Assembly: GCA_965228855.1 (NCBI GenBank)
Contig: CBDDIJ010000003.1
Coordinates: 2,016,001-2,080,000 of the forward strand
Length of the DNA: 64,000 nucleotides
DNA from: Candidatus Obscuribacterales bacterium
GTDB lineage: Bacteria > Cyanobacteriota > Vampirovibrionia > Obscuribacterales > Obscuribacteraceae
Direction of reading: 5' to 3'
Position numbers and translations under genes: made by a program. The notes under the pieces are model-generated. The model was not told the origin of the DNA. It did no database searches and saw only the letters and a list, made by a program, of their open reading frames with translations. Positions 1 to 64,000 of the stretch are shown here, in pieces. How positions within the stretch are numbered: the first letter of the stretch is position 1; each line of letters opens with the position of its first letter.

Positions 1-344
1 GCTATCAACAGCTGTCAATTGGAAACAAAGAAGTCGCGGCGGAGTTTTTCGCGAAGAAAGTAGCCAAGTATCCAGGTTCCGCAGCCTGCCATACGGCTCT
101 GGGTAAGGCTCTCAAACGTTTGGGCAAACTCGACGAGGCCAAAAAGGAATTCCGTTCCGCCACGCAATGCGAACCCACATTCGCTGACGGTTTTTATGAA
201 TTCGGCTCCTCACTCGAAGCCGACGGTCAATATAAAGAGGCAATCGAAAACTTCCAGAAGTATCTCGAATTAAGCCAGGACGCAGCCAAGCGGAAGAATA
301 TTGAAGACAGAATAAGATTCTGCCAGGACAAGCTCTCAAGCTAG
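1..344 (+). CDS. TPR-repeat protein, 5'-truncated by the window edge
   Basis: The frame of ORF 120..344 is open back to base 3 (YQQLSIGNKEVAAEFF...). TPR-like units ACHTALGKALKRLGKLDEAKKEF and GFYEFGSSLEADGQYKEAIENF. Confidence 0.8.
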   Translation, partial: YQQLSIGNKEVAAEFFAKKVAKYPGSAACHTALGKALKRLGKLDEAKKEFRSATQCEPTFADGFYEFGSSLEADGQYKEAIENFQKYLELSQDAAKRKNIEDRIRFCQDKLSS

Positions 345-402
345 TAAACTGAGCGAAGAAGGCAAGTTGGTAGAACAATTGCGCTTATAAAGGGGTGGCA
401 AG

Positions 403-1356
403 GTGGCTGACAAACAATTCGCATTTTTCGAAGGCAAATTCGTCGATATCAACGACGCGAAAATTAGCATCAAAACGCACGTAATCCAATACGGAACCGG
501 CGTTTTCGAAGGCATTCGCGGATATTGGAACGAAAAGGAAGGGGAGATGTACCTCTTCCGGCTCAGAGAGCACTTCGAACGCATGATAGATAGCATGAAG
601 ATCATGCGCATCGAGCCGCTCCACACAGTCGACGAGATGTGCGACATGGCTGTGGAGCTGGTCAAAATGAACGGCGATAAAACCGACGTTTATGTCCGCC
701 CGCTCGCGTATAAAAACAGCACCGCGATTGGACCGGGACTACACAATAATCCTTCCGAATTTTGCATGTACACGGTGCCATTCGGAGCTTACTTCAAGGC
801 CGGCGACGAAGGGCTTCGCGTCATGGTTTCAAGCTGGAGACGAATCGAAGACAACGCCATTCCGGCGCGCGCGAAAGTTACGGGCGCTTACGCCAACACA
901 GCGCAATCGAAGACAGACGCAGTGCTCTACGGCTTCGACGATGCGATCGTGCTCAGTGAAGACGGACATATCTCCGAAGGTTCGGCGATGAATATCTTCC
1001 TCGTCAAAAACGGCGAATTGATGACCACACTTCCTTCAGACAACATTCTCGTCGGTATCACCCTTGGTTCGGTGATGGAGTTCGCAAAAGAAGAACTCGG
1101 CATCGTCGCAACCAAACGCAAGATCGATAGAACGGAACTCTACTCTGCAGACGAAATCTTCTTCTGTGGAACAGGCGCAGAAGTGACGCCGGTTGTCGAA
1201 GTCGACAAACGTCCGATCGGCACTGGCAAGATGGGACCGACCTGCAAGGCGATCAAAGACCTCTATTACAAGATCACTCATGGTGAGATTGAGAAATACC
1301 ACAAATGGCTGACACCGGTTTATGCTAAGAAGGGGAGCAAAATCGGCGCTCGGTAG
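403..1356 (+). CDS. ilvE: Branched-chain amino acid aminotransferase (PLP fold IV)
   Basis: YGTGVFEGIRGY, YVRP, AKVTGAY (PLP Lys), EGSAMNIF, ILVGIT, ADEIFFCGTGAEVTPV motifs. Confidence 0.95.
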   Translation: MADKQFAFFEGKFVDINDAKISIKTHVIQYGTGVFEGIRGYWNEKEGEMYLFRLREHFERMIDSMKIMRIEPLHTVDEMCDMAVELVKMNGDKTDVYVRPLAYKNSTAIGPGLHNNPSEFCMYTVPFGAYFKAGDEGLRVMVSSWRRIEDNAIPARAKVTGAYANTAQSKTDAVLYGFDDAIVLSEDGHISEGSAMNIFLVKNGELMTTLPSDNILVGITLGSVMEFAKEELGIVATKRKIDRTELYSADEIFFCGTGAEVTPVVEVDKRPIGTGKMGPTCKAIKDLYYKITHGEIEKYHKWLTPVYAKKGSKIGAR

Positions 1357-1390
1357 TCTATAAACTCACGCATCCTCACTGGGTAGAAAT

Positions 1391-1822
1391 ATGAAACCGC
1401 CATTGATCATTCTCAGTCTCTTTCTGGCGTTGGTGACTTGTGTGTTTGCGACTAGCTCGCCAGTTGACGCCCAGGCGTCCAAACCGAGTGACGCTTACAA
1501 ACAATTTCTCGCGCGCCTGTACTGGGCGAAACAACTCAAAGACTTTACGTTTTGCATGCAAGAGTCCACGAGAACTCACATGGAGAGCCTCACAGGACAA
1601 GAAGCGCGTGACGCTTTCCTTCGCTACAAACGCAGTTATGTAGCTAAGTTCAAAGTGATAAAAGAAGAAGTTGTTGAGGACCGCGCCTTCATCGAAGGCG
1701 AAGGAATCGCTGTAGAATCCGGACAGCGAGTCAAGGCGCATGTGCGGGCGCAAATGGTTCGCGAAGGTGGAGCATGGAAAGTCATGTTCACCAACTGGAG
1801 CGGTACTATTTACGGTCGCTAG
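1391..1822 (+). CDS. Secreted hypothetical protein, possibly NTF2-like/DUF4878-like
   Basis: Hydrophobic N-terminal signal peptide ending ...AQA. C-terminal 'MVREGGAWKV' resembles NTF2-like domain ends. Confidence 0.6.
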   Translation: MKPPLIILSLFLALVTCVFATSSPVDAQASKPSDAYKQFLARLYWAKQLKDFTFCMQESTRTHMESLTGQEARDAFLRYKRSYVAKFKVIKEEVVEDRAFIEGEGIAVESGQRVKAHVRAQMVREGGAWKVMFTNWSGTIYGR

Positions 1823-2654
1823 CCGCCGGTATCATCGGCACGAATCGCACTGGAATCAAGGTCTGCTTGCTGATTGAACCATCGGCGTTCTTGACGAGCT
1901 TGAGAAGCCACTGCACTTCGCCATTCTCACCGACAGGCACCACCAGTGTGCCGCCGATTTTTAGCTGCTCAAGTAATTTGTCCGGTATCGCCGGCGGTGC
2001 AGCAGTAACTATCACAGCGTCAAAAGGCGCTTCCTCACTCCATCCTTTGTATCCGTCACCGACTTTCTGATGGACATTCTCGATACCACAGGCGGTGAGA
2101 GCAGTCTTTGCCCTGGCGGCGAGTTCAGGAATTATCTCAATCGAATAAACATCCTTGACCAATCGAGATAAAACAGCGGCCTGATATCCGGAACCCGTCC
2201 CGATTTCAAGAACGCGCTCATGACCCTGAAGATTCAGCGCCTCCGTCATGTACGCAACGATAAACGGTTGCGAGATGGTCTGACCTTGCCCGATCGGAAG
2301 AGGATTGTCGTCGTAGCTGTTTTGTTTCAACGACTCGTCTACGAATCGATGGCGGGGCACACTTGCTAAAGCGCGAAGCACTTTTTCATTCTTTACGCCC
2401 TTCTCCTTAATCGATTCGAGCAGCAAAGCACTCTCTTTACTAAACGTGCGATCTTCCTCTCTCCCGCCTTTTGGCTCGACGTTGCATCCGTCGTTATCAG
2501 CCTCTGCGCATCCCGAGCTGTTCAGAGATACCGCACCAAGAGCCGCGAGTGAACTCAGAAATCTTCGAAACGGTCGTCCAGAGCGGTTCCGCGCAGTGAG
2601 TTTGGCAATGCGCTGATTGAGTGATGTAATCATTTTAGAAACGTCTATATGCAT
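1806..2654 (-). CDS. pcm: Protein-L-isoaspartate O-methyltransferase with N-terminal extension (start uncertain)
   Basis: VPRHRFV, LPIGQGQTISQP, VLEIGTGSGYQAA, GDGYKGW.EEAPFDAVIVTAA, VRFVP motifs. Confidence 0.93.
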   Translation of the reverse strand: MHIDVSKMITSLNQRIAKLTARNRSGRPFRRFLSSLAALGAVSLNSSGCAEADNDGCNVEPKGGREEDRTFSKESALLLESIKEKGVKNEKVLRALASVPRHRFVDESLKQNSYDDNPLPIGQGQTISQPFIVAYMTEALNLQGHERVLEIGTGSGYQAAVLSRLVKDVYSIEIIPELAARAKTALTACGIENVHQKVGDGYKGWSEEAPFDAVIVTAAPPAIPDKLLEQLKIGGTLVVPVGENGEVQWLLKLVKNADGSISKQTLIPVRFVPMIPAASDRK

Positions 2655-2773
2655 AACGCGAGCAACCTATCTCTTAAGAGACTAACAGGAAGCACGCGTC
2701 GATGGTGCAATTTCAAACTCAGTTGTCTAATTACTTTGTGTTTTCCGTTGTATCTCTACAACATGGAGAACGT

Positions 2774-3397
2774 CTATTTCGAACTCAATGCAATCTGTTC
2801 TTTCATAACTGCCGAACGCAAGTTGTTGAGCACTTCCGGCATGATTTTTCGCAACTCGCTGTTGACCATCACTTGCGGAAGTAACATGCCACCATCGATG
2901 TGCTTTGCATAAGTTACCAGTGTCCTGTCGCCATCAACCGGCGTCAGCTGCCAGTATCCCTCGTTTGCTTTAAAAGCACCGCTGTGCCGAGTCCACTCGA
3001 TCCGCTTCAGCGCTTTCAACTCGGAGATGTTCAGAACATAATCATATTTCCAGAGACCGCCCATGGAAGCGACCGTAAAGCTGATCGTTTTCTGCGGGCC
3101 ATTATCACTGATAATCTGCAGGCGTTTGAGATTCGAATAGATTTCGTCGGCTCGATCGTACTGGGTGAGCGCATCCCAGACAACGTCAGGCTTCGAGTTG
3201 ATTACGACCTGCGCGACTTGATAGCTTTTATTTCCAACTTTCTGCTGCGCGATTGTCGCTTGAGGACGCGGAGAAATCATACTGACCTGGCTTACGGTGT
3301 TGTCTGGCTTCATTCTCTCAGCGTAGGCAGGAGCCGTGGAGATAAATGATAGGATGACGAGTACACTGAGCAAGCCAGCTCCACTACCGTTTTTCAT
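2774..3397 (-). CDS. Secreted SRPBCC/START-like (polyketide cyclase/CoQ10-type) protein
   Basis: Signal peptide ...APAYA. VWDALTQYD and IEWTRHSGAFKANEGYWQL are typical of the SRPBCC fold. Confidence 0.75.
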   Translation of the reverse strand: MKNGSGAGLLSVLVILSFISTAPAYAERMKPDNTVSQVSMISPRPQATIAQQKVGNKSYQVAQVVINSKPDVVWDALTQYDRADEIYSNLKRLQIISDNGPQKTISFTVASMGGLWKYDYVLNISELKALKRIEWTRHSGAFKANEGYWQLTPVDGDRTLVTYAKHIDGGMLLPQVMVNSELRKIMPEVLNNLRSAVMKEQIALSSK

Positions 3398-3603
3398 AAG
3401 TTTCCACCTGTAAAGTTCTTCGTGAGAGGGCGACTGGGAAGCGAGATCACGCGAATCAGGACGATAGGAAACTGGACGCCAAAAGCAGCCATGCTTCCAG
3501 CTTCCTGAACACTTACAAACGCCTGATTAAGGGGATCCAGCCTTTCTTCGAAGTAGCTCGATGTGTTTAGTTGACGGGAGGGGGCATAGGTTGTTCCCGT
3601 TTC

Positions 3604-3621
3604 TGTGATCGCTAGATCACA
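3604..3621. promoter_or_regulatory. Palindrome TGTGATC-N4-GATCACA, candidate transcription-factor site
   Basis: Perfect 7-bp inverted repeat in a divergent intergenic region. It has CRP-like half sites (TGTGA/TCACA) but with N8 rather than N6 spacing. Confidence 0.35.
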
Positions 3622-3823
3622 TCATCGTTGGAAGCGAAAATTTGCAAGAAAACAGTTCAAATTTGAAAGCCTCAAGCAGGCCAATAGCCGAACTCGAGGA
3701 GACGGCACCGTCGCGCTATCGGTTTAAAACGAAAACCTGAGCCGTTTTCCTGAAACCCTGCTAAAAAAGGTCCGATCCGTGTGAACTAGAATAGGAACAG
3801 ACAGATGCTAGGCAGGCAATCGA

Positions 3824-4618
3824 ATGAATATGAAAAATGTAGTTGGTCGACGGATGTGCGGGACATTGTTAGTGGCAGGATTGGCAATGTTTACCAGTGC
3901 AAGCGCCGGTCATGCGCAACTCACCGATGGTTCTTCCGATAGAACCGACAACTCTTTCGAGGTGCCGGGCTGGTTTTCGAAAGACAAGTCAGATATCGCA
4001 AGATATCCGGTTCCCCTCCTGCAGCCGCAAACACAATCAGCTCCGTCACCACTGGTGGTGATTCAAAAAGGAGGCACTCTGGGAAATCCAGGAGTGTTTT
4101 CTTCAAAAACAATTTTGACACCCACTCCAACCGGCTTTATCGCAACTGGTTCATCGCTTCCCTGGGTCGCTCCGGGTGCTGGTTTTAGTGGATACGGCGG
4201 ATATGGTGGATACGGCGGCTACGGTGGTTGGGGCGGTGGAAGGCCATACGTCGGCAACCGAATGGGCGGATTCAGTCACTACTCATCATATATAGATTAC
4301 GCAGGCGTTCCATCAGGCTACGCCTACGGATTCAACATCGGTGGCGGCATGCCCTGGATGGGAGGCGGCGGTTTTGGAATGACACCAATGGGTGTCGGTC
4401 GCAGAGTAACCGCCACGATTGTCGCACCCGAGACTAAAACTCAGGGCACCTACTACAACAGCGGTCAAACCGGCAATTCAGGAAACAGCTACTACTCTTC
4501 CAATGCTCCGGTGGTGCAACCAAATGCGGTGACGATACCACCCAAACAAAGTCCAAAAACCTACTGGGGCGATAGCGGAAGCCCATTCGGCAAGGACTTG
4601 AACGCCACACCCTGGTGA
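3824..4618 (+). CDS. Secreted Gly/Tyr-rich hypothetical protein
   Basis: Signal peptide ...AGHA and a (GYG)n tract GYGGYGGYGGYGGWGG. Confidence 0.75.
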   Translation: MNMKNVVGRRMCGTLLVAGLAMFTSASAGHAQLTDGSSDRTDNSFEVPGWFSKDKSDIARYPVPLLQPQTQSAPSPLVVIQKGGTLGNPGVFSSKTILTPTPTGFIATGSSLPWVAPGAGFSGYGGYGGYGGYGGWGGGRPYVGNRMGGFSHYSSYIDYAGVPSGYAYGFNIGGGMPWMGGGGFGMTPMGVGRRVTATIVAPETKTQGTYYNSGQTGNSGNSYYSSNAPVVQPNAVTIPPKQSPKTYWGDSGSPFGKDLNATPW

Positions 4619-4644
4619 TTCGTTGCGACTGCACGACAGCAACT

Positions 4645-5199
4645 CTACAGATATTTCTGAACTATCGACTTCAGCACCTCGAAGCTGGTTAAACCTGTGC
4701 TTCGCTCAACAGGCTTACCATCTTTGAAAACTATGAAGGTCGGCACGACCCGCACGCCATAACGGTTTGCCGAGACCGGACTTTCGTCGATATCCATCTT
4801 CAGAACTTTTACTTTTCCATTCCAACCGAGGTCAAGCTGTTGCACCACCGGCAGCATCATCTTGCACGGACCGCACCAGGTCGCACCAAAATCGACAAGC
4901 GCTACGCCCTTATAATCCAGCACGTCATGCTCGAAGGACAAATCATTGACCGGTGTTAATTTCGAATCGTCTGATTCCTCTCCATCAGTCTTAACAACGG
5001 AAACCGGCGCCACTGAGCTAAGTTTCTGCTGACGCACGCGCCGAGGGTCGGACTGGACAACCGCTGGCCGGGTAGCGGAGCAGCTTTCCGTCAAGTGACA
5101 GCGAGAATGGCGAGCCGGCGAAATTATCGCCATGAATACAATTCCCGCGACAACGCAGGCAAAGATTAGCGGTAAAGCGAGCTTGGTCATACTCGCCAT
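4645..5199 (-). CDS. Membrane-anchored thioredoxin-family protein (start may be Met at 5190)
   Basis: WCGPC active site, VDFGATW, VPTFIVFKDGK. N-terminal hydrophobic anchor. Confidence 0.88.
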   Translation of the reverse strand: MASMTKLALPLIFACVVAGIVFMAIISPARHSRCHLTESCSATRPAVVQSDPRRVRQQKLSSVAPVSVVKTDGEESDDSKLTPVNDLSFEHDVLDYKGVALVDFGATWCGPCKMMLPVVQQLDLGWNGKVKVLKMDIDESPVSANRYGVRVVPTFIVFKDGKPVERSTGLTSFEVLKSIVQKYL

Positions 5200-5206
5200 T
5201 ATAATG

Positions 5207-5929
5207 CTAGGCGCTCAGCTTCGGTTGCATAGCAATCGGCGGAGGCAATTCCCTTGTCCACTGGAATGACCGCAAGGTCTCCACGATAGTCTGCGCATGA
5301 AACGGCATGTCATCGGTCGGCGCAGAGAAATGAACTTCATGTACCAGACGTCCGGGACCGTCTTCGGAGTCGGTAAATATACTCAGGAATTTGCGATCGA
5401 AAAGATTGTGCTCCCACCAGAGGGCCAACATCCGCCGTCCATGCAATTCTCCAACCTCAGCGGCGGCAATCGTGTACGAAGTCTCGCAGCACTTTGCCCG
5501 GGCAAACTGAACACCGCCAAGCATTCGGCCGCCGACGCTGGCATACCAGATTTCACGAATCTCATCGAGGTCCGGCTCTGATAGCTCCTTGAGTTCGGTC
5601 AACAAACTGCTGAACTTTGCCGCAGTTTCCATCGACACAGGATTTCCGCGAAACCAGAACTCCAGAGTGACGCTTGAATCGGTTTTCAACTCGAAGCGCC
5701 TGAAGATTTGACCTGCGCAGGAAATTCCACCTGCCAGGATTGTGGAACGCGTGCACTCTTGCCATTTGTTCAGGCGGATAAATTTGATTTCGTCAAAAAT
5801 CTGACCTGACAGCCGAGTGACGTCCGAAGTATCTACTTTGAATGACAATTTGCTTGATCTAGCGTGCATCTGTTTACCGCTCGAGATCCCCGGGTGCTGA
5901 CTGGTGCCGCATATGCGTCGCATATCCAT
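5207..5929 (-). CDS. Hypothetical protein, paralogue of 44386..45042, possibly PsbP/DcrB-like fold (start may be 5869)
   Basis: Shares the motifs RGxP(V/I)...AxxFxxxL, (Y/F)xIxAAE...(L/V)xG(R/K)xxL and EVxF...S(F/I)xW with the 44386 protein. Confidence 0.6.
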   Translation of the reverse strand: MDMRRICGTSQHPGISSGKQMHARSSKLSFKVDTSDVTRLSGQIFDEIKFIRLNKWQECTRSTILAGGISCAGQIFRRFELKTDSSVTLEFWFRGNPVSMETAAKFSSLLTELKELSEPDLDEIREIWYASVGGRMLGGVQFARAKCCETSYTIAAAEVGELHGRRMLALWWEHNLFDRKFLSIFTDSEDGPGRLVHEVHFSAPTDDMPFHAQTIVETLRSFQWTRELPPPIAMQPKLSA

Positions 5930-6130
5930 CTATATGCAGCTCGCAAGAACAACATGAATTTCCCATTTTGCTGCAATCTTGACAATCGTGAGATTCCCCC
6001 TGGAGTTACACTTAAATTTGAGAGCGTTTGGCGTTTTTTCAGTCCAGGTGCCGGATATAGCAATTTTGAGCAAAAAAAATTTCTCCGCAACTGTCCGTCA
6101 CACCTTATAGGCTGAGAAAAAAGCCAATTG

Positions 6131-6136
6131 TATAAT
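6131..6136 (+). promoter_or_regulatory. Sigma70-type -10 box upstream of rel
   Basis: Perfect TATAAT in an AT-rich intergenic region 42 bp before the rel start. Confidence 0.45.
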
Positions 6137-6178
6137 CTTCATTAAATTCGACCGCTCCTCCGGACAACTTCGACAGAG

Positions 6179-8515
6179 GTGACAGTTCACGCCCTGATGA
6201 CCCAGCAAACCTTTGAAGGACCACTACTTAAGATACTGAGAGACCAGGGGCGAGCCACTGAGGACATTGAGTTTGTTCAGAAGGCATACGATTTCGCGCA
6301 TAAAGCTCACGACGGTCAGCTTCGCAAGTCCCAGGACCCATATATAATTCACCCGGCTGAGGTGGCCGCGATCCTGGCGGAACTCGATGCCGACGTACAA
6401 ACCATCTGTTCGGCTCTACTCCACGACGTGCTGGAAGATTGCGACGTCACAGCCAAGGAAATGGAGAAAGAGTTTGGAAAGGACATCGTCACCATTGTCG
6501 AGGGCGTTACCAAACTCGGAAAGTTCAGTTTTAGCTCCAAAGAAGAGCGCCAGGCGGAAAACTTCCGCAAACTCATTGTTGCCATCGCTGAAGACTACCG
6601 CGTTGTCCTGGTAAAGATGGCTGACCGCCTTCATAACATGCGCACGCTGGACCACATGGCGCCGCACAAACAACAGGAAATAGCCAAAGAGACGCTGGAA
6701 ATCTACGCGCCACTGGCAAACCGTTTCGGTCTCGGGGAGATGAAATGGGAGCTGGAGGACCTCGCTCTGAGCTATATGGAGCCAGGGGAATATCAGCGCC
6801 TGCGTCAGCTTGTGGCTGATGAACGTCCCGAGCGCGAAAATCTGATTGGTGATGTAGTTGAAAAACTGCGAGCAGCCCTTGTAGAGCGCAATATCAAAGC
6901 AGAAATCAGCGGCCGACCGAAACACCTTTTCGGTATCTGGCGCAAGATGAAGAAACAGAACAAGCCTTTTGAAGAGCTTTTCGACATCCAAGCATTGCGA
7001 GTAATCATAGACAGCTCCGAAGACAAAAATTTCTGCGACCTGGAAAAAGATACCGATACCTCAGGTTGCTACGAAGTAATGGGCGTCGTCCATGCGCTAT
7101 TTACGCCAATTCCGGGGCGATTCAAAGACTACATCGCCATGCCGAAGTTCAACAACTATCAATCGCTGCATACCGCGGTTATTGGTCCGAAGGGCAGACC
7201 TCTCGAAATTCAGATTAGAACGAGGCGAATGCACCACATCGCCGAATACGGGATTGCAGCGCACTGGCGCTATAAAGAGTCCGGTGCGTCGGTCAAAGCA
7301 AACACAGATTCGGACAAGAAAATCACCTGGCTTCGTCAACTCGTCGACTGGAGGCAAGATCTCGCCGATGCGCAAGAGTACATGGACGAAGTCAAAATCG
7401 ACTTGTTCTCGGATGAAGTGTTTGTGTTCAGTCCGCGCGGAGACGTAATAGATCTGCCGACCGGTTCCACTCCAATCGATTTCGCTTACCGAATTCACAC
7501 AGATGTTGGTCACAAGTGCGTCGGCGCAAAGGTGAACGATCGCATCGTGCCACTGAATACGGTGCTTAAGAACGGTGACATTCTTGAAATTATCACAAGT
7601 AAAGTGACCCAGCCCAAAATGGACTGGCTCAACTTCGCTCGCACCCATGGCGCGAAGAGCAAGATCAGAAACTGGTTTAAGAAGCATCATAGAGAAGAAC
7701 ACATTCAGCAAGGCCGCCAGATGCTTGAGGCGGAGCTCGGTCGCAAGGGACTAGAAGAATTGCTGGAGTCCGAGCGCATCATGGAGATGGGCAAAAAGCT
7801 AAATCTCCGAAAGTCGGACGATATCTTGGCTGCAATCGGATATGGCGATATTTCGACATCCACCGTTGTCGCAAAACTGCGCGAGCTGGATCAACTGGAG
7901 AAAGTAGAGAAGAAAGGCTACACTCTCCCACTCACTCAGGAACGCAAGCAGAGCAACATTGGCTCTCTAACCAGCTTGCTGCATCATCTAGCAAAATGCT
8001 GCCAACCGGTTCCAGGCGAAGAAATTATCGGTGTCGTCACCAGGGGCAGTGGCATCGCAGTTCACCGCCACGATTGTTCCAATTTGTCTAAAGCGTCCGC
8101 AGAGCGCGTGATGGCTGTAGACTGGTCAACAGAGCGAAATACGACATACCCCGCCATGGTCAAGATCGAATGCATCGATCGCGTCGGTATCGCCGGCGAT
8201 ATTCTGAAGAAGGTTTCAGACCACAGAGTAAATCTGCGCGATCTGCGAATAGAAACGAATAAAGACAAGAAAACGGCGTCTATAATCCTGATGCTGGAAG
8301 TCGTTGACGTAGATCAGTTGCAAAAGATCTCGCAAGCAATATCACAAATCAGTGACGTCATTCGCGTCCACAGAACTGACCATAAGAAGAAGGCTCCTGC
8401 TCCACCGGCCAACGGTACTCCGAAACAGAAAGCGTCGAAAGGCAGTAACGTTACTCCTATCAATAAGACCGCCAAAGCGAAGTCACCCAGGAAATCGCGT
8501 TCCGCAGATTCGTGA
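6179..8515 (+). CDS. rel: Bifunctional (p)ppGpp synthetase/hydrolase (Rel/SpoT): HD, SYNTH, TGS, ZFD and ACT domains
   Basis: PYIIHP, LLHDVLED (intact HD), KMADRLHNMRTL, YQSLHT, EIQIRT, TPIDFAY (TGS), AKCCQP (ZFD), DRVG (ACT). Confidence 0.96.
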   Translation: MTVHALMTQQTFEGPLLKILRDQGRATEDIEFVQKAYDFAHKAHDGQLRKSQDPYIIHPAEVAAILAELDADVQTICSALLHDVLEDCDVTAKEMEKEFGKDIVTIVEGVTKLGKFSFSSKEERQAENFRKLIVAIAEDYRVVLVKMADRLHNMRTLDHMAPHKQQEIAKETLEIYAPLANRFGLGEMKWELEDLALSYMEPGEYQRLRQLVADERPERENLIGDVVEKLRAALVERNIKAEISGRPKHLFGIWRKMKKQNKPFEELFDIQALRVIIDSSEDKNFCDLEKDTDTSGCYEVMGVVHALFTPIPGRFKDYIAMPKFNNYQSLHTAVIGPKGRPLEIQIRTRRMHHIAEYGIAAHWRYKESGASVKANTDSDKKITWLRQLVDWRQDLADAQEYMDEVKIDLFSDEVFVFSPRGDVIDLPTGSTPIDFAYRIHTDVGHKCVGAKVNDRIVPLNTVLKNGDILEIITSKVTQPKMDWLNFARTHGAKSKIRNWFKKHHREEHIQQGRQMLEAELGRKGLEELLESERIMEMGKKLNLRKSDDILAAIGYGDISTSTVVAKLRELDQLEKVEKKGYTLPLTQERKQSNIGSLTSLLHHLAKCCQPVPGEEIIGVVTRGSGIAVHRHDCSNLSKASAERVMAVDWSTERNTTYPAMVKIECIDRVGIAGDILKKVSDHRVNLRDLRIETNKDKKTASIILMLEVVDVDQLQKISQAISQISDVIRVHRTDHKKKAPAPPANGTPKQKASKGSNVTPINKTAKAKSPRKSRSADS

Positions 8516-9108
8516 AAATCGTCTTAGCTACCAAGAATCATGGAAAACTTCGAGAGCTCAGCGCCATGGCGAAAGAGCTGGGCGAGACGAACTTCGATTT
8601 CGTGCTTGCGCCGGACGAATTCGACCCGGAAGAGACCGGCACGACTTACCTGGAAAACGCCGTCATCAAAGCCACCGAAGCGGCACGCATGACCAACCTC
8701 CTTTCCATAGCCGACGATTCCGGGCTCGCCGTTGACGCTCTTGATGGACGACCCGGAGTTTTCTCCGCGCGCTACTCGGGACACGATGAGGCCGCTGGCA
8801 GGCGCAAATTACTTGAGGAATTGAAAGACGTTCCCGACGGCAAGCGCGGTGCCCAATATGTCTGCTGTATGGCAGTTTGCGCTCCAACGAATCTGGAGAT
8901 TGTTTACACGGTCGAAACATATTGGAGAGGCCGAATCGGGGTTGAAGAACGTGGCACGGGCGGTTTCGGTTTCGACCCGATCTTTTATGAAAACAATTCT
9001 GACGTAACGGTAGCTCAACTACCAGCTGTAGAAAAGAATCAAAAGTCGCACCGTGGGCAAGCCTGGAGACATGTGCTTACTTTTCTGGAGAAAACTTTCA
9101 TTAGTTAA
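8512..9108 (+). CDS. rdgB: Non-canonical purine NTP pyrophosphatase (RdgB/HAM1)
   Basis: LATKNHGKLRE, ADDSGL, PGVFSARY, GFGFDPIF, KSHRG. GTGA overlap with the rel stop codon. Confidence 0.94.
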   Translation: MKIVLATKNHGKLRELSAMAKELGETNFDFVLAPDEFDPEETGTTYLENAVIKATEAARMTNLLSIADDSGLAVDALDGRPGVFSARYSGHDEAAGRRKLLEELKDVPDGKRGAQYVCCMAVCAPTNLEIVYTVETYWRGRIGVEERGTGGFGFDPIFYENNSDVTVAQLPAVEKNQKSHRGQAWRHVLTFLEKTFIS

Positions 9109-9234
9109 TGAGAGGAGCTACATATACAACCACGTTCACAAGAGCTAGGATGTGTCGTCGTAGTCAACTTACCGACGTTAATGGCAACTCATCAACGTCG
9201 GCGACCAAATTAACCCCGAAAGGAGCCCGGTCGA

Positions 9235-9522
9235 GTGACAGATTTTCTGGTTTCCCCACCTAACAATGCAGCTGCGCTTCCTGCCTCCGACACGTGGCAG
9301 AACGAAAGCTACAACCATTTAAAAGTGCAGCCCGAGTCTCCCGAGGCGAAGGAAATCAACTTGCGCGAGGCGCTTGAGTGGCTCCTCGGCAGCCCCGAAC
9401 CCCATCAAGAAGTCCAGCTATCGGACGAAGAAAAAGAAAGCCGTAAAGAGCGCCGCATGGATCTGCTTATGTGGATCATGAACCTTGAGATGCGCCTCTC
9501 GCCATACCGCGAACCAGCCTAG
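9235..9522 (+). CDS. Small hypothetical protein
   Basis: 95-aa ORF filling a gap, with an AAGGAG Shine-Dalgarno-like sequence upstream of GTG. Confidence 0.55.
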   Translation: MTDFLVSPPNNAAALPASDTWQNESYNHLKVQPESPEAKEINLREALEWLLGSPEPHQEVQLSDEEKESRKERRMDLLMWIMNLEMRLSPYREPA

Positions 9523-9553
9523 GCGCGGACGTCTTATCGTTAGAGCGTCTGAA

Positions 9554-10258
9554 TCACTTCTGTTTAAAACTTTCTTTTGCAGAGCCATTACCATCGTTGA
9601 AGCTGGAAACATTCTTCTCTGCCTTAAAACTCTCTTCCATGGTTGCGACGGCATCGGCGCCTGATAAATTACAAAGACTCTGACGAGCAGAAGCCGCTAC
9701 ATTCCGCCATTCGCTTGGGTTCGTGTCCTTGTGTATTTCACGCGGGAATGTGTACTTGGAGTATGTCTGGTACTCGGAAGCAAGCCGCTCGCATTGATAC
9801 CGACACATATTTCGAAGCATAGTTAGCTCAGTCGAGTTAAGCTTTTGCCAATTTGGAAACTTTCTCTGAATGTAAATGGCAAGCTGAGATCCCAAGTAAT
9901 TACCTGGAGTTAGCGAACATCCATGGTAACGCAGCTTGCATTGGTTCCAGAATTCCTTGTGATATGTGATGTGTTCTGAGTCACCGTCCGTAGACGCAAC
10001 CACACTTCGAGCTATTTCATCGTCGCGCCCCTCGTGCGATGGATCCAATTTTTGAAGGAAGAACTGAATTTCCGGAGTTCTCTGACACATTGCGTCAAAA
10101 AGTAGATTCAATCGAGCACAGTCTTGATCGGAAAAACCAGATTGATTCTGCTGATCATCGACGACTGCCGAGGGCGACTGTCCAGTGGACTGTTGAGCCC
10201 ATGCAGAATTCGCAGACAGAACCAAAAGTACCACCAGACACGCCACTAAGGTTCGCAA
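9554..10258 (-). CDS. Secreted hypothetical protein
   Basis: Signal peptide MRTLVACLVVLLVLSANSAWA and a predicted helical body. Confidence 0.65.
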   Translation of the reverse strand: MRTLVACLVVLLVLSANSAWAQQSTGQSPSAVVDDQQNQSGFSDQDCARLNLLFDAMCQRTPEIQFFLQKLDPSHEGRDDEIARSVVASTDGDSEHITYHKEFWNQCKLRYHGCSLTPGNYLGSQLAIYIQRKFPNWQKLNSTELTMLRNMCRYQCERLASEYQTYSKYTFPREIHKDTNPSEWRNVAASARQSLCNLSGADAVATMEESFKAEKNVSSFNDGNGSAKESFKQK

Positions 10259-10384
10259 ACTTTTCCCTCACCAGCAAACAGCCAAGATTGATCATATCAA
10301 CTACAAAAATAAATGCTCGCCACAGGCAAATCCTGCTCACCATTTCGACGCCTTCTTGATTGATATTTTGTATGATAGCTGTCT

Positions 10385-12312
10385 ATGACCGAACGCGCAG
10401 ACGATCTCTTCAAACGATTAGACCCTGATGGACGGTACGAAAACGTCGAGCAGATAGGAAGCGGTGGGATGGGCACAGTTTATCGTGCTCTTGATACTCG
10501 TTTGCTAATTACAGTTGCGATAAAAGTTTTACACCAGAGCAGCGCGCAGGCACTCGTCAGATTTCAGCAAGAAGCACGCGCACTAAGCGCCTTGCAGCAT
10601 GACGGCATCGTAAAAATCTACGACTTCTTCGCGTGCGAAGAGGAGGTTTTACTGATTATGGAATTTGTCGACGGAAAAACCGTTCGACAAATCCTCGATG
10701 AACAGGGAGTTTTTGAAACGGAAGATGCAATCAAGATTGCCTTAGAGGTCAGTCGTGCCATCAAGCATGCGCACGCCAATGGCATCATTCATAGAGACTT
10801 AAAACCTGACAATGTTATGGTCACCACTGACGGTGCAGTCAAAGTTCTAGACTTTGGAATCGCAAAATTGCTTCAAACCGATGACGTGTTCGGAACGTTA
10901 ACACGCGCAGGACAACTTATTGGAAGTCCAATGTATATGAGTCCGGAGCAGTTACAGGGTCAACAAGCAACGGTGCAAACCGACATTTATGGTCTGGGTC
11001 TGCTCCTGTTTCACATGCTTGCTGCTCGAAGTCCGTTTCGCTCGGAGACCGTTTCAACAATGCTTGAAGAACGGCTACACATGCCACCAACCAAGGTAGC
11101 CGAGTTTATAGGGCAAGAGAAGTTGGGTCAGGAAATCGATAGAGTTCTTGCAGTGGCATTGGCTCCAGAACCAAGCAGACGCTATCGCAATATGGCTGCA
11201 TTCGAGTCTGACTTAAACGTACTCAAAAGGTTACCGAGCCACTCGTCCTATAGCCCGCCTGCGGAATTGAAGCCGCCGTCAAACGAAGCAGAGCCTAGAC
11301 CAAAGTCCGCGAAGGTCGCACTGCTGGCAATACCACTGGTTTTAATTACGGTTCTCTTCATTGCAACTGCAGTTTTTCTAACACAACCGTCAGATACCGA
11401 GAAGCTTCTAAAGGGTCCTGCCAAAAGCCAGCACCAGCAGATCGAGATTTTGCCACAAAACGTCGAAGTGGATGAACCAGAGTCGGGCGACACGCAAAAT
11501 CCGGACGTCGCACCTCCCGGTTTCACGTCGGACGACGACAACGGAACGCGGACGGAAACATTCAGTAAGGCACGAGAACCTATCACAAAAGAAAAAATTG
11601 ATTCCGCTCTGAAGGCAAAAATTCGATATCTCAGCTTCGAAGGCAGCGCAACTTTAACGATGAGTATCTCAGGATGCTTAAGGACGCGCCGATATACGCA
11701 CTGGATTTGCGCTCCACTGCCACCGGCATTGGTGGCATGAAAGCACTTCGAGAATTGCCGAAGCTCAACTGGCTCATTCTCAGCAATTCAGACTTCTCTG
11801 ATCAAGGGGTGGAAGTTTTGGGTCCAATGCCGAACTTGAGGAAATTGGAGTTGCACAACTGCCGAAAGTTTACAGACCGTGGTTTAGAATCCCTGGTCTC
11901 AACTTATCCAAAGCTCCAGCTGCTCGATATCGGCGAAACCTCAATCACGACCCTGAAACCGTTGAAGGAGCTGAGACACCTACAGCTCCTACGTGCGGGG
12001 AGAACTGAAATTACCGATGAAGACATCGCTTTCCTGAGAGAACCCCTCAGAACGCTCTACATTATCGGATGTCCAAACATAACGGACCAATCTCTAGCTA
12101 GTCTCGCTCAGATCAAAACGCTAAACTTCGTAGCTCTAAAAGCCTGTCCTAAAATCTCGGTCAAGGCTATTCGTAAATTCATTGCCTCCACCGGATGCAG
12201 AGTAAGTTTTATATCAAAACAAGCAAAGCAGCCCAAAGTTCGCGATGCAATAAAGGACTCTTTCGCGGACCTGGACTCTCTCGATGAAAGTTCGAGCGAT
12301 TATCGTCCCTAG
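10385..12312 (+). pseudogene. Hanks Ser/Thr kinase - TM - leucine-rich-repeat protein, split by a frameshift near 11648 (ORFs 10385..11740 and 11674..12312)
   Basis: GSGGMG, VAIK, HRDLKPDN, DFG, SPEQ, TM segment LLAIPLVLITVLFIATAVFL, then LRRs in the other frame. Removing 2 nt at 11648-11649 gives LSFEGSNFNDEYL, matching the downstream LRR LILSNSDFSDQGV. Could be a sequencing/assembly error. Confidence 0.75.
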
Positions 12313-12359
12313 TTGCATTGCAATTCGCGCAACTTTTCGAGCGATTGTATGATTTGAGT

Positions 12360-12818
12360 ATGAATTTCGAAGAAAGCAGCGCCTTAGAACAACTTCGTGC
12401 GGACCTGAGACCGAACGAGAGGATATACGTGTTCGGACCAGGCGGAGATAAGAACATGAATAAAGTTCCGGCGCTCAAAAAATTTCTCGGTTTCACGGTA
12501 TTTTCTATTGCTGCCGGTACGATTGGTTGGCTCGCGCCCCTCCCCTGGGAAATTCAAATGTTCTTTGGGATTTTACCCATTCCAATATTTGCATTTGGTT
12601 TCTGGGTCGTTGCAGTCGAATTCGTCAACGATAAGGATACTGAAGATAGTTTCTACGCACTTACTAACCACCGTCTATTACATCTCGACGATAGCCTTGT
12701 GCAGACCGTTGCGAAACGCTCCGAAATAAAGAAGATGCAGTCAACCGAACGTACAATGTCGCTTTACTTTAACGGACGGGCACTTCTCATAAAGAAGCTA
12801 AGGACTGATGAAGCCTGA
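12360..12818 (+). CDS. Two-TM membrane protein with possible bacterial PH-like C-terminal domain
   Basis: Two hydrophobic segments followed by YALTNHRLL. Start chosen at ATG 12360 within ORF 12318..12818. Confidence 0.6.
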   Translation: MNFEESSALEQLRADLRPNERIYVFGPGGDKNMNKVPALKKFLGFTVFSIAAGTIGWLAPLPWEIQMFFGILPIPIFAFGFWVVAVEFVNDKDTEDSFYALTNHRLLHLDDSLVQTVAKRSEIKKMQSTERTMSLYFNGRALLIKKLRTDEA

Positions 12819-12820
12819 AG

Positions 12821-13498
12821 CTAAAAAACATCTGGTCGAAGAACGGGTTGACTCCAATTAGTCTTCCTGCCGCTATCCAGACGCTGCAACTCGTCTCTAA
12901 ACATAAGCTCCATCGAAGTCAGCTTGATACGATAAACTTTGTCTCGAAATGAGTTGGAGTCAAAAATCCGAACCTTCTTCATTGCATCTTTAACGTGTGA
13001 GTCGAAATCTTCACTCAGACTGTTTTGAGTAATTTCCAGATCCTCGACTTGTCCATCGTTCCCAATACGAAACCTTACTTCGCAGAGCAACAAATTACCA
13101 TTGCAACTGGTCTTAAGGTAGGAACGCATAGATCTTCTCAAACTTTGAATAACCGATGTTTCCAAAGGAGCTCTTGAGCGCGAGCCGAATCCATACGACT
13201 CAGTTTTTGAACTCCGAACGCTGGTGTCGTCGTATAGCGACAGTTCTGCAGCGCTGTAGTTTGGCCCCACCGAATCATCACTGTCAGAAACCTCTGAAGC
13301 ACCAGCTGCGGTACCAGTAGTTTCCGATTCTGTGCCAACGCTCTCGTTGACCATGGAGGGTTGTCCGCAGGCTTCTCCAAGATCAGTTTCAGGTGCAGAG
13401 AAAACGACATCGCATGTCAGAGTAAAGCTGATGAGGACTGCGGCTATGAATGCGTTCGATTTCACACGACGTTCCTCTAATTCAAACAACAGGTTCAA
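12821..13498 (-). CDS. TonB/TolA C-terminal-like domain protein
   Basis: N-terminal hydrophobic segment, acidic linker, then VRFRIGNDGQVEDLEITQNS...FDSHVKDAM. Confidence 0.6.
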   Translation of the reverse strand: MNLLFELEERRVKSNAFIAAVLISFTLTCDVVFSAPETDLGEACGQPSMVNESVGTESETTGTAAGASEVSDSDDSVGPNYSAAELSLYDDTSVRSSKTESYGFGSRSRAPLETSVIQSLRRSMRSYLKTSCNGNLLLCEVRFRIGNDGQVEDLEITQNSLSEDFDSHVKDAMKKVRIFDSNSFRDKVYRIKLTSMELMFRDELQRLDSGRKTNWSQPVLRPDVF

Positions 13499-13733
13499 GA
13501 TCCATTAAATCACGCATGAGAAACTTCACTCGAAGTTCACCGCGCTCCATAATCCACAGCCAGTCTAATGACATCCAATCAAATCTTGAGTTTGGAGAAC
13601 GCCAAGTGAACTCTGCCCGCAGTCGAAATAGACAGGCGCAGTCCCAAGAATTGTATTTTTCGAGCGTGGAAACAGTTCCAGCCTCCAAGAACCGGCTAAA
13701 ATGTCAGGCTGTATGGCGTCTAGGAACTGAATC

Positions 13734-15296
13734 ATGGGTTACTCGGACTTAAGAGAATTTTTGCAAGAACTCGAGCGAGACGGGGAGCTGATGCGTATAA
13801 CGGCACCCGTTTCCACCGACCTCGAAATCGCGGCGATCACCGACCGAGTAAGCAAGTCTACGGACGGCAACAATAAAGCGTTGCTGTTTACCAATGTAAA
13901 AGGCTATGACATGCCTGTTTTGATTAACGCATTCGGTTCAAACAACCGAATACGCAAATCGTTGCAGGTGCAAGACCTCGATGAAATCGCCGATCGAATC
14001 CGGAAGCTGATTAAACCGAAGGTGCCAGAAAACTTCGTCGATAAGCTCGCAATGCTTCCGATGCTGATGGAAGTAGGACGGTTTCCTCCAAAACATTTAA
14101 AAGGCGCCGCGCCCTGTCAGGAAGTCGTGATCACTGACCCGTCAGAGCCGATGCTCGACAAGATTCCGATTATCAAATGCTGGCCGGACGACGCTGGTCC
14201 GTTCGTCACGCTTGGAGTCGTGATCACGAAAGATCCGAAGAACGGGCACAGAAACCTCGGCGTATACCGCCTGCAGAAATACGATAACAAAACGACCGGC
14301 ATGCACTGGCACAAGCATCATGATGGCGCGCGCCATTTCGAAGAAAGCCGGCGGCAAATGGAAACCGGCGTCCAGCCCGAGGAGCCGCCGAACTATGGAA
14401 CGTTCTTCGACAAAGACCAATATCAAAAGCCCGGAAATCGACTGGAAGTTGCTATCGCGTTAGGCTGCGAGCCAGAAGTCACATATGCCGCGACCGCTCC
14501 GCTACCACCGGATATCGACGAGCTGCTTTTTGCAGGCTTCCTCAAGTCGGCACCGGTCAAAATAACCAAGTGCAAAACCATCGACCTTGAGGTTCCCGCA
14601 AACGCGGAGATCATTATAGAAGGATACGTCGATCAGGAGGACCTCCGCACCGAGGGACCGTTCGGAGACCACACAGGCTTTTACAGCCTCGCCGGACTAT
14701 TCCCAACTCTGCATGTGACGGCCGTCACCCACCGTCGCGATCCGATTTATCAAACCACAATCGTCGGAAAGCCGCCCCAAGAAGACTGCTATCTGGGAAA
14801 AGCCACGGAAAGAATTTTCCTGCCGATGGTGCAAATGCTCGTCCCTGAAATAGTCGACATGAACCTGCCCTGGGAAGGCGTCTTTCATAACTGTGTTATT
14901 GTCTCCATCGACAAGCGATTTCCCGGTCATGCCCGTAAGGTAATGAGCGCTCTCTGGGGGCTTGGTCAGTTGATGTTCACTAAATTTGCAATCGTGCTCG
15001 ATAAGGATGTCGATATTCAAAACCTATCGGAGGTGGCGCTGCATGTGTTTGGAAACACTGATCCGAAGCGAGACATGATGTTTGCCGAAGGACCACTGGA
15101 CATTCTCGATCACGCTTCGCCGCTGATGAGTTACGGTTCCAAAGTTGGAATCGATGCCACGCGAAAGTGGAAATCTGAGGGCTTCGACCGAATTTGGCCG
15201 GATCCGATCGTAATGACAAAGGAAGTCGACGCGATGGTTGAATCGCGTTGGGCCGAGTATGGTTTTCAAAAACATCTAACTACAACTCGGCGGTAA
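13734..15296 (+). CDS. ubiD: UbiD-family prFMN-dependent decarboxylase, probably the menaquinone (futalosine) pathway MqnL type
   Basis: DLREFL..LE..GEL, NLGVYR, EGPFGDHTGFY, GKPPQED, GPLDILDHA, KVGIDAT. mqnE lies in the same window. Confidence 0.9.
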   Translation: MGYSDLREFLQELERDGELMRITAPVSTDLEIAAITDRVSKSTDGNNKALLFTNVKGYDMPVLINAFGSNNRIRKSLQVQDLDEIADRIRKLIKPKVPENFVDKLAMLPMLMEVGRFPPKHLKGAAPCQEVVITDPSEPMLDKIPIIKCWPDDAGPFVTLGVVITKDPKNGHRNLGVYRLQKYDNKTTGMHWHKHHDGARHFEESRRQMETGVQPEEPPNYGTFFDKDQYQKPGNRLEVAIALGCEPEVTYAATAPLPPDIDELLFAGFLKSAPVKITKCKTIDLEVPANAEIIIEGYVDQEDLRTEGPFGDHTGFYSLAGLFPTLHVTAVTHRRDPIYQTTIVGKPPQEDCYLGKATERIFLPMVQMLVPEIVDMNLPWEGVFHNCVIVSIDKRFPGHARKVMSALWGLGQLMFTKFAIVLDKDVDIQNLSEVALHVFGNTDPKRDMMFAEGPLDILDHASPLMSYGSKVGIDATRKWKSEGFDRIWPDPIVMTKEVDAMVESRWAEYGFQKHLTTTRR

Positions 15297-15303
15297 TCGA
15301 GTA

Positions 15304-16710
15304 TTGAAACGGAAAGTTGAATGTTTCAATCTTCTTGAGAAACTGCTGTCAGCATTCGATCAGCGCAGGGGTTTAAACTCTCGAGCCTACATAATATTGA
15401 TGCTCTGGGTCTCAATAGTTTTTGGGAATCTTGCGATTAGCCCAACGCAAGCCAAACCGGCTGATGATCATGTGAAGGTCGGGAAGCAGCTTCTCTCGAC
15501 TGGCAACTTCCCGGCCGCGGCCAAAAGTTTTTCCCAAGCTCTTCAACTCGATCCTTCTAACGCCGAGGCACTTGCACTGCGGGGGTTCATACTTTACTGG
15601 ATGAATAAACCGCAGCTAGCAATTCAAGACTTGGATAAGTCTGTCCAAATAGATCCGAAAAACTATTCTGGTTGGACGTCTAGAGCCGAGGTTTTGCGAC
15701 ATCTTCAGCGTTATGATGAGTCGAGAAAAGATCTCGATAAAGCTATAGCACTGAAGCCAAACCTTCCCGATGCGTACTATCTGAGAGGTTTGTCCAGTCT
15801 CTTGCAGGGGCTGCACGTCCGCGCACAGCAAGACTTTACAAGCGCTATCAAACTCGGGCAATCTCATAAGTACGTCAACTTCGCTTACTACTGGCGCGGT
15901 CGAACCGAAGAGATGCAGGAAAATTATCGAGCGGCAATCGACGACTTCACAAAGTCCATGAGCCTTGGCAAACCTCAGTCTCGCACGATTCGCCATCTCG
16001 ATCCCAAAGCCATCTATATGTATTCCGCCGGGGAGTCAAAAGCAGGTTCGCTCGGATTGCTTGAACGCGGGCTCTGTTACAGCGCTGTCGGCGAGCACGA
16101 GAAAGCGATTGCGGACCTCACCGAAGTATTGAAGACAAGTCCAAAGGAAACCTTGTTGTACGAGAAGCGCGGAAACGCTCTGCTGGCGCTGGGGAAGTAT
16201 CAGGACGCGCTGAAAGACTTTAATCGCGCGCTTCTATTAGGTACGGAATCCGGTGATGTTTATTTCCATCTCGGACTCGCGCACTTCTGTTTGAAAAAAT
16301 ACTCGAACACCACGAGAGACTTCTCAGCTTGGTTCGAGAGGACCTTTTGGGAAGACGATAAGAAAAATCCGCTGGCATTGACGATGACAATCTTATCGAT
16401 GAAACGCTCGCAACAAGATGCTCAGGTCCCCAAATTGCTGAAAGATGCAAATAGTGGAATGGCAAAAACAGTAGGTTGGCGAAAGTCAGTCCTGAGCATG
16501 CTGCAACACAAGATCAGCGCGGAACAGTTCGTCGCTCAGACAGAGAAGAAATCGCTCAAAGATAGGACCCAAGCGCGTTGTTACGCCTCACTTTACTTGC
16601 TTTCAGAAAGCAAAGCGAAAGAAGCGAAACAGCACTTCGAGTGGATGAAATCTAAAGGCGACCGAAACCTACTGGAATTCACCATTTTGGACGCTGAATT
16701 CCAACCCTAG
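15304..16710 (+). CDS. Secreted multi-TPR protein (NlpI-like C-terminus)
   Basis: About 8 TPR units (ALALRG, AYYLRG, AYYWRG, LYEKRG) and a signal-like segment ...TQA. Start uncertain. Confidence 0.8.
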   Translation: MKRKVECFNLLEKLLSAFDQRRGLNSRAYIILMLWVSIVFGNLAISPTQAKPADDHVKVGKQLLSTGNFPAAAKSFSQALQLDPSNAEALALRGFILYWMNKPQLAIQDLDKSVQIDPKNYSGWTSRAEVLRHLQRYDESRKDLDKAIALKPNLPDAYYLRGLSSLLQGLHVRAQQDFTSAIKLGQSHKYVNFAYYWRGRTEEMQENYRAAIDDFTKSMSLGKPQSRTIRHLDPKAIYMYSAGESKAGSLGLLERGLCYSAVGEHEKAIADLTEVLKTSPKETLLYEKRGNALLALGKYQDALKDFNRALLLGTESGDVYFHLGLAHFCLKKYSNTTRDFSAWFERTFWEDDKKNPLALTMTILSMKRSQQDAQVPKLLKDANSGMAKTVGWRKSVLSMLQHKISAEQFVAQTEKKSLKDRTQARCYASLYLLSESKAKEAKQHFEWMKSKGDRNLLEFTILDAEFQP

Positions 16711-16920
16711 AAACGCCTGACTCAAACGGTTATAGAACCTCAAACCCTGTTATTATGAAAATCAGGTTTTCAAGAGGTAGTTTTTAATTTTGAGCGTGTT
16801 GAATCCTGTGCTTAGGGGGCATAAGAGAAATACGAACTCAATTCTTCTCGCCGCAAATGGAAATACGCGTCGGAGAGAGTTTGGCTTGGTCGTTATCCTA
16901 TATTCTCGTGAGCGTGCGTC

Positions 16921-18132
16921 ATGAAGCAATTGAAGCGCATAGTTGTACTTTTCGTGGCCGGAATTATGATGGCCGGCATGGCTTACCAACCTGCCCAGGG
17001 GCACAAGGTTGAGCCGGACGAAGTGTACCATCGCGCATGGCAACTCGTTAAAGACAACTATTACGATGCCGGTTTTAACGGTGTCAACTGGAAAGAACTT
17101 GAGCACAAGTACGACTCCAAGATCAACAATCTGGACGACGCGCACAAGTACATCAAAGTGATGCTGAAGAGCCTCAACGATCCTTACACACGTTTCCTGG
17201 ATCCAAGAGCGTTCCAAGACGAGAATGATGCAATCGACGCAAAAATCGTCGGCATCGGAATCAACCTTCAGCAAACCAAAGATAAGGCGAAACTCCTCAT
17301 CACCAGAACGATCGAAGATGGTCCCGCTGAAAAGGCTGGTATCAGAGCTGGTGACGAAATCGTCGCTATCGACAACTCGAATGCAGTCGGCATCACACCT
17401 GAGCAAGCCGCAGAAAAAATCCGTGGTCAAGCAGGAACCAGCGTGAGTCTGACCGTCAAACGCGAGAAAGATAACGAAGCCAAAAAGATCGCTATCGTCA
17501 GAAGTGAAATCGTTATCAAAGCGGTTTCGACCAAGATGCTCGAAAACAATATCGGTTACATCCAGCTCACAACCTTCATTTCCAATGATGCTGCCAGAGA
17601 GTTCAAACAAGCACTGAGAAAGTACAACAAAGCCGATGGTCTTGTCGTCGACCTCAGAGATAATCCGGGCGGACTTCTCTCCAACGCACTCGAAATCGCA
17701 GACATGCTTCTCGAGAGCGGTCCCATCGTCAGCACCATCAGCAGACACGGCAAGCACACAGACCTCTCATCCGGTACACCGGTCACACATCAACCCATAG
17801 TTGTTCTCATCGATGAAGAAAGCGCCAGCGCAAGTGAAATTCTCGCCAGCGCCCTCAAAGATAACAAACGCGCCAAGCTCGTCGGCAACAAGAGCTACGG
17901 CAAAGGACTCGTTCAAGAGATCAACAAACTTCCGGGCGGCGCTGCAGTTCACATCACAGTATCGCGCTACCTGACCCCCAACGGCAGCGACATCAACAAG
18001 ATCGGAGTCAAGCCCGACTTCCAGGTTCAAGTCAAAGAAGAGCAACTCGACAGAGCCGTCGACTGCTTGAAGAGCGAAATCGCAAGCTTGAAAAACCCGG
18101 TCAGAACAAGCAGCTTGTCGTTCAGCAGATAA
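16921..18132 (+). CDS. ctpA: C-terminal processing peptidase, S41A family (PDZ + peptidase)
   Basis: MLKSLNDPYTRFL, GIGI (PDZ), DLRDNPGG, SASASEI (catalytic Ser), GKGLVQ (catalytic Lys), signal peptide. Confidence 0.93.
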   Translation: MKQLKRIVVLFVAGIMMAGMAYQPAQGHKVEPDEVYHRAWQLVKDNYYDAGFNGVNWKELEHKYDSKINNLDDAHKYIKVMLKSLNDPYTRFLDPRAFQDENDAIDAKIVGIGINLQQTKDKAKLLITRTIEDGPAEKAGIRAGDEIVAIDNSNAVGITPEQAAEKIRGQAGTSVSLTVKREKDNEAKKIAIVRSEIVIKAVSTKMLENNIGYIQLTTFISNDAAREFKQALRKYNKADGLVVDLRDNPGGLLSNALEIADMLLESGPIVSTISRHGKHTDLSSGTPVTHQPIVVLIDEESASASEILASALKDNKRAKLVGNKSYGKGLVQEINKLPGGAAVHITVSRYLTPNGSDINKIGVKPDFQVQVKEEQLDRAVDCLKSEIASLKNPVRTSSLSFSR

Positions 18133-18161
18133 TTAGCAACGTCGGACGCTAATAACCTCTC

Positions 18162-18196
18162 AGATGCCGGTGCCGCAAGGTCCGGCATTTGTGTTT
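18162..18196 (+). terminator. Intrinsic terminator after ctpA
   Basis: Stem AGATGCCGG...CCGGCATTT with inner CC-GCAA-GG loop, followed by a T-rich tail. Confidence 0.65.
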
Positions 18197-18468
18197 AGAA
18201 AGAAACCGTCCCGACTATCGCCCATCAATCTATCAGCGACGGAATTCGCTAAATCCGTCGCTCGCTCATTGACAGGGCTCATCTGGAGTCGTCGAAATTA
18301 ATACCCGCGGACTGGAAACAAGTGTCTGAAAACGGGGCTTTTAGTTGACATAATAGAAAATGATGTCAAGATTACATTTAGAGGTCGTCTTCTTGACCTA
18401 AATTCTGAGAAGCAGCGCCATGTGGGTCAGTTGCTCACCTTCTGAATTTTAAGCTCATAATTTACTAA

Positions 18469-19707
18469 TTGCTCGAAACCACCGCAAACCGGAGAACGGT
18501 TATGAATTCTCGAAAAGTCCAAGCCTTACTACTGTCTTCGCTCCTGTGCTTAGGCGCTCTTCCGGCATGTGCAGCAGGAGATCAAACCCGTTCAGACGAG
18601 GCGATGACGTACCCGAGCCCCAGCCAAAGCGAATGGACGCAACCGTCATCTTCATCGACCAACCAGTCCGGATGGACACAGCCTTCATCGGGAGCTTCTG
18701 CCGGACAGTCCGGCTGGCAACAACCATCCTCACAAGCCTCTTCCGGTCAATCAGGCTGGCAACAACCATCTTCTCCAGTGTCCGCCGGTCAATCGGGCTG
18801 GCAACAACCATCTTCTCAAGTGTCTGCCGGACAATCGGGCTGGCAACAACCATCTTCTCAAGCATCTCCAGGTCAGTCCGATTGGCAAATGCCCGCCGGG
18901 TCTTCCGGTGGCAATTCCTTTGGAGGAGGCTCCGGCGCGGGTCAGTCAGGGTGGAATCAAGCATCTGGAGGTGATGGCTCCGGTCAATCAGGCTGGGTTC
19001 AACCATCCGGAGGTGCCAATCCAGGACAGTCTGGATGGACACAGCCCTCCAACGCCGCAAACGCATCGAATCCCGGTCAGTCCGGTTGGGTTCAGCCTTC
19101 GGGTAACGCAGGTGGAGGCGGTCAAGGTCAGTCCGGATGGACTCAGCCATCGACCGCATCGAGCGGTCCAGGTCAATCCGGCTGGGTGCAACCATCCGGC
19201 AATGCCGGCAGTGGAAACGCTCCCCTCCTCGGTGAGGTGCTCATGCAAGAGCAAGCCGGCGGTGGTGGCACTGCTGGTGGCATGACCTCAGCCGGCGCAG
19301 GCGGTGGCATGGGAGATATGAGTGCAATGGGCGGAGCCGGTGCTATGGGCGCAACGGGAGCAACGGGCGCAACCGGCGCAGGAGGTCTGGCCGATATGAT
19401 GGGCGCCGGTGGCATGAATATGCCACTAAACTCCGTGGGAGGCGCCCTTCAAGTTCTGGACTTCATGATGCAAGCGATGCCGTCTAAAAACAGCGGCAGA
19501 ATGGTACCAGGCGGGATGGCTCCGGCGAATGGAATGGCTGGCGCACCCGTAAGCAACGGTCAATACGCTCCAGCGAAGAAACCAATGCCGGTTGTCGGTG
19601 GCGTAGGTTCCACGATGAATAAATCAGTCAACCGTGGTATCAACCGCGGTATCAACTCCGGCGTGAATCGTGCTGTTGGCCGCTCAATGAGATACATTCA
19701 CTTCTAG
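18469..19707 (+). CDS. Secreted low-complexity protein with GQSGWxQPS repeats (start probably ATG 18502)
   Basis: Signal peptide MNSRKVQALLLSSLLCLGALPACAA, 13 Trp-centred repeats, Gly/Met-rich region, (I/V)NRG repeats at the C-terminus. Confidence 0.8.
   Translation: MLETTANRRTVMNSRKVQALLLSSLLCLGALPACAAGDQTRSDEAMTYPSPSQSEWTQPSSSSTNQSGWTQPSSGASAGQSGWQQPSSQASSGQSGWQQPSSPVSAGQSGWQQPSSQVSAGQSGWQQPSSQASPGQSDWQMPAGSSGGNSFGGGSGAGQSGWNQASGGDGSGQSGWVQPSGGANPGQSGWTQPSNAANASNPGQSGWVQPSGNAGGGGQGQSGWTQPSTASSGPGQSGWVQPSGNAGSGNAPLLGEVLMQEQAGGGGTAGGMTSAGAGGGMGDMSAMGGAGAMGATGATGATGAGGLADMMGAGGMNMPLNSVGGALQVLDFMMQAMPSKNSGRMVPGGMAPANGMAGAPVSNGQYAPAKKPMPVVGGVGSTMNKSVNRGINRGINSGVNRAVGRSMRYIHF
18622..19197 (+). 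repeat. Coding tandem repeat, 13 units, mostly ~42 bp/14 aa
   Basis: Units such as GGTCAATCGGGCTGGCAACAACCATC recur with synonymous variation. Confidence 0.9.
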
Positions 19708-19737
19708 ACTCTGGACCGCTTTTCCGAAGCGTCAAAC

Positions 19738-20946
19738 TCAGGAGTAGTCTCCTCGGTCCTTTTTGTAACCGTCGATCTGCTTAATGGCAAACTCGACTGT
19801 TTTGCGAATCAAATCGAGGGTGCCACTGTAATTGGCGATATGCCGCGACCGGAATGTCGCGGGCACCAATTGAAGCATATCACCGAGTTTTAATTGAAAA
19901 ATATAGCAGCATGATAGGTTTTGAAGCAGACTGTACTCCTGCCCTGCTTCGAATTTTGCCTGACGTTCCATAACTCGAAGAGAACGTTTAAAGTGCTTTT
20001 CGGCGTTCGAGAAATCGTTCTGATTCAAATTCGTCGACGCCAAACCGACCAGATTGCTGACAATATTCGGATTGTCAGCGCCCCAGAGTTTTTCTGCACT
20101 GGCTAGAGCTCTGGTATGTAGCCTCTCGGCCTCATCAAGATTTCCCTTAGCATTACATATGGTGGCAAGCCGTTCCATCATACGAATCTTGTATTCGTTA
20201 TCCGCCGGTAACTTCGACAAAATGTCGACACCGCGACGCGCAATAGGCTCAGCCTTTTCAAACATCAATGTCCGAACATACTGAGTCGACAAATGATAAA
20301 GAGTCACGCCCACCTCAGGGTGATCAGGACCGAGCGCTTTCTCCTTAATCGCAAGAGCCTTTCGCCCAAGTGCTCCTGCCATAGTGAAGTTTTCAGCAAG
20401 CGCGTGACACTGAGAAAGCTCATCCAGCGTCTCTCCGACCAGTCGATCTTCTTCACCAAGTTTACTTCGACGTATGCCGAGTGATTTATTTAAATACGAT
20501 TCTGATTCATCAACTTTGTTGGCGAGATAGGAGCCACTGAGACCGACCCGAGAGGCGGCTGCCGCAATTGCAAGGTCGTTGGCTCCGACAGTTTTTTCAA
20601 TTGTTTCAAACGCCTTTGTAGCCAGGTCGTGAGCCTCTTCGAAGTCTTGTTTGGAAATGGCCAGATCGGCTCGGTAAAGGTCAACCAGGGCAACCTCTTT
20701 GCTCTCGGCACCGTAAATTTCCGACTTGATTTCACGGCTTCTCGAAAAACTTTCGTCCGCGGCATCATATTTTGCCAACCAGATTTGACTGCGCCCCAGC
20801 CACTCTAGAGCCTCCGCATATTCAGATCTTTTAGTCTCGTTCCCTTTGAGACTTTCTACAGCAGATGCAAACGTCTGCTCGGACTCTTTGAACTCGCCAC
20901 GAAGGTATTGGGCCGCGCCGTCATCAATTGCTTTTTCCCAGCTCAT
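19738..20946 (-). CDS. TPR protein (kinesin-light-chain-like TPR_12 repeats)
   Basis: ALAIKEKALGPDHPEVGVTL, SLGIRRSKLGEEDRLVGETL and EKLWGADNPNIVSNL repeats. Confidence 0.85.
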   Translation of the reverse strand: MSWEKAIDDGAAQYLRGEFKESEQTFASAVESLKGNETKRSEYAEALEWLGRSQIWLAKYDAADESFSRSREIKSEIYGAESKEVALVDLYRADLAISKQDFEEAHDLATKAFETIEKTVGANDLAIAAAASRVGLSGSYLANKVDESESYLNKSLGIRRSKLGEEDRLVGETLDELSQCHALAENFTMAGALGRKALAIKEKALGPDHPEVGVTLYHLSTQYVRTLMFEKAEPIARRGVDILSKLPADNEYKIRMMERLATICNAKGNLDEAERLHTRALASAEKLWGADNPNIVSNLVGLASTNLNQNDFSNAEKHFKRSLRVMERQAKFEAGQEYSLLQNLSCCYIFQLKLGDMLQLVPATFRSRHIANYSGTLDLIRKTVEFAIKQIDGYKKDRGDYS

Positions 20947-21125
20947 TCGTCATCCTCAGGTAGGTCTAATTCTTCTTATACCTCCTATTTAGCAACTTAG
21001 CTCGAGGTTAAACCCCGAGTCTTAATCATTCTACTGACAACATAAAGGGAAGCTTTTGAAGCCGAACTTCGGATTCAATTACCTGTATGATTGATGGACT
21101 ACCAAACGTTGTTATCAATAGAACT

Positions 21126-21968
21126 ATGGCGTATTTAGCAGAAATCAGCAGAGCAAACCCATCCTGTTTCGTGTTCCTGATCGATCAATCGGGCTCAATG
21201 CAGGACCCGTTCGGCTCCGTCACCGGAACGAAGACAAAGGCGATGGGTGTCGCCGACGCAATCAATAGATTGCTGCAAAATCTTGTCATCAAATGCACAA
21301 AATCGGAAGGCATTCGTGACTACTATCACGTCGCTGTTGTTGGTTATGGCGGCAAGGGCGTGAAGCCCGCCTTCGGTGGCGCACTTGAAAATAAAACGCT
21401 AATTCCAGTGAGCGAAATTGGAAACAATCCATATCGTCTGGAAGAGCGGCGCAAGAAGACCGAAGATAGCTCTGGTGCTGTTGTAGAGCAGACCATCAGG
21501 TTTCCCGTGTGGTTCGAGCCTGTCGCCTATGGCGGCACGCCGATGAACTCTGCTTTGCAGCAAGCCACATCGATCGTCGTAAAATGGCTTGCTGAGCACC
21601 CTCACTGCTTCCCACCCATAGTCATTAACATCTCGGACGGCGAATCAACTGACGGAGATCCGTTCCAATCCGCCTACGATTTGATGACTCTTTCGAGCAC
21701 CGACGGCGACGTTTTGCTGTTCAACGTGCACATCTCATCATCGAATCACCAACCAATCGAATATCCGGACAATGAGGCCGTTCTTCCGGACCAGCATGCA
21801 AAATTGCTGTTCACAATGTCGAGTCCATTACCTGATTACATGCGAAAAATGGTGGGCAATGAGGGAATCGACATCTCGTACAACACACGAGGTTTCGTGT
21901 TCAATGCTGATCTGGTGTCAGTGATTCGATTCCTCGACATCGGCACGCGACCAAGCAACATGCGTTAG
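21126..21968 (+). CDS. TerY-like von Willebrand A domain protein
   Basis: MIDAS DQSGS, GGTPM, NISDGE. Start MAYLAEISR within ORF 21087..21968. Confidence 0.85.
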   Translation: MAYLAEISRANPSCFVFLIDQSGSMQDPFGSVTGTKTKAMGVADAINRLLQNLVIKCTKSEGIRDYYHVAVVGYGGKGVKPAFGGALENKTLIPVSEIGNNPYRLEERRKKTEDSSGAVVEQTIRFPVWFEPVAYGGTPMNSALQQATSIVVKWLAEHPHCFPPIVINISDGESTDGDPFQSAYDLMTLSSTDGDVLLFNVHISSSNHQPIEYPDNEAVLPDQHAKLLFTMSSPLPDYMRKMVGNEGIDISYNTRGFVFNADLVSVIRFLDIGTRPSNMR

Positions 21969-22015
21969 TTACGGGGTCTCATCAGACGATATCAGAAACT
22001 GAGTGAAGCTAAGAC

Positions 22016-22756
22016 ATGAAAGTCCGTACGAAAACATTCTGGCTACCGAAGCGCGGCAATGCGACTGAGGAATACGAAGACGCAGCCTGGCCGCTAGATT
22101 CAGTTGACTGCGAAACCGACACTTTCAGATGTGCCGTCGCTGATGGTGCAACGGAAGCATCCTTTTCACGCAGGTGGGCGCAACTGCTTGTTAAAGGTTT
22201 CGATGATGAAACCGAAATCGCTAAACTTGCCGAAGAATGGAATTCCGAAATCAAGGAGATGGAACTTCCGTGGTACGCACAAGAGAAAGCCGAATCAGGT
22301 GCGTTTTCTACGTTTAGTGGACTGATCTTAAAAGACGGAGGCACCACGGGTGGTTCCTACTCAGCAAAACTTCTTGGCGACAGCTGCGTATTTCACATGC
22401 GCGGTGAAACATTGCTCGAGTCTATGCCACTGACGAGTTACGAATGTTTCAACAACTCACCGGCACTGCTCTGCAGCAATTTGTCCAACCATGAAGATGT
22501 TGAGGCTATGTTCAGTTCGAAAGAAGGAACCTGGGAAAACGGAGACCGCTTTCTGCTCGTGACAGACGCAATTGCAGCCTGGACTTTCAAGCGTCAACTC
22601 GAGCACGGTGATGGTTTCAAAAAGCTTCTCGAGATCGACAGCCAGGAAGTTTTAGATAAATTATGTCACGATGCCCGCGAAGAACATGATGAGCAGGGGC
22701 GTCCCAACATGCGCAACGACGACGTCACTCTTCTAATCGTGGAAGTATTCAGTTAG
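22016..22756 (+). CDS. PP2C-family protein phosphatase
   Basis: YEDA, AVADGATE, LGDS, LVTDA, NDDVT metal-binding motifs. Confidence 0.85.
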   Translation: MKVRTKTFWLPKRGNATEEYEDAAWPLDSVDCETDTFRCAVADGATEASFSRRWAQLLVKGFDDETEIAKLAEEWNSEIKEMELPWYAQEKAESGAFSTFSGLILKDGGTTGGSYSAKLLGDSCVFHMRGETLLESMPLTSYECFNNSPALLCSNLSNHEDVEAMFSSKEGTWENGDRFLLVTDAIAAWTFKRQLEHGDGFKKLLEIDSQEVLDKLCHDAREEHDEQGRPNMRNDDVTLLIVEVFS

Positions 22757-22774
22757 CAAACAGAGGGACACATC

Positions 22775-24280
22775 TTGCTCGATCATTTTTCCGATTCTGC
22801 AATCAAAGTTGTTCAACTCGCTCAGTTGGAAACAGAAGACTTATGTCACGATATCATAGGCACAGAACACCTTTTGCTTGGTTTACTCGCATACGAGATC
22901 GGCACGCCTGCGATTATTTTGAAAGCGCTCGGCATTACGCGCAGGAAAGCGAAGGAAGAAGTACTTCGCATCATGAAACGTGGTGCAAAGGAAAACAACT
23001 CAGTAGACTTCATGTTTACAGTTAGAGCCAAGGCGGTTTTTCGTATGGCGGAAGAAAACCGTGAGCGCAATGAAGACGGCAAAGTAGAACCTGACGATTT
23101 GATGTCGGCGATCCTTTCAGTTCCTCGCTGTACAGCGCAGAAAGTTTTGCACGCCCTGGACGTTGACACCGACGAGCTCATTCTCAGACTCGCCAGCAAA
23201 GGTACGAGCGATACCGAGACTGGTTTAAACGCAATTACTTTCGATCAGTTGAACGAATTGCATCATCGAATTCAGGCAGGCGGAGTTCCAGTTTCTAACG
23301 ATTCCGGACAACAAGCTTTCGGCAACCAGGCTGCAACATCCGACCCGCAGAGTGGAAATAGCGGGCACACTGCCGGCAACGACCCGATGATCGGCTACAT
23401 CATAGATCGAAAATATGAAGTCATATCCGTTCTCGGATATGGTGGAATGGGCGTCGTTTACAAGGTCAATCATCTGGTCTTGGGACGATATTTCGCGATA
23501 AAAATAATCCATCCCTATCTTGCCGCCGATGTGCAAAATCGCAGGCGGTTTCAGCGCGAAGCGCAAGCTGCGAGCCGTTTGACGCACCCAAACCTGGCGA
23601 CTGTTTTTGACTGGGACATAATGGAAGATGGCAGACCGTACATCGTCATGTATTACATTGATGGTGTGAAGCTCACCGATCTCATTCGAGTGAGGCAGAC
23701 CGTCAGTGAAAATTCATGGATATCGATTTTTATGCAGATGTGCGACGCTGTCGCGCATGCGCATGCCAATGGCGTTTTACACAGAGATTTAAAACCGAGC
23801 AACGTCATTTTGAGTAAAACAGACGACGCCTCGCATTTTGTCAAAATCGTCGATTTCGGCATTGCCAAAATTTTGACGCAGAATCCCAGTGAAGCCAAAG
23901 ACCTGACTAAGTCGGGAGAAGTCTTCGGAAGTCCGTTCTATATGAGTCCGGAGCAGTGCATGGGCCGGACGCTGGACGTGCGCTCGGATATTTACGGACT
24001 CGGAGTCGTGATGTACGAGTGCCTGACTGGAAGTTGTCCTTTCGTAGGCGAGAGTCTGTATCACACCATGACCCAACACGTTAACGCGGCACCACCACCG
24101 TTTTCGCAAATTGACCATACAAATCTGATTTCCAAAGACCTGGAAGCAGTCGTTATGAGATGCCTGGCTAAAAGCCCGGACAATCGTTATCAGTCGATGA
24201 CGAGCGTAAAACGCGCGCTCACAATGGCTCTGGGAGCAGCTAGCACCCGCCCTTCCGGCAGCTTCCAAGCTAACGCGTAA
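22775..24280 (+). CDS. Clp N-terminal (double Clp-R) domain fused to a Hanks Ser/Thr kinase
   Basis: IGTEHLLLGLL and FTVRAKAVF (ClpN), then GYGGMG, AIK, HRDLKPSN, DFG, SPEQ. No TM segment. Confidence 0.88.
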   Translation: MLDHFSDSAIKVVQLAQLETEDLCHDIIGTEHLLLGLLAYEIGTPAIILKALGITRRKAKEEVLRIMKRGAKENNSVDFMFTVRAKAVFRMAEENRERNEDGKVEPDDLMSAILSVPRCTAQKVLHALDVDTDELILRLASKGTSDTETGLNAITFDQLNELHHRIQAGGVPVSNDSGQQAFGNQAATSDPQSGNSGHTAGNDPMIGYIIDRKYEVISVLGYGGMGVVYKVNHLVLGRYFAIKIIHPYLAADVQNRRRFQREAQAASRLTHPNLATVFDWDIMEDGRPYIVMYYIDGVKLTDLIRVRQTVSENSWISIFMQMCDAVAHAHANGVLHRDLKPSNVILSKTDDASHFVKIVDFGIAKILTQNPSEAKDLTKSGEVFGSPFYMSPEQCMGRTLDVRSDIYGLGVVMYECLTGSCPFVGESLYHTMTQHVNAAPPPFSQIDHTNLISKDLEAVVMRCLAKSPDNRYQSMTSVKRALTMALGAASTRPSGSFQANA

Positions 24281-24329
24281 AGCTCCGGGAAGTTATTTTC
24301 CAGAATAACACTGATTCTGACTCTCGCGT

Positions 24330-24338
24330 TGCTATGAT
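24330..24338 (+). promoter_or_regulatory. Extended -10 element (TGcTATGAT)
   Basis: Matches TGnTAnnnT, 45 bp upstream of the 24384 start. Confidence 0.4.
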
Positions 24339-24383
24339 GGTTAGGGGGCTCGGTGCGCAGCATCGGACAGGAGTTAGGGGAGC

Positions 24384-24965
24384 ATGCTCATATTTTTGGC
24401 ATTCGTATTTTTTACGTGTGCCTATTTCGCAGAACCGATCGCGCAAGAATGGCCGACGGTGCAAAAATACGCGACTAACGTTCGCGGCTTTTTTGACGAC
24501 TTCGCTGCCGGCGACCCAGCCAAGATTATCTATTACAAAACAGCCACAGCTGAAATTATGGAACATGGCTTCGAGTCAGCTAATATCAAGTATTCGATCA
24601 GCGGCTATTACATGACGACCGGCATCAGTGCTCGAAACGAACAAGAACGACTCTTGCTGCAAGCAACGCCCAACGGCTCCGGTCTAAATGTCTACTACGA
24701 TCCAAACAATCCAACCATCGTCGTGATGCAGCCCACCTACAATGAAGCGCTGCGTAAGATGAAAGGTGTGTATATTCCAAAGGGCGGGTACAAGGGCAAA
24801 CGAACGTCAGCGCGATTTGTTGAGGGCTACGGGTACAGTCCGATCGTTAACTATGTGAGATTGGCGTGCATCATCGTTGGTGGCGTTCTACTCTATCTTG
24901 GAGCGCAGCCGCCAAAAGCTGATCCATTTGACGGGTTCATCAGACAAGACCAATTCAGGCGCTAG
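24384..24965 (+). CDS. Membrane protein, DUF3592-like
   Basis: N- and C-terminal TM segments, WPTV, IKYSISG and VYYDPNNP pattern. Confidence 0.55.
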   Translation: MLIFLAFVFFTCAYFAEPIAQEWPTVQKYATNVRGFFDDFAAGDPAKIIYYKTATAEIMEHGFESANIKYSISGYYMTTGISARNEQERLLLQATPNGSGLNVYYDPNNPTIVVMQPTYNEALRKMKGVYIPKGGYKGKRTSARFVEGYGYSPIVNYVRLACIIVGGVLLYLGAQPPKADPFDGFIRQDQFRR

Positions 24966-25041
24966 TTTCTTATAGAAATTTGAGTCCGGTCAAACCTGCA
25001 TTGAAGCAGGAGTTCGGTACAAAACGGCATAAAAGCAGACG

Positions 25042-26832
25042 TCAGGCGCTTGAGCGTTGTCTGTCAGGGCGCACTTCAGCGAGCAATTCCTGCACTTGTG
25101 AAAGCAGGTTGCCAAAACCGACTCGACTTGTTGCCGACGTGATGATAGGACCTGGTACTTGAGCCGCTAACCAAGCCAGATCTTCGGGTCTGACCTTATC
25201 GGCTTTGTTCAAAACAGTTATTAACGGTTTGTCGACGGCGCCGAGTTCAGCAAGCACGTCAAATACGCTCACAATTTGCTCTAGCACATTCGGGTGACTG
25301 GAATCGACGACGTGAAGAAGCACGTCAGCGGTCTGAGTTTCTTCGAGAGTGGCTCGGAATGCCGCGACCAGCGTGGTCGGCAATTTTTTGATGAAGCCTA
25401 CCGTATCGGAGATCAAAACTGTACTTCCGTCCGGCAAGGAGGTTTTCCTTGTCGTTGGATCTAGAGTCGCAAAAAGTTTATTTTCAACAAACACATCAGA
25501 CTTCGTCAGCGCATTCAGTAGCGTAGATTTACCTGAGTTCGTGTAGCCCACAAGTGCGACTACAGGAAGGTTTTGCGTGACTCTTTGACGACGTTGCGTG
25601 TCACGATAACTGCTGATTCGCTCTGTCTCTTTCTCGAGGTGATTTATTCTCGAACGAATGCGACGTCTATCGACTTCAAGTTTAGTTTCACCAGGACCTC
25701 TCGTGCCGATCCCACCACCCAATCGGGATAGCACAAGCCCTTTCCCGACCAGCCTAGGATACAGATACTTAAGTTGAGCAAGCTCAACTTGCAATTTACC
25801 CTCTTTGGTTTGAGCGCGCTGAGAGAAGATGTCTAAAATCAGTTCAGTCCGATCGAGAACTTTAACGCCGACCATATCTTCGAGATTGCGCTGTTGGGTT
25901 GGGCTTAATTCCTGGTCGATGATAACCAGGTTTGCGCCAAGTTCCTGCGCCATCAAAGCGACTTCCTGAACCTTACCTGAACCCAGGAAATGTTTCGGAT
26001 GCGGTTGTTGTCTGGCTTGAGTAATTCGACCACAGATGGTAGCACCGGCGGTGCGGGCCAGTTGCGCGAGTTCATCAAGGTCATCTTCGACTTGCCACGA
26101 ATCCGACTGACCGTTGATCAGACCGACGAGAACGGCGCGCTCTTCCCCCTCGGCCACCTGGAGACCTGGTGCTTGCTCTCTGAACTCGTCTTCAAGCGAA
26201 TTGATCAGATCGTCGAAATTGTCCTCTCCTGCACCACGGGCGGTTTGAGGCTCCAAAACTTTCCAGAGACGCCCCTGACTATCACGACCAGGCATCAAGT
26301 GTGCGATGTGCACGGCATCAGCCATTTTTGTCTGCTCGCCGCGAGATCTGCTGAACTGTCCGTTCGGATCAACGTCAATTTGCGCAAGAAGATCCAGACG
26401 ATTCTTTGCCAGACATTGCAGACTATCTTTAGTAAAAACAGAAGGTTCATCGCGAGTGGTATCGCTGGCGGTGTTCTCGCCATTCGCTGCAGTCAAAGCC
26501 TTCTTTTTCGCCAACTTCAATGTGTCTGAATTTAGCTGCGTAAAAACAATTCTGTGTCCACAAAACCGTCCAGGTCCGACACGGACTCCGCGCAACTCAG
26601 GCATGTTGACAGCGCTGGGTGGTCCGGCGGTGACGTTGACCACCTGACCGCGACGATTAATTACTACCGAAATGGAAGAGCCGATCTCATGGCTAATCTC
26701 AGCCACAGAATCGGCAAGTTCGAGAGTAAGAACTTTTTCTTTCGGGATGCGTTTTGTAAGCAGACGCTCTAACTGGTGTATCTCTGACTTCTTAAGTCCC
26801 TTGGCATTAGCTAAATCAAGTTTGCCGTGCAA
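25042..26832 (-). CDS. hflX: Ribosome-splitting GTPase HflX, long cyanobacterial-type N-terminus
   Basis: GIGTRGPGETKLE, GYTNSGKS (G1), LFATLDPT, DTVGF, NKAD. GGAG RBS before the TTG start. Confidence 0.95.
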   Translation of the reverse strand: MHGKLDLANAKGLKKSEIHQLERLLTKRIPKEKVLTLELADSVAEISHEIGSSISVVINRRGQVVNVTAGPPSAVNMPELRGVRVGPGRFCGHRIVFTQLNSDTLKLAKKKALTAANGENTASDTTRDEPSVFTKDSLQCLAKNRLDLLAQIDVDPNGQFSRSRGEQTKMADAVHIAHLMPGRDSQGRLWKVLEPQTARGAGEDNFDDLINSLEDEFREQAPGLQVAEGEERAVLVGLINGQSDSWQVEDDLDELAQLARTAGATICGRITQARQQPHPKHFLGSGKVQEVALMAQELGANLVIIDQELSPTQQRNLEDMVGVKVLDRTELILDIFSQRAQTKEGKLQVELAQLKYLYPRLVGKGLVLSRLGGGIGTRGPGETKLEVDRRRIRSRINHLEKETERISSYRDTQRRQRVTQNLPVVALVGYTNSGKSTLLNALTKSDVFVENKLFATLDPTTRKTSLPDGSTVLISDTVGFIKKLPTTLVAAFRATLEETQTADVLLHVVDSSHPNVLEQIVSVFDVLAELGAVDKPLITVLNKADKVRPEDLAWLAAQVPGPIITSATSRVGFGNLLSQVQELLAEVRPDRQRSSA

Positions 26833-26958
26833 TAGGTATTCTCCGTATGAGGCGGCAGTTAAGGTTTCCCATGGTCAGCAACAGTGTTTTGGTAAACAGG
26901 TCTTACTACTGAATAATACCCTTTATGTGCCGATAATTCACGCTGATTTAATCTACGA

Positions 26959-28788
26959 TCAACTGTCGCTGTTCCCGCTATGCCCATTATCAGGGCGTTT
27001 CAGGGTTTCAACCTCTTCTCTAGCCGCCAGTGGAATTTCATATGCATTTGTATTCGCTTGTGTAGCAAGCTCAACCTGTCTCGATGCATCGGACGTCTCT
27101 GAGGCGCTCGTAATTGCGTTCGTTATTGGCTCCGAACCGACAGAATCGCCCGTTCCATCTGGGTCTTTTTTGACTTCCGTGACGATCGCCGGACGCGCAT
27201 CTGAAACACGACGAAACTCGTGAGTAGTTTGTGATCGTCCTTGCTTGCGACGATCCTGGTAGCACGCTTCGACGCGATTCCAGTCTATAACCAGCTTTCC
27301 GCCGCCTGCAAGATGCTGCTCTTCCCAATTCATAACCAGATCCAGACATGCATGGTCTATATAATCGAGGCCTTCCAGGTGCACATGAAGCTCAGTATCG
27401 GGCCGCACGGATTCGAGTGCCTCTGCGAATCTCGGAAGCGATAAAAATGTCGATGCCCCCTTGAGAAAAATATCGGTACGATTGCGATCCGGATCATCGG
27501 CGATGCGGATATCAAGGCGAGAAAAGATATACAGTAGCTTGCAGATCGATAGAGCAACGCCGGTCAGAACACCGGTTAGAAGGTCGACAGAAACAATCAA
27601 AATTACTGTAGTCACATAGATCGCGACTTCCGACTTTCCAAATCGTTTTAGTTCGCTAATCACTTCTTTGAAGTTAGCAAGTTTCCAGCCGGTAAGAACT
27701 AGAAGCGCAGCCAAACTACATGTCGGAATCATTCGAACGACGAACGGCAAGCACGCAACGAATAACAAAAGCCACGCGCCGTGAAGGAAGCCTGACAAAC
27801 GCGTCTTGCCGCCTGCGCTGACATTGACTCCGGAGCGCACCATGACACCAGTCATAGGCAGACCGCCAAAGAAGCCTGCGGTCATGTTTCCGACTCCCTG
27901 GGCGACGAGTTCGCGGTCATAGTTCGTTCGCTCACCCTTATGCAATTTGTCCACGGCAGTGGCCGTCAAAAGCGTCTCGGCTGCGGCGACAAACGCAACG
28001 GCGACACCGTCGAATAAGATTTCCCACGTCATGCACTTCGGCACGATAGACCAGTTGACGCCTTTGAGAGAGCCGAATAGTGACTCGGGAATTTCAACAA
28101 AGTTGATTGGAAGCTTGTAATACCAGGCGACGAAGGTCGCAATCGAAATCGCTATCAACGACCCCGGTAAGAACTTCACAGGTCCGCGTTTCAACTTATC
28201 CCACAGCAATATAACCGCAATCGTCAAAAGACCAACACAAGCTGCAATATGGTGGGCGGCATCTGACGGCACAATGCCCTTCCAGACGGCCATAGGGATT
28301 GAAATCAGGTTGTTTATTCCAGTCCCCTTCGGGGTGTCGTCGACCATGACATGAAACTGTCCGGCGAAAAGCAAGACGCCTATACCCGAAAGCATTCCGT
28401 GAACCACAGATGGTGGCACCGAGCGGAACCATTGAGCCAGGCGCGAATAGCCGACGATCAACTGTACCAGACCGGCCAGCATAATAATTATCATCAGTTT
28501 TTCTGCGCCATGCTCACGAAGCAGTTCGTAGACAATCACGGCGAGACCGGCTGCTGGTCCGCTAATTTGCAGAGAACAACCGCTGAGCGGCGCTACAATC
28601 AATCCACCGATGATACCGGTTATGATGCCAGTCTGAGGAGGCAGACCCGAAGCAATTGCGATACCCATGCACAGGGGCAGCGCGACGAGGAACACGACTA
28701 CCGAAGCAAGCAAATCGTTACCCAAAGATTGCTTATTCCACTTAGGTAAAAAACCCTTGGAATTTACGACGTTTACTGACCTTGTCAT
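26959..28788 (-). CDS. SulP/SLC26 family anion (sulfate/bicarbonate) transporter with STAS-like tail
   Basis: DLLASVVVFLVALPLCMGIAIASG, QISGPAAGL, ELVAQGVGN, GGLPMTGVMVRS, many TM helices. Confidence 0.92.
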   Translation of the reverse strand: MTRSVNVVNSKGFLPKWNKQSLGNDLLASVVVFLVALPLCMGIAIASGLPPQTGIITGIIGGLIVAPLSGCSLQISGPAAGLAVIVYELLREHGAEKLMIIIMLAGLVQLIVGYSRLAQWFRSVPPSVVHGMLSGIGVLLFAGQFHVMVDDTPKGTGINNLISIPMAVWKGIVPSDAAHHIAACVGLLTIAVILLWDKLKRGPVKFLPGSLIAISIATFVAWYYKLPINFVEIPESLFGSLKGVNWSIVPKCMTWEILFDGVAVAFVAAAETLLTATAVDKLHKGERTNYDRELVAQGVGNMTAGFFGGLPMTGVMVRSGVNVSAGGKTRLSGFLHGAWLLLFVACLPFVVRMIPTCSLAALLVLTGWKLANFKEVISELKRFGKSEVAIYVTTVILIVSVDLLTGVLTGVALSICKLLYIFSRLDIRIADDPDRNRTDIFLKGASTFLSLPRFAEALESVRPDTELHVHLEGLDYIDHACLDLVMNWEEQHLAGGGKLVIDWNRVEACYQDRRKQGRSQTTHEFRRVSDARPAIVTEVKKDPDGTGDSVGSEPITNAITSASETSDASRQVELATQANTNAYEIPLAAREEVETLKRPDNGHSGNSDS

Positions 28789-28988
28789 GCGGTACTCTCG
28801 ATAGTCAACTGAATGGAACTCACGCAGTTGTGTAACGATCTTATTGAAGTTTCACTTTCATCGGGCAAATCTTTAGCATTTTCTTTTTACTGCGCTTCCC
28901 CTCTGCCATCTGGTAGTGTTTCGAGCCTTATTGTCAAGCGCGATCCTTAAACGCAGGCGAGGCTGTAAAGCTTGCTCCCGCGTTCGGT

Positions 28989-30470
28989 ATGATAGGAGAC
29001 GTGACGAGCTCAATTTTGTGCCGAATGAATCAAAACGCCGACCTCCTGCGAAAATTGAAAACAATCGTCGGCGACGATTACGTTTTAACAGACAAAGAGG
29101 ATCTGATCGTCTACGAGTGCGATGCAGAAACTCTGGACACTGCCCTGCCGGACATAGTTGTCCTTCCTGCGACAACTGAACAGGTCCGCGACGTCATTCT
29201 CGTGGCACGTGAGTATGGAATCTCGATAACTCCGAGAGGAGCGGGCACTGGTCTGTCCGGAGGTGCCACCACCATATCCGGTGGCATAAGTTTGGTCCTC
29301 TCGCGCATGACGAAAATCCTTTCTGTCGATCCGACAGATTCCGTCGCCGTTGTGCAAGTAGGCGCGACAAATTTGTCGGTTTCACAAGCGGCACTACCAT
29401 ATGGCCTGTACTTTGCGCCGGATCCATCCAGCCAAATTGCCTCCACGATTGGTGGCAATGTCGCCGAGAACGCGGGTGGCCCCCATTGCCTCAAATATGG
29501 CATGACCACTGCCCATGTCTTAGGACTGAAGTTTGTAATGATGGACGGTTCCATAGTCAAAATCGGCGGCAAAACACGCGACCTTCTTTCACTGGATTTA
29601 CTCGGAGCAATCGTCGGTTCTGAAGGAACGCTTGGTGTCGCGACCGAAGCCACTCTGCGTTTAATTCCGCGAGCCCAAGCGGTCGAGACGATGCTCGCCT
29701 ATTTCGAGACGGTTGAGTCATGTGGACAGGCGGTATCGGATATAGTGGCAGAGGGAATTATTCCAGCGGCCATGGAGATGATCGACAATTTGACTTTGAA
29801 CGCGGTTGAAGATTACTTGCATATGGGTCTCAATCGAGAAGCCGCGGCGCTGCTCATTGTCGAGTTAGACGGACCGGAAATCGGTATAGCGGTTCATCGA
29901 AAAATTTGCGAAGAGGTTGTTCAGAAAAACCGTTCAATAGGATTGACCTGGGCAACTGACGATGTTCACCGAACCAAAATCTGGAAAGCAAGAAAGGTTT
30001 CATTCGGCGCGCTTGGACGGATTCGACCGAACGGCTATGTGCTCGACGGCGTGATACCACGTTCGAAACTGGCCCAGGCAATCAAGCAAATTCACGAAAT
30101 CGGTTTAAAACATCAATTGATAGTCGCCAACGTATACCATGCCGGCGACGGCAACCTGCATCCCTGCATTCTCTACCATCGTGACAATCACGAGGAAGTC
30201 AACCGCGTGGTGGCAGCCGGGCGTGAGATTCTGGAACTTTGCGTCGAACTCGGCGGTACGCTCTCCGGCGAACACGGAATCGGTGTAGAAAAAATGCTGG
30301 AGATGCCTCTAGTTTTCAACGAAGCCGATCTTCTGGCGATGCGATGGCTCAAAGAATCTTTCGACCCGGACGAACTCGCCAATCCAGCAAAGATGATTCC
30401 GACACCACGCGCCTGCGGAGAATCAGGAAGACCGCTCTCGCGCCACCAGATGATGTCATCCACCTGCTAG
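28989..30470 (+). CDS. glcD: FAD-linked glycolate/D-lactate oxidase subunit (start may be 29001 or 29025)
   Basis: PRGAGTGLSGG, APDPSS, GGNVAENAGGPHCLKYG, GSEGTLG, HAGDGNLHP, SGEHGIG. Confidence 0.9.
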   Translation: MIGDVTSSILCRMNQNADLLRKLKTIVGDDYVLTDKEDLIVYECDAETLDTALPDIVVLPATTEQVRDVILVAREYGISITPRGAGTGLSGGATTISGGISLVLSRMTKILSVDPTDSVAVVQVGATNLSVSQAALPYGLYFAPDPSSQIASTIGGNVAENAGGPHCLKYGMTTAHVLGLKFVMMDGSIVKIGGKTRDLLSLDLLGAIVGSEGTLGVATEATLRLIPRAQAVETMLAYFETVESCGQAVSDIVAEGIIPAAMEMIDNLTLNAVEDYLHMGLNREAAALLIVELDGPEIGIAVHRKICEEVVQKNRSIGLTWATDDVHRTKIWKARKVSFGALGRIRPNGYVLDGVIPRSKLAQAIKQIHEIGLKHQLIVANVYHAGDGNLHPCILYHRDNHEEVNRVVAAGREILELCVELGGTLSGEHGIGVEKMLEMPLVFNEADLLAMRWLKESFDPDELANPAKMIPTPRACGESGRPLSRHQMMSSTC

Positions 30471-30675
30471 GTGAGACGCCCTCCTTAGCGTCGCGTCACT
30501 TCACAGGTGAATTCGGCTAAGAGCTCTGCACACAAAGCTTTCGGGTAATTTCACACTTGCTTCGATCCTCGAAAGCCAGCAAAATCGTTCCCTTAATAGG
30601 GGATCCAATCCTAAGGGGTGCAAAAGGCCTGGGACTCGTATAGCGCAAGTTCCGCACTGAGGTAATCCGCGCGAC

Positions 30676-31485
30676 TCAATACATGGGTCGGCGCTGACTG
30701 ATGGTCTCGCGATCGTTTGTTGTGTGTTTAAAACCGTTTACTCCGCAGTTACGAGAGAACGTGCCTGTTTTACAAACAAGTTGCCTGTGAGTTCCGGGAG
30801 GAAATTGCAGAATAGGATTACCGTTCATCTGCTGCAAGACCATCATCAGCATCATGTTGTACTTGATGTCAGGGCTATTCTGAATCAGACGGATATCCTT
30901 GATCTGTCCGTTGGCGGTCACCGTATATGATGCCACGCACGAAAGCGGGCGAGAGACTGCGAATTGCTGCTGGGCGATATTGTCGAATCGTACAAAGATA
31001 GCTTCTGCAACGCGCTTGTGCCACAAATCCCATTGCAGCTGCATCTCTTGCGACATTTCCGGATCCTGGCGGTTCATCGGCGGAAGGATACCTTGATTAC
31101 CGACACTCGCGATCGGAGGAGGTGAGTAGACAGTCCCTTGCGATGGAATACCTTGTTGACCACCGAAGTCACCGCCCTGCTCATTGGCGTTCAAATTGAA
31201 CGGCGGCGGAGGTGGCGGCGGCAACATGGAAGTATTCGTCGTATCGAAAGCACCAGTCGGCGCGTCAAATACTTCTGATGAAGGAGCCGCACCACCGTTA
31301 TTGAACGGGTCGCCGACGGTTTTCTTCGAACGCGTCAAGCTAGCGCCTTTCGACTGCTGCAGATGATCGTCGATGTTGATTTGTCCCTCCAGCGTTTTGG
31401 CGCTGACAGGCTGGACCGAAATCAATGTAATAAGTGCAAATGCAAATGATAGAAGAGAGTTTCGAGTGTATTTCTGTTCAAACAT
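30676..31485 (-). CDS. Secreted protein with Pro/Gly/Gln linker and TonB-C-like domain (paralogue of 31792..32592)
   Basis: Signal peptide, then WDLWHKRVAEAIFVRF, YTVTANGQIKDIRL and PILQFPPG. Confidence 0.7.
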   Translation of the reverse strand: MFEQKYTRNSLLSFAFALITLISVQPVSAKTLEGQINIDDHLQQSKGASLTRSKKTVGDPFNNGGAAPSSEVFDAPTGAFDTTNTSMLPPPPPPPFNLNANEQGGDFGGQQGIPSQGTVYSPPPIASVGNQGILPPMNRQDPEMSQEMQLQWDLWHKRVAEAIFVRFDNIAQQQFAVSRPLSCVASYTVTANGQIKDIRLIQNSPDIKYNMMLMMVLQQMNGNPILQFPPGTHRQLVCKTGTFSRNCGVNGFKHTTNDRETISQRRPMY

Positions 31486-31695
31486 CTAGCGTAGTCTCGT
31501 TGTGAGGGTAGGACTTCCCGCTATTCACTGGGGTGATGGGGACAGACGACTAGCCAGCCAATTCGTCTAAACCCAATCTACTTCCAACTTCGCTAAATTG
31601 CATTCGCATTTTCCCCACTCACGCGGACCGAAACGGCGTAATTACCGCATATATCGCCGCAGTCGAAGCCTTTGTGAAACGTGGCTCCGGCAGCA

Positions 31696-31770
31696 AGCAG
31701 ATGAGCAGGCAGGCACACACGCGAGCCTGCAGGCACACGCAGGCAGGCTGCGGCACGCAACTATGCCGCC
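31696..31770. repeat. Low-complexity GCAGGC(A/ACAC) repeats forming adjacent hairpins downstream of 31792..32592
   Basis: GCAGGC occurs several times. Stems AGCCTGC...GCAGGCT and GCGGCA...TGCCGC. Confidence 0.45.
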
Positions 31771-31791
31771 ACTCAAACAGTCAAGCAAGAA

Positions 31792-32592
31792 CTACTTGTT
31801 GGGAACCGTTTCCTGGTCGCCGGTCGTGAACTTGAAGCCCTGCACTCCATAGTTACGCGAGAACGTTCCGGTTTTCTCAACGAATTGGCGTCTAGAGCCA
31901 GGAGGAAACTCAAGAATCGGATTTCCGTTCATCGATTTGAGAACCATAAGCAGCATCGAGTTGAAAACGATATTGTTGCTCTTCTGGAGCAAGCGCACGT
32001 TTGTGATCTGCTTGTCGCGCGTGACCGTGTAAGCGGCATGACAGGCGATTGGTCGGCTGTTTGCGAAGGCACGCTGCGCTACTCCATCGAAGCGCACAAA
32101 AATCGCTTCTGCAACGCGTCGATGCCATAACTCCCACTGAACCTGCATCTGCTGGGAGCTGTCCGGGTCATTTGCCTGCCCCTGCTGCATAGGCGGCAAC
32201 ATACCTTGATTGCCCATATTAGCTTGCTGACCGCCCTGCGATGGCTGTCCCTGTCCGTAACCACCCATATCGGATGCCTGCAATCCGAATGTCGGTGGGG
32301 GCGCAGGCGGCGCCTGTTGAGTACTGCTGAACGCCGCGTCATCCGCGTCGAACTGGTCTGACGGCGGCGCGTCATTGGAGAAAGGATCGCCTGACTGCTT
32401 TACGAAATCACGATTAAGACTGGGACCGCTAGATGGTTTTATATAGTTCCCCACATCAACGCCGCCATGCAAAGTCTTGCTTGCACCCTGGGCGTGCGCC
32501 GCGGGCTGACTCACCACGAGCGGTGCCAGGAGCACCATTGTCGAACCGAGTTGTGAAAGTTTCCGGCGGTAATAGGTAAATCGAAACATCAC
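31792..32592 (-). CDS. Secreted protein with Pro/Gly/Gln linker and TonB-C-like domain (paralogue of 30676..31485)
   Basis: ...AAHA signal end, then WELWHRRVAEAIFVRF, YTVTRDKQITNVRL and PILEFPPG. Confidence 0.7.
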   Translation of the reverse strand: MMFRFTYYRRKLSQLGSTMVLLAPLVVSQPAAHAQGASKTLHGGVDVGNYIKPSSGPSLNRDFVKQSGDPFSNDAPPSDQFDADDAAFSSTQQAPPAPPPTFGLQASDMGGYGQGQPSQGGQQANMGNQGMLPPMQQGQANDPDSSQQMQVQWELWHRRVAEAIFVRFDGVAQRAFANSRPIACHAAYTVTRDKQITNVRLLQKSNNIVFNSMLLMVLKSMNGNPILEFPPGSRRQFVEKTGTFSRNYGVQGFKFTTGDQETVPNK

Positions 32593-32747
32593 AATTATTC
32601 TCTAGTAGTAAATTGGAAGCAGTTTGCAGCTATTATCGATTAACGAAGAGGGAAGGTCGAGCTTGCTTGTCAGGAGAACCCCTCTTATCTTAATGTACTC
32701 AAATTTCACAAAAAGTCTATTCGCTCCTTCTCTAAATACCGCAAATC

Positions 32748-33563
32748 ATGAGCTCTAAATCAAAAGAAGTAACCTTACCGCGTTCTGCCGCCGGCATAAT
32801 CGACAGCCACGCTCATGTGGTGCGTGAATTTTTCCAGGAGGAGCAGACCGAAGTGATCAAACGTGCGTTTGATAGCGGTTTAAATCACATGGTTAACCCG
32901 GGCGTGACCATCAACGACCTCGAAGAGTTGCTGGAGATTAAATCGAAACACGAAAACATCTCCATTGCCGTCGGTCAGCATCCCCATGACGCCAAGGACT
33001 TCACCAGTGATATGAGAGACCGGTTGCAGGATGCGCTCGAAAAACACGATCTCGTAGCCGTGGGCGAATGCGGCTTGGATTATTACTACAACAACAGCGA
33101 GCGTGATGCACAGATCAATTGCTTCCGCGAACAAATTCGGCTTGCCAGAAAGTACGAAAAGCCTGTTATCGTCCATTGCCGAGATGCCTGGGATGAGGCT
33201 TTCCAGTGTCTCACCGAAGAAGGAAAAGGTGAGGTGCGGGGTGTTTTTCATTGTTTTACGGGCGGTCCTGAGCTCTTACCTGCGATTGAAAAACTCGGTT
33301 TTTACGTTTCATTCTCGGGTATCCTCACATTTGGCAGCGCCAAAAACATTCAAGAAGCAGCACCGCTAGTGGCGGCGGATCGGATACTTGTTGAAACAGA
33401 CTGTCCGTTTCTGGCACCACAGAAAGTCAGAGGTAAACGTAACGAGCCCTCCTACGTCTGGTTCGTCGCGGAGAAACTCGCAGAGTTACGCGGCACCACT
33501 CTGGACGATGTCGCACAGCAAGCATCGAACAACGCGCGCGCCTTGTTCAATCTACCTGGTTGA
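32748..33563 (+). CDS. tatD: TatD-family DNase
   Basis: DSHAH, GQHPH, VGECGLDYY, VHCRDA, VFHCF, ETDCPFL, RNEP. Confidence 0.94.
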   Translation: MSSKSKEVTLPRSAAGIIDSHAHVVREFFQEEQTEVIKRAFDSGLNHMVNPGVTINDLEELLEIKSKHENISIAVGQHPHDAKDFTSDMRDRLQDALEKHDLVAVGECGLDYYYNNSERDAQINCFREQIRLARKYEKPVIVHCRDAWDEAFQCLTEEGKGEVRGVFHCFTGGPELLPAIEKLGFYVSFSGILTFGSAKNIQEAAPLVAADRILVETDCPFLAPQKVRGKRNEPSYVWFVAEKLAELRGTTLDDVAQQASNNARALFNLPG

Positions 33564-33568
33564 CTCAA

Positions 33569-35092
33569 TTATTTCTTGCCTTTCGGTTTTACTTTTCGAA
33601 TCAAAGCATTTGCTTCTTTCTTGCGCTTCGAAGTGCTGTCAATTAATTCGAGGAGTTCGACCGCTTCATCATTGTTGTTGGACTTCAGTTTGTTTTGAGC
33701 CAGCCGGAAATACGACTCGTTCAGCAATTCGCTGTTTTCTTTAGATAGCTGGCCCTTGCCTTTAAGCGTTTCAAAAACTTGAATGCTGCCCTCGAAATTA
33801 CCTCTGTCCATGAGCTTTTTGGCAGTACTGGCGTCTGCGACGCTAACTGACATTTTCAATAAAGAAAAGACGGAGATAATCAAAACGCCCGCGAATAAAC
33901 CAACTTGCAATTGACGGAAACGGCCTTTCCGTTTCTTCTTAGAACCGACACTTGCAATTTCAGCGGTAGTTTTTGTCCAATCAACGCCGCTGGCAAGATC
34001 CATTGGAATGATAGCGGGCTCCGGTTTTCGCCCGGGTTGCAAAACTTGAGCACTGGCATCAAACGGAATCCAATCGTCGACCGGCGTATCCTCTGCTTGC
34101 TTTGGCCGACGCCTTACAGTGCAGGCAGATTCGATATCGTTCCACAACTCTTCTGCCGTTTGTTGCCGATCTTTTGGATCTTTGGAAAGTGCCTTGACCA
34201 CAACCGCGCTGAGCGCTGGAGGGAAAGCGTAGTCGGGTAACACTGCCCCTATGGATGGTGCTTCTTTGTTTACATGCATCAGCATTAACGCCATGAGATC
34301 GTTAGCGGAAAAGGGGCGTTGACCGGTGAATGTCTCAAATATGACGACACCCAGAGAATAAATGTCAGACCTGTAGTCGATCTCACCGCCCTTGCACTGC
34401 TCGGGGCTCATGTAGGCTGGGCTTCCACAAACTTTTCCTTCCAACGTGAGAGATGCCGACGAACCGCCACTTTCGCTCCACATTTTGGCAACGCCGAAAT
34501 CTACAACTCGAACGCTGTTTCTCTTGATCAACTCCGGTGCATCTTTTGGCAAACGCGTATCGACAAGCTGGCAGACGATATTGTCCGGCTTCAAATCTCG
34601 ATGAATGACCCTGAATCTATGCGCTTCAGCCATACCAGCACATACTTGCTCGATGAGCGGCAAAGCTTCCTTCACAGTCAAATGACCGCGCTGCCGAAGT
34701 ATTTCGGTAAGTGTTATGCCATCGAGAAATTCGGTGACGATGTACGGTTGTCCATCCGGCATTACGCCGAAGTCGTAGAGTTTGACGATGTTTGTATGAT
34801 GCAAACTGCTGACCGCTTTTGCTTCACGAAAAAAACGTTTAACCGACTCCTCTTTGGAGCCGAGAAACTGGTGCAGCATTTTGACAGCCATCTCCCGGCC
34901 GGTCGATTCTTGAATCGCGCGGTAAACCACAGCCATAGAGCCTTTTCCTGCGTGTGACAAGATTCGATATTTGTCACCGACTAATTGACCTATGAGCGGA
35001 TCATCGCCTACGACGATAAGCTGCGTGCCATCGTTAGGACAACTATCGTGGTCCTCGGTAAAGTGAATATTGCACTCTACGCATAGCTTCAT
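33569..35092 (-). CDS. Membrane Hanks Ser/Thr kinase: Zn-ribbon-like N-terminus, TM, TPR-like C-terminus
   Basis: CVEC...CPND, GKGSMA, AVK, HRDLKPDN, DFG, SPEQ, TM GLFAGVLIISVFSLL. Confidence 0.9.
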   Translation of the reverse strand: MKLCVECNIHFTEDHDSCPNDGTQLIVVGDDPLIGQLVGDKYRILSHAGKGSMAVVYRAIQESTGREMAVKMLHQFLGSKEESVKRFFREAKAVSSLHHTNIVKLYDFGVMPDGQPYIVTEFLDGITLTEILRQRGHLTVKEALPLIEQVCAGMAEAHRFRVIHRDLKPDNIVCQLVDTRLPKDAPELIKRNSVRVVDFGVAKMWSESGGSSASLTLEGKVCGSPAYMSPEQCKGGEIDYRSDIYSLGVVIFETFTGQRPFSANDLMALMLMHVNKEAPSIGAVLPDYAFPPALSAVVVKALSKDPKDRQQTAEELWNDIESACTVRRRPKQAEDTPVDDWIPFDASAQVLQPGRKPEPAIIPMDLASGVDWTKTTAEIASVGSKKKRKGRFRQLQVGLFAGVLIISVFSLLKMSVSVADASTAKKLMDRGNFEGSIQVFETLKGKGQLSKENSELLNESYFRLAQNKLKSNNNDEAVELLELIDSTSKRKKEANALIRKVKPKGKK

Positions 35093-35119
35093 GTGGGCTG
35101 TCAGGCTTCTCCGTGAGAT

Positions 35120-38100
35120 TTATCGGCGTCTACGCTTGGATGTCGACGATTTTTTCCCGCCCTTTTGATACTGCTTGATCAACTTCTGCGCTTCCGCGTA
35201 GTGCGAAGACTCAGGTGGTATCAATTTGAGCTTTTCTAGAGCCTCGTTTGTCGCGCCATTGTTCTTCATATATTTTGCGATGCCGAGGTAGATCACGTCT
35301 AGCTTTTCAGACAATTCCGCCGGTAAACCATTTGCATCCTCTTCCGCTTCGAGCAATTTGCTCGCATCGTTGAGCTTGCCTTTGGCCATCAAATCATTAA
35401 CTTGGGAAAGAAGTTTTTCGCTGCTATCTTCAGCCTTCTGGCTGGTAGCCATGCCGGACATCATGCCATTCACCATGGACATCAAAGTGTCTTTGAACAT
35501 GAAACCGGCGCCGGCAAGAGCTATAACCGCAACGACCGCCAGAATCGGACCGACGGGCACTCGCGGCCCTGAACGGCGCGAACGCGAAGTTTTCTTACGG
35601 CGCTGCTCGGCTTCAGCCATCGAGGCCAGTCTATTTGAGTTGACCTTCTCCAATTCGCTGGCCGAGAAATCAGAACCACTCTGAGTCGGTTTTGCCGCCA
35701 TCGGCTGTGACGGCGGTGGTTGATAGTCGGCGCCGTATTGATGGCGCATTGCCGCCTCTTCCATGATGCGATTGACCACGTCCCGACGGTTGACTGAATC
35801 TCCTATGACCGACGGGTCCGGCGCCGGCGCGGGCGGCAACTCCACATTCTGCCGACCGGTCGTTTGAGCTTCCAATTTGCGATTCAGCTCAGCGATACGT
35901 GCATTGACAGCGTCCTGGCTGTAGCTGCTGTTAGTGCCGGTGCCGCCTGTCCGTCCCGCTCCGGCTCCGAAAGCTGCACCACCGCCGGTGCCGGAACCAA
36001 AGCCACTGCCACCACCACCGAAACCACCAAATGGTTGAGGTTCTTCGATTGCGTCAGCAGATTTCTGAGTCGCTAACTTTCTTGAAATCTTTGCCTGGGG
36101 CTTATTAACCCTGGCAGCCATTTTGTCGATTTCGCTCATCGAGCCGGATTCATTCGGCTTACTGGGAGCCTTACTGGCAGCTTCCAGCAGACGAGACAAT
36201 GCGTCGGATGTGGAAGTGGAAGGATTCTGGGGCATTGCACCGGATACGACGCTACCAGAGAGGTCAGATCCGAAGGATGAGGGAGAGTCGTCCTCGTCAT
36301 CTTCGCTCAATGCAGCAGCAAGTCTGGCCGCTGCCCCCATTTTCTCCTCTTTATCCTTTTCGCTCGAAGCAGGCTCGTCATCGGCGGTTGCCGGTTTCAC
36401 ACCCGGAGTACCGAGCAGATCGTCATCCGCTTCAAAAGGATTCTTCATCTCCGCAGGCTTTTTGATAATGCCTTTATCCGGAGGTTCCGGCAGCAAGTCT
36501 TCAAGCGCCTGTTGAATAGCCTCTTTCGGAAGGGTGTTCTCTCGCCCCTCTTCCTCTTCGGACGGCTCCGGCTCTGCTATTTCCAGTTCTTCATCGTCAT
36601 CTTTGACGGCAGCTAATAACTGTCCGAATGCGGAACTGCTCTTGTCTTTCTTTTCAGTCAACGAGCTAACCGACGCTGAAGAAGCTACCGCATCTGCAAA
36701 AGCGTTGGCGGTTCCCGCATCTTCTTCAGGTTCGGGCTCATCCTCGTCTTCCGCTGCGATTGCGCCCAACAGTCCAGCCAGACCTGTCGGCTTGACGGGT
36801 GCGTCCTCGTCGTCATCACGTCTTTTCGGCTTATCGTCCGCTTTGACCGAGTCAGATTTCCCAGAGAAATCAGTTTTTCCGGAGAAGTCAGACTTTTCTG
36901 ACTCAGTTATCTCGGAAGCTTCTTTGTTTGCCTTTCCTGAGAAATCAGTCTCCAATGCAGATCCGGATTTAGAGAAATCCGGTCGGTCCGCCTTTTCAGC
37001 TTCGAATCCACCGGAGCGCTCTTTCTCTGTTGCATCCATGAGCGCAAGGAGTGAGTCCCCAAGTTCTTCAGCCTCAGCTGCACTCTTGGCGGCGAGCGCA
37101 TTCTCCAGAGCGACCGCGTCGTAATCGTCCTTATCTTTGCTGAAGTCCAATCCGTTCGTGACGATCTCGTCGCCGCCGAGAAGAGCACCGAGACCGGTCC
37201 GACTTGATGTCGGTTCCTTTTTCGTTTCTTTTTCAGCTGTTTTTAGTTCCGGTTTTTTCTCTTCTACCGGCTCAGAAAATACTTGCGGTTCCTCGTCCAG
37301 AAAATCTTCGTACAACTGATCCTGAATCGAAGGAATAGTTGTGGAACTGTCACCAAACTCCGCCCTCAAATCGTCGGCGATCGCACGTCCGAGTGCGCCA
37401 TCATTTCCGGGAGGACTGGGGTTCATAAACGGTGGCATCTGGCCTGGTCCAGGCGGCATGCCCGGAGGCACCATGCCTGGTGGCATTCCTTGTGGTGGCA
37501 TCCCTGGTGGCATTTGCATTCCGGGGGGCATACCCTGTGGTGGCATCATCGGCATACCAGGTGCAGGCATACCATATTGATATGGCTGTCCTGGCGGCAT
37601 TCCGTAACCAGGCATCTGGTAGGAGCCGGAAACATCGCCGCCCGGTGGTGGATAATTCGGCATCAGCGGATAAGCACCGGACACTTCTTGATTCGGAGGC
37701 ATCGGATAACCCGGCGGTGGATAGCCCGGAGGCTGCATATAAGGATGCATCATGCCAGGTGGGTATGACATCGACTGGTCATATGGCGGCATCATCGGCT
37801 GTCCTGGCATTGAGGGCAATGCACCGGGCGGCCAGCTTTGATTCATACCAGGATATCCGGGCTGCGCCGGAGGCACTCCCTGCGGTGTCACTCCGACCGG
37901 CCAGGCACCACCGCCTGCAGCCGGGTGAAGAGGCTCACCGGAGTCAAGATTGATCGGAGCAACGCTTCCGGTTTTTAACGCTTCGATCTCACCTTCCCAA
38001 TCCAGATTGGAGATCTTGCGCTCCGGAATGTCACCAAGATTGCCGTCGAGAGAATCGCTGCTGTCGGCCCAGGTCGCACCCGCGCGCGCCAGAGCCGGTG

Positions 38101-40429
38101 TAATCTCATCAGGATAATCGACTGGCGAGCTGGAATTACGTTCTGGTCCTGCAAGCAAATCCCGCCTGGGAGCCGGTTCAGTTTTTCCGGATGCAGGAGT
38201 CTTAGCAGAAGCGGCAGCTGGTGCCGCGCCGGTCTTTGCAGCAGTGGCCGGTTGAGTACCAGGTTTGGCACCAGGACTGGTACCAGTTGTTGGAGTAGGC
38301 TTTGTTCCTGTAGGTCCTGTATTCTTTGAGCCTGATGGTGCAACGCCCGGCTTTGAGGCAGAAGAACTCGGTGCACCTGGCTTTGCTCCGCCAGGAGCTG
38401 TGCCGGCAGGCTTTGCGCCACTCGGTCCGGTTTTCGCTCCAGCAGGTGCTCCTTTTGCACCGGTCGCACTGGTCGGCGCACCGCTAGCAGGTTTGGCACC
38501 AGTCGGTCCACCGGGTCTCTGGGGGGCAGTTCCAGGCTTAGCGCCCTGAGGACCAGCCGGCGACTTCTCAGGCGCCTGGGCGATTTTTTCCTCCTTGGGA
38601 GGAACGTAACTATAAACCGAGGGCGGTCTGGCTTCCGCAGGCTTCGGCTCCAGCGCAGCCGACGCGGCTGACGCTTCAGGCTTAGACTCGAAATCAGTCG
38701 GTATCGGCATCGCAGTCGTCGGTCGCTTTACCAGCGCCGACAAGCGATTCATAGTTTTATCCGGTAAAGCTTCGGATTCCTGGTTGTTAGCCTGAGCAGC
38801 AGGCTTGCTGGTCTCTTTGGCAGGCGCAGGAGGTTTTTGCGGCATCCCCGGCTTCGCAGCCGGAAGCGGAGGCGCAGCACTCTTAACCCCGGCCGGGCCA
38901 GAGCCTGGCGGGCCGGGTGGCTTCGCGCCGGGCACGGGTGGCGGACCGCCCGCTGGTCTTGGGCCACCTGGTCCAGGTGGTGCGGAAGGACGGGCTGGTG
39001 CGTTCCCAGCGGAATTTTGGGACTGGTTGGGTCTGGCAGGCTCACCCGGCTTGGCAGCTGGAGCGGTCTTCGGTCCCCCGGGACCGACGCGGGCAGGCTG
39101 CAACGGTTTCACCGCAGGTGTGGACGTGCTGCTCTGAGCAGGCAAAGTGTTATTCGATATACTGGGAGAAGGCGGAGCAGAGGCTGGTTTCGCTTGTTGT
39201 TTGTTGACCAACCCGGACATCCCGGTAGCTGGGCGCGTTCCTGCTGGAGGGAGACCACCGCCGGGTTTTGGCGCGGATGGTGCTGAGCCGGGAGCGGGCG
39301 CGGATTTCGGCGGAGGCGGCGGCGGCATGAACAATTCCGGCATATCTTCCGGGCCGGCTTCGAATTGGGGACGCTTGGGCTTGTCCTCATCGATCAATCG
39401 CTCGCTGGGCAAGATTTCAAGGTCGGAAACATTCTGCTGCTCACGCGGCATCAATTTCGCTCTATCACTCTTTCCGAACTCGAGACCGGCGCAGGCCGCT
39501 TCGAGCTCTTTCCAGAACTCCCGCACGGAAGATTGGCGCTCGTCCGGCAACTTGCTGAGTGCTTTGGCGACGACGGCCTCGACTCGCTCGGGGAAGGTCA
39601 GGTCTTTTCGTACAGCGCCCATCTTGGGAGCAGGCTCCGTGACCGTCATGTACATCAATTTCATCAAGTCGTGGGCGAGAAAAGGTCTGCGCCCGGTGAA
39701 CATTTCAAAGACGATAACGGCCATCGAATAAAGATCGCTTCGATAGTCAAGTTCGAAGCCCTGACATTGCTCGGGGCTCATGTATGCGGGACTGCCAGCC
39801 ACGGTTTTAGGTTTGTTGAACTTGGCTCTCTGAGCGCTCTCGTGCGGTGTATCTGCGATACCGAAATCCAGCACTTTGACATAATCGCCGCGAATCTCGC
39901 TCTCCTCGAGAACTACGTTTTCCGGCTTCATGTCTCTGTGAATCAGCCCCTGCTCGTGCGCGTGCCCCAGAGCTTCTGTTACCTGCCGCATCACGTTCAA
40001 TACTCGCTTCGGTGGCAACGCCCCTTTTTGAGTGATGAGCTGACTGAGCGTGATTCCCTCCAGATAGTCCATGACGAGATATGGCTGACCATCGTCGGTG
40101 GTGCCTGAATCCCAGACTGTAATAATGTGGGGATGGCGCAGACGCTCAGCGGCTTTCAACTCGCGCAACAAGCGGTCGAGTGAAGCTGAATCTGCACCGA
40201 GATAGCTGTGAATCACCTTTACGGCAACTTCGCCGCCCATCATCAGGCGTGAGGCTTTATAAACAATCCCGCTGGAGCCCTTACCGATTACCGAATCGAT
40301 TACGTAGCGATCGTCAATTAGCGCACCAATCAACGGATCCTTTCCGACCGGCTCTAGAATCACCTGGTCTTTAGGACACACTTCTTCTGTGTCATTGAAA
40401 TACTGATTGCATCTAAGGCAAAGTTTCAT
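35120..40429 (-). CDS. Giant (1769 aa) membrane Hanks Ser/Thr kinase with ~1300-aa low-complexity linker
   Basis: CLRC...CPKD, GKGSSG, AVK, HRDMKPEN, DFG, SPEQ, TM ILAVVAVIALAGAGFMF near the C-terminus. Confidence 0.9.
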   Translation of the reverse strand: MKLCLRCNQYFNDTEEVCPKDQVILEPVGKDPLIGALIDDRYVIDSVIGKGSSGIVYKASRLMMGGEVAVKVIHSYLGADSASLDRLLRELKAAERLRHPHIITVWDSGTTDDGQPYLVMDYLEGITLSQLITQKGALPPKRVLNVMRQVTEALGHAHEQGLIHRDMKPENVVLEESEIRGDYVKVLDFGIADTPHESAQRAKFNKPKTVAGSPAYMSPEQCQGFELDYRSDLYSMAVIVFEMFTGRRPFLAHDLMKLMYMTVTEPAPKMGAVRKDLTFPERVEAVVAKALSKLPDERQSSVREFWKELEAACAGLEFGKSDRAKLMPREQQNVSDLEILPSERLIDEDKPKRPQFEAGPEDMPELFMPPPPPPKSAPAPGSAPSAPKPGGGLPPAGTRPATGMSGLVNKQQAKPASAPPSPSISNNTLPAQSSTSTPAVKPLQPARVGPGGPKTAPAAKPGEPARPNQSQNSAGNAPARPSAPPGPGGPRPAGGPPPVPGAKPPGPPGSGPAGVKSAAPPLPAAKPGMPQKPPAPAKETSKPAAQANNQESEALPDKTMNRLSALVKRPTTAMPIPTDFESKPEASAASAALEPKPAEARPPSVYSYVPPKEEKIAQAPEKSPAGPQGAKPGTAPQRPGGPTGAKPASGAPTSATGAKGAPAGAKTGPSGAKPAGTAPGGAKPGAPSSSASKPGVAPSGSKNTGPTGTKPTPTTGTSPGAKPGTQPATAAKTGAAPAAASAKTPASGKTEPAPRRDLLAGPERNSSSPVDYPDEITPALARAGATWADSSDSLDGNLGDIPERKISNLDWEGEIEALKTGSVAPINLDSGEPLHPAAGGGAWPVGVTPQGVPPAQPGYPGMNQSWPPGALPSMPGQPMMPPYDQSMSYPPGMMHPYMQPPGYPPPGYPMPPNQEVSGAYPLMPNYPPPGGDVSGSYQMPGYGMPPGQPYQYGMPAPGMPMMPPQGMPPGMQMPPGMPPQGMPPGMVPPGMPPGPGQMPPFMNPSPPGNDGALGRAIADDLRAEFGDSSTTIPSIQDQLYEDFLDEEPQVFSEPVEEKKPELKTAEKETKKEPTSSRTGLGALLGGDEIVTNGLDFSKDKDDYDAVALENALAAKSAAEAEELGDSLLALMDATEKERSGGFEAEKADRPDFSKSGSALETDFSGKANKEASEITESEKSDFSGKTDFSGKSDSVKADDKPKRRDDDEDAPVKPTGLAGLLGAIAAEDEDEPEPEEDAGTANAFADAVASSASVSSLTEKKDKSSSAFGQLLAAVKDDDEELEIAEPEPSEEEEGRENTLPKEAIQQALEDLLPEPPDKGIIKKPAEMKNPFEADDDLLGTPGVKPATADDEPASSEKDKEEKMGAAARLAAALSEDDEDDSPSSFGSDLSGSVVSGAMPQNPSTSTSDALSRLLEAASKAPSKPNESGSMSEIDKMAARVNKPQAKISRKLATQKSADAIEEPQPFGGFGGGGSGFGSGTGGGAAFGAGAGRTGGTGTNSSYSQDAVNARIAELNRKLEAQTTGRQNVELPPAPAPDPSVIGDSVNRRDVVNRIMEEAAMRHQYGADYQPPPSQPMAAKPTQSGSDFSASELEKVNSNRLASMAEAEQRRKKTSRSRRSGPRVPVGPILAVVAVIALAGAGFMFKDTLMSMVNGMMSGMATSQKAEDSSEKLLSQVNDLMAKGKLNDASKLLEAEEDANGLPAELSEKLDVIYLGIAKYMKNNGATNEALEKLKLIPPESSHYAEAQKLIKQYQKGGKKSSTSKRRRR

Positions 40430-40810
40430 CGTTGCTTAGGTCGCCCTTTCCTCTCCCTGTGCGGAATTAAAAAAATCCGTGCGGCTTTTTGCCAATCTCC
40501 CAGCTTCCTTGAATTAAGTACCCGCTCTATCCTCGAATATCGTCCTCAAAAGCCTTTATCGGACTGTCTCCACAGCACGATTGCCCGCAAGGGCTGACCA
40601 ACAGAGACTTTCAAGAGCGAGCCGGCAGATTAAGTTTTCGCCCGACCTCTTTACATAACGTTCTCACGCTAGTGATAAACGAGGCGAAGACCGATCTTTC
40701 AGGTCACTTCTATTGTATTCCCTGAAAAATACAAACAATACAGTATTAGAGTAGAACTGATTACAAATATGCGATTCTTCGAAGATTTTATGCAGCCGAT
40801 AATATTCTTG

Positions 40811-41977
40811 CTAGGGCATTGCGCTGCTATTCACAATCGTCGCGCTGGATGACCGCACGTACCAATCACCAGGATGGCGAGCGACTATGCCAGCCAGCTC
40901 CAACATTGTCAACGTGGCAGAAAGCTCACCAGGAGCCATTCCCGACTTGTAACACAGATGGTCGAAGTGAACAGGCTCACGAGAAATCAATTCGAAGATT
41001 TCGTTTTCTTTGCCGAACAACTGCACAATAGTGGGAACTTCATCCTCTCCATTCAAGGCAGATTGCCAGTTGAGTTCCGCCATGATGTCGCCGACATTCC
41101 TTACCAAGCTAGCTTTTGAGCGCCTTATCAATTCGTTGGTACCTGCCGACATCGGATTATCGACACGACCCGGGACGGCAAATGGAATATGCCCTTGAGA
41201 AAAAGCGATCTCGGCGGTGATAAGAGCACCGGACTCCAGACCCGCCTCGATTACGCAAACGCCTCGTGACAAACCGCTTATGATGCGGTTTCTCGCAGGA
41301 AAGCGCCAGGGTTCCGCTTTGGTTCCCGGAAAAAATTCTGAGACTATCGCCCCGTGATTACCATAGACGATTTTGTCGTACAAAGGTCTATTAGAAGTTG
41401 GATAACAAATGTCCGGTCCACAAGCCAGAACGCCGATTGTTCTACCGCCACCTTCCAGCGCTCCCCAGTGGGATAGGGAGTCGATTCCAATTGCCATACC
41501 GCTGACAACTGTGACACCGTGTCGAGCCAGTCCATTAGCCATTTCCTTGGCAATACAACGACCGTAGCTGGACGGCTTCCGAGTCCCCACAAGCGCTATC
41601 GAATAGTTGAAGAAATCCGGATGCAAATTTCCCTTGACATAGAGGATGAGCGGAGGGTCGTCGATACCGCGCAGCATTTGAGGATATAGAGGATGCGCAA
41701 AGGGATAAGGATCGACCTTCGCCTTTTTGCAGACGGACAGAAGACTTTCCGGATCGATCTTATCCCGGGCCTCCACAAACGCCTTCGCTACATCATCTCT
41801 GATCATGTTTGAAGTTGCGATCTCGCCGGTCTTCGCCTTCCATGCATTCTTGAGACCACCGAAATACTCGAACATCTTCATCGCCCGGGCGCGCCCTAAG
41901 CCGATTCCCGTCATTTGATCGAATGCCAGCCAGCATGCGACCTCTTCGTCATCCCATTTGATTTCATCGTCAAACAA
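40811..41977 (-). CDS. dprA: DNA-processing protein DprA/Smf
   Basis: DPPLILYVKG, ALVGTR, VSGMAIGIDS, FPARNRIISGLS, SGALITA, C-terminal winged helix. Confidence 0.95.
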   Translation of the reverse strand: MFDDEIKWDDEEVACWLAFDQMTGIGLGRARAMKMFEYFGGLKNAWKAKTGEIATSNMIRDDVAKAFVEARDKIDPESLLSVCKKAKVDPYPFAHPLYPQMLRGIDDPPLILYVKGNLHPDFFNYSIALVGTRKPSSYGRCIAKEMANGLARHGVTVVSGMAIGIDSLSHWGALEGGGRTIGVLACGPDICYPTSNRPLYDKIVYGNHGAIVSEFFPGTKAEPWRFPARNRIISGLSRGVCVIEAGLESGALITAEIAFSQGHIPFAVPGRVDNPMSAGTNELIRRSKASLVRNVGDIMAELNWQSALNGEDEVPTIVQLFGKENEIFELISREPVHFDHLCYKSGMAPGELSATLTMLELAGIVARHPGDWYVRSSSATIVNSSAMP

Positions 41978-42142
41978 AGTAATGCTTCTCCAAAAGGCGA
42001 AAGATGTTTATCATCAACAATATAGAGACACTTATTGAACTTTCCAACCCCAGCCGCTATTACTTCAAAATGCACAAACAGACAAGCGGTTTGAAGTTTG
42101 AGATGCTAGCATTAAACTGGGTCGAAAGCGGGGTTTCCAAAC

Positions 42143-44371
42143 TTGGTGCAAGTTCACCTATTTGCTAAATCAGAGATGAGTGACAAGAGGTCGGTGAGCG
42201 ATCTTGACGTAAAGCCGTTCACATCAACTCCACCTATTAGATCCAAACTCTTTGGATTGAAACAGCTAATTTTCTCTGCTGTGGTTATCCTGGCATTGCC
42301 GTTTACCGCTGATTGCGCGCACGCACTTTCTTCTGCAGAAACGAGCAAACTATCTGGTGTTGAGAAAGCGGTTTTCTTTAAAACATATGCCGAGGAAGAC
42401 GCGGAGAAACGTGTTGAGCGGCTTGAGAAGCGCTACTTCGGAGACCCACAACAAGGTGATTTATCGGAACGCCTGCAACGGATCTTCGAGCTGGCCGGAC
42501 CGGCCGCAACAGCGGAGCCCGCTCCAACAGCCGAAACGCCTCGCGGCAAGCCGGAAGCCAAAGCCCCGAAGAACAAATACCCCGGCGCCCAGTACCCGAA
42601 AAATGGTCCCAAAGAATCAGATATGGCCTGGGAAAAAGCATCGATGGCGGCCACAAAAGCAAGCGATCAGAATGTTCAGGAACTGTTGAAAGAGGCTCTG
42701 CGACTGTCTAAACGCAAAGAGACGGAACAGGCTATCGAGAAATACAATCAAGTGCTGCGGTTCGATCCACAAAATGCATTGGCCTATTTCAGTTTAGGCG
42801 TAATCTTCGAATCGAAAGGCGACATCGGACAAGCGCTTGAACACTATAAAAAAGCACATGACATAAATCCGGACAGATTGGATTACAAGAATGCGATCGT
42901 CGAACTCGAATCGAAAGGTGCTCAGGTAAACGCCAGCCAGTCTAAACAAGCAGAAACCAATGAACTCGCGAGGCAGGCTGCTGAAGCCTTTAAACGCAAA
43001 GAATATCAAAGCGCCCTCGGAATGTATAAACAGCTGGAAACACAATTTCCAAAAAATGCTCCGTACAAATACAACATCGGCACGATTTATCTGTTGATGA
43101 GAAATCCGATACAGGCGCTTGAATACTACGAAATGGCGCGGAAGCTAAATCCCAAGGAAGAACGCTACGTCGCGGCATGCGATAAGTTAAAAGCCACCGT
43201 CAAAGCAGACGAAGAGAAAAGAAAAGAAATCGACGCGCAATGGGACGCAAAGGAAAAGGCAGACCGACAGCGCGAAGCCCAGCAACAAAAGGCAGCCGGG
43301 CAACAACAAAAAGGCAAAGCAAACAAAGGCGGAAAAACCGCGAAAGCTCCACATGGCGTAATGCCGACGCAGCAACGACCACCGATGCAGCCCGGCTTTC
43401 AACAACAGGGTTACCCTCAACAAGCGGGCGGCGTTCCACAAAATCGACCACCTGTGCAATCATCCGGAGGATACCCACAACAAGGCTATCCGCAACAAAA
43501 CCAGATGCCGCCTGGCTTCAGCAATCAGCAAGCACAGGGATACAACCAGGTGCCGCCTAATTACGGACAGATGCAGCCGCAAGGTTACGGTCAACCTCAA
43601 ATGCAGCAGGGCTACGGACAACCCATGCAGCAAGCCGGTTTTCAGCAACAAGGCTATCCTCAACAGCAGCAGGGCTATCCTCAACAACAAGCGCCGCAAT
43701 ACAATCCGATGCAACAACAGGGATACGCTCAGCAACCGGGTTTCAATCAACAGCAGGGATACCAGCAAGTGCCGCAGCAAGGCTACGGACAGCCGATGCA
43801 ACAAGGATACCCACAACAGCAAACAGGCTATCCGCAGCAGGGTTACGGTCAACAGCAGCAACAGCCGGGTTATGGACAGCCGATGCAGCAGCCCGGGTTC
43901 AACCAACAGCAATACAATCCGCAAATGCAACAGCAGTATCAACAACAGATGCGACCGCCGGGTCAACAGGGCTATCAACCCAACCAGACAAATCAAACAG
44001 CCTACAATCCCGGTCAAACGAGCATCAGCGGTCTCACTCAGCCGAGTTACGGCGCACCGAATACGGCGGCACAACCACAGGCGGTGCCAAACATGGTCAA
44101 CGGCGCACCAACCGGCACCGGTCCAGATCCGCTCGCAAATCTGGGCATCATAGGCATTTCGTCGCCTAAAGGCGTCTCCGTCACCACCATTGGTATCGGT
44201 TCTCGCGCGGCAAAAGGCAAGATTGCAAAAGGTGATTTAATTGTTGGGGTCGATGGCATTACGGTCACGACAATTCAGCAAATAAAATCGGTGCTTGTGA
44301 AAAAGCAACCCGGCGAGAGCGCCCAATTCATCATCGACCGCAAAGGCAAAATTCAAAATCTGGCGATTTGA
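42143..44371 (+). CDS. Secreted TPR protein with Q/G/Y/P-rich region and C-terminal PDZ-like domain (start may be 42176)
   Basis: Signal-like ...CAHA, TPRs ([18 protein letters not shown]), QQGYGQP repeats, GDLIVGVDG (PDZ). Confidence 0.8.
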
Positions 44372-44385
44372 CGCATAGCCATATT

Positions 44386-45042
44386 TCACATTTTGTCGGA
44401 TTCTTTTGACCACTCAATGCTGGCCATAGCCTGCCGGGCGTCAGGCAAATGCTTTGAAAAATGCGGCTCCTGACCTTCGAAATAAACTTCCTGAATCTCA
44501 CGGCTACTGGCGTCCTTGGGTACATATAGACCGTGAAATTTTTTGCCGCCTTCCCGCCACTCACCATCTACTGACAAAACAGTTTTACCGTTGACTCGAA
44601 TTGTTTCAGCCGCATTTATTTGAAATGCGGAACTGTCACCGACATTGCCCAGCACCTGAGCATTGAGCGTTGCGATCTCCGCCGGCTCCAGTTTATGCGG
44701 TGCTTTATCGAGAATGGCTTGAAACTGCTGCGCCTCGCTACTTGCAATCGGAAAACCGCGATCGTAGAGCGCAAGTTCCGCCCCCTGTCCATCAGGAGGA
44801 AGGAATGATAAGCTTTTCGCCACTTCACCGAAGTTGGAATCACGAGCCTCTTTTCTCCACTCACGAGGAACGAGCAAGTTATCAATCGGTTCCATTCCGG
44901 CCATCGAACTTTCACGCTTATGCCCACTGCTACGCGGCAAATCGAAATCGTGAGCAAAAACATCAAGCGGCAGTTCCGAATAGGACTGCGCTTGCCTCTC
45001 ATTTTTATCAAGTCGAAAAATCGGCTCTCTCAGGTCGTCCAA
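44386..45042 (-). CDS. Hypothetical protein, possibly PsbP/DcrB-like fold; partner of the upstream protease-like protein
   Basis: AGGAG RBS, 39 bp after the 45082 gene. VPREW, VNGKTVL and AMASIEW pattern. Paralogue at 5207..5929. Confidence 0.65.
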   Translation of the reverse strand: MDDLREPIFRLDKNERQAQSYSELPLDVFAHDFDLPRSSGHKRESSMAGMEPIDNLLVPREWRKEARDSNFGEVAKSLSFLPPDGQGAELALYDRGFPIASSEAQQFQAILDKAPHKLEPAEIATLNAQVLGNVGDSSAFQINAAETIRVNGKTVLSVDGEWREGGKKFHGLYVPKDASSREIQEVYFEGQEPHFSKHLPDARQAMASIEWSKESDKM

Positions 45043-45081
45043 GGCTTTTATTCTCCTAAATGAATCAGTATTCGGATCTCA

Positions 45082-47865
45082 TTAGCGTCGATACCACACG
45101 AAAGTGCTACCGTCTCCACTGCTCGTGGAACTCATCACTTCATACAAATCGTTCAACGTGATGAAAACCGTTTTGTTCAAATCCTTGCCCTGAGCGGCAG
45201 CCTCAGCTTTGGTTTGAACGTCGTAGAGCGGATTCCAGGAATTGTCGACCGACACTGTTTTTGAAGCGGCATCATATCCGGTGACCAGGAACAAGTGCTC
45301 GCCACCAGCTGGTTTTGCTACCGCATTCGGATCTTTACCTTCATTTAGTGCCACCTGCTGTCGGTAGCGATACTCCAGAACTCCAGTATTTCCCTGGGTT
45401 ATCTTCGGAAGATCATTTTTGAGAAGCATCGCTTCTAATTCCTGAACCGATTTTTGCTTAGCCCCAACCAGATCTTTGAACGTGGTCTCATTATCAACCC
45501 AACGATTCTGATGCACCAGAAATCTATCAGTCAACTTATCGCCGGTCATTTGATTCCAGATGTCGGCTATTCGAGAAGGAAATCCTACTCGCGGGCTATC
45601 GTAAGGGTTAGCGGTACCATTTTTGCTGCTATAGAGAACCAACTGAGAGCCATCACTATTGGTGCGAATCAGGCGAGCACCACTATCGCTTCTACCGGTT
45701 GGCGCAACTTCTTCGTAACACATAGCACCCTTACTGCAGACGGAACCCAGCGGGTCCTTGGTATCGCGCTGCATCGAAATATTCACCGCGCACACATCCC
45801 ACAATTTCCCAAGCGCGCTGCGGCTTCCCGGCTTGGGAGGGAAAGTTTCCTCCGGGCTACCCGGGCGAACTCGCACAGATTCGAGCTTAGGTTTGATCGT
45901 GGTTCCATCAAGAGTTTCAAACTGTCCATCGTTGGCGAAATCAGCCGCAAGCTTTGCCACCACTGACGGTTTTTCCTTGAGAGCAATTCCCCTCAATGCG
46001 GTGACGCTGCAGGTGCTGTTGCTGCCCTGATCGTTGCGTCTATCATTGGCAATGTGCCAGAAAAGCTGGTCGGCATAATTAGCCTTCTCCGCAGAAGTCA
46101 TAACCGAATCGGTTCGACCATGCAATAAGCGATCTGCTTCCTTGAAGACCTTGTCTTTCTCCGTTGAAGAAAACTTACTCATCTCTCGAAACTTTGTGAC
46201 ATTGTCAATCAAGCGAATCTTTTGAAACGCATCCAGGTCATTGTGAGTGTATATATCCGCCTCAAACTTCTCGAGCTTTGCATAAGGCTTAGCGCTGTCG
46301 ATTGCACTATCGGAAAAACTTCCGTCTGCTGCACGAGTAAGTTTCAGATTCTTATTTACATGTCGTATCTCGCTTGTCGAGCCATCCGCAGCATATTCAA
46401 TCTGGACGTCGTCGTCACCGACTTTGACGCGGGTGATCTTTCCTGATTCCTTTTCGACCAGGGTTTTATCCTTGAGATTCTCCTTCTCATAGTGACCGCT
46501 AAGCGTCCTGACGGCGCGCTCTCCACCATCGACATCCTTATAAGAGTATGTTCCGTCCCTTTTGACTTCGACTTCGGTATTCCATTTTGCACCACTCGAG
46601 GATGTGTATTCAGTAGGTCCGGTCTTCTTCCAGATCGTCTCGGCGCCGTCCTTTTCCGCTATCTTTATCTCTTCCGGTTGTTTGAGAACATCTTTGTCAG
46701 TTCCGAAAGTCTCTTTGAATTTGAAGCTGAACTTAGTTTTGTCCGGATAAGGAACTTCTACAGACATAGAACCATCGGGCTTGTAAGACTCGTTGATGCC
46801 GTTGGCACGCGATTCGTCACGCAAGCCTTGTTCCGCACCGCTCAGAGTCGTTCGCGAGAAAACTCCGGTTTTCCCGTCGATTTCAACCTTCCCATGCCAA
46901 CCTGCGGCAGTGTTTGGACTGTTAGCCCAGATGTTATCCCCGACCTGGTACCAATCCGCGTTAGTTCTGACGCTGTGGAAGCTCTTAATCTTGTCGCCAT
47001 CCCAAACAATGTTTTTTAACCGACCGGCGAGTTCCGATGGATGATTGGCTTTGAAGGCATCGTCATCCGGATAAATGGACCTGCCACCATCAGTGGTTTC
47101 GCGGAGAACCTGCCCTCCGTCCACGGTTATTTTTACACTGCCGTCGAGTTGAGCTTCGACACCCGTTATTTTTTTGCCGGGCAAGTCTGAGTGCTCGCCG
47201 ATAGTGGCGCCGGTTTTGTCTTTGGCTTGCCAATCTCCGGATGCGGTGCGCTCGTATGTCCATCTGCCGTCAGCACTTACGACCGGCACCACTTTTGGTG
47301 GCGGGGCTATCTCGACGCTCTGAGCGGGCGGCGCCTCTTCCTTCTTTTCCTTCTCAGCGTTTTCCTTATCAATCCTGGCAGCAGGACTAGGTTTTGCAAC
47401 CGTAGCGTCGGCCACACGAAGCTGATCGATGGGGTCTAAGTATGATAATTCACTTTTTCCGAAATGCGATTTATAACTTTCCTTTTGAGGCGCAGAGCCG
47501 TTCTTCGATTTCGGATTGAGCCCAACAACGTCTAGAACCGGAAGCTTAGTGCCGTTCTTCTGAGCGCCGGATACATCGCCTGCGTCTAGAAGCGGCGCCG
47601 ACATACTGGCGCGCAAAGTTTCGGCGAGCGGAAAGTTTTTCACACCACTGATGAAATCAAAGAGGCTTGCAGACGGAAATCCAGCCGGTAGTGCAGAGCC
47701 CCGCCCGTCGGTCAACGTGGTCGGTTTTGTATCAAGTGAAGAAGGTGTCGGCGTAAACTCAGAACCCATCTCATCAAGCAGGTCCCGAACAAATACTTTG
47801 TGCACGCCATCATCCGCAGCAGAAGGCTTAGCGCCTTGCTGCGCGGTATCCAGTGGTTTTGCCAT
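45082..47865 (-). CDS. Large beta-repeat protein with C-terminal papain-like cysteine peptidase-like domain
   Basis: DQGSNSTCSVTAL (Gln/Cys), EHLFLVTGYD (His), VDNSW (Asn). Central W/G-rich beta-hairpin repeats. Confidence 0.7.
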   Translation of the reverse strand: MAKPLDTAQQGAKPSAADDGVHKVFVRDLLDEMGSEFTPTPSSLDTKPTTLTDGRGSALPAGFPSASLFDFISGVKNFPLAETLRASMSAPLLDAGDVSGAQKNGTKLPVLDVVGLNPKSKNGSAPQKESYKSHFGKSELSYLDPIDQLRVADATVAKPSPAARIDKENAEKEKKEEAPPAQSVEIAPPPKVVPVVSADGRWTYERTASGDWQAKDKTGATIGEHSDLPGKKITGVEAQLDGSVKITVDGGQVLRETTDGGRSIYPDDDAFKANHPSELAGRLKNIVWDGDKIKSFHSVRTNADWYQVGDNIWANSPNTAAGWHGKVEIDGKTGVFSRTTLSGAEQGLRDESRANGINESYKPDGSMSVEVPYPDKTKFSFKFKETFGTDKDVLKQPEEIKIAEKDGAETIWKKTGPTEYTSSSGAKWNTEVEVKRDGTYSYKDVDGGERAVRTLSGHYEKENLKDKTLVEKESGKITRVKVGDDDVQIEYAADGSTSEIRHVNKNLKLTRAADGSFSDSAIDSAKPYAKLEKFEADIYTHNDLDAFQKIRLIDNVTKFREMSKFSSTEKDKVFKEADRLLHGRTDSVMTSAEKANYADQLFWHIANDRRNDQGSNSTCSVTALRGIALKEKPSVVAKLAADFANDGQFETLDGTTIKPKLESVRVRPGSPEETFPPKPGSRSALGKLWDVCAVNISMQRDTKDPLGSVCSKGAMCYEEVAPTGRSDSGARLIRTNSDGSQLVLYSSKNGTANPYDSPRVGFPSRIADIWNQMTGDKLTDRFLVHQNRWVDNETTFKDLVGAKQKSVQELEAMLLKNDLPKITQGNTGVLEYRYRQQVALNEGKDPNAVAKPAGGEHLFLVTGYDAASKTVSVDNSWNPLYDVQTKAEAAAQGKDLNKTVFITLNDLYEVMSSTSSGDGSTFVWYRR

Positions 47866-47961
47866 TCGATTATTCGACGCCAGGGAAAGGGGTGTTGTCG
47901 CACCTCTAATCTAATGACAAGTTGTGAACAAAGTGTGTACTTTTCGAGGGAGATCTACGAT

Positions 47962-48261
47962 TTAAAGTACGAACATCCACATGGCGAAAGTCAGAATACC
48001 GAACAACCCGCCGATGAGAAGACCGTCGCGGACGTTATTCGGATTGTTGAGCCGGTGCTCGAAAAGAATCACAAGTATCGAGAAGATCAAAAAATCTTTG
48101 GTCGCCAAAATACCGGCGGTCGTGAATTCCCTAGGTGGCAGTTCGAGGTAACTGCGCATAAGCACAGTGATGCCGTTGAAGCCGAGGCTAAGAATCAAGC
48201 CAAAAACAATCGCCTCGGGAAGCGTTGCTCGTCTTCGCTTCTTCTCCTGCTCTTTTTCCAT
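47962..48261 (-). CDS. Small membrane protein with three hydrophobic segments
   Basis: 99-aa ORF with GGAGG RBS and three hydrophobic stretches. Confidence 0.6.
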   Translation of the reverse strand: MEKEQEKKRRRATLPEAIVFGLILSLGFNGITVLMRSYLELPPREFTTAGILATKDFLIFSILVILFEHRLNNPNNVRDGLLIGGLFGILTFAMWMFVL

Positions 48262-48324
48262 CGCCTCCGCGCTACCCTGCGCTTTTAACGTAGCCTCGCC
48301 TTTGTCACACTGACAAAGCGACGT

Positions 48325-49509
48325 CTACCGAGAAGCTGCAAGCAGCGAATTCACTTTATCCTCGAGTGATTTCTCGTTGGTCTCAGGAGCGTCTACGACA
48401 CGTTTGATGTTGTATACGGTATCGCGTTCTACAGGCGTATAGCCGGCTTTGCCGATGAGCTCTTCCATACGCTCCTTAGCCAGCTGCAGCGGTGTCTTGG
48501 CACCTGCAGCATGAGTGATTTTCTCTTCCAGAATGGTACCGTCCAGATCGTCGGCACCAAATGAAAGCGCTACCTGGGCAAGGTCTTCGCCAAGTTGGAT
48601 CCAATAAGCCTTGATGTGGGGGAAATTATCGAGAACCAATCGGCTGATGGCGATATCGCGAAGAAGGTCATCATGACTGGGCTCTCGAACCTCATCCTTG
48701 ATGTTGGTGCCTTCGTAGTAGCACTTCAATGGAATGAAGCACATGAAGCCTTTCGACTTATCTTGCTGTTCGCGGAGCAACAGCATGTGATCGACTTTGT
48801 TCTCGACTACTTCGCCGATACCGGTGAGCATCGTCGCCGTGGTATTCAATCCCATGCCATGAGCGATTCCATGAATCTCCAGCCAGGTGTGCGCGGGAGT
48901 TTTCTTCACGTCCATTTTGGCACGAACGCTCTCGTCAAAAATCTCTGCGCCCCCGCCAGGCATGCTGTCGAGACCAGCCTTATGCAACCGTTCCAACGTT
49001 TCCGCGTAAGTAATTCCTTCCAGATTGGACAGATATTCGATCTCAACGGCTGTCATCGCCTTCAGATGAATGTGGGGAAATTCTTTTTTAATTGCGGCGA
49101 GAACTTCCTCATAATAATTCAAATCGCAAATAGGGTTTAAACCGCCTACCATGTGGATTTCATTGATGCCGAGTTCGACACCGCCGCGCGCCGCATCGAG
49201 CACCTGATCGACTGTCCATGAATAAGCATTATTACCAGGATTGGCGTAGGAACAGAATCGGCACGTCTCGACACAGAAGTTGGTCGGGTTCAAATGCATG
49301 TTGTGAATGTAGTACACGTAACGCTCTTTCCCTTCACCGGCAGCGCGTTTTCTTGCAAATTCGCCGAGCATTCCAACCGCGAGCAGATCATCATGATTGT
49401 AGAGACGAATAGCGTCTTCTCTCGTCAAACGAACGCCATCAACGACCTTTTGCGCGATGTCGGCGATTGCACTTTGAGCGCCAATCTGTTCCAGAATACC
49501 GGTTGCCAT
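48325..49509 (-). CDS. mqnE: Aminofutalosine synthase (radical SAM, futalosine menaquinone pathway)
   Basis: HLNPTNFCVETCRFC (CxxxCxxC), KAMTAVEI, MPGGGAEIF, HIKAYW, FGADDLDGT, PVERDT. Confidence 0.88.
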   Translation of the reverse strand: MATGILEQIGAQSAIADIAQKVVDGVRLTREDAIRLYNHDDLLAVGMLGEFARKRAAGEGKERYVYYIHNMHLNPTNFCVETCRFCSYANPGNNAYSWTVDQVLDAARGGVELGINEIHMVGGLNPICDLNYYEEVLAAIKKEFPHIHLKAMTAVEIEYLSNLEGITYAETLERLHKAGLDSMPGGGAEIFDESVRAKMDVKKTPAHTWLEIHGIAHGMGLNTTATMLTGIGEVVENKVDHMLLLREQQDKSKGFMCFIPLKCYYEGTNIKDEVREPSHDDLLRDIAISRLVLDNFPHIKAYWIQLGEDLAQVALSFGADDLDGTILEEKITHAAGAKTPLQLAKERMEELIGKAGYTPVERDTVYNIKRVVDAPETNEKSLEDKVNSLLAASR

Positions 49510-49579
49510 TTGTAAATCCTCAACGTTTTCAATCTTGGAAAGTGCCTAGATCGTAACACGCATCGGGGTATCAGTTCCT

Positions 49580-50416
49580 TTAAGCCTGCAAGTTTTTCTC
49601 CGCCTCTAATGGCGGAACAGCCTGTGCGAGCGACCATTCGAAGGAAACAGAATTGACCTTAACACCGTAAATCAAATATCCAAGCGCCATAAGCACGGAA
49701 ACGAGGTCCCAGGCGGGCAATCCAGCACAGAGCAACTTCTGGCATGTGTCAATTATTAAGGCAGGCGTCATGGCAACTATTGAAACCCTGACCAGTTGCG
49801 GATACGTGAGCCGCCTCTTTGCAAACATTGCAATAACCTTGCCCACCAGACCGAAAAGAAGCGCCTGCAGGGCACAGAGAATGAAGGACGAAATCCAAAA
49901 AACGCCCAGGACGACCACTCCGCTCCAGGTCGCGATAGCGTCAAGAATTTTGGGATGATAGGTCCACTCCCATGTCTGGTCCTTATCCTTCTCGAAATCG
50001 TAAATTTGTTCCTTTCCTTTCAGGTGAAACAGAACGCGCCGCTTCTCCACAAAAATCCCGTCAATGTTTGCGGGCGCGGGAGTTGGCGAATCGGTCATGT
50101 CGAAACTGATCAGCTTCCTGCCATTGCGAGGATCGCTGATTTGAAAAACTTGATCGGGTCGATCGAGCGTGGCGATGCCATTTTTTATATCGATTCGAGG
50201 AATTTGAGAGACAACTGGTTTCAAATAATCCAGCACAAATTCGCGAACCAGAATGTGAACGTGAATCGAAGCGATAAACCAGAGCCCGAAAAGGAGACCG
50301 ATCAGGTATCGAAATCCCAATCCGCGCCAACAATGCGCGGCATCACGATAAATATCCTTCGAGTACCAACTTTTGTAGACGGCTCTCCAGGGATCGATTT
50401 TCTTGATGATTGTCAT
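49580..50416 (-). CDS. DUF1189-like membrane protein
   Basis: SWYSKDIY, GFRYL, TM, PRIDIKNG, then three TMs including LTYPQL...AMTP. Confidence 0.65.
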   Translation of the reverse strand: MTIIKKIDPWRAVYKSWYSKDIYRDAAHCWRGLGFRYLIGLLFGLWFIASIHVHILVREFVLDYLKPVVSQIPRIDIKNGIATLDRPDQVFQISDPRNGRKLISFDMTDSPTPAPANIDGIFVEKRRVLFHLKGKEQIYDFEKDKDQTWEWTYHPKILDAIATWSGVVVLGVFWISSFILCALQALLFGLVGKVIAMFAKRRLTYPQLVRVSIVAMTPALIIDTCQKLLCAGLPAWDLVSVLMALGYLIYGVKVNSVSFEWSLAQAVPPLEAEKNLQA

Positions 50417-50431
50417 TCATCCCGCTTGTGG

Positions 50432-51001
50432 CTAATGGTCTCGCCAGTCTTTATTCGTCAACGAAGTGAGAATATGATCGCGCCATTTGCCGTTGAGGTA
50501 AAGATAGTCACGCGCATAGCCTTCCACTTGAAAGCCCAATTTTTTCAAGACACTCGCGCTTCGCTCGTTGGTCGGAACATAGTTTGCCATAATTCGGTGC
50601 AGATTCATCTCGTCGAACGCAAAAGTAATGGCCGCACCAAGAGCCTCGGTCATATAACCGCGCCCTTGTTTGCTCTTGTCTAAGCCGTAACCGAGATAAC
50701 AGAATTGAGCCGCCTTGCGAAAAATCTGGGTAAAATTGGCGGTTCCGATTACGATATCGGTTTTCGCTTTTTCAAAAATAAACAGTCGGCAAGTCTGGTC
50801 GGTTTCAAACTCTTCGAGATTGGCGCTCAGCTGTTTCTCCCAGAATGGAACGGTGAGGTAATTCTCCGGCCAAGTGGGGCCATGGTCTTCCAAATGAAGA
50901 CGATTGGTCTCAAAATATGCCACCACCCGCGAAGCCTCTTCGGGTCGGCAGAGTTTTAAAACCAATCGCTCTGTAGTTAATTCAACATTTCGTGACTGCA
51001 A
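50432..51001 (-). CDS. RimJ-like GNAT N-acetyltransferase
   Basis: LTTERLVL, CYLGY, QGRGYMTEAL, LHRIMANYVPTNERS, YLYLNGKWRDH. Confidence 0.9.
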   Translation of the reverse strand: MQSRNVELTTERLVLKLCRPEEASRVVAYFETNRLHLEDHGPTWPENYLTVPFWEKQLSANLEEFETDQTCRLFIFEKAKTDIVIGTANFTQIFRKAAQFCYLGYGLDKSKQGRGYMTEALGAAITFAFDEMNLHRIMANYVPTNERSASVLKKLGFQVEGYARDYLYLNGKWRDHILTSLTNKDWRDH

Positions 51002-51049
51002 TTTGATTGCCTGCTATCAGCCTGACCGGTTCAATCTCGGGGGTTGAAC

Positions 51050-51805
51050 CTAATCGCCGAGCCAGTAGGCGTCGCGTCTTGCCGCGTTGGCGCCCATACG
51101 CTCTTCCAGTTCGTTGAGAACTTGAAGCATGGGATTACTCGAGGTTATTTGAACTTCCTCGGAAACTTCATCCGTCACATCTTCTTCGGGAGCAAAAGAG
51201 GTGGTAGGAGCAAAGTCGATCTCTTCATTCGAGCCGAACATCGGCAGTGCCGGTCTTCGCGCCGAAGTATCCTCGAGGTCGTCCAATGGATCTACTTTGA
51301 AGTGAATGCCTGAAAGCGAAACGGACTCTTCGTAAAACAAGTTATCGTCCTGACGGCTGAACGCCATGAAAGAGTCCTCGACTGCCGGCAGAGCTCCGAT
51401 TGGATTTTCGTCCGTTTCGTAGTGAACTTCTTTCAGCCTGCGGTCGAAATCGACGGCGTTGAAAGATCCTGTTTCCGTACACTCTTCGCGATTGAACCAC
51501 TTATTCACAGCCTGGCGATTCTTCGAACGAAGGTTCGACACCTCGGCGAGGTTGACCTCGCTGGTCATGCGGCGGCGAACTGCATCCATGGCAAAGGCGC
51601 CGGTAGATTCGGCTCCTTCAGCACGAGAACGCATCTGAACCAGCTTTCTGCGAGTTCTGTCGAGTTCACTGAAATCAAGCACATCATCATTCTTAGCGAG
51701 GTTGCCTTCAAATCTCTGGCTGATGCGATTCCACAAATACTTCATTTTGTCGAACACTGTTTTGATTCTCCCAGCAAGTAGAGTCATGTTCAAAAGCTCC
51801 AACAA
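51050..51805 (-). CDS. Acidic hypothetical protein
   Basis: 251-aa ORF filling the gap between the rimJ-like gene and nurA. No recognised motif. Confidence 0.6.
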   Translation of the reverse strand: MLELLNMTLLAGRIKTVFDKMKYLWNRISQRFEGNLAKNDDVLDFSELDRTRRKLVQMRSRAEGAESTGAFAMDAVRRRMTSEVNLAEVSNLRSKNRQAVNKWFNREECTETGSFNAVDFDRRLKEVHYETDENPIGALPAVEDSFMAFSRQDDNLFYEESVSLSGIHFKVDPLDDLEDTSARRPALPMFGSNEEIDFAPTTSFAPEEDVTDEVSEEVQITSSNPMLQVLNELEERMGANAARRDAYWLGD

Positions 51806-52015
51806 ATGACTCCGGCGCCAATCAACATCCCAACCTTAAGCGCAGCGAAGTCCGAAGTAAATGGGGATTGTACGTACTTCGGAGCCAAGAATTAATGAAC
51901 TAAACCAAAATTTAGCTTGACAACAAGCTCAACGGTTTACCGAGGGCTCTTTTGACGTCCGCGCGGTCAAGATTAAAGCTATCCTTCAGACAGAGTTTTA
52001 TAAGTATCTGTATTT

Positions 52016-53203
52016 CTAAACGAAACCCGATCGTTTCTTTGATTCTTTCGGACTGACGCTCACGCGTTTCACTCCGAGCGACACTAGATGCCGTTTGATC
52101 ATCTCAAAAAACTGTTCCCGGTCGGCGCCCCGTATGACTGCAAGATTGTGAGCCTCTGACAGTGCGACTGGATAGCCCCGTCCCTTGATGGCTTGAGACG
52201 CCACTACCGCGCAAGCGACTTCTCGCAGGATAAAGTTGTCGACCAGCCAGCGCGGACACTCAATACGAGCAATTTCACTGCCCACGTTCAGGTAGGAGAA
52301 ACATATCTGCTGCTCGTTATCGAAAAGCTTGGAGATGGTCTGGGCAGTTAGACAAAACGAGCTTCGGTAGCCGGCGGGCAACTTTCCGGTCAACAGCTGC
52401 CTGTCCGTCAGCGGCCATATCTTGGAGCAGGGAAAATTCTCTTCGTTGAGGCCCGCGCAATAGTCGCGACAGCTGCTTGTCTCGTACGGACAGATATTGG
52501 TGCGCAGCATGTTCACGATTTCAGAACTACGGCTATGGCTGATGTAGCCAACCAATGGAATGCCCGCGGATTGCAAGCCGCGAGTGCATTTTTGCATCCG
52601 GGCGAGAAAAGCGTCCTGATACCCCTGAGGCATCTTATCCACCGACCAGGGAATCAACGAACCGTCGTACAGCGCAACGACAGACAGTCCCCGACTGAGC
52701 GCCGCGAGTGCATGCTCGACCAGAAGTTCAAGTTCGTAGATTGTTCGCTCGAGTGAAACGAAAAGCTCGTCGATATGAACACGTCTTCTATCAACGAGCG
52801 GATACAAATCCTCTGGTCTATGATGCAGTCGCGGCGCGCTTTCAAGAACGGACGGCAGTTGCTCACCGTAAGAAATAATTGCATAACCGGCGTTGAGAAG
52901 ATAGCAATTGTGCACTTCGTGATGGCTCGGCATGATCTGCGATCCATCAACTCCTACGACCGTGTACTTTGCAGGAGGCTTGTCTATTTTGAAATCGGCG
53001 CCGAAAGCTTCTATCGGCGTCGCTACTGGCCACAAGACCCAACCCGAGTTTTTATCGAGTCTGTTTGAAAATTTTTCCTCTTCTCTGATAGCAGAATCAA
53101 GCGCATCGACCGCTCTCTCCAGAACCTCCTTGTGCTCAGCTTCCCGAACAGCATCGACTCCAACTTCCTGAATTTGTTTAAAAATCTTCGAGAGGTCAAG
53201 CAT
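52016..53203 (-). CDS. nurA: NurA-family nuclease (RNase H-like fold), cyanobacterial type
   Basis: GVDGSQI, LYDGSL, EIARIECP, GYPVALSEAH. ATG at 53203 overlaps the upstream stop (ATGCTTGA). Confidence 0.85.
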   Translation of the reverse strand: MLDLSKIFKQIQEVGVDAVREAEHKEVLERAVDALDSAIREEEKFSNRLDKNSGWVLWPVATPIEAFGADFKIDKPPAKYTVVGVDGSQIMPSHHEVHNCYLLNAGYAIISYGEQLPSVLESAPRLHHRPEDLYPLVDRRRVHIDELFVSLERTIYELELLVEHALAALSRGLSVVALYDGSLIPWSVDKMPQGYQDAFLARMQKCTRGLQSAGIPLVGYISHSRSSEIVNMLRTNICPYETSSCRDYCAGLNEENFPCSKIWPLTDRQLLTGKLPAGYRSSFCLTAQTISKLFDNEQQICFSYLNVGSEIARIECPRWLVDNFILREVACAVVASQAIKGRGYPVALSEAHNLAVIRGADREQFFEMIKRHLVSLGVKRVSVSPKESKKRSGFV

Positions 53204-54575
53204 GCACATTCTCCGCAAAATACTTCAACTGCGTTCGCAGTTTGTACGGTGAGCTAAGCGAGTTATCATCAAGCTTTCGGAGGAAGTCGGTGAAGCGCCG
53301 GTCGTCCGAATCTGCTCTGCAACTCGCGTCCAATCTCACTATAAACTCAAACAGCCCATGCATCAAGTTTCGCGGTGGCGGCGTCTCATCGTTGCTGAAA
53401 AGCTTCGCACCCATAAGATATTCAGGCTCGTAGTTTGCGACAATAATTCGTTCCGACGGACTTCCCCTGTCGCACACGAAAACTTGAATATTTTCAAATG
53501 AGCTTGGCACTGCAGGCGGTGACATCGCTTGCATAAAAACCAGTGCGTTGAGAATCTGATTCAACCAGGAAACCAGGGTTTCAGTATCGACCTTTGGCTT
53601 AGTCGTGCTTTCATCTTTTAAGTCGATTCCGTCAGTGGGTGCGGTGATCAGAATCATCGACCCATCTCTGCGAGCGTAAAAATCGTACAGTCGACTGATA
53701 TTGGGATGGTCGACATTCTGGAGGGCACGCAAACGACGCAGTAAGTTTCCAAACAAAGCACCATTTATGGTGGCATTTACGATATCTTCACTTTCGAAAA
53801 TTTTCAGTTCGCGAGATTCGACCGGAGCGTTTTCGTTCCACAAGTCATGCATAACTTTGTGCTTGTCAGTCTTGTAACGCTGCAGCCAGCCGTCCAGGTT
53901 GCCACGGAAGAGCGGCTCCATATGCGACTCATCGTCATCTTCAAGACAGCGTAGTCGCCCTTTCCCGTCAATCGTGTAGCCCAAGCTGTTATAGATCGAC
54001 TCGCAATCGACGATAGTCTCGTTCCCTTCTCTAGTGGTTCTCGAAGCGGACGATATTACTTTAACAAAAGCACTGGGATAGATAAATTTTGTTTTGACTC
54101 GAATCTTGGAATTGCTGATTCGTTCTGCAACCCGCTTCATCGCCGTATTGGCGTCATCAAAAGAGGTGTACGGAGTCAGGATAAGATAGTGAGCCGGCTC
54201 GATAAAGCTGATTCGATCTTCGGACCGAAGGAACTTGAGGAGCACATTCACGACGGCTTTATCGAGCTGCTCTTTCTCCTGCTCCGAAGCTGTCTTATAC
54301 TCGAGAACCGATAACGATGCAAGACAGAACTCTCGACCGTCTTTTTGCGCACGACGACAATAACGGCTAAGAATTTCATGAAACGCCTCTGAGCTGAGAG
54401 GGCGCCTGGGTGCGTTCGGCGGTGTGGCACGGGCTTCAGTTTTCGAACTACCTGCAGACTTATCTGCAACCTCATCAAGTAGCTTCGGTGCACGCCTGTC
54501 AAAAATTCGACTTGGTTCCGGCACCAGTTTCTGAGCGGATTCTTTATTTCGCTTGTCTTTGTCTTTCAAACCCAC
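53196..54575 (-). CDS. Degenerate GGDEF-like domain fused to a pseudokinase-like domain
   Basis: FHEILSRYCRRAQKDGREFCL...FLRSEDRISFIEPAHYLILTP (GGDEF-like). LQNVDHPNISRLYDFY...WLNQILNALVFMQ (kinase-like, lacking HRD and DFG). Confidence 0.6.
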   Translation of the reverse strand: MGLKDKDKRNKESAQKLVPEPSRIFDRRAPKLLDEVADKSAGSSKTEARATPPNAPRRPLSSEAFHEILSRYCRRAQKDGREFCLASLSVLEYKTASEQEKEQLDKAVVNVLLKFLRSEDRISFIEPAHYLILTPYTSFDDANTAMKRVAERISNSKIRVKTKFIYPSAFVKVISSASRTTREGNETIVDCESIYNSLGYTIDGKGRLRCLEDDDESHMEPLFRGNLDGWLQRYKTDKHKVMHDLWNENAPVESRELKIFESEDIVNATINGALFGNLLRRLRALQNVDHPNISRLYDFYARRDGSMILITAPTDGIDLKDESTTKPKVDTETLVSWLNQILNALVFMQAMSPPAVPSSFENIQVFVCDRGSPSERIIVANYEPEYLMGAKLFSNDETPPPRNLMHGLFEFIVRLDASCRADSDDRRFTDFLRKLDDNSLSSPYKLRTQLKYFAENVHA

Positions 54576-54756
54576 TCTCCGATGTCATTGCCATTGGGGA
54601 AGCCCATAAATGGAGCTTTCCAGGCTCAGGTGCGCTGCTCGGCGGACCCAAGAATTGAAGTATCTATAACTAACTTTCCCAGAAATCGCTGTCTGAAGCG
54701 AATGCTATATCTTGTACAATCAGCAAGTTCAAACAGATTTCCGGGGCTTCTTCGCA

Positions 54757-55215
54757 ATGGCAAGGATTACAAGACTCTTTCCCAAAGACATGGAACTCAA
54801 GCCGACATTGGCTGGCCGAGTCAACCAGATCCGGGAATTCAGAAACCTCACCATTCGTGACCTTGCCAAAGACACTCGATTCACAACGGGGCGAATCGAA
54901 GACATCGAATCCGGTCTGGAAACCTGGCTCTCATCAGCGGACAGGCAGATCCTTGCCACAGCGTTGAGAATCGACCCTCAAGTTCTGAAAGACGTTGAAG
55001 TTCGTGCGGTTGAAGAGGAAGCGACGATCACCGAAGTTCCAATGGCAGTTTTGGAAGACCTGGCAGACGCTGTATTGCACGGAGAGCGCGATATTCCATG
55101 CCCACGCTGCAAAACAATTTTGAACTGCTCGATCCAGGAAGGAATAGATTTAGAAAACAATCAGATTTTCTTGCCGATGGCTTACTGCCCCAAGTGTCCG
55201 TTCGTTCTCAAATAG
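54757..55215 (+). CDS. XRE/Cro-like HTH protein with C-terminal Zn-ribbon
   Basis: IREFRNLTIRDLAKDT...IEDIESG, CPRC...CPKC. Start MARIT within ORF 54712..55215. Confidence 0.75.
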   Translation: MARITRLFPKDMELKPTLAGRVNQIREFRNLTIRDLAKDTRFTTGRIEDIESGLETWLSSADRQILATALRIDPQVLKDVEVRAVEEEATITEVPMAVLEDLADAVLHGERDIPCPRCKTILNCSIQEGIDLENNQIFLPMAYCPKCPFVLK

Positions 55216-55315
55216 CACCGCCTCTGGTGCTATCATTCCAGGTTCGCAAGGAGCCTTTCGAGTTATCTACCCGAGTTATCTACCATAGATGTAACGAGTT
55301 AGCGCGCCCTGGAAA

Positions 55316-56458
55316 TCAGGCTGGCGACACTGAGCGTTTCTCAAAGCACTCTCTTACCGTTTCATCAAGTCTAATTTTAATCCGGGCCAGACGTTCAGAG
55401 ATTTCAATTCTTTGTTTTTGCAGACCTAACATCTGCTGACGGCGGTGGTCGTCGAGAGCCTCGATAAACAGCTCGTGCAGGGCGATCTCCTCACCTTGAG
55501 TCCACCAGAGTTCTTCTATGACCGTTCCAATTTCATCATACTCAGCCTCGTCCATCATTTTGTCGAACAGACGATACTCGTTGCTGAGCATATATTCGAA
55601 TGCGGTTCGCACCTCTTCTCGCAGGTTTTGAGCACCTTGAGAAACGATAGATGCGGTGACTTTCTGATCTAATGAGCCGACGCGATCGCTGAGAACATCC
55701 AGAGTTTCGTCGAGCAAATAGCGTTTGAAAGAGACCTGAGTCCAGAGGAAATCTGCGAAGTACGCCACACAAACCCGATGAACGATTTCCAAACGGCTGG
55801 GCAGATACGATAGCGGCAAACGGCTTCTCACCGCCAATTGCGACAGTGCGCGCACATCACCGTAAAGTCGGTCGATCAACTCGCGCATTCCGCTAACGGT
55901 CGCATCGCGCAAGGTCGGAAGCTCCGGTTCTAAACTGGCGTTGACCGCCATGATGATCAAAATTTCGCGACGAAGGAAAGTCAAGTTCGCGCCCATGTCT
56001 TCGAACACTTTGATCGCGGTTGCATCGCTCAAATCAAGGATACCGAGCAACAAGTGCACCGGCTCGATATCGGTTTCTCCGAAAAACAGCGAGTAGTCGA
56101 ATGCTCGAGTCAATGCTTGAACAGTGAGATCGCTGAACCCGATGGGTTGGTCTACGCTCTGCGGCTGGACCGCCGGTTTTGGAAAACCGCTTTCCAGAAC
56201 GTCGGGGCGGTCGGAGTAAAGAAGTTCTGATTCCGGGTTGTCTTTAAACTGGCGTTCGACCTCATTGCGAACGCTTACCTCGTCCATCTTCATGGTCTCG
56301 AGCGCATGCGTGGCCAGGGAATCGGGGTCGGCAGTCAGAGCTACGAGCAAATGCTGCGTGCAAACGTAAGAATGACCCATATTGAGGCACTCCGCCATCG
56401 CGTGTTGCACCACACTCAGAAGCGACTCGCCAGCTCTCTCGAACACCGTATCAATCAT
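55316..56458 (-). CDS. Stand-alone Clp N-terminal domain protein with helical C-terminal region (no AAA+ module)
   Basis: GHSYVCTQHLLVAL and IEPVHLLLGIL Clp-R repeats. No Walker A motif. Confidence 0.75.
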   Translation of the reverse strand: MIDTVFERAGESLLSVVQHAMAECLNMGHSYVCTQHLLVALTADPDSLATHALETMKMDEVSVRNEVERQFKDNPESELLYSDRPDVLESGFPKPAVQPQSVDQPIGFSDLTVQALTRAFDYSLFFGETDIEPVHLLLGILDLSDATAIKVFEDMGANLTFLRREILIIMAVNASLEPELPTLRDATVSGMRELIDRLYGDVRALSQLAVRSRLPLSYLPSRLEIVHRVCVAYFADFLWTQVSFKRYLLDETLDVLSDRVGSLDQKVTASIVSQGAQNLREEVRTAFEYMLSNEYRLFDKMMDEAEYDEIGTVIEELWWTQGEEIALHELFIEALDDHRRQQMLGLQKQRIEISERLARIKIRLDETVRECFEKRSVSPA

Positions 56459-56628
56459 GAAGAACTCCAGTTAAAATATGTTCACCTGAATTTGAGGCTC
56501 AGGCCCAAGTCAGACAATGAATCATGACGGCATAGTACTTTCTTGATTACAGTATGGCAACTTTTAACGGCGTTCATGGCGGTACAATCAACAGTCATTG
56601 ACACACCGGAAACCAGTGGGGACCGCAC

Positions 56629-57426
56629 TTGAGAATTCTTATCGCCAATGATGACGGCATCTATGCGCCTGGGATAAAGGCGCTAGCGACGCGGCTAGCC
56701 GAAGAACCGCAGCATGAAGTATATGTGGTCGCACCAGACCGAGAACGCAGTGCCACCGGGCATTCGCTCACGTTACATAAACCGTTACGTGTCGAAGAGA
56801 TAGAAATGCCAGGCAAGATGAGACGCTGTTGGTCGACAACAGGCACGCCAAGTGATTGCGTTAAACTCGCAATCTCCGTCCTGATGGAGCAAAAGCCGGA
56901 CCTTGTCATCTCGGGCATCAACAATGGGGCGAACCTCGGTGCAGAGGTTTTGTACTCCGGGACGGTAGCGGCTGCAATGGAAGGCGCTTTCCTCAAGGTC
57001 CCCAGCATCGCGATCAGTATGGTCACCAAAGACCAAGGGAAACACTTTGATGTAGCCGCAGATTTTATGGCTCGCTTCCTCAAGGTTTACAAGAGTGCGA
57101 TTTTCGGTCCCAAGACGCTCATAAACATCAACGTCCCCAGTTTACCTGCCAAGAAAATCAAAGGGGCACGCGTGACCGAGCTGGGAATTCGCTCATACAA
57201 TGACTGGTTCGAAAAACGCCACGACCCACGCGGTCGCGACTATTACTGGCTCACCGGTCATGCAATCGACGAAGGTGAGGCAGAAACCTCAGACGCCTAT
57301 GCACTTCAGCATGACATGATCTCCATCACCCCTGTCACGTTCAACATGACAGACAGAGGCGCTCTACCTACTCTTGAAGCGCTGCCCGGATTGTTCGACC
57401 TGAAAGAGTTCGCAAAAACTAAATGA
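56629..57426 (+). CDS. surE: 5'/3'-nucleotidase SurE
   Basis: ILIANDDG, VAPDRERSATGHSLT, GTPSDCV, SGINNGANLG, YSGTVAAAMEG, NINVP. Confidence 0.96.
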   Translation: MRILIANDDGIYAPGIKALATRLAEEPQHEVYVVAPDRERSATGHSLTLHKPLRVEEIEMPGKMRRCWSTTGTPSDCVKLAISVLMEQKPDLVISGINNGANLGAEVLYSGTVAAAMEGAFLKVPSIAISMVTKDQGKHFDVAADFMARFLKVYKSAIFGPKTLININVPSLPAKKIKGARVTELGIRSYNDWFEKRHDPRGRDYYWLTGHAIDEGEAETSDAYALQHDMISITPVTFNMTDRGALPTLEALPGLFDLKEFAKTK

Positions 57427-58388
57427 GCGAATCAGCACTACTGACACTAAAACAGTACGGGCTCGACCCCAATCTGGCAATCAAGTCATTCTTCAAAGAT
57501 CCTGACTGGGTGCTGAAAACGGCAGTCGGCGGTGTGTGGAACGCGAGTTCGCTTTTGTTGATGTTTTTTCTAAACATCTATCCGGTTTTAATTCCCATCA
57601 TATTCACACTCTGGGCTATTAACACCGGCTACATCCTGCGCGTGATGCGAACCCGATTGCGCGATCCCGAGGGTGTCTTGCCCGCCTGGAATGATTGGCA
57701 AGATTTGTTCGTCTCCGGCATGAGCTGGCTTGCCATCATCACTGGTGTCATCATCGTTTTCCTTTTCCTCGGTGCAACGAATCTTTTGATAGCGTCGATA
57801 CTCTCGGCTATCAAACAGTACACTCAGCTATTTGCTCTCTGGATGAGTGCCTCCATCATTTTCTTACTTGCGTTTTCATTGCTGACAAACCTGGTGCTTG
57901 TTGCCACCATGGCAAATTTCGCCCAGGAAGAAAACACTATGGCCGCTTTTGCATTTTTCAAAGTTTTGAAACGCATCTTTAAACGTCCCGGCGACTTCTT
58001 CGCCGCGTGGATGCTCGGTATCGGAATTCAAGCGCTCAGCATCATCATACCGGCATGCACCATCATTGGTATCTTTTTCCTTCCGTCAACAATATTCGCA
58101 GGCCAACTAATCGCCTCTTCGCTTCTGGCTCAAGCCTGGGCATCAGCCGAAACTGCGTCAACAGGCTCACCGCCCGGCCATAGAAGTCCAGCGAATCTGG
58201 ATGATCGACCAGTCTCCACACCCGCTATTACTGACGAGCCAACAAGTTCGGGCTCGACAATTAAAGCCTCCGATACGAAACAACCGGAAGAGCCCAAGCG
58301 CAATTCGACGACTGAAGCTGACAAAGCTGACAGTGACAAGACTGACAGTAACACAGCCGACCGTAGCGCTGACAGTAACAATGTGTAA
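57423..58388 (+). CDS. DUF4013-like membrane protein with low-complexity C-tail
   Basis: FKDPDWVLK, GYILRVMR, LPAWNDW, several TMs. ATG overlaps the surE end. Confidence 0.75.
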   Translation: MSESALLTLKQYGLDPNLAIKSFFKDPDWVLKTAVGGVWNASSLLLMFFLNIYPVLIPIIFTLWAINTGYILRVMRTRLRDPEGVLPAWNDWQDLFVSGMSWLAIITGVIIVFLFLGATNLLIASILSAIKQYTQLFALWMSASIIFLLAFSLLTNLVLVATMANFAQEENTMAAFAFFKVLKRIFKRPGDFFAAWMLGIGIQALSIIIPACTIIGIFFLPSTIFAGQLIASSLLAQAWASAETASTGSPPGHRSPANLDDRPVSTPAITDEPTSSGSTIKASDTKQPEEPKRNSTTEADKADSDKTDSNTADRSADSNNV

Positions 58389-58406
58389 GTCCTGTCTCAG
58401 TGGCTA

Positions 58407-58566
58407 TCGGAAACCCAGGATCTCGAAGATACTGAGGATACTTAAGTACCGAAGATACTGATGATACTGCGGACATAGACAGTCTGAAAATACCGAGGTT
58501 ACTGCTTATACCGCGAATATTCTATATTCTGAAAGTCCCGAGGAGACTGCTTATTACCGCGGATAG
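58407..58566. repeat. Degenerate 9-bp minisatellite (consensus ~GA(A/G)GATACT), ~18 units
   Basis: gaagatact gaggatact taagtacc gaagatact gatgatact gcggacata ... gaaaatacc gaggttact gcttatacc. Confidence 0.7.
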
Positions 58567-58580
58567 TTTTGACAGGCGAT

Positions 58581-58606
58581 AAAAGAGGGCACCGCAAACG
58601 GTGCCC
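58581..58606 (-). terminator. Intrinsic terminator of 58638..59066
   Basis: Minus strand reads GGGCACCG-TTTG-CGGTGCCC-TCTTTT. Confidence 0.75.
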
Positions 58607-58637
58607 CATGTTATCTCGAACCTAGAACTTCCAAACT

Positions 58638-59066
58638 TTAGAAGTTGAATACACTGCGGATAGTGTTCAAAACGCTCGGATTGTTATTGTGCACATAATC
58701 CCAAAAACGCGGATCGTTGTACTGATTCCAGTCATAATTACCATTCCAGCTGTTGTTGTGGTATGCATTCCACTGGGTGCGAAGCTGAGCATCGAGTTGT
58801 GCGCGTTGAGCGGCGTTTAACCGAGCGCTTCGAGCAGCCCAATTTGAATGCAAGTAAGTGCGTTGATCGTTCCAATTGTGGCGATTCCAATCCCACTTCG
58901 CCGCTTGCCTGACAGCTTTTCTGCGTTTTTTATAATAACGCTTGACTGATTTGCGCTGATGCTTCGAGTAATGACGCCCATGATTATCATGTGCCATCGC
59001 AGCCGGTGCCGCAAAGCTGATTAGCGCGACGAGAGCTACTAATTTTGTGTACGTTGATTTAAGCAT
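58638..59066 (-). CDS. Small secreted Trp/Asn/His-rich protein
   Basis: Signal peptide ...APAAMA, AGGAG RBS, WDWNRHNWND and WNGNYDWNQYND tracts. Confidence 0.8.
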   Translation of the reverse strand: MLKSTYTKLVALVALISFAAPAAMAHDNHGRHYSKHQRKSVKRYYKKRRKAVRQAAKWDWNRHNWNDQRTYLHSNWAARSARLNAAQRAQLDAQLRTQWNAYHNNSWNGNYDWNQYNDPRFWDYVHNNNPSVLNTIRSVFNF

Positions 59067-59302
59067 ATCTTCTCCTGAATAAGTCCCTTCACGCGAACAT
59101 TACGGCCCTATCTACCAGCTAGACATAGTTTATCTAGCATGAATTTTTAAATTGAGGCTTCGAGTAATTTACGCTCCCGTCCCGGTCGGACGATCCCCCT
59201 CGGCAAGTCCAGTTGGACCGTTCCCTCGTATCCGACCAGCCCCCCCTCCCGGCAACTGCTTACCGAACTTCGTTTGTCATTCGAAGGTAGCGGCTCATTC
59301 TA

Positions 59303-59379
59303 TATCTTCGTCTGGTATCGTCGCTCAGGTGTATGCTCTTCGTCTGGTATCGAGGCTCAGAGCAAACTACTTCGTCTGC
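59303..59379. repeat. Short direct repeat TCTTCGTCTGGTATCG..GCTCAG, two full copies plus one partial
   Basis: Copies begin near 59305 and 59337, with a partial CTTCGTCTG near 59370. Confidence 0.55.
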
Positions 59380-59416
59380 CCCCCTTAGTACCATTCAGCG
59401 ATGGTGCCTTAGAGCG

Positions 59417-61849
59417 TTACTTCGTCCGACTTGTATCACTGGTCAGTTCACCCACTTCGTCAGCCTCCGCGGTGCTCTGCACCGGCTCTATCAGAGTCGT
59501 CTGCTTCTGCGAAGTTTCGTTTTTCGACGCCCACTTTCTCAAGCACTGACTTAGCTGTTCAAGAGAAGCCGGTTTGGACAAATAATCGTCCATGCCAGCA
59601 GCGATGCACTTCTCGCGGTCTCCGCCCATCGCATGGGCAGTCAATCCGACGACAGAGACGTGTCTGCCTGTCAGTGCTTCCGCTTTGCGAATTTCCTTCG
59701 TCGCCTCTAGTCCATCCATATCCGGCATCTGACAATCCATCAGCACCATCGCATAATTTTCCTTTTGAACAGCAGCAACAGCTTCCCGACCGGTTGCCAC
59801 CACGCAGCAATTGTATCCAAGCTTCTTAAGCTGCAGTTGCGTGACCATCTGGTTCACAGGATTATCTTCGGCCAGTAGTACAGTGGTGCCCTCCGGTGCA
59901 AATTTAACGAAAGTGCCCGAAGTAGTTTTCAACTCCGATGGTTGCAACGTAACGGCGCCGCACATCAGTTTCGCGAGGCAGTTATATAAGCAGGATTGCT
60001 CAAGAGGTTTTGTCAGGTATGCTGAAAAGCCCCTCTCCAGTGCCTCTTCGCCTAGCCCCTGCTTATCGTGGTTGGTGCAAAGAATAACTTTGGTTTCGTC
60101 AAGTTCTGGAATGCTCTGTACTTTCGCCAGGAAATCGAAGCCGCTGCTGTCTGGGAGTTCCAATTCCGTCACAACTAGATCGTATGGGTCTCCAGCCTCA
60201 CCTTGCTCCTTGAGCATGCGAAGCGCGTCTTCACTGGTGGTTGCAGAGTCGCATCGTAATCTCCAAGAAGAGATGTAAGCGCGCAAGATGTTTCTGGCAC
60301 TGGATTGTTCGTCCACGACCAGAACTCGAGTGTCTGCTAACTCCTCAGGAACGCGAAGTTTGAGTTGATCGGCAGTTTTTGCTTCGTGTAGAGAGACGAC
60401 AAAGTAGAACGTAGAGCCTTTACCAGGATGACTGCTCACGCCAATTTCGCCACCCATGAGTTCGACCAGGCGCTTAGAGATCGATAAACCCAAGCCTGTG
60501 CCCCCGAATTTGCGCGTCGTCGAGCCGTCCGCCTGAGTAAACGGCCGGAAGAGGCGCCCAACCTCTTGTTCGTTCATTCCGATACCGGTGTCGGAGATGC
60601 TGAATGAGACAAGTATCGGCTCATCATGACTTTCGGGAGCGGTATCGTCGGTCGTGGCATGGTCAATTGCGGCAGCTTCAGTGGTGGCAGGTCCGGCACC
60701 GTTGCCTTCACTTGATGCCGATGAGAGTCCTGACGTGCCGCTGTCACCGCCAGTAGTGGCACCAACTTCTCCAGGGAACCTGCTTGCAGAACCAAACTTG
60801 GCGGTCGTCGAGCTGGCAGTGCCAGCCGTATCTTCTGAGGGACGAACTCTTGTAGCGCGAACGATGATTTCACCGGATTGCGTGAATTTGATCGCGTTAC
60901 CAATCAGATTTACCAGCACTTGTCTTAATCGCCCAGGGTCTCCGACCAGGACACGGGGAAGTTCCGGGTCGATAAAGGTCAACAAACTCAACTTCTTATC
61001 ACGAGCGGACTCAGAAAGAATTGCCGCAGTCCCCTCAACGAGTGGCGCAAGCGAAAAATTTACCGGCTCGAGGTCCATTTTCCCCGCGGCAATCTTCGAT
61101 AGGTCGAGGATATCGTTTATCAAAGTCAGCAATCCTTGCGCGGACTCTTTAATACGCTCGGTGAATTCGTACTGTTCCGGCTCTAGTTGCGTGTCGAGTA
61201 ATAGCTCGGAAAAACCAATCACAGCATTCATCGGAGTTCGGATCTCGTGACTCATGTTCGCAAGAAATTCATCCTTGAGCTTGTCGGCCTTCTGAAGCTG
61301 GTTGCTGCGCTCTTCAAGTAGCTCGGCTTCCTTGGCCTTCCGAGCAAGTTCAGCTTCCACCAGCTGCTTCTCAGCTTGAAGGCGCTCTTGAAGCTCCAGG
61401 ACTCTGCGCTCCTCCATCTCACGAATCATGCGAGACTGCATTTGAATACGGCGGTTTTTGTTGTAACTATCGACGAAGAAGTTGACCTTGGAGAGGAGCA
61501 CCTGAGGGCGAAAAGGTTTGGTTATGAAGTCTACTGCGCCGAGAGCGTACGCCTCCGACTCATGCAGGTCCTCGGTGTACATCGCGGTCAGGAAAATAAT
61601 CGGCGTATGCTTAAGAATTTCACGCTGCCGAATAAGAGCTGCGGTCTCATATCCATCCATGTCCGGCATTTGAATATCGAGCAGGATGAGAGCCACTTCG
61701 TGATTCAAGAGTAGTTTCAGAGCTTCCCGGCCAGAGCCGGCTCTGATGACCTCCTGATCTATACTCGCAAGCAAGGCGTCCAGAGCAATCAAGTTCTCTG
61801 GCTGGTCATCAACTATCAGAATTTTCGCTTTGCTATCAGCGTTAGTCAT
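59417..61849 (-). CDS. Hybrid histidine kinase REC-HisKA-HATPase-REC-REC
   Basis: VDDQ...[21 protein letters not shown] (H box), [29 protein letters not shown]...LMDCQMP. Confidence 0.95.
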
Positions 61850-62084
61850 TACTAAAACTTGAACCGAGGTGGTGTGAAAGCTGTCGTATCTTTATTCTTA
61901 GACATAGTAGCTTATTAAGTAGACCTAGCAAATCTCCCGCCAGGTGATGCCGGCAAAAAGCTGCAAATGTCCGCCGAGATTAAATTTGGGACGTGGAGGA
62001 AGCCTTTACTATTGTGGATCGTTTAACTTTCGCCACAGTTTCAACAGGTCCCGCCAAACTGCACTGTCTGGCGGGACGCCTCAC

Positions 62085-64000
62085 TTATTGATACAGCCAG
62101 ACACGAAGCAGCGATTTAAGCTGCTCAACGTCAACCGGTTTGGCGATGTAATCAGAAGCACCAGACTGCATGCACTTCTCGCGGTCACCTTTCATGGCTT
62201 TGGCGGTCAGAGCAATAATCGGCAGGTTGGCGAACTGTTCCATCTCCCGAATGCGGCGGATAGTCTCGTACCCATCCATATCCGGCATCATAACGTCCAT
62301 CAAAACGAGTTCGACACTCGGGTCTTCTTCGAGCATCTTAATCGCTTCCAAACCGCGTTCGGCGTATGAGACCTTCATCTTGTTCGCTTCCAGGATACTC
62401 GTCAGGGCGAAGATATTGCGCACATCATCGTCCACGATAAGCACTTTTCGATCAGTGAGAACACGATCTGACTTTTGCGAAGCCTCAATCATCCGGCGCT
62501 GACTCTCCGGCATTTCCCCCTGGAGACGGTGCAGAAATAGCGCTGTTTCATCCAGCAAGCGGTGCGGAGACTCCGCCTCCTTGACCAGAGTGACGCGACC
62601 CATTTCTTTGACCTCTTGTTGCTCCTCTGCGGTGAAGTCGCGACCGGCGTACACGATAACCGGCAAACGCATAATACCCAGGTCATCTCTGATTCGCCGG
62701 ACAAATTCATGGCCAGGCATATCAGGGAGCGCAGTAGCTACGACCAGACAATCGAAGTGCTCGGATTCGAGCAAATCAAGCGCTTCCTGACCGGTCATGG
62801 CCATTTTGCACTTCACGTCTCCATCGCCCATCAGTTCGACGACAGCTTTTCCTTGTTCTCGATCCGGTTCGATGATAAGCAACTTTTTCGACGATGTGGC
62901 AACGAAGCTCTTCACTTGTTCGAGTGCCTCGTTAATCGAATCTTTGCTCACCGGCTTCTCGAGATATCCAATGACGCCCTGGCGGAAACCGCGCTCCTGC
63001 TCTTGTTCACAAGAGATTACGTTGACCGGGATGTGGCGTGTGGTCGGATCATGTTTCAACCGATCGAGGATCGTCCAGCCGTCCATGTCCGGTAGACGCA
63101 AGTCCAGAGTGATTGCGTCCGGGACGAATCTTCTTGCAAGTGCAAGCGCTGATTCACCGGTGACCGCGACCAGCCCCTTGAACCCTGCTTCACGAACCAT
63201 GTCGAGCAATAAACGCGCAAAGCGTTGATCGTCTTCGATGATTAAGAGAACTCGATCGCCTTCTTCCAAGCTTCCCCGGTCATCAGCGACGACATTTTCG
63301 AGAAGCAGAGCTTTCTCGCTGAGAAGGTCAGGAGCCGGGGCGATTGGCGCTGTTTGACCGGCGGTATAAGCGGCTTCACTGACCTGCGGACGGAGGCGCG
63401 TTTTCTCCGGCTGGTTTTGTGGTTGCACATACGATACCGGCATATACAGCGTGAATGTACTTCCTTCACCAGGCGCGCTCACCACTCTAAGTTCGCCACC
63501 CAACAAATTGGCAATCTCACGGCTGATTGGCAGACCCAATCCTGTTCCGCCGTACTTACGACTGGTACTGCCATCAGCCTGTTGGAAGGCTTCGAAGATA
63601 ATCCGCTGTTTATCCAGTGGGATACCGATGCCACTATCAATCACTGAAAACGCGAGCACCGTATCTGATGCCTTTAAAGTATCCCGCTCCTCACTAAAGC
63701 CCTCACGGACGGTATCAAGAGACAGTGTAACTTTTCCGGTTTCAGTAAACTTGAATGCGTTGGACAACAAATTCTTGAGGACCTGCTGTAAACGCTTCGA
63801 GTCTGTTCGCAAGCTCTTCGGCACGGAGTCCGCGATCTTGATTTCGAATTCGAGTCCTTTCGATTCGGCGACTTGCCTGAAGTTTCGCTCCAGCGACATT
63901 CGCACTTCGTCGAGAGCAACGTCGGTAACGTCGATATTGATGGTCCCCGACTCAATCTTCGATAGGTCGAGAATATCGTTGATCAATTCAAGCAAGTCAG
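62085..64000 (-). CDS. Hybrid histidine kinase with HATPase and three REC domains, 5'-truncated by the window edge
   Basis: [36 protein letters not shown], three REC-like domains ending LKSLLRVWL. Confidence 0.93.
   Translation of the reverse strand, partial: DLLELINDILDLSKIESGTINIDVTDVALDEVRMSLERNFRQVAESKGLEFEIKIADSVPKSLRTDSKRLQQVLKNLLSNAFKFTETGKVTLSLDTVREGFSEERDTLKASDTVLAFSVIDSGIGIPLDKQRIIFEAFQQADGSTSRKYGGTGLGLPISREIANLLGGELRVVSAPGEGSTFTLYMPVSYVQPQNQPEKTRLRPQVSEAAYTAGQTAPIAPAPDLLSEKALLLENVVADDRGSLEEGDRVLLIIEDDQRFARLLLDMVREAGFKGLVAVTGESALALARRFVPDAITLDLRLPDMDGWTILDRLKHDPTTRHIPVNVISCEQEQERGFRQGVIGYLEKPVSKDSINEALEQVKSFVATSSKKLLIIEPDREQGKAVVELMGDGDVKCKMAMTGQEALDLLESEHFDCLVVATALPDMPGHEFVRRIRDDLGIMRLPVIVYAGRDFTAEEQQEVKEMGRVTLVKEAESPHRLLDETALFLHRLQGEMPESQRRMIEASQKSDRVLTDRKVLIVDDDVRNIFALTSILEANKMKVSYAERGLEAIKMLEEDPSVELVLMDVMMPDMDGYETIRRIREMEQFANLPIIALTAKAMKGDREKCMQSGASDYIAKPVDVEQLKSLLRVWLYQ

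Follow-up and report, generated by a model that had tools for sequence, protein, structure and literature searches.

We predict that the C-terminal domain of a 927-aa protein of Candidatus Obscuribacterales is a papain-fold cysteine protease that is capped by the product of the neighboring gene, kept off in the producing cell and active after export, a reading to which we assign a probability of about 0.55. Both genes lie on the minus strand of the window, by which we mean the whole stretch of 64,000 nucleotides that was analysed. The larger ORF (45082..47865) encodes a probably disordered N-terminus, a beta-repeat region resembling diverged YD repeats and the papain-fold domain, and all eight motifs quoted in the preliminary description of this DNA were located in it. 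The smaller one (44386..45042) encodes a 218-aa partner without signal peptide, which is predicted to adopt a Mog1p/PsbP (Eag/DcrB-like) fold in residues 47-218 and to act as the cognate inhibitor. The ORFs are separated by 39 nt, and the TTG start of the partner is preceded at 10 nt by AGGAG; this short gap with its ribosome-binding site makes co-expression of the two genes likely. Promoter and terminator scans gave results at chance level.

The enzyme domain and its predicted catalytic residues

The papain-fold catalytic domain occupies residues 531-927 (45082..46275, minus strand) and includes a helical N-cap (~532-606) as well as a large insert that separates the helix of the Cys from the strand of the His. 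The AlphaFold model of these residues (pLDDT 96.8, pTM 0.94) has the Cys where helix 89-101 begins, and the His and Asn on strands 326-335 and 340-344. In a wide structural search nearly all the top matches were papain-fold enzymes, the best with Z 8.8-8.9 and an rmsd of 3.4-3.8 A over 156-163 residues, although Z-scores that all stay below 9 are middling. By title or known class, 49 of the 50 rows of that search are papain-fold, the class of 22OC, 7WUW and 9QVJ being presumed. Foldseek returned no match at E 0.001 or better for the domain (best E 0.023), and a PDB sequence-profile search had plant papains as its best matches, none of them better than E 0.079. The 927-aa protein is matched by no Pfam or NCBIfam model and does not reach the cut-offs of the catalogued families C1, C2, C10, C39, C47, C83 and Tox-PL1/2/3; among 32 family members, three touch Peptidase_C39_2 (best E 2.4e-5) and one Peptidase_C1 (E 0.035).

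Motif and conservation identify Gln613 as the predicted oxyanion residue and Cys619 as the predicted nucleophile (46009..46029, minus strand), with His857 and Asn875 completing the predicted triad (45241..45297, minus strand). The codons of Cys619, His857 and Asn875 are at 46011-46009, 45297-45295 and 45243-45241, and the spacings are 238 residues from Cys to His and 18 from His to Asn. When the query was aligned with its 150 best homologues, picked by similarity to it, these three residues were kept in 148/148, 145/145 and 142/145 filled rows, respectively, and Gln613 in 146/148. Judged by fold alignment and conservation, Cys619, His857 and Asn875 with Gln613 would form the catalytic centre. 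The model, the fold matches and the conservation agree on the papain-like domain with a large inserted part that had been proposed from the letters of the DNA, and by predicted fold and conserved residues we place residues 531-927 in the papain-like cysteine peptidase superfamily (clan CA fold).

A predicted complex with the partner

The partner was modelled with a pLDDT of 94.3, and its 19 Foldseek matches with E no higher than 0.001 have PsbP, LpqN and EagT6 (E 2e-4) among them, with DcrB (E 5e-3) and a PA3488 chain (E 0.019) as weaker ones; the PsbP/DcrB-like character first ascribed to it is borne out by these results as a Mog1p/PsbP (Eag/DcrB) fold. By features it was assigned to the DUF4946 cluster at 0.95. 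Pfam and NCBIfam gave nothing for this protein, the DUF1795 profile matched none of 34 partner-family members, and the search with PDB sequence profiles produced unrelated rows only.

An interaction between enzyme and partner, also suspected at the outset, is predicted by the complex model, which scored 0.70 against 0.00 for the best of three controls. Of 157 solved complexes 116 score that high, as do 2 of 215 mismatched pairs; the model was run on alignments built in this analysis, and close cousins can pass. The runs shared at least 89% of their contacts, with a partner pLDDT of at least 83. The predicted interface includes Cys619, Ser615/617, residues 853-858, Trp877 and residues 720-728, and in the model the partner overlies Cys619/His857 and grips Arg725. 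Loop 720-728 (45682..45708, minus strand; Arg725 at 45693-45691) is the best-defined predicted contact: the concave sheet of the partner would grip it, with Arg725 against a Glu/Tyr/Phe/Trp pocket whose Glu (residue 185 of 218) is encoded at 44490-44488 (minus strand), while the variable hairpin of the partner (residues 17-31 of its domain) would sit near the enzyme cleft. Because it is predicted to cap Cys619/His857 and to grip Arg725, we read the partner as a cognate inhibitor rather than as a chaperone of transmembrane helices. Such a clamp on the active site would therefore likely keep the enzyme inactive in the cell that makes it until it is exported. Of the two roles first offered for this gene, immunity or chaperone, the predicted capping favors inhibitor or immunity protein over an Eag-type chaperone, for which the enzyme offers no transmembrane helix.

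Among the 397 columns of the domain, Arg725 is the one that best predicts the presence of the partner (35 of 40 loci): 23 loci have both, 3 have Arg without partner, 2 have partner without Arg and 12 have neither, after the removal of 8 duplicates, of loci below 140 bits and of two with fewer than 700 bases downstream. We do not rely on the corresponding Fisher p of 6e-6, and we set aside a mirror-tree r of 0.91 (16 pairs), because kinship and linkage would produce such associations anyway. Independent contrasts gave 4 in the same direction, 1 opposite and 2 uninformative (p 0.375, not significant). Where a partner occurs without the Arg, at the near-identical loci L118 and L119, Ser replaces the pocket Glu, which is kept in the other 22 full-length partners of the subfamily loci. 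In the wider family loop 720-728 is variable, and the pocket Glu is mostly retained without Arg at position 725. On these alignments, covariation of enzyme and partner at Arg725 is suggestive.

Genomic context, export and competing readings

The genome-wide family that had been supposed is there: this genome contains 12 enzyme-domain genes and 10 partner genes. The enzyme domain occurs in 25 of 27 sampled Obscuribacterales genomes, on very different N-termini and with 1 to 26 matches per genome, and the family comprises 632 representatives at 50% clustering; a metagenome scan recovered one locus only. Synteny of the two genes in relatives also held, as the partner is directly downstream on the same strand in 47 of 73 further loci (26 without it; 5 of 78 loci with short downstream sequence were left out of the count), and a copy is also found upstream in 3 of the 78. 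The same arrangement is seen in 4 of the 12 enzyme genes of this genome (one weak, E 3e-4), in 25 of the 40 subfamily loci and in 9 of 29 enzyme genes of five other genomes, the remaining 20 being without it. Tandem partner copies exist in one genome (G015). Paralogues join the enzyme domain to YD repeats, to annexin-like repeats plus hydrophobic hairpins, and to FHA, HExxH and GGDEF domains.

The enzyme gene lies between mqnE and a TPR-PDZ gene, and the same site is used in genomes G002, G007, G012 and G021, although the G012 orthologue has no adjacent partner gene. The locus is fixed across genera, vertically, and its GC is host-like, which does not support a mobile cassette. A partner paralogue at 5207..5929 (minus strand), divergent from relA, has a Cys-containing hairpin loop and no adjoining enzyme gene. 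It had been called an orphan; its paralogy to the partner is genuine (24% over 139 aa, E 5e-9; profile E 1e-37), but it is no fresh orphan, since it forms its own conserved orthologue group, which adjoins relA in 18 of 21 loci.

Regarding export, the leader (residues 1-190; 47296..47865, minus strand) is polar, probably disordered and without Sec signal, as first described, with 76% disorder-promoting residues, and no membrane-like segment was found anywhere in the 927-aa protein (maximum 19-residue hydropathy 1.02). An LPxLxV-type motif at residues 108-113 (47544-47527, minus strand), a candidate export signal, is enriched in the N-termini of the family, being present in 28 of 134 homologues (shuffles: mean 6.7, maximum 14). 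As a genome-wide export tag the motif is weak, its enrichment being barely there (48 vs 24-47). In 5 of the 134 homologues and one paralogue a Sec-like leader replaces the disordered one, and both subfamily members with such a leader lack Arg725. The beta-hairpin region that follows (residues 191-530; 46276..47295, minus strand) appears to consist of diverged YD/RHS-like repeats: residues 398-487 match, at E 1.3e-6 (200 shuffles, E 11 or worse), a home-made profile of YD units taken from another protein of this genome, and homologues are named YD repeat-containing or score with PF05593, whereas the 927-aa protein itself matches neither PF05593 nor TIGR01643 and shows no internal self-repeat by BLAST. 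Searches of the genome, 95% complete, turned up no marker of type III, type VI, contractile or WXG100 systems: the controls were positive, but FlhA, FliF/YscJ, TssC, phage sheath and WXG100 gave no match. The VirB4 profile found nothing either. Tad and type IV pilus/secretin machines are the only export candidates found. A TrbE/TrbB-like conjugation cluster is present on contig C4, which is probably foreign because its GC is 0.27-0.30 and then 0.61-0.68, against ~0.50-0.53 in the main contigs. Export and toxicity of the 927-aa protein are thus far inferences: the disordered leader and YD-type stalk may carry the enzyme out by a non-Sec route, with the Tad or type IV pilus/secretin machines as candidates, and the fusions in the family would suggest a role in conflict with other cells.

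With no Sec signal and no injection system found, the protease could also be cytoplasmic and regulated, never be exported, and serve signalling or protein processing, with the partner as inhibitor, adaptor or substrate (cleaved in the cleft hairpin). The fixed position beside mqnE, the paralogue fixed beside relA and the FHA and GGDEF fusions, which are signalling-type domains, would suit such a role. Nevertheless, some homologues have Sec-type leaders, paralogues carry YD repeats or annexin with hydrophobic hairpins, copy number varies widely, and both contact loops are hypervariable, and we hold this reading to be unlikely.

We give little credence to the partner being an Eag-like chaperone or loading adaptor for an export machine that covers the active site incidentally. 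Its fold does match EagT6 and DcrB, a partner paralogue lies just upstream of an annexin/hydrophobic-hairpin giant without protease domain (C3:1213469), and PsbP/MOG1 genes have been proposed as toxin adaptors (PMC3482391). However, Eags shield transmembrane helices of T6SS effectors, binding them as dimers (PMC12881460), and the 927-aa enzyme has none; neither TssC nor a sheath gene was found, the DUF1795 profile is silent, the partner gene follows the enzyme gene in 47 loci and precedes it in 3, and the predicted contact is made with the catalytic domain.

It is equally improbable that the domain, still capped by the partner, is a transpeptidase, amidase, deamidase or peptidoglycan isopeptidase instead of an endopeptidase. 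Phytochelatin synthase and the pseudomurein endoisopeptidase PeiR are the top fold matches, and LysM is weakly matched (E 0.011) by one paralogue, but SpeB, calpain (the longest alignment), staphopain and C39 peptidases follow within ~1.5 Z, and plant papains, though at the poor E-values given above, are the best sequence-profile matches. The Gln-x5-Cys and Asn-x-Trp pattern, which we take to be that of a peptidase, counts against this option as well.

Finally, a classical Rhs-type polymorphic toxin, its papain tip exchanged by recombination and 5207 its orphan immunity gene, is largely refuted for this gene and very improbable: the YD-like repeats, the C-terminal position, the cognate gene downstream and the annexin-hairpin giants of this genome, with common N-termini and differing C-terminal cargo, recall such toxins, but the swapped tips anticipated in the preliminary description were not found for residues 191-530 in 28 genomes, strong matches to this region all lie in ORFs ending in the same papain-fold domain (a single weak one, E 3e-5, lacks it within the sequence stretch covered), no DPxG-type cleavage motif precedes the enzyme domain, the N-terminus varies rather than the tip, and 5207 is a fixed orthologue beside relA.

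Resemblance to known systems and significance

The capped-protease reading finds its closest parallels in staphopain-staphostatin (MEROPS C47), SpeB-Spi (C10) and the Bacteroides pairs Bfp/Bfi and Btp/Bti, in which the gene of a papain-fold protease shares a transcript with that of a small cognate inhibitor, believed to restrain any enzyme that becomes active too early, in the cytoplasm (PMC3462683). SpeB and staphopain are among the fold matches of the enzyme domain (Z 7.4-7.7), and a conserved cognate small gene lies downstream here, as in protease-inhibitor operons and toxin-immunity pairs. Those enzymes are secreted zymogens with unrelated small proteins as inhibitors, whereas the protein described here has no Sec signal, a disordered leader with YD-like stalk, a large insert and a Mog1p/PsbP-fold partner. 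Cpe1-Cpi1 (T6SS/CDI; PDB 9L5U; CdiA-CT pair 8SSK/8SSM) likewise combines a papain-fold tip with a downstream cognate binder, and matches in fold at Z 7.4-7.8 (rmsd ~3 A over 124-125 residues). Cpe1, however, is a small domain of C39-like type that depends on T6SS or CDI for its delivery, and here no TssC was found; Cpi1 has no structural homologues and binds beside the active site, not over it (PMC12136450).

The calpain core (Peptidase C2) shares the QG...C start, the long Cys-His distance and the longest structural alignment (204-210 residues, Z 7.2-7.6, rmsd 4.5-5.0), but the 927-aa protein has no PF00648 match, the identity is 10-12%, its insert is longer, and we saw none of the accessory domains of calpain. 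The Tox-PL1, Tox-PL2, Tox-PL3 and Tox-PLC39 tips are also papain folds ending or lying inside repeat proteins, and annexin-bearing PVC effectors place annexin domains before enzyme cargo (both in PMC3482391). Tox-PL signatures are mostly C-H-D with other immunity families, and our enzyme has no Pfam Tox-PL match; no sheath gene was found, nor any tip swapping for this gene. The partner shares its fold with Eag/DUF1795 proteins (EagT6, SciW), DcrB, PsbP and PA3488, the immunity protein to PldA, which blocks a phospholipase by keeping it in a near-closed state (PMC9550806).

The two genes thus probably encode an exported protease and its own off-switch, the latter built on a fold that is not known as a blocker of proteases. 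Capping of a cysteine protease at its active site by a protein of Mog1p/PsbP fold, as predicted here, had no counterpart in the portions of the literature searched. The enzyme family is uncatalogued and heavily expanded, though it could be listed in the supplements of PMC3482391 and PMC10318531. A broader proposal is possible, though rather doubtful: an undescribed Obscuribacterales effector arsenal free of type III, type VI, contractile and WXG100 systems, in which disordered leaders (some LPxLxL), YD stalks or annexin-plus-hairpin translocation modules would bring papain-fold proteases, phosphatases and enzymes of the HD and HExxH types into other cells, with Tad or type IV pilus/secretin as the probable route and the Eag/PsbP fold recast as a lock-and-key inhibitor of cysteine proteases. 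If true, this would be a new inhibitor class linking Eag chaperones and immunity proteins. Obscuribacterales are an uncultured, non-photosynthetic sister group of the photosynthetic cyanobacteria with a poorly known lifestyle, and so many guarded enzymes that resemble effectors would indicate that they actively antagonize or prey.

The papain-fold domain and the regions that precede it

Both ORFs of the pair, the enzyme gene (45082–47865, minus strand, 927 aa) and the partner gene (44386–45042, minus strand, 218 aa), were checked in the sequence, and every motif and residue spacing quoted in the preliminary description matched; Pfam and NCBIfam gave no match for either protein. A search with the enzyme domain (residues 531–927) gave 632 representatives within an E cutoff of 0.001. 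Among the filled rows of the best 150 of these 632 homologues, the predicted triad was present as Cys619 in 148/148, His857 in 145/145 and Asn875 in 142/145, and the predicted oxyanion residue Gln613 in 146/148. The AlphaFold2 model of the domain (114 sequences) reached a pLDDT of 96.8 and a pTM of 0.94. Foldseek returned nothing at E 0.001 or better for it, but phytochelatin synthase ranked on top. In a full structural alignment, papain-fold enzymes occurred all through the match list. The matches included phytochelatin synthase (Z 8.8–8.9), PeiR (Z 7.9), a Cpe1-type toxin (Z 7.8), SpeB (Z 7.4–7.7) and calpain (Z 7.2–7.6, the longest alignment). Since no single match was prominent and identities were only 6–19%, the domain, as modeled, is a separate family within the papain fold. 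The long Cys–His distance is an insert in the predicted papain-fold domain, as had been guessed. Serine apparently replaces the catalytic cysteine in two family members, C3:1393688–1394929 (L009:1189–2430) and locus L074, the latter with its downstream partner still present. Two divergent YD-repeat paralogs (C3:3428347–3431988 and C3:330245–333667) have calpain-like Cys-Trp starts, and their match to the domain profile is confined to its first half.

The middle of the 927-aa protein had been described as beta-hairpin repeats with a YD-like segment. Because residues 398–487 match YD-repeat units from an RHS-annexin giant (C2:324229) at E 1.3e-6, whereas shuffles gave E 11 or worse, we read the hairpins from their sequence as diverged YD-type repeats. 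The protein contains no transmembrane segment and no Rhs cleavage motif. Across 28 genomes, all strong matches to the middle region were in ORFs ending in the same enzyme domain: the tip is constant and the front varies, the opposite of swapped C-termini on a common front. Of 134 homologs with a start methionine, five, plus one paralog, carry a Sec-like leader; most of the remaining ones start with a polar, low-complexity stretch. An LPxLxL-type motif lies in 28 of the 134, mostly around residues 45–65 (shuffles: mean 6.7, maximum 14), and its genome-wide enrichment is weak.

Distribution and architectures

The genome under study has 12 copies of the domain, in proteins of 413–3514 aa. With a single-sequence query it was detected in 25 of the 27 genomes sampled within the order, against 0 of 13 outside that order but within the class. 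A profile search found it in 45 of 301 genomes, including the one under study, and extended to distant relatives, with multiple copies, in further classes of the phylum. Those distant homologs that we inspected (L150–L158) keep QG...C, several also H and NPWG; they have low-complexity leaders without Sec signals, and no partner gene adjoins them within short flanks. Homologs are named Candidatus Obscuribacterales, and the 78 loci from a genome-wide scan belong mostly to Obscuribacterales, Obscuribacteraceae, Obscuribacter or Melainabacteria by title.

The regions N-terminal to the domain vary among proteins (YD/RHS repeats, annexin-like repeats with hydrophobic hairpins, FHA, LRR), and two giants carry HExxH or GGDEF C-terminal to it. 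The largest (C5:792954–803498, 3514 aa) combines the papain domain with an HELTH motif and a pair of GGDEF-like domains behind a hydrophobic hairpin; it adjoins response-regulator genes. Annexin-like repeats are common to four giants (C2:324229–332349, C2:1683273–1691483, C3:1207714–1213191 and C2:2146147–2149995), at least three of which have Ala/Gly-rich hydrophobic hairpins. Their cargo differs (PRTase-CE plus tyrosine phosphatase; FHA, papain domain and HExxH; an HD-like domain), and the HD-like domain, so labeled from its sequence, occurs in two of these giants and also in C5:1433359. The set resembles a genuine modular family of effectors. An 8541-aa ORF (C3:2827646–2853271) has diverged YD-type repeats and one region related to the HExxH tail of C2:1683273, with no Pfam match among its first 5000 residues.

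The partner and its linkage to the enzyme

The partner model (pLDDT 94.3) has a Mog1p/PsbP fold that matches PsbP, LpqN and EagT6 and, more weakly, DcrB and PA3488, which agrees with the PsbP/DcrB-like assignment made earlier. The suggested genome-wide family amounts to 10 genes here. A gap of 39 nt separates the two genes, a ribosome-binding site precedes the partner gene, a TPR-PDZ gene converges head-on with the pair, and GC over the pair (0.48–0.52) is similar to that of the remaining window. Synteny held in relatives: the order nurA-like ... mqnE, enzyme, partner, TPR-PDZ, dprA is conserved in G007, G002 and G021 and, without the partner gene, in G012; in G002, a second pair has been inserted at this site in tail-to-tail orientation. 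Immediately downstream and in the same orientation, a partner gene accompanies 4 of 12 enzyme genes in the genome under study (one weak), 9 of 29 across five further genomes (9 of the 21 partner genes there), the enzyme gene at 25 of 40 subfamily loci and that at 47 of 73 further loci, with an additional upstream copy in 3 of 78. The enzyme–partner link is strong.

The paralog at 5207–5929 (minus strand) forms its own ortholog group with a conserved Cys-containing loop; at 18 of 21 loci it is oriented divergently from relA. It is a stable part of the genome, not a recent orphan, and may have a separate regulatory role. A 506-aa protein (C5:905682–907202; L016:1683–3203), in which a long disordered N-terminus resembling the enzyme leaders precedes a partner domain, may be an exported version of the putative inhibitor. 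Elsewhere in the window, motifs mark two tandem Ser/Thr-kinase-like genes (35120–40429 and 33569–35092), of which the first codes for 1769 aa, includes a Pro/Ala-rich region of great length and is syntenic with the enzyme locus in G007, G012 and G021; vWA-like, PP2C-like and Clp-N-domain-kinase-like genes, as judged by reading, follow one another at 21087–24280.

A predicted active-site cap

Complex prediction, run on alignments built within this analysis, supported the proposed interaction, with a score of 0.70 against 0.00 for the best control; 116 of 157 solved complexes reach this mark, as do 2 of 215 mismatched pairs. At least 89% of contacts agreed between runs, with partner pLDDT of at least 83. 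The predicted interface covers Cys619, Ser615/617, residues 853–858 and Trp877, and the tightest modeled contacts are made by loop 720–728, whose Arg725 faces partner Tyr47, Phe123, Glu139 and Tyr141 (domain numbering). At the 40 subfamily loci, Arg725 occurs with a partner in 23 and without in three, a partner without the arginine in two, and neither in 12; this column ranks first of 397 as a predictor of partner presence. Both Arg-less loci with a partner have Ser at the pocket Glu, which the remaining 22 full-length partners keep. Two results count against the Arg725 test: independent contrasts reach no more than 4:1:2 (p 0.375), and across the wider family the enzyme loop is variable while the pocket Glu is mostly retained. 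There, enzyme loop and partner hairpin are both hypervariable, as expected under cognate recognition.

PsbP/MOG1 genes adjoining toxins have been described as adaptors (PMC3482391), and Eags bind transmembrane helices (PMC12881460). PA3488 is a possible precedent for an immunity role (PMC9550806), although its fold match to the partner is only E 0.019. From the complex model, we predict that the partner inhibits the enzyme. The pair would act in the manner of staphopain–staphostatin and SpeB–Spi (PMC3462683) or Cpe1–Cpi1 (PMC12136450), but lies outside all of these families. The main text of a classification of papain-like families mentions neither Melainabacteria nor PsbP (PMC10318531), and the titles and abstract openings searched describe neither the enzyme family nor the pair.

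As for export, searches of the 95% complete genome recovered no FlhA, FliF/YscJ, TssC, sheath or WXG100. The genome contains a locus for Tad and another for type IV pili, as well as three secretins. The Tad-type locus (C5:1516795–1525024; CpaB, ATPase, TadB-like) has no adjoining secretin, and two tandem secretin genes lie apart from it (C3:2780998–2785777). A conjugation cluster sits on a contig of foreign GC, C4, which looks chimeric: its first 50 kb have a GC of 0.27–0.30 and eukaryotic-looking ORFs, and the sequence beyond, with the trb cluster, 0.61–0.68.

The enzyme–partner system is real, conserved and uncatalogued. We infer export and toxicity of the enzyme, and the best reading, at somewhat better than even odds, is an exported papain-fold protease that would be kept off in its producer by a cognate active-site cap.
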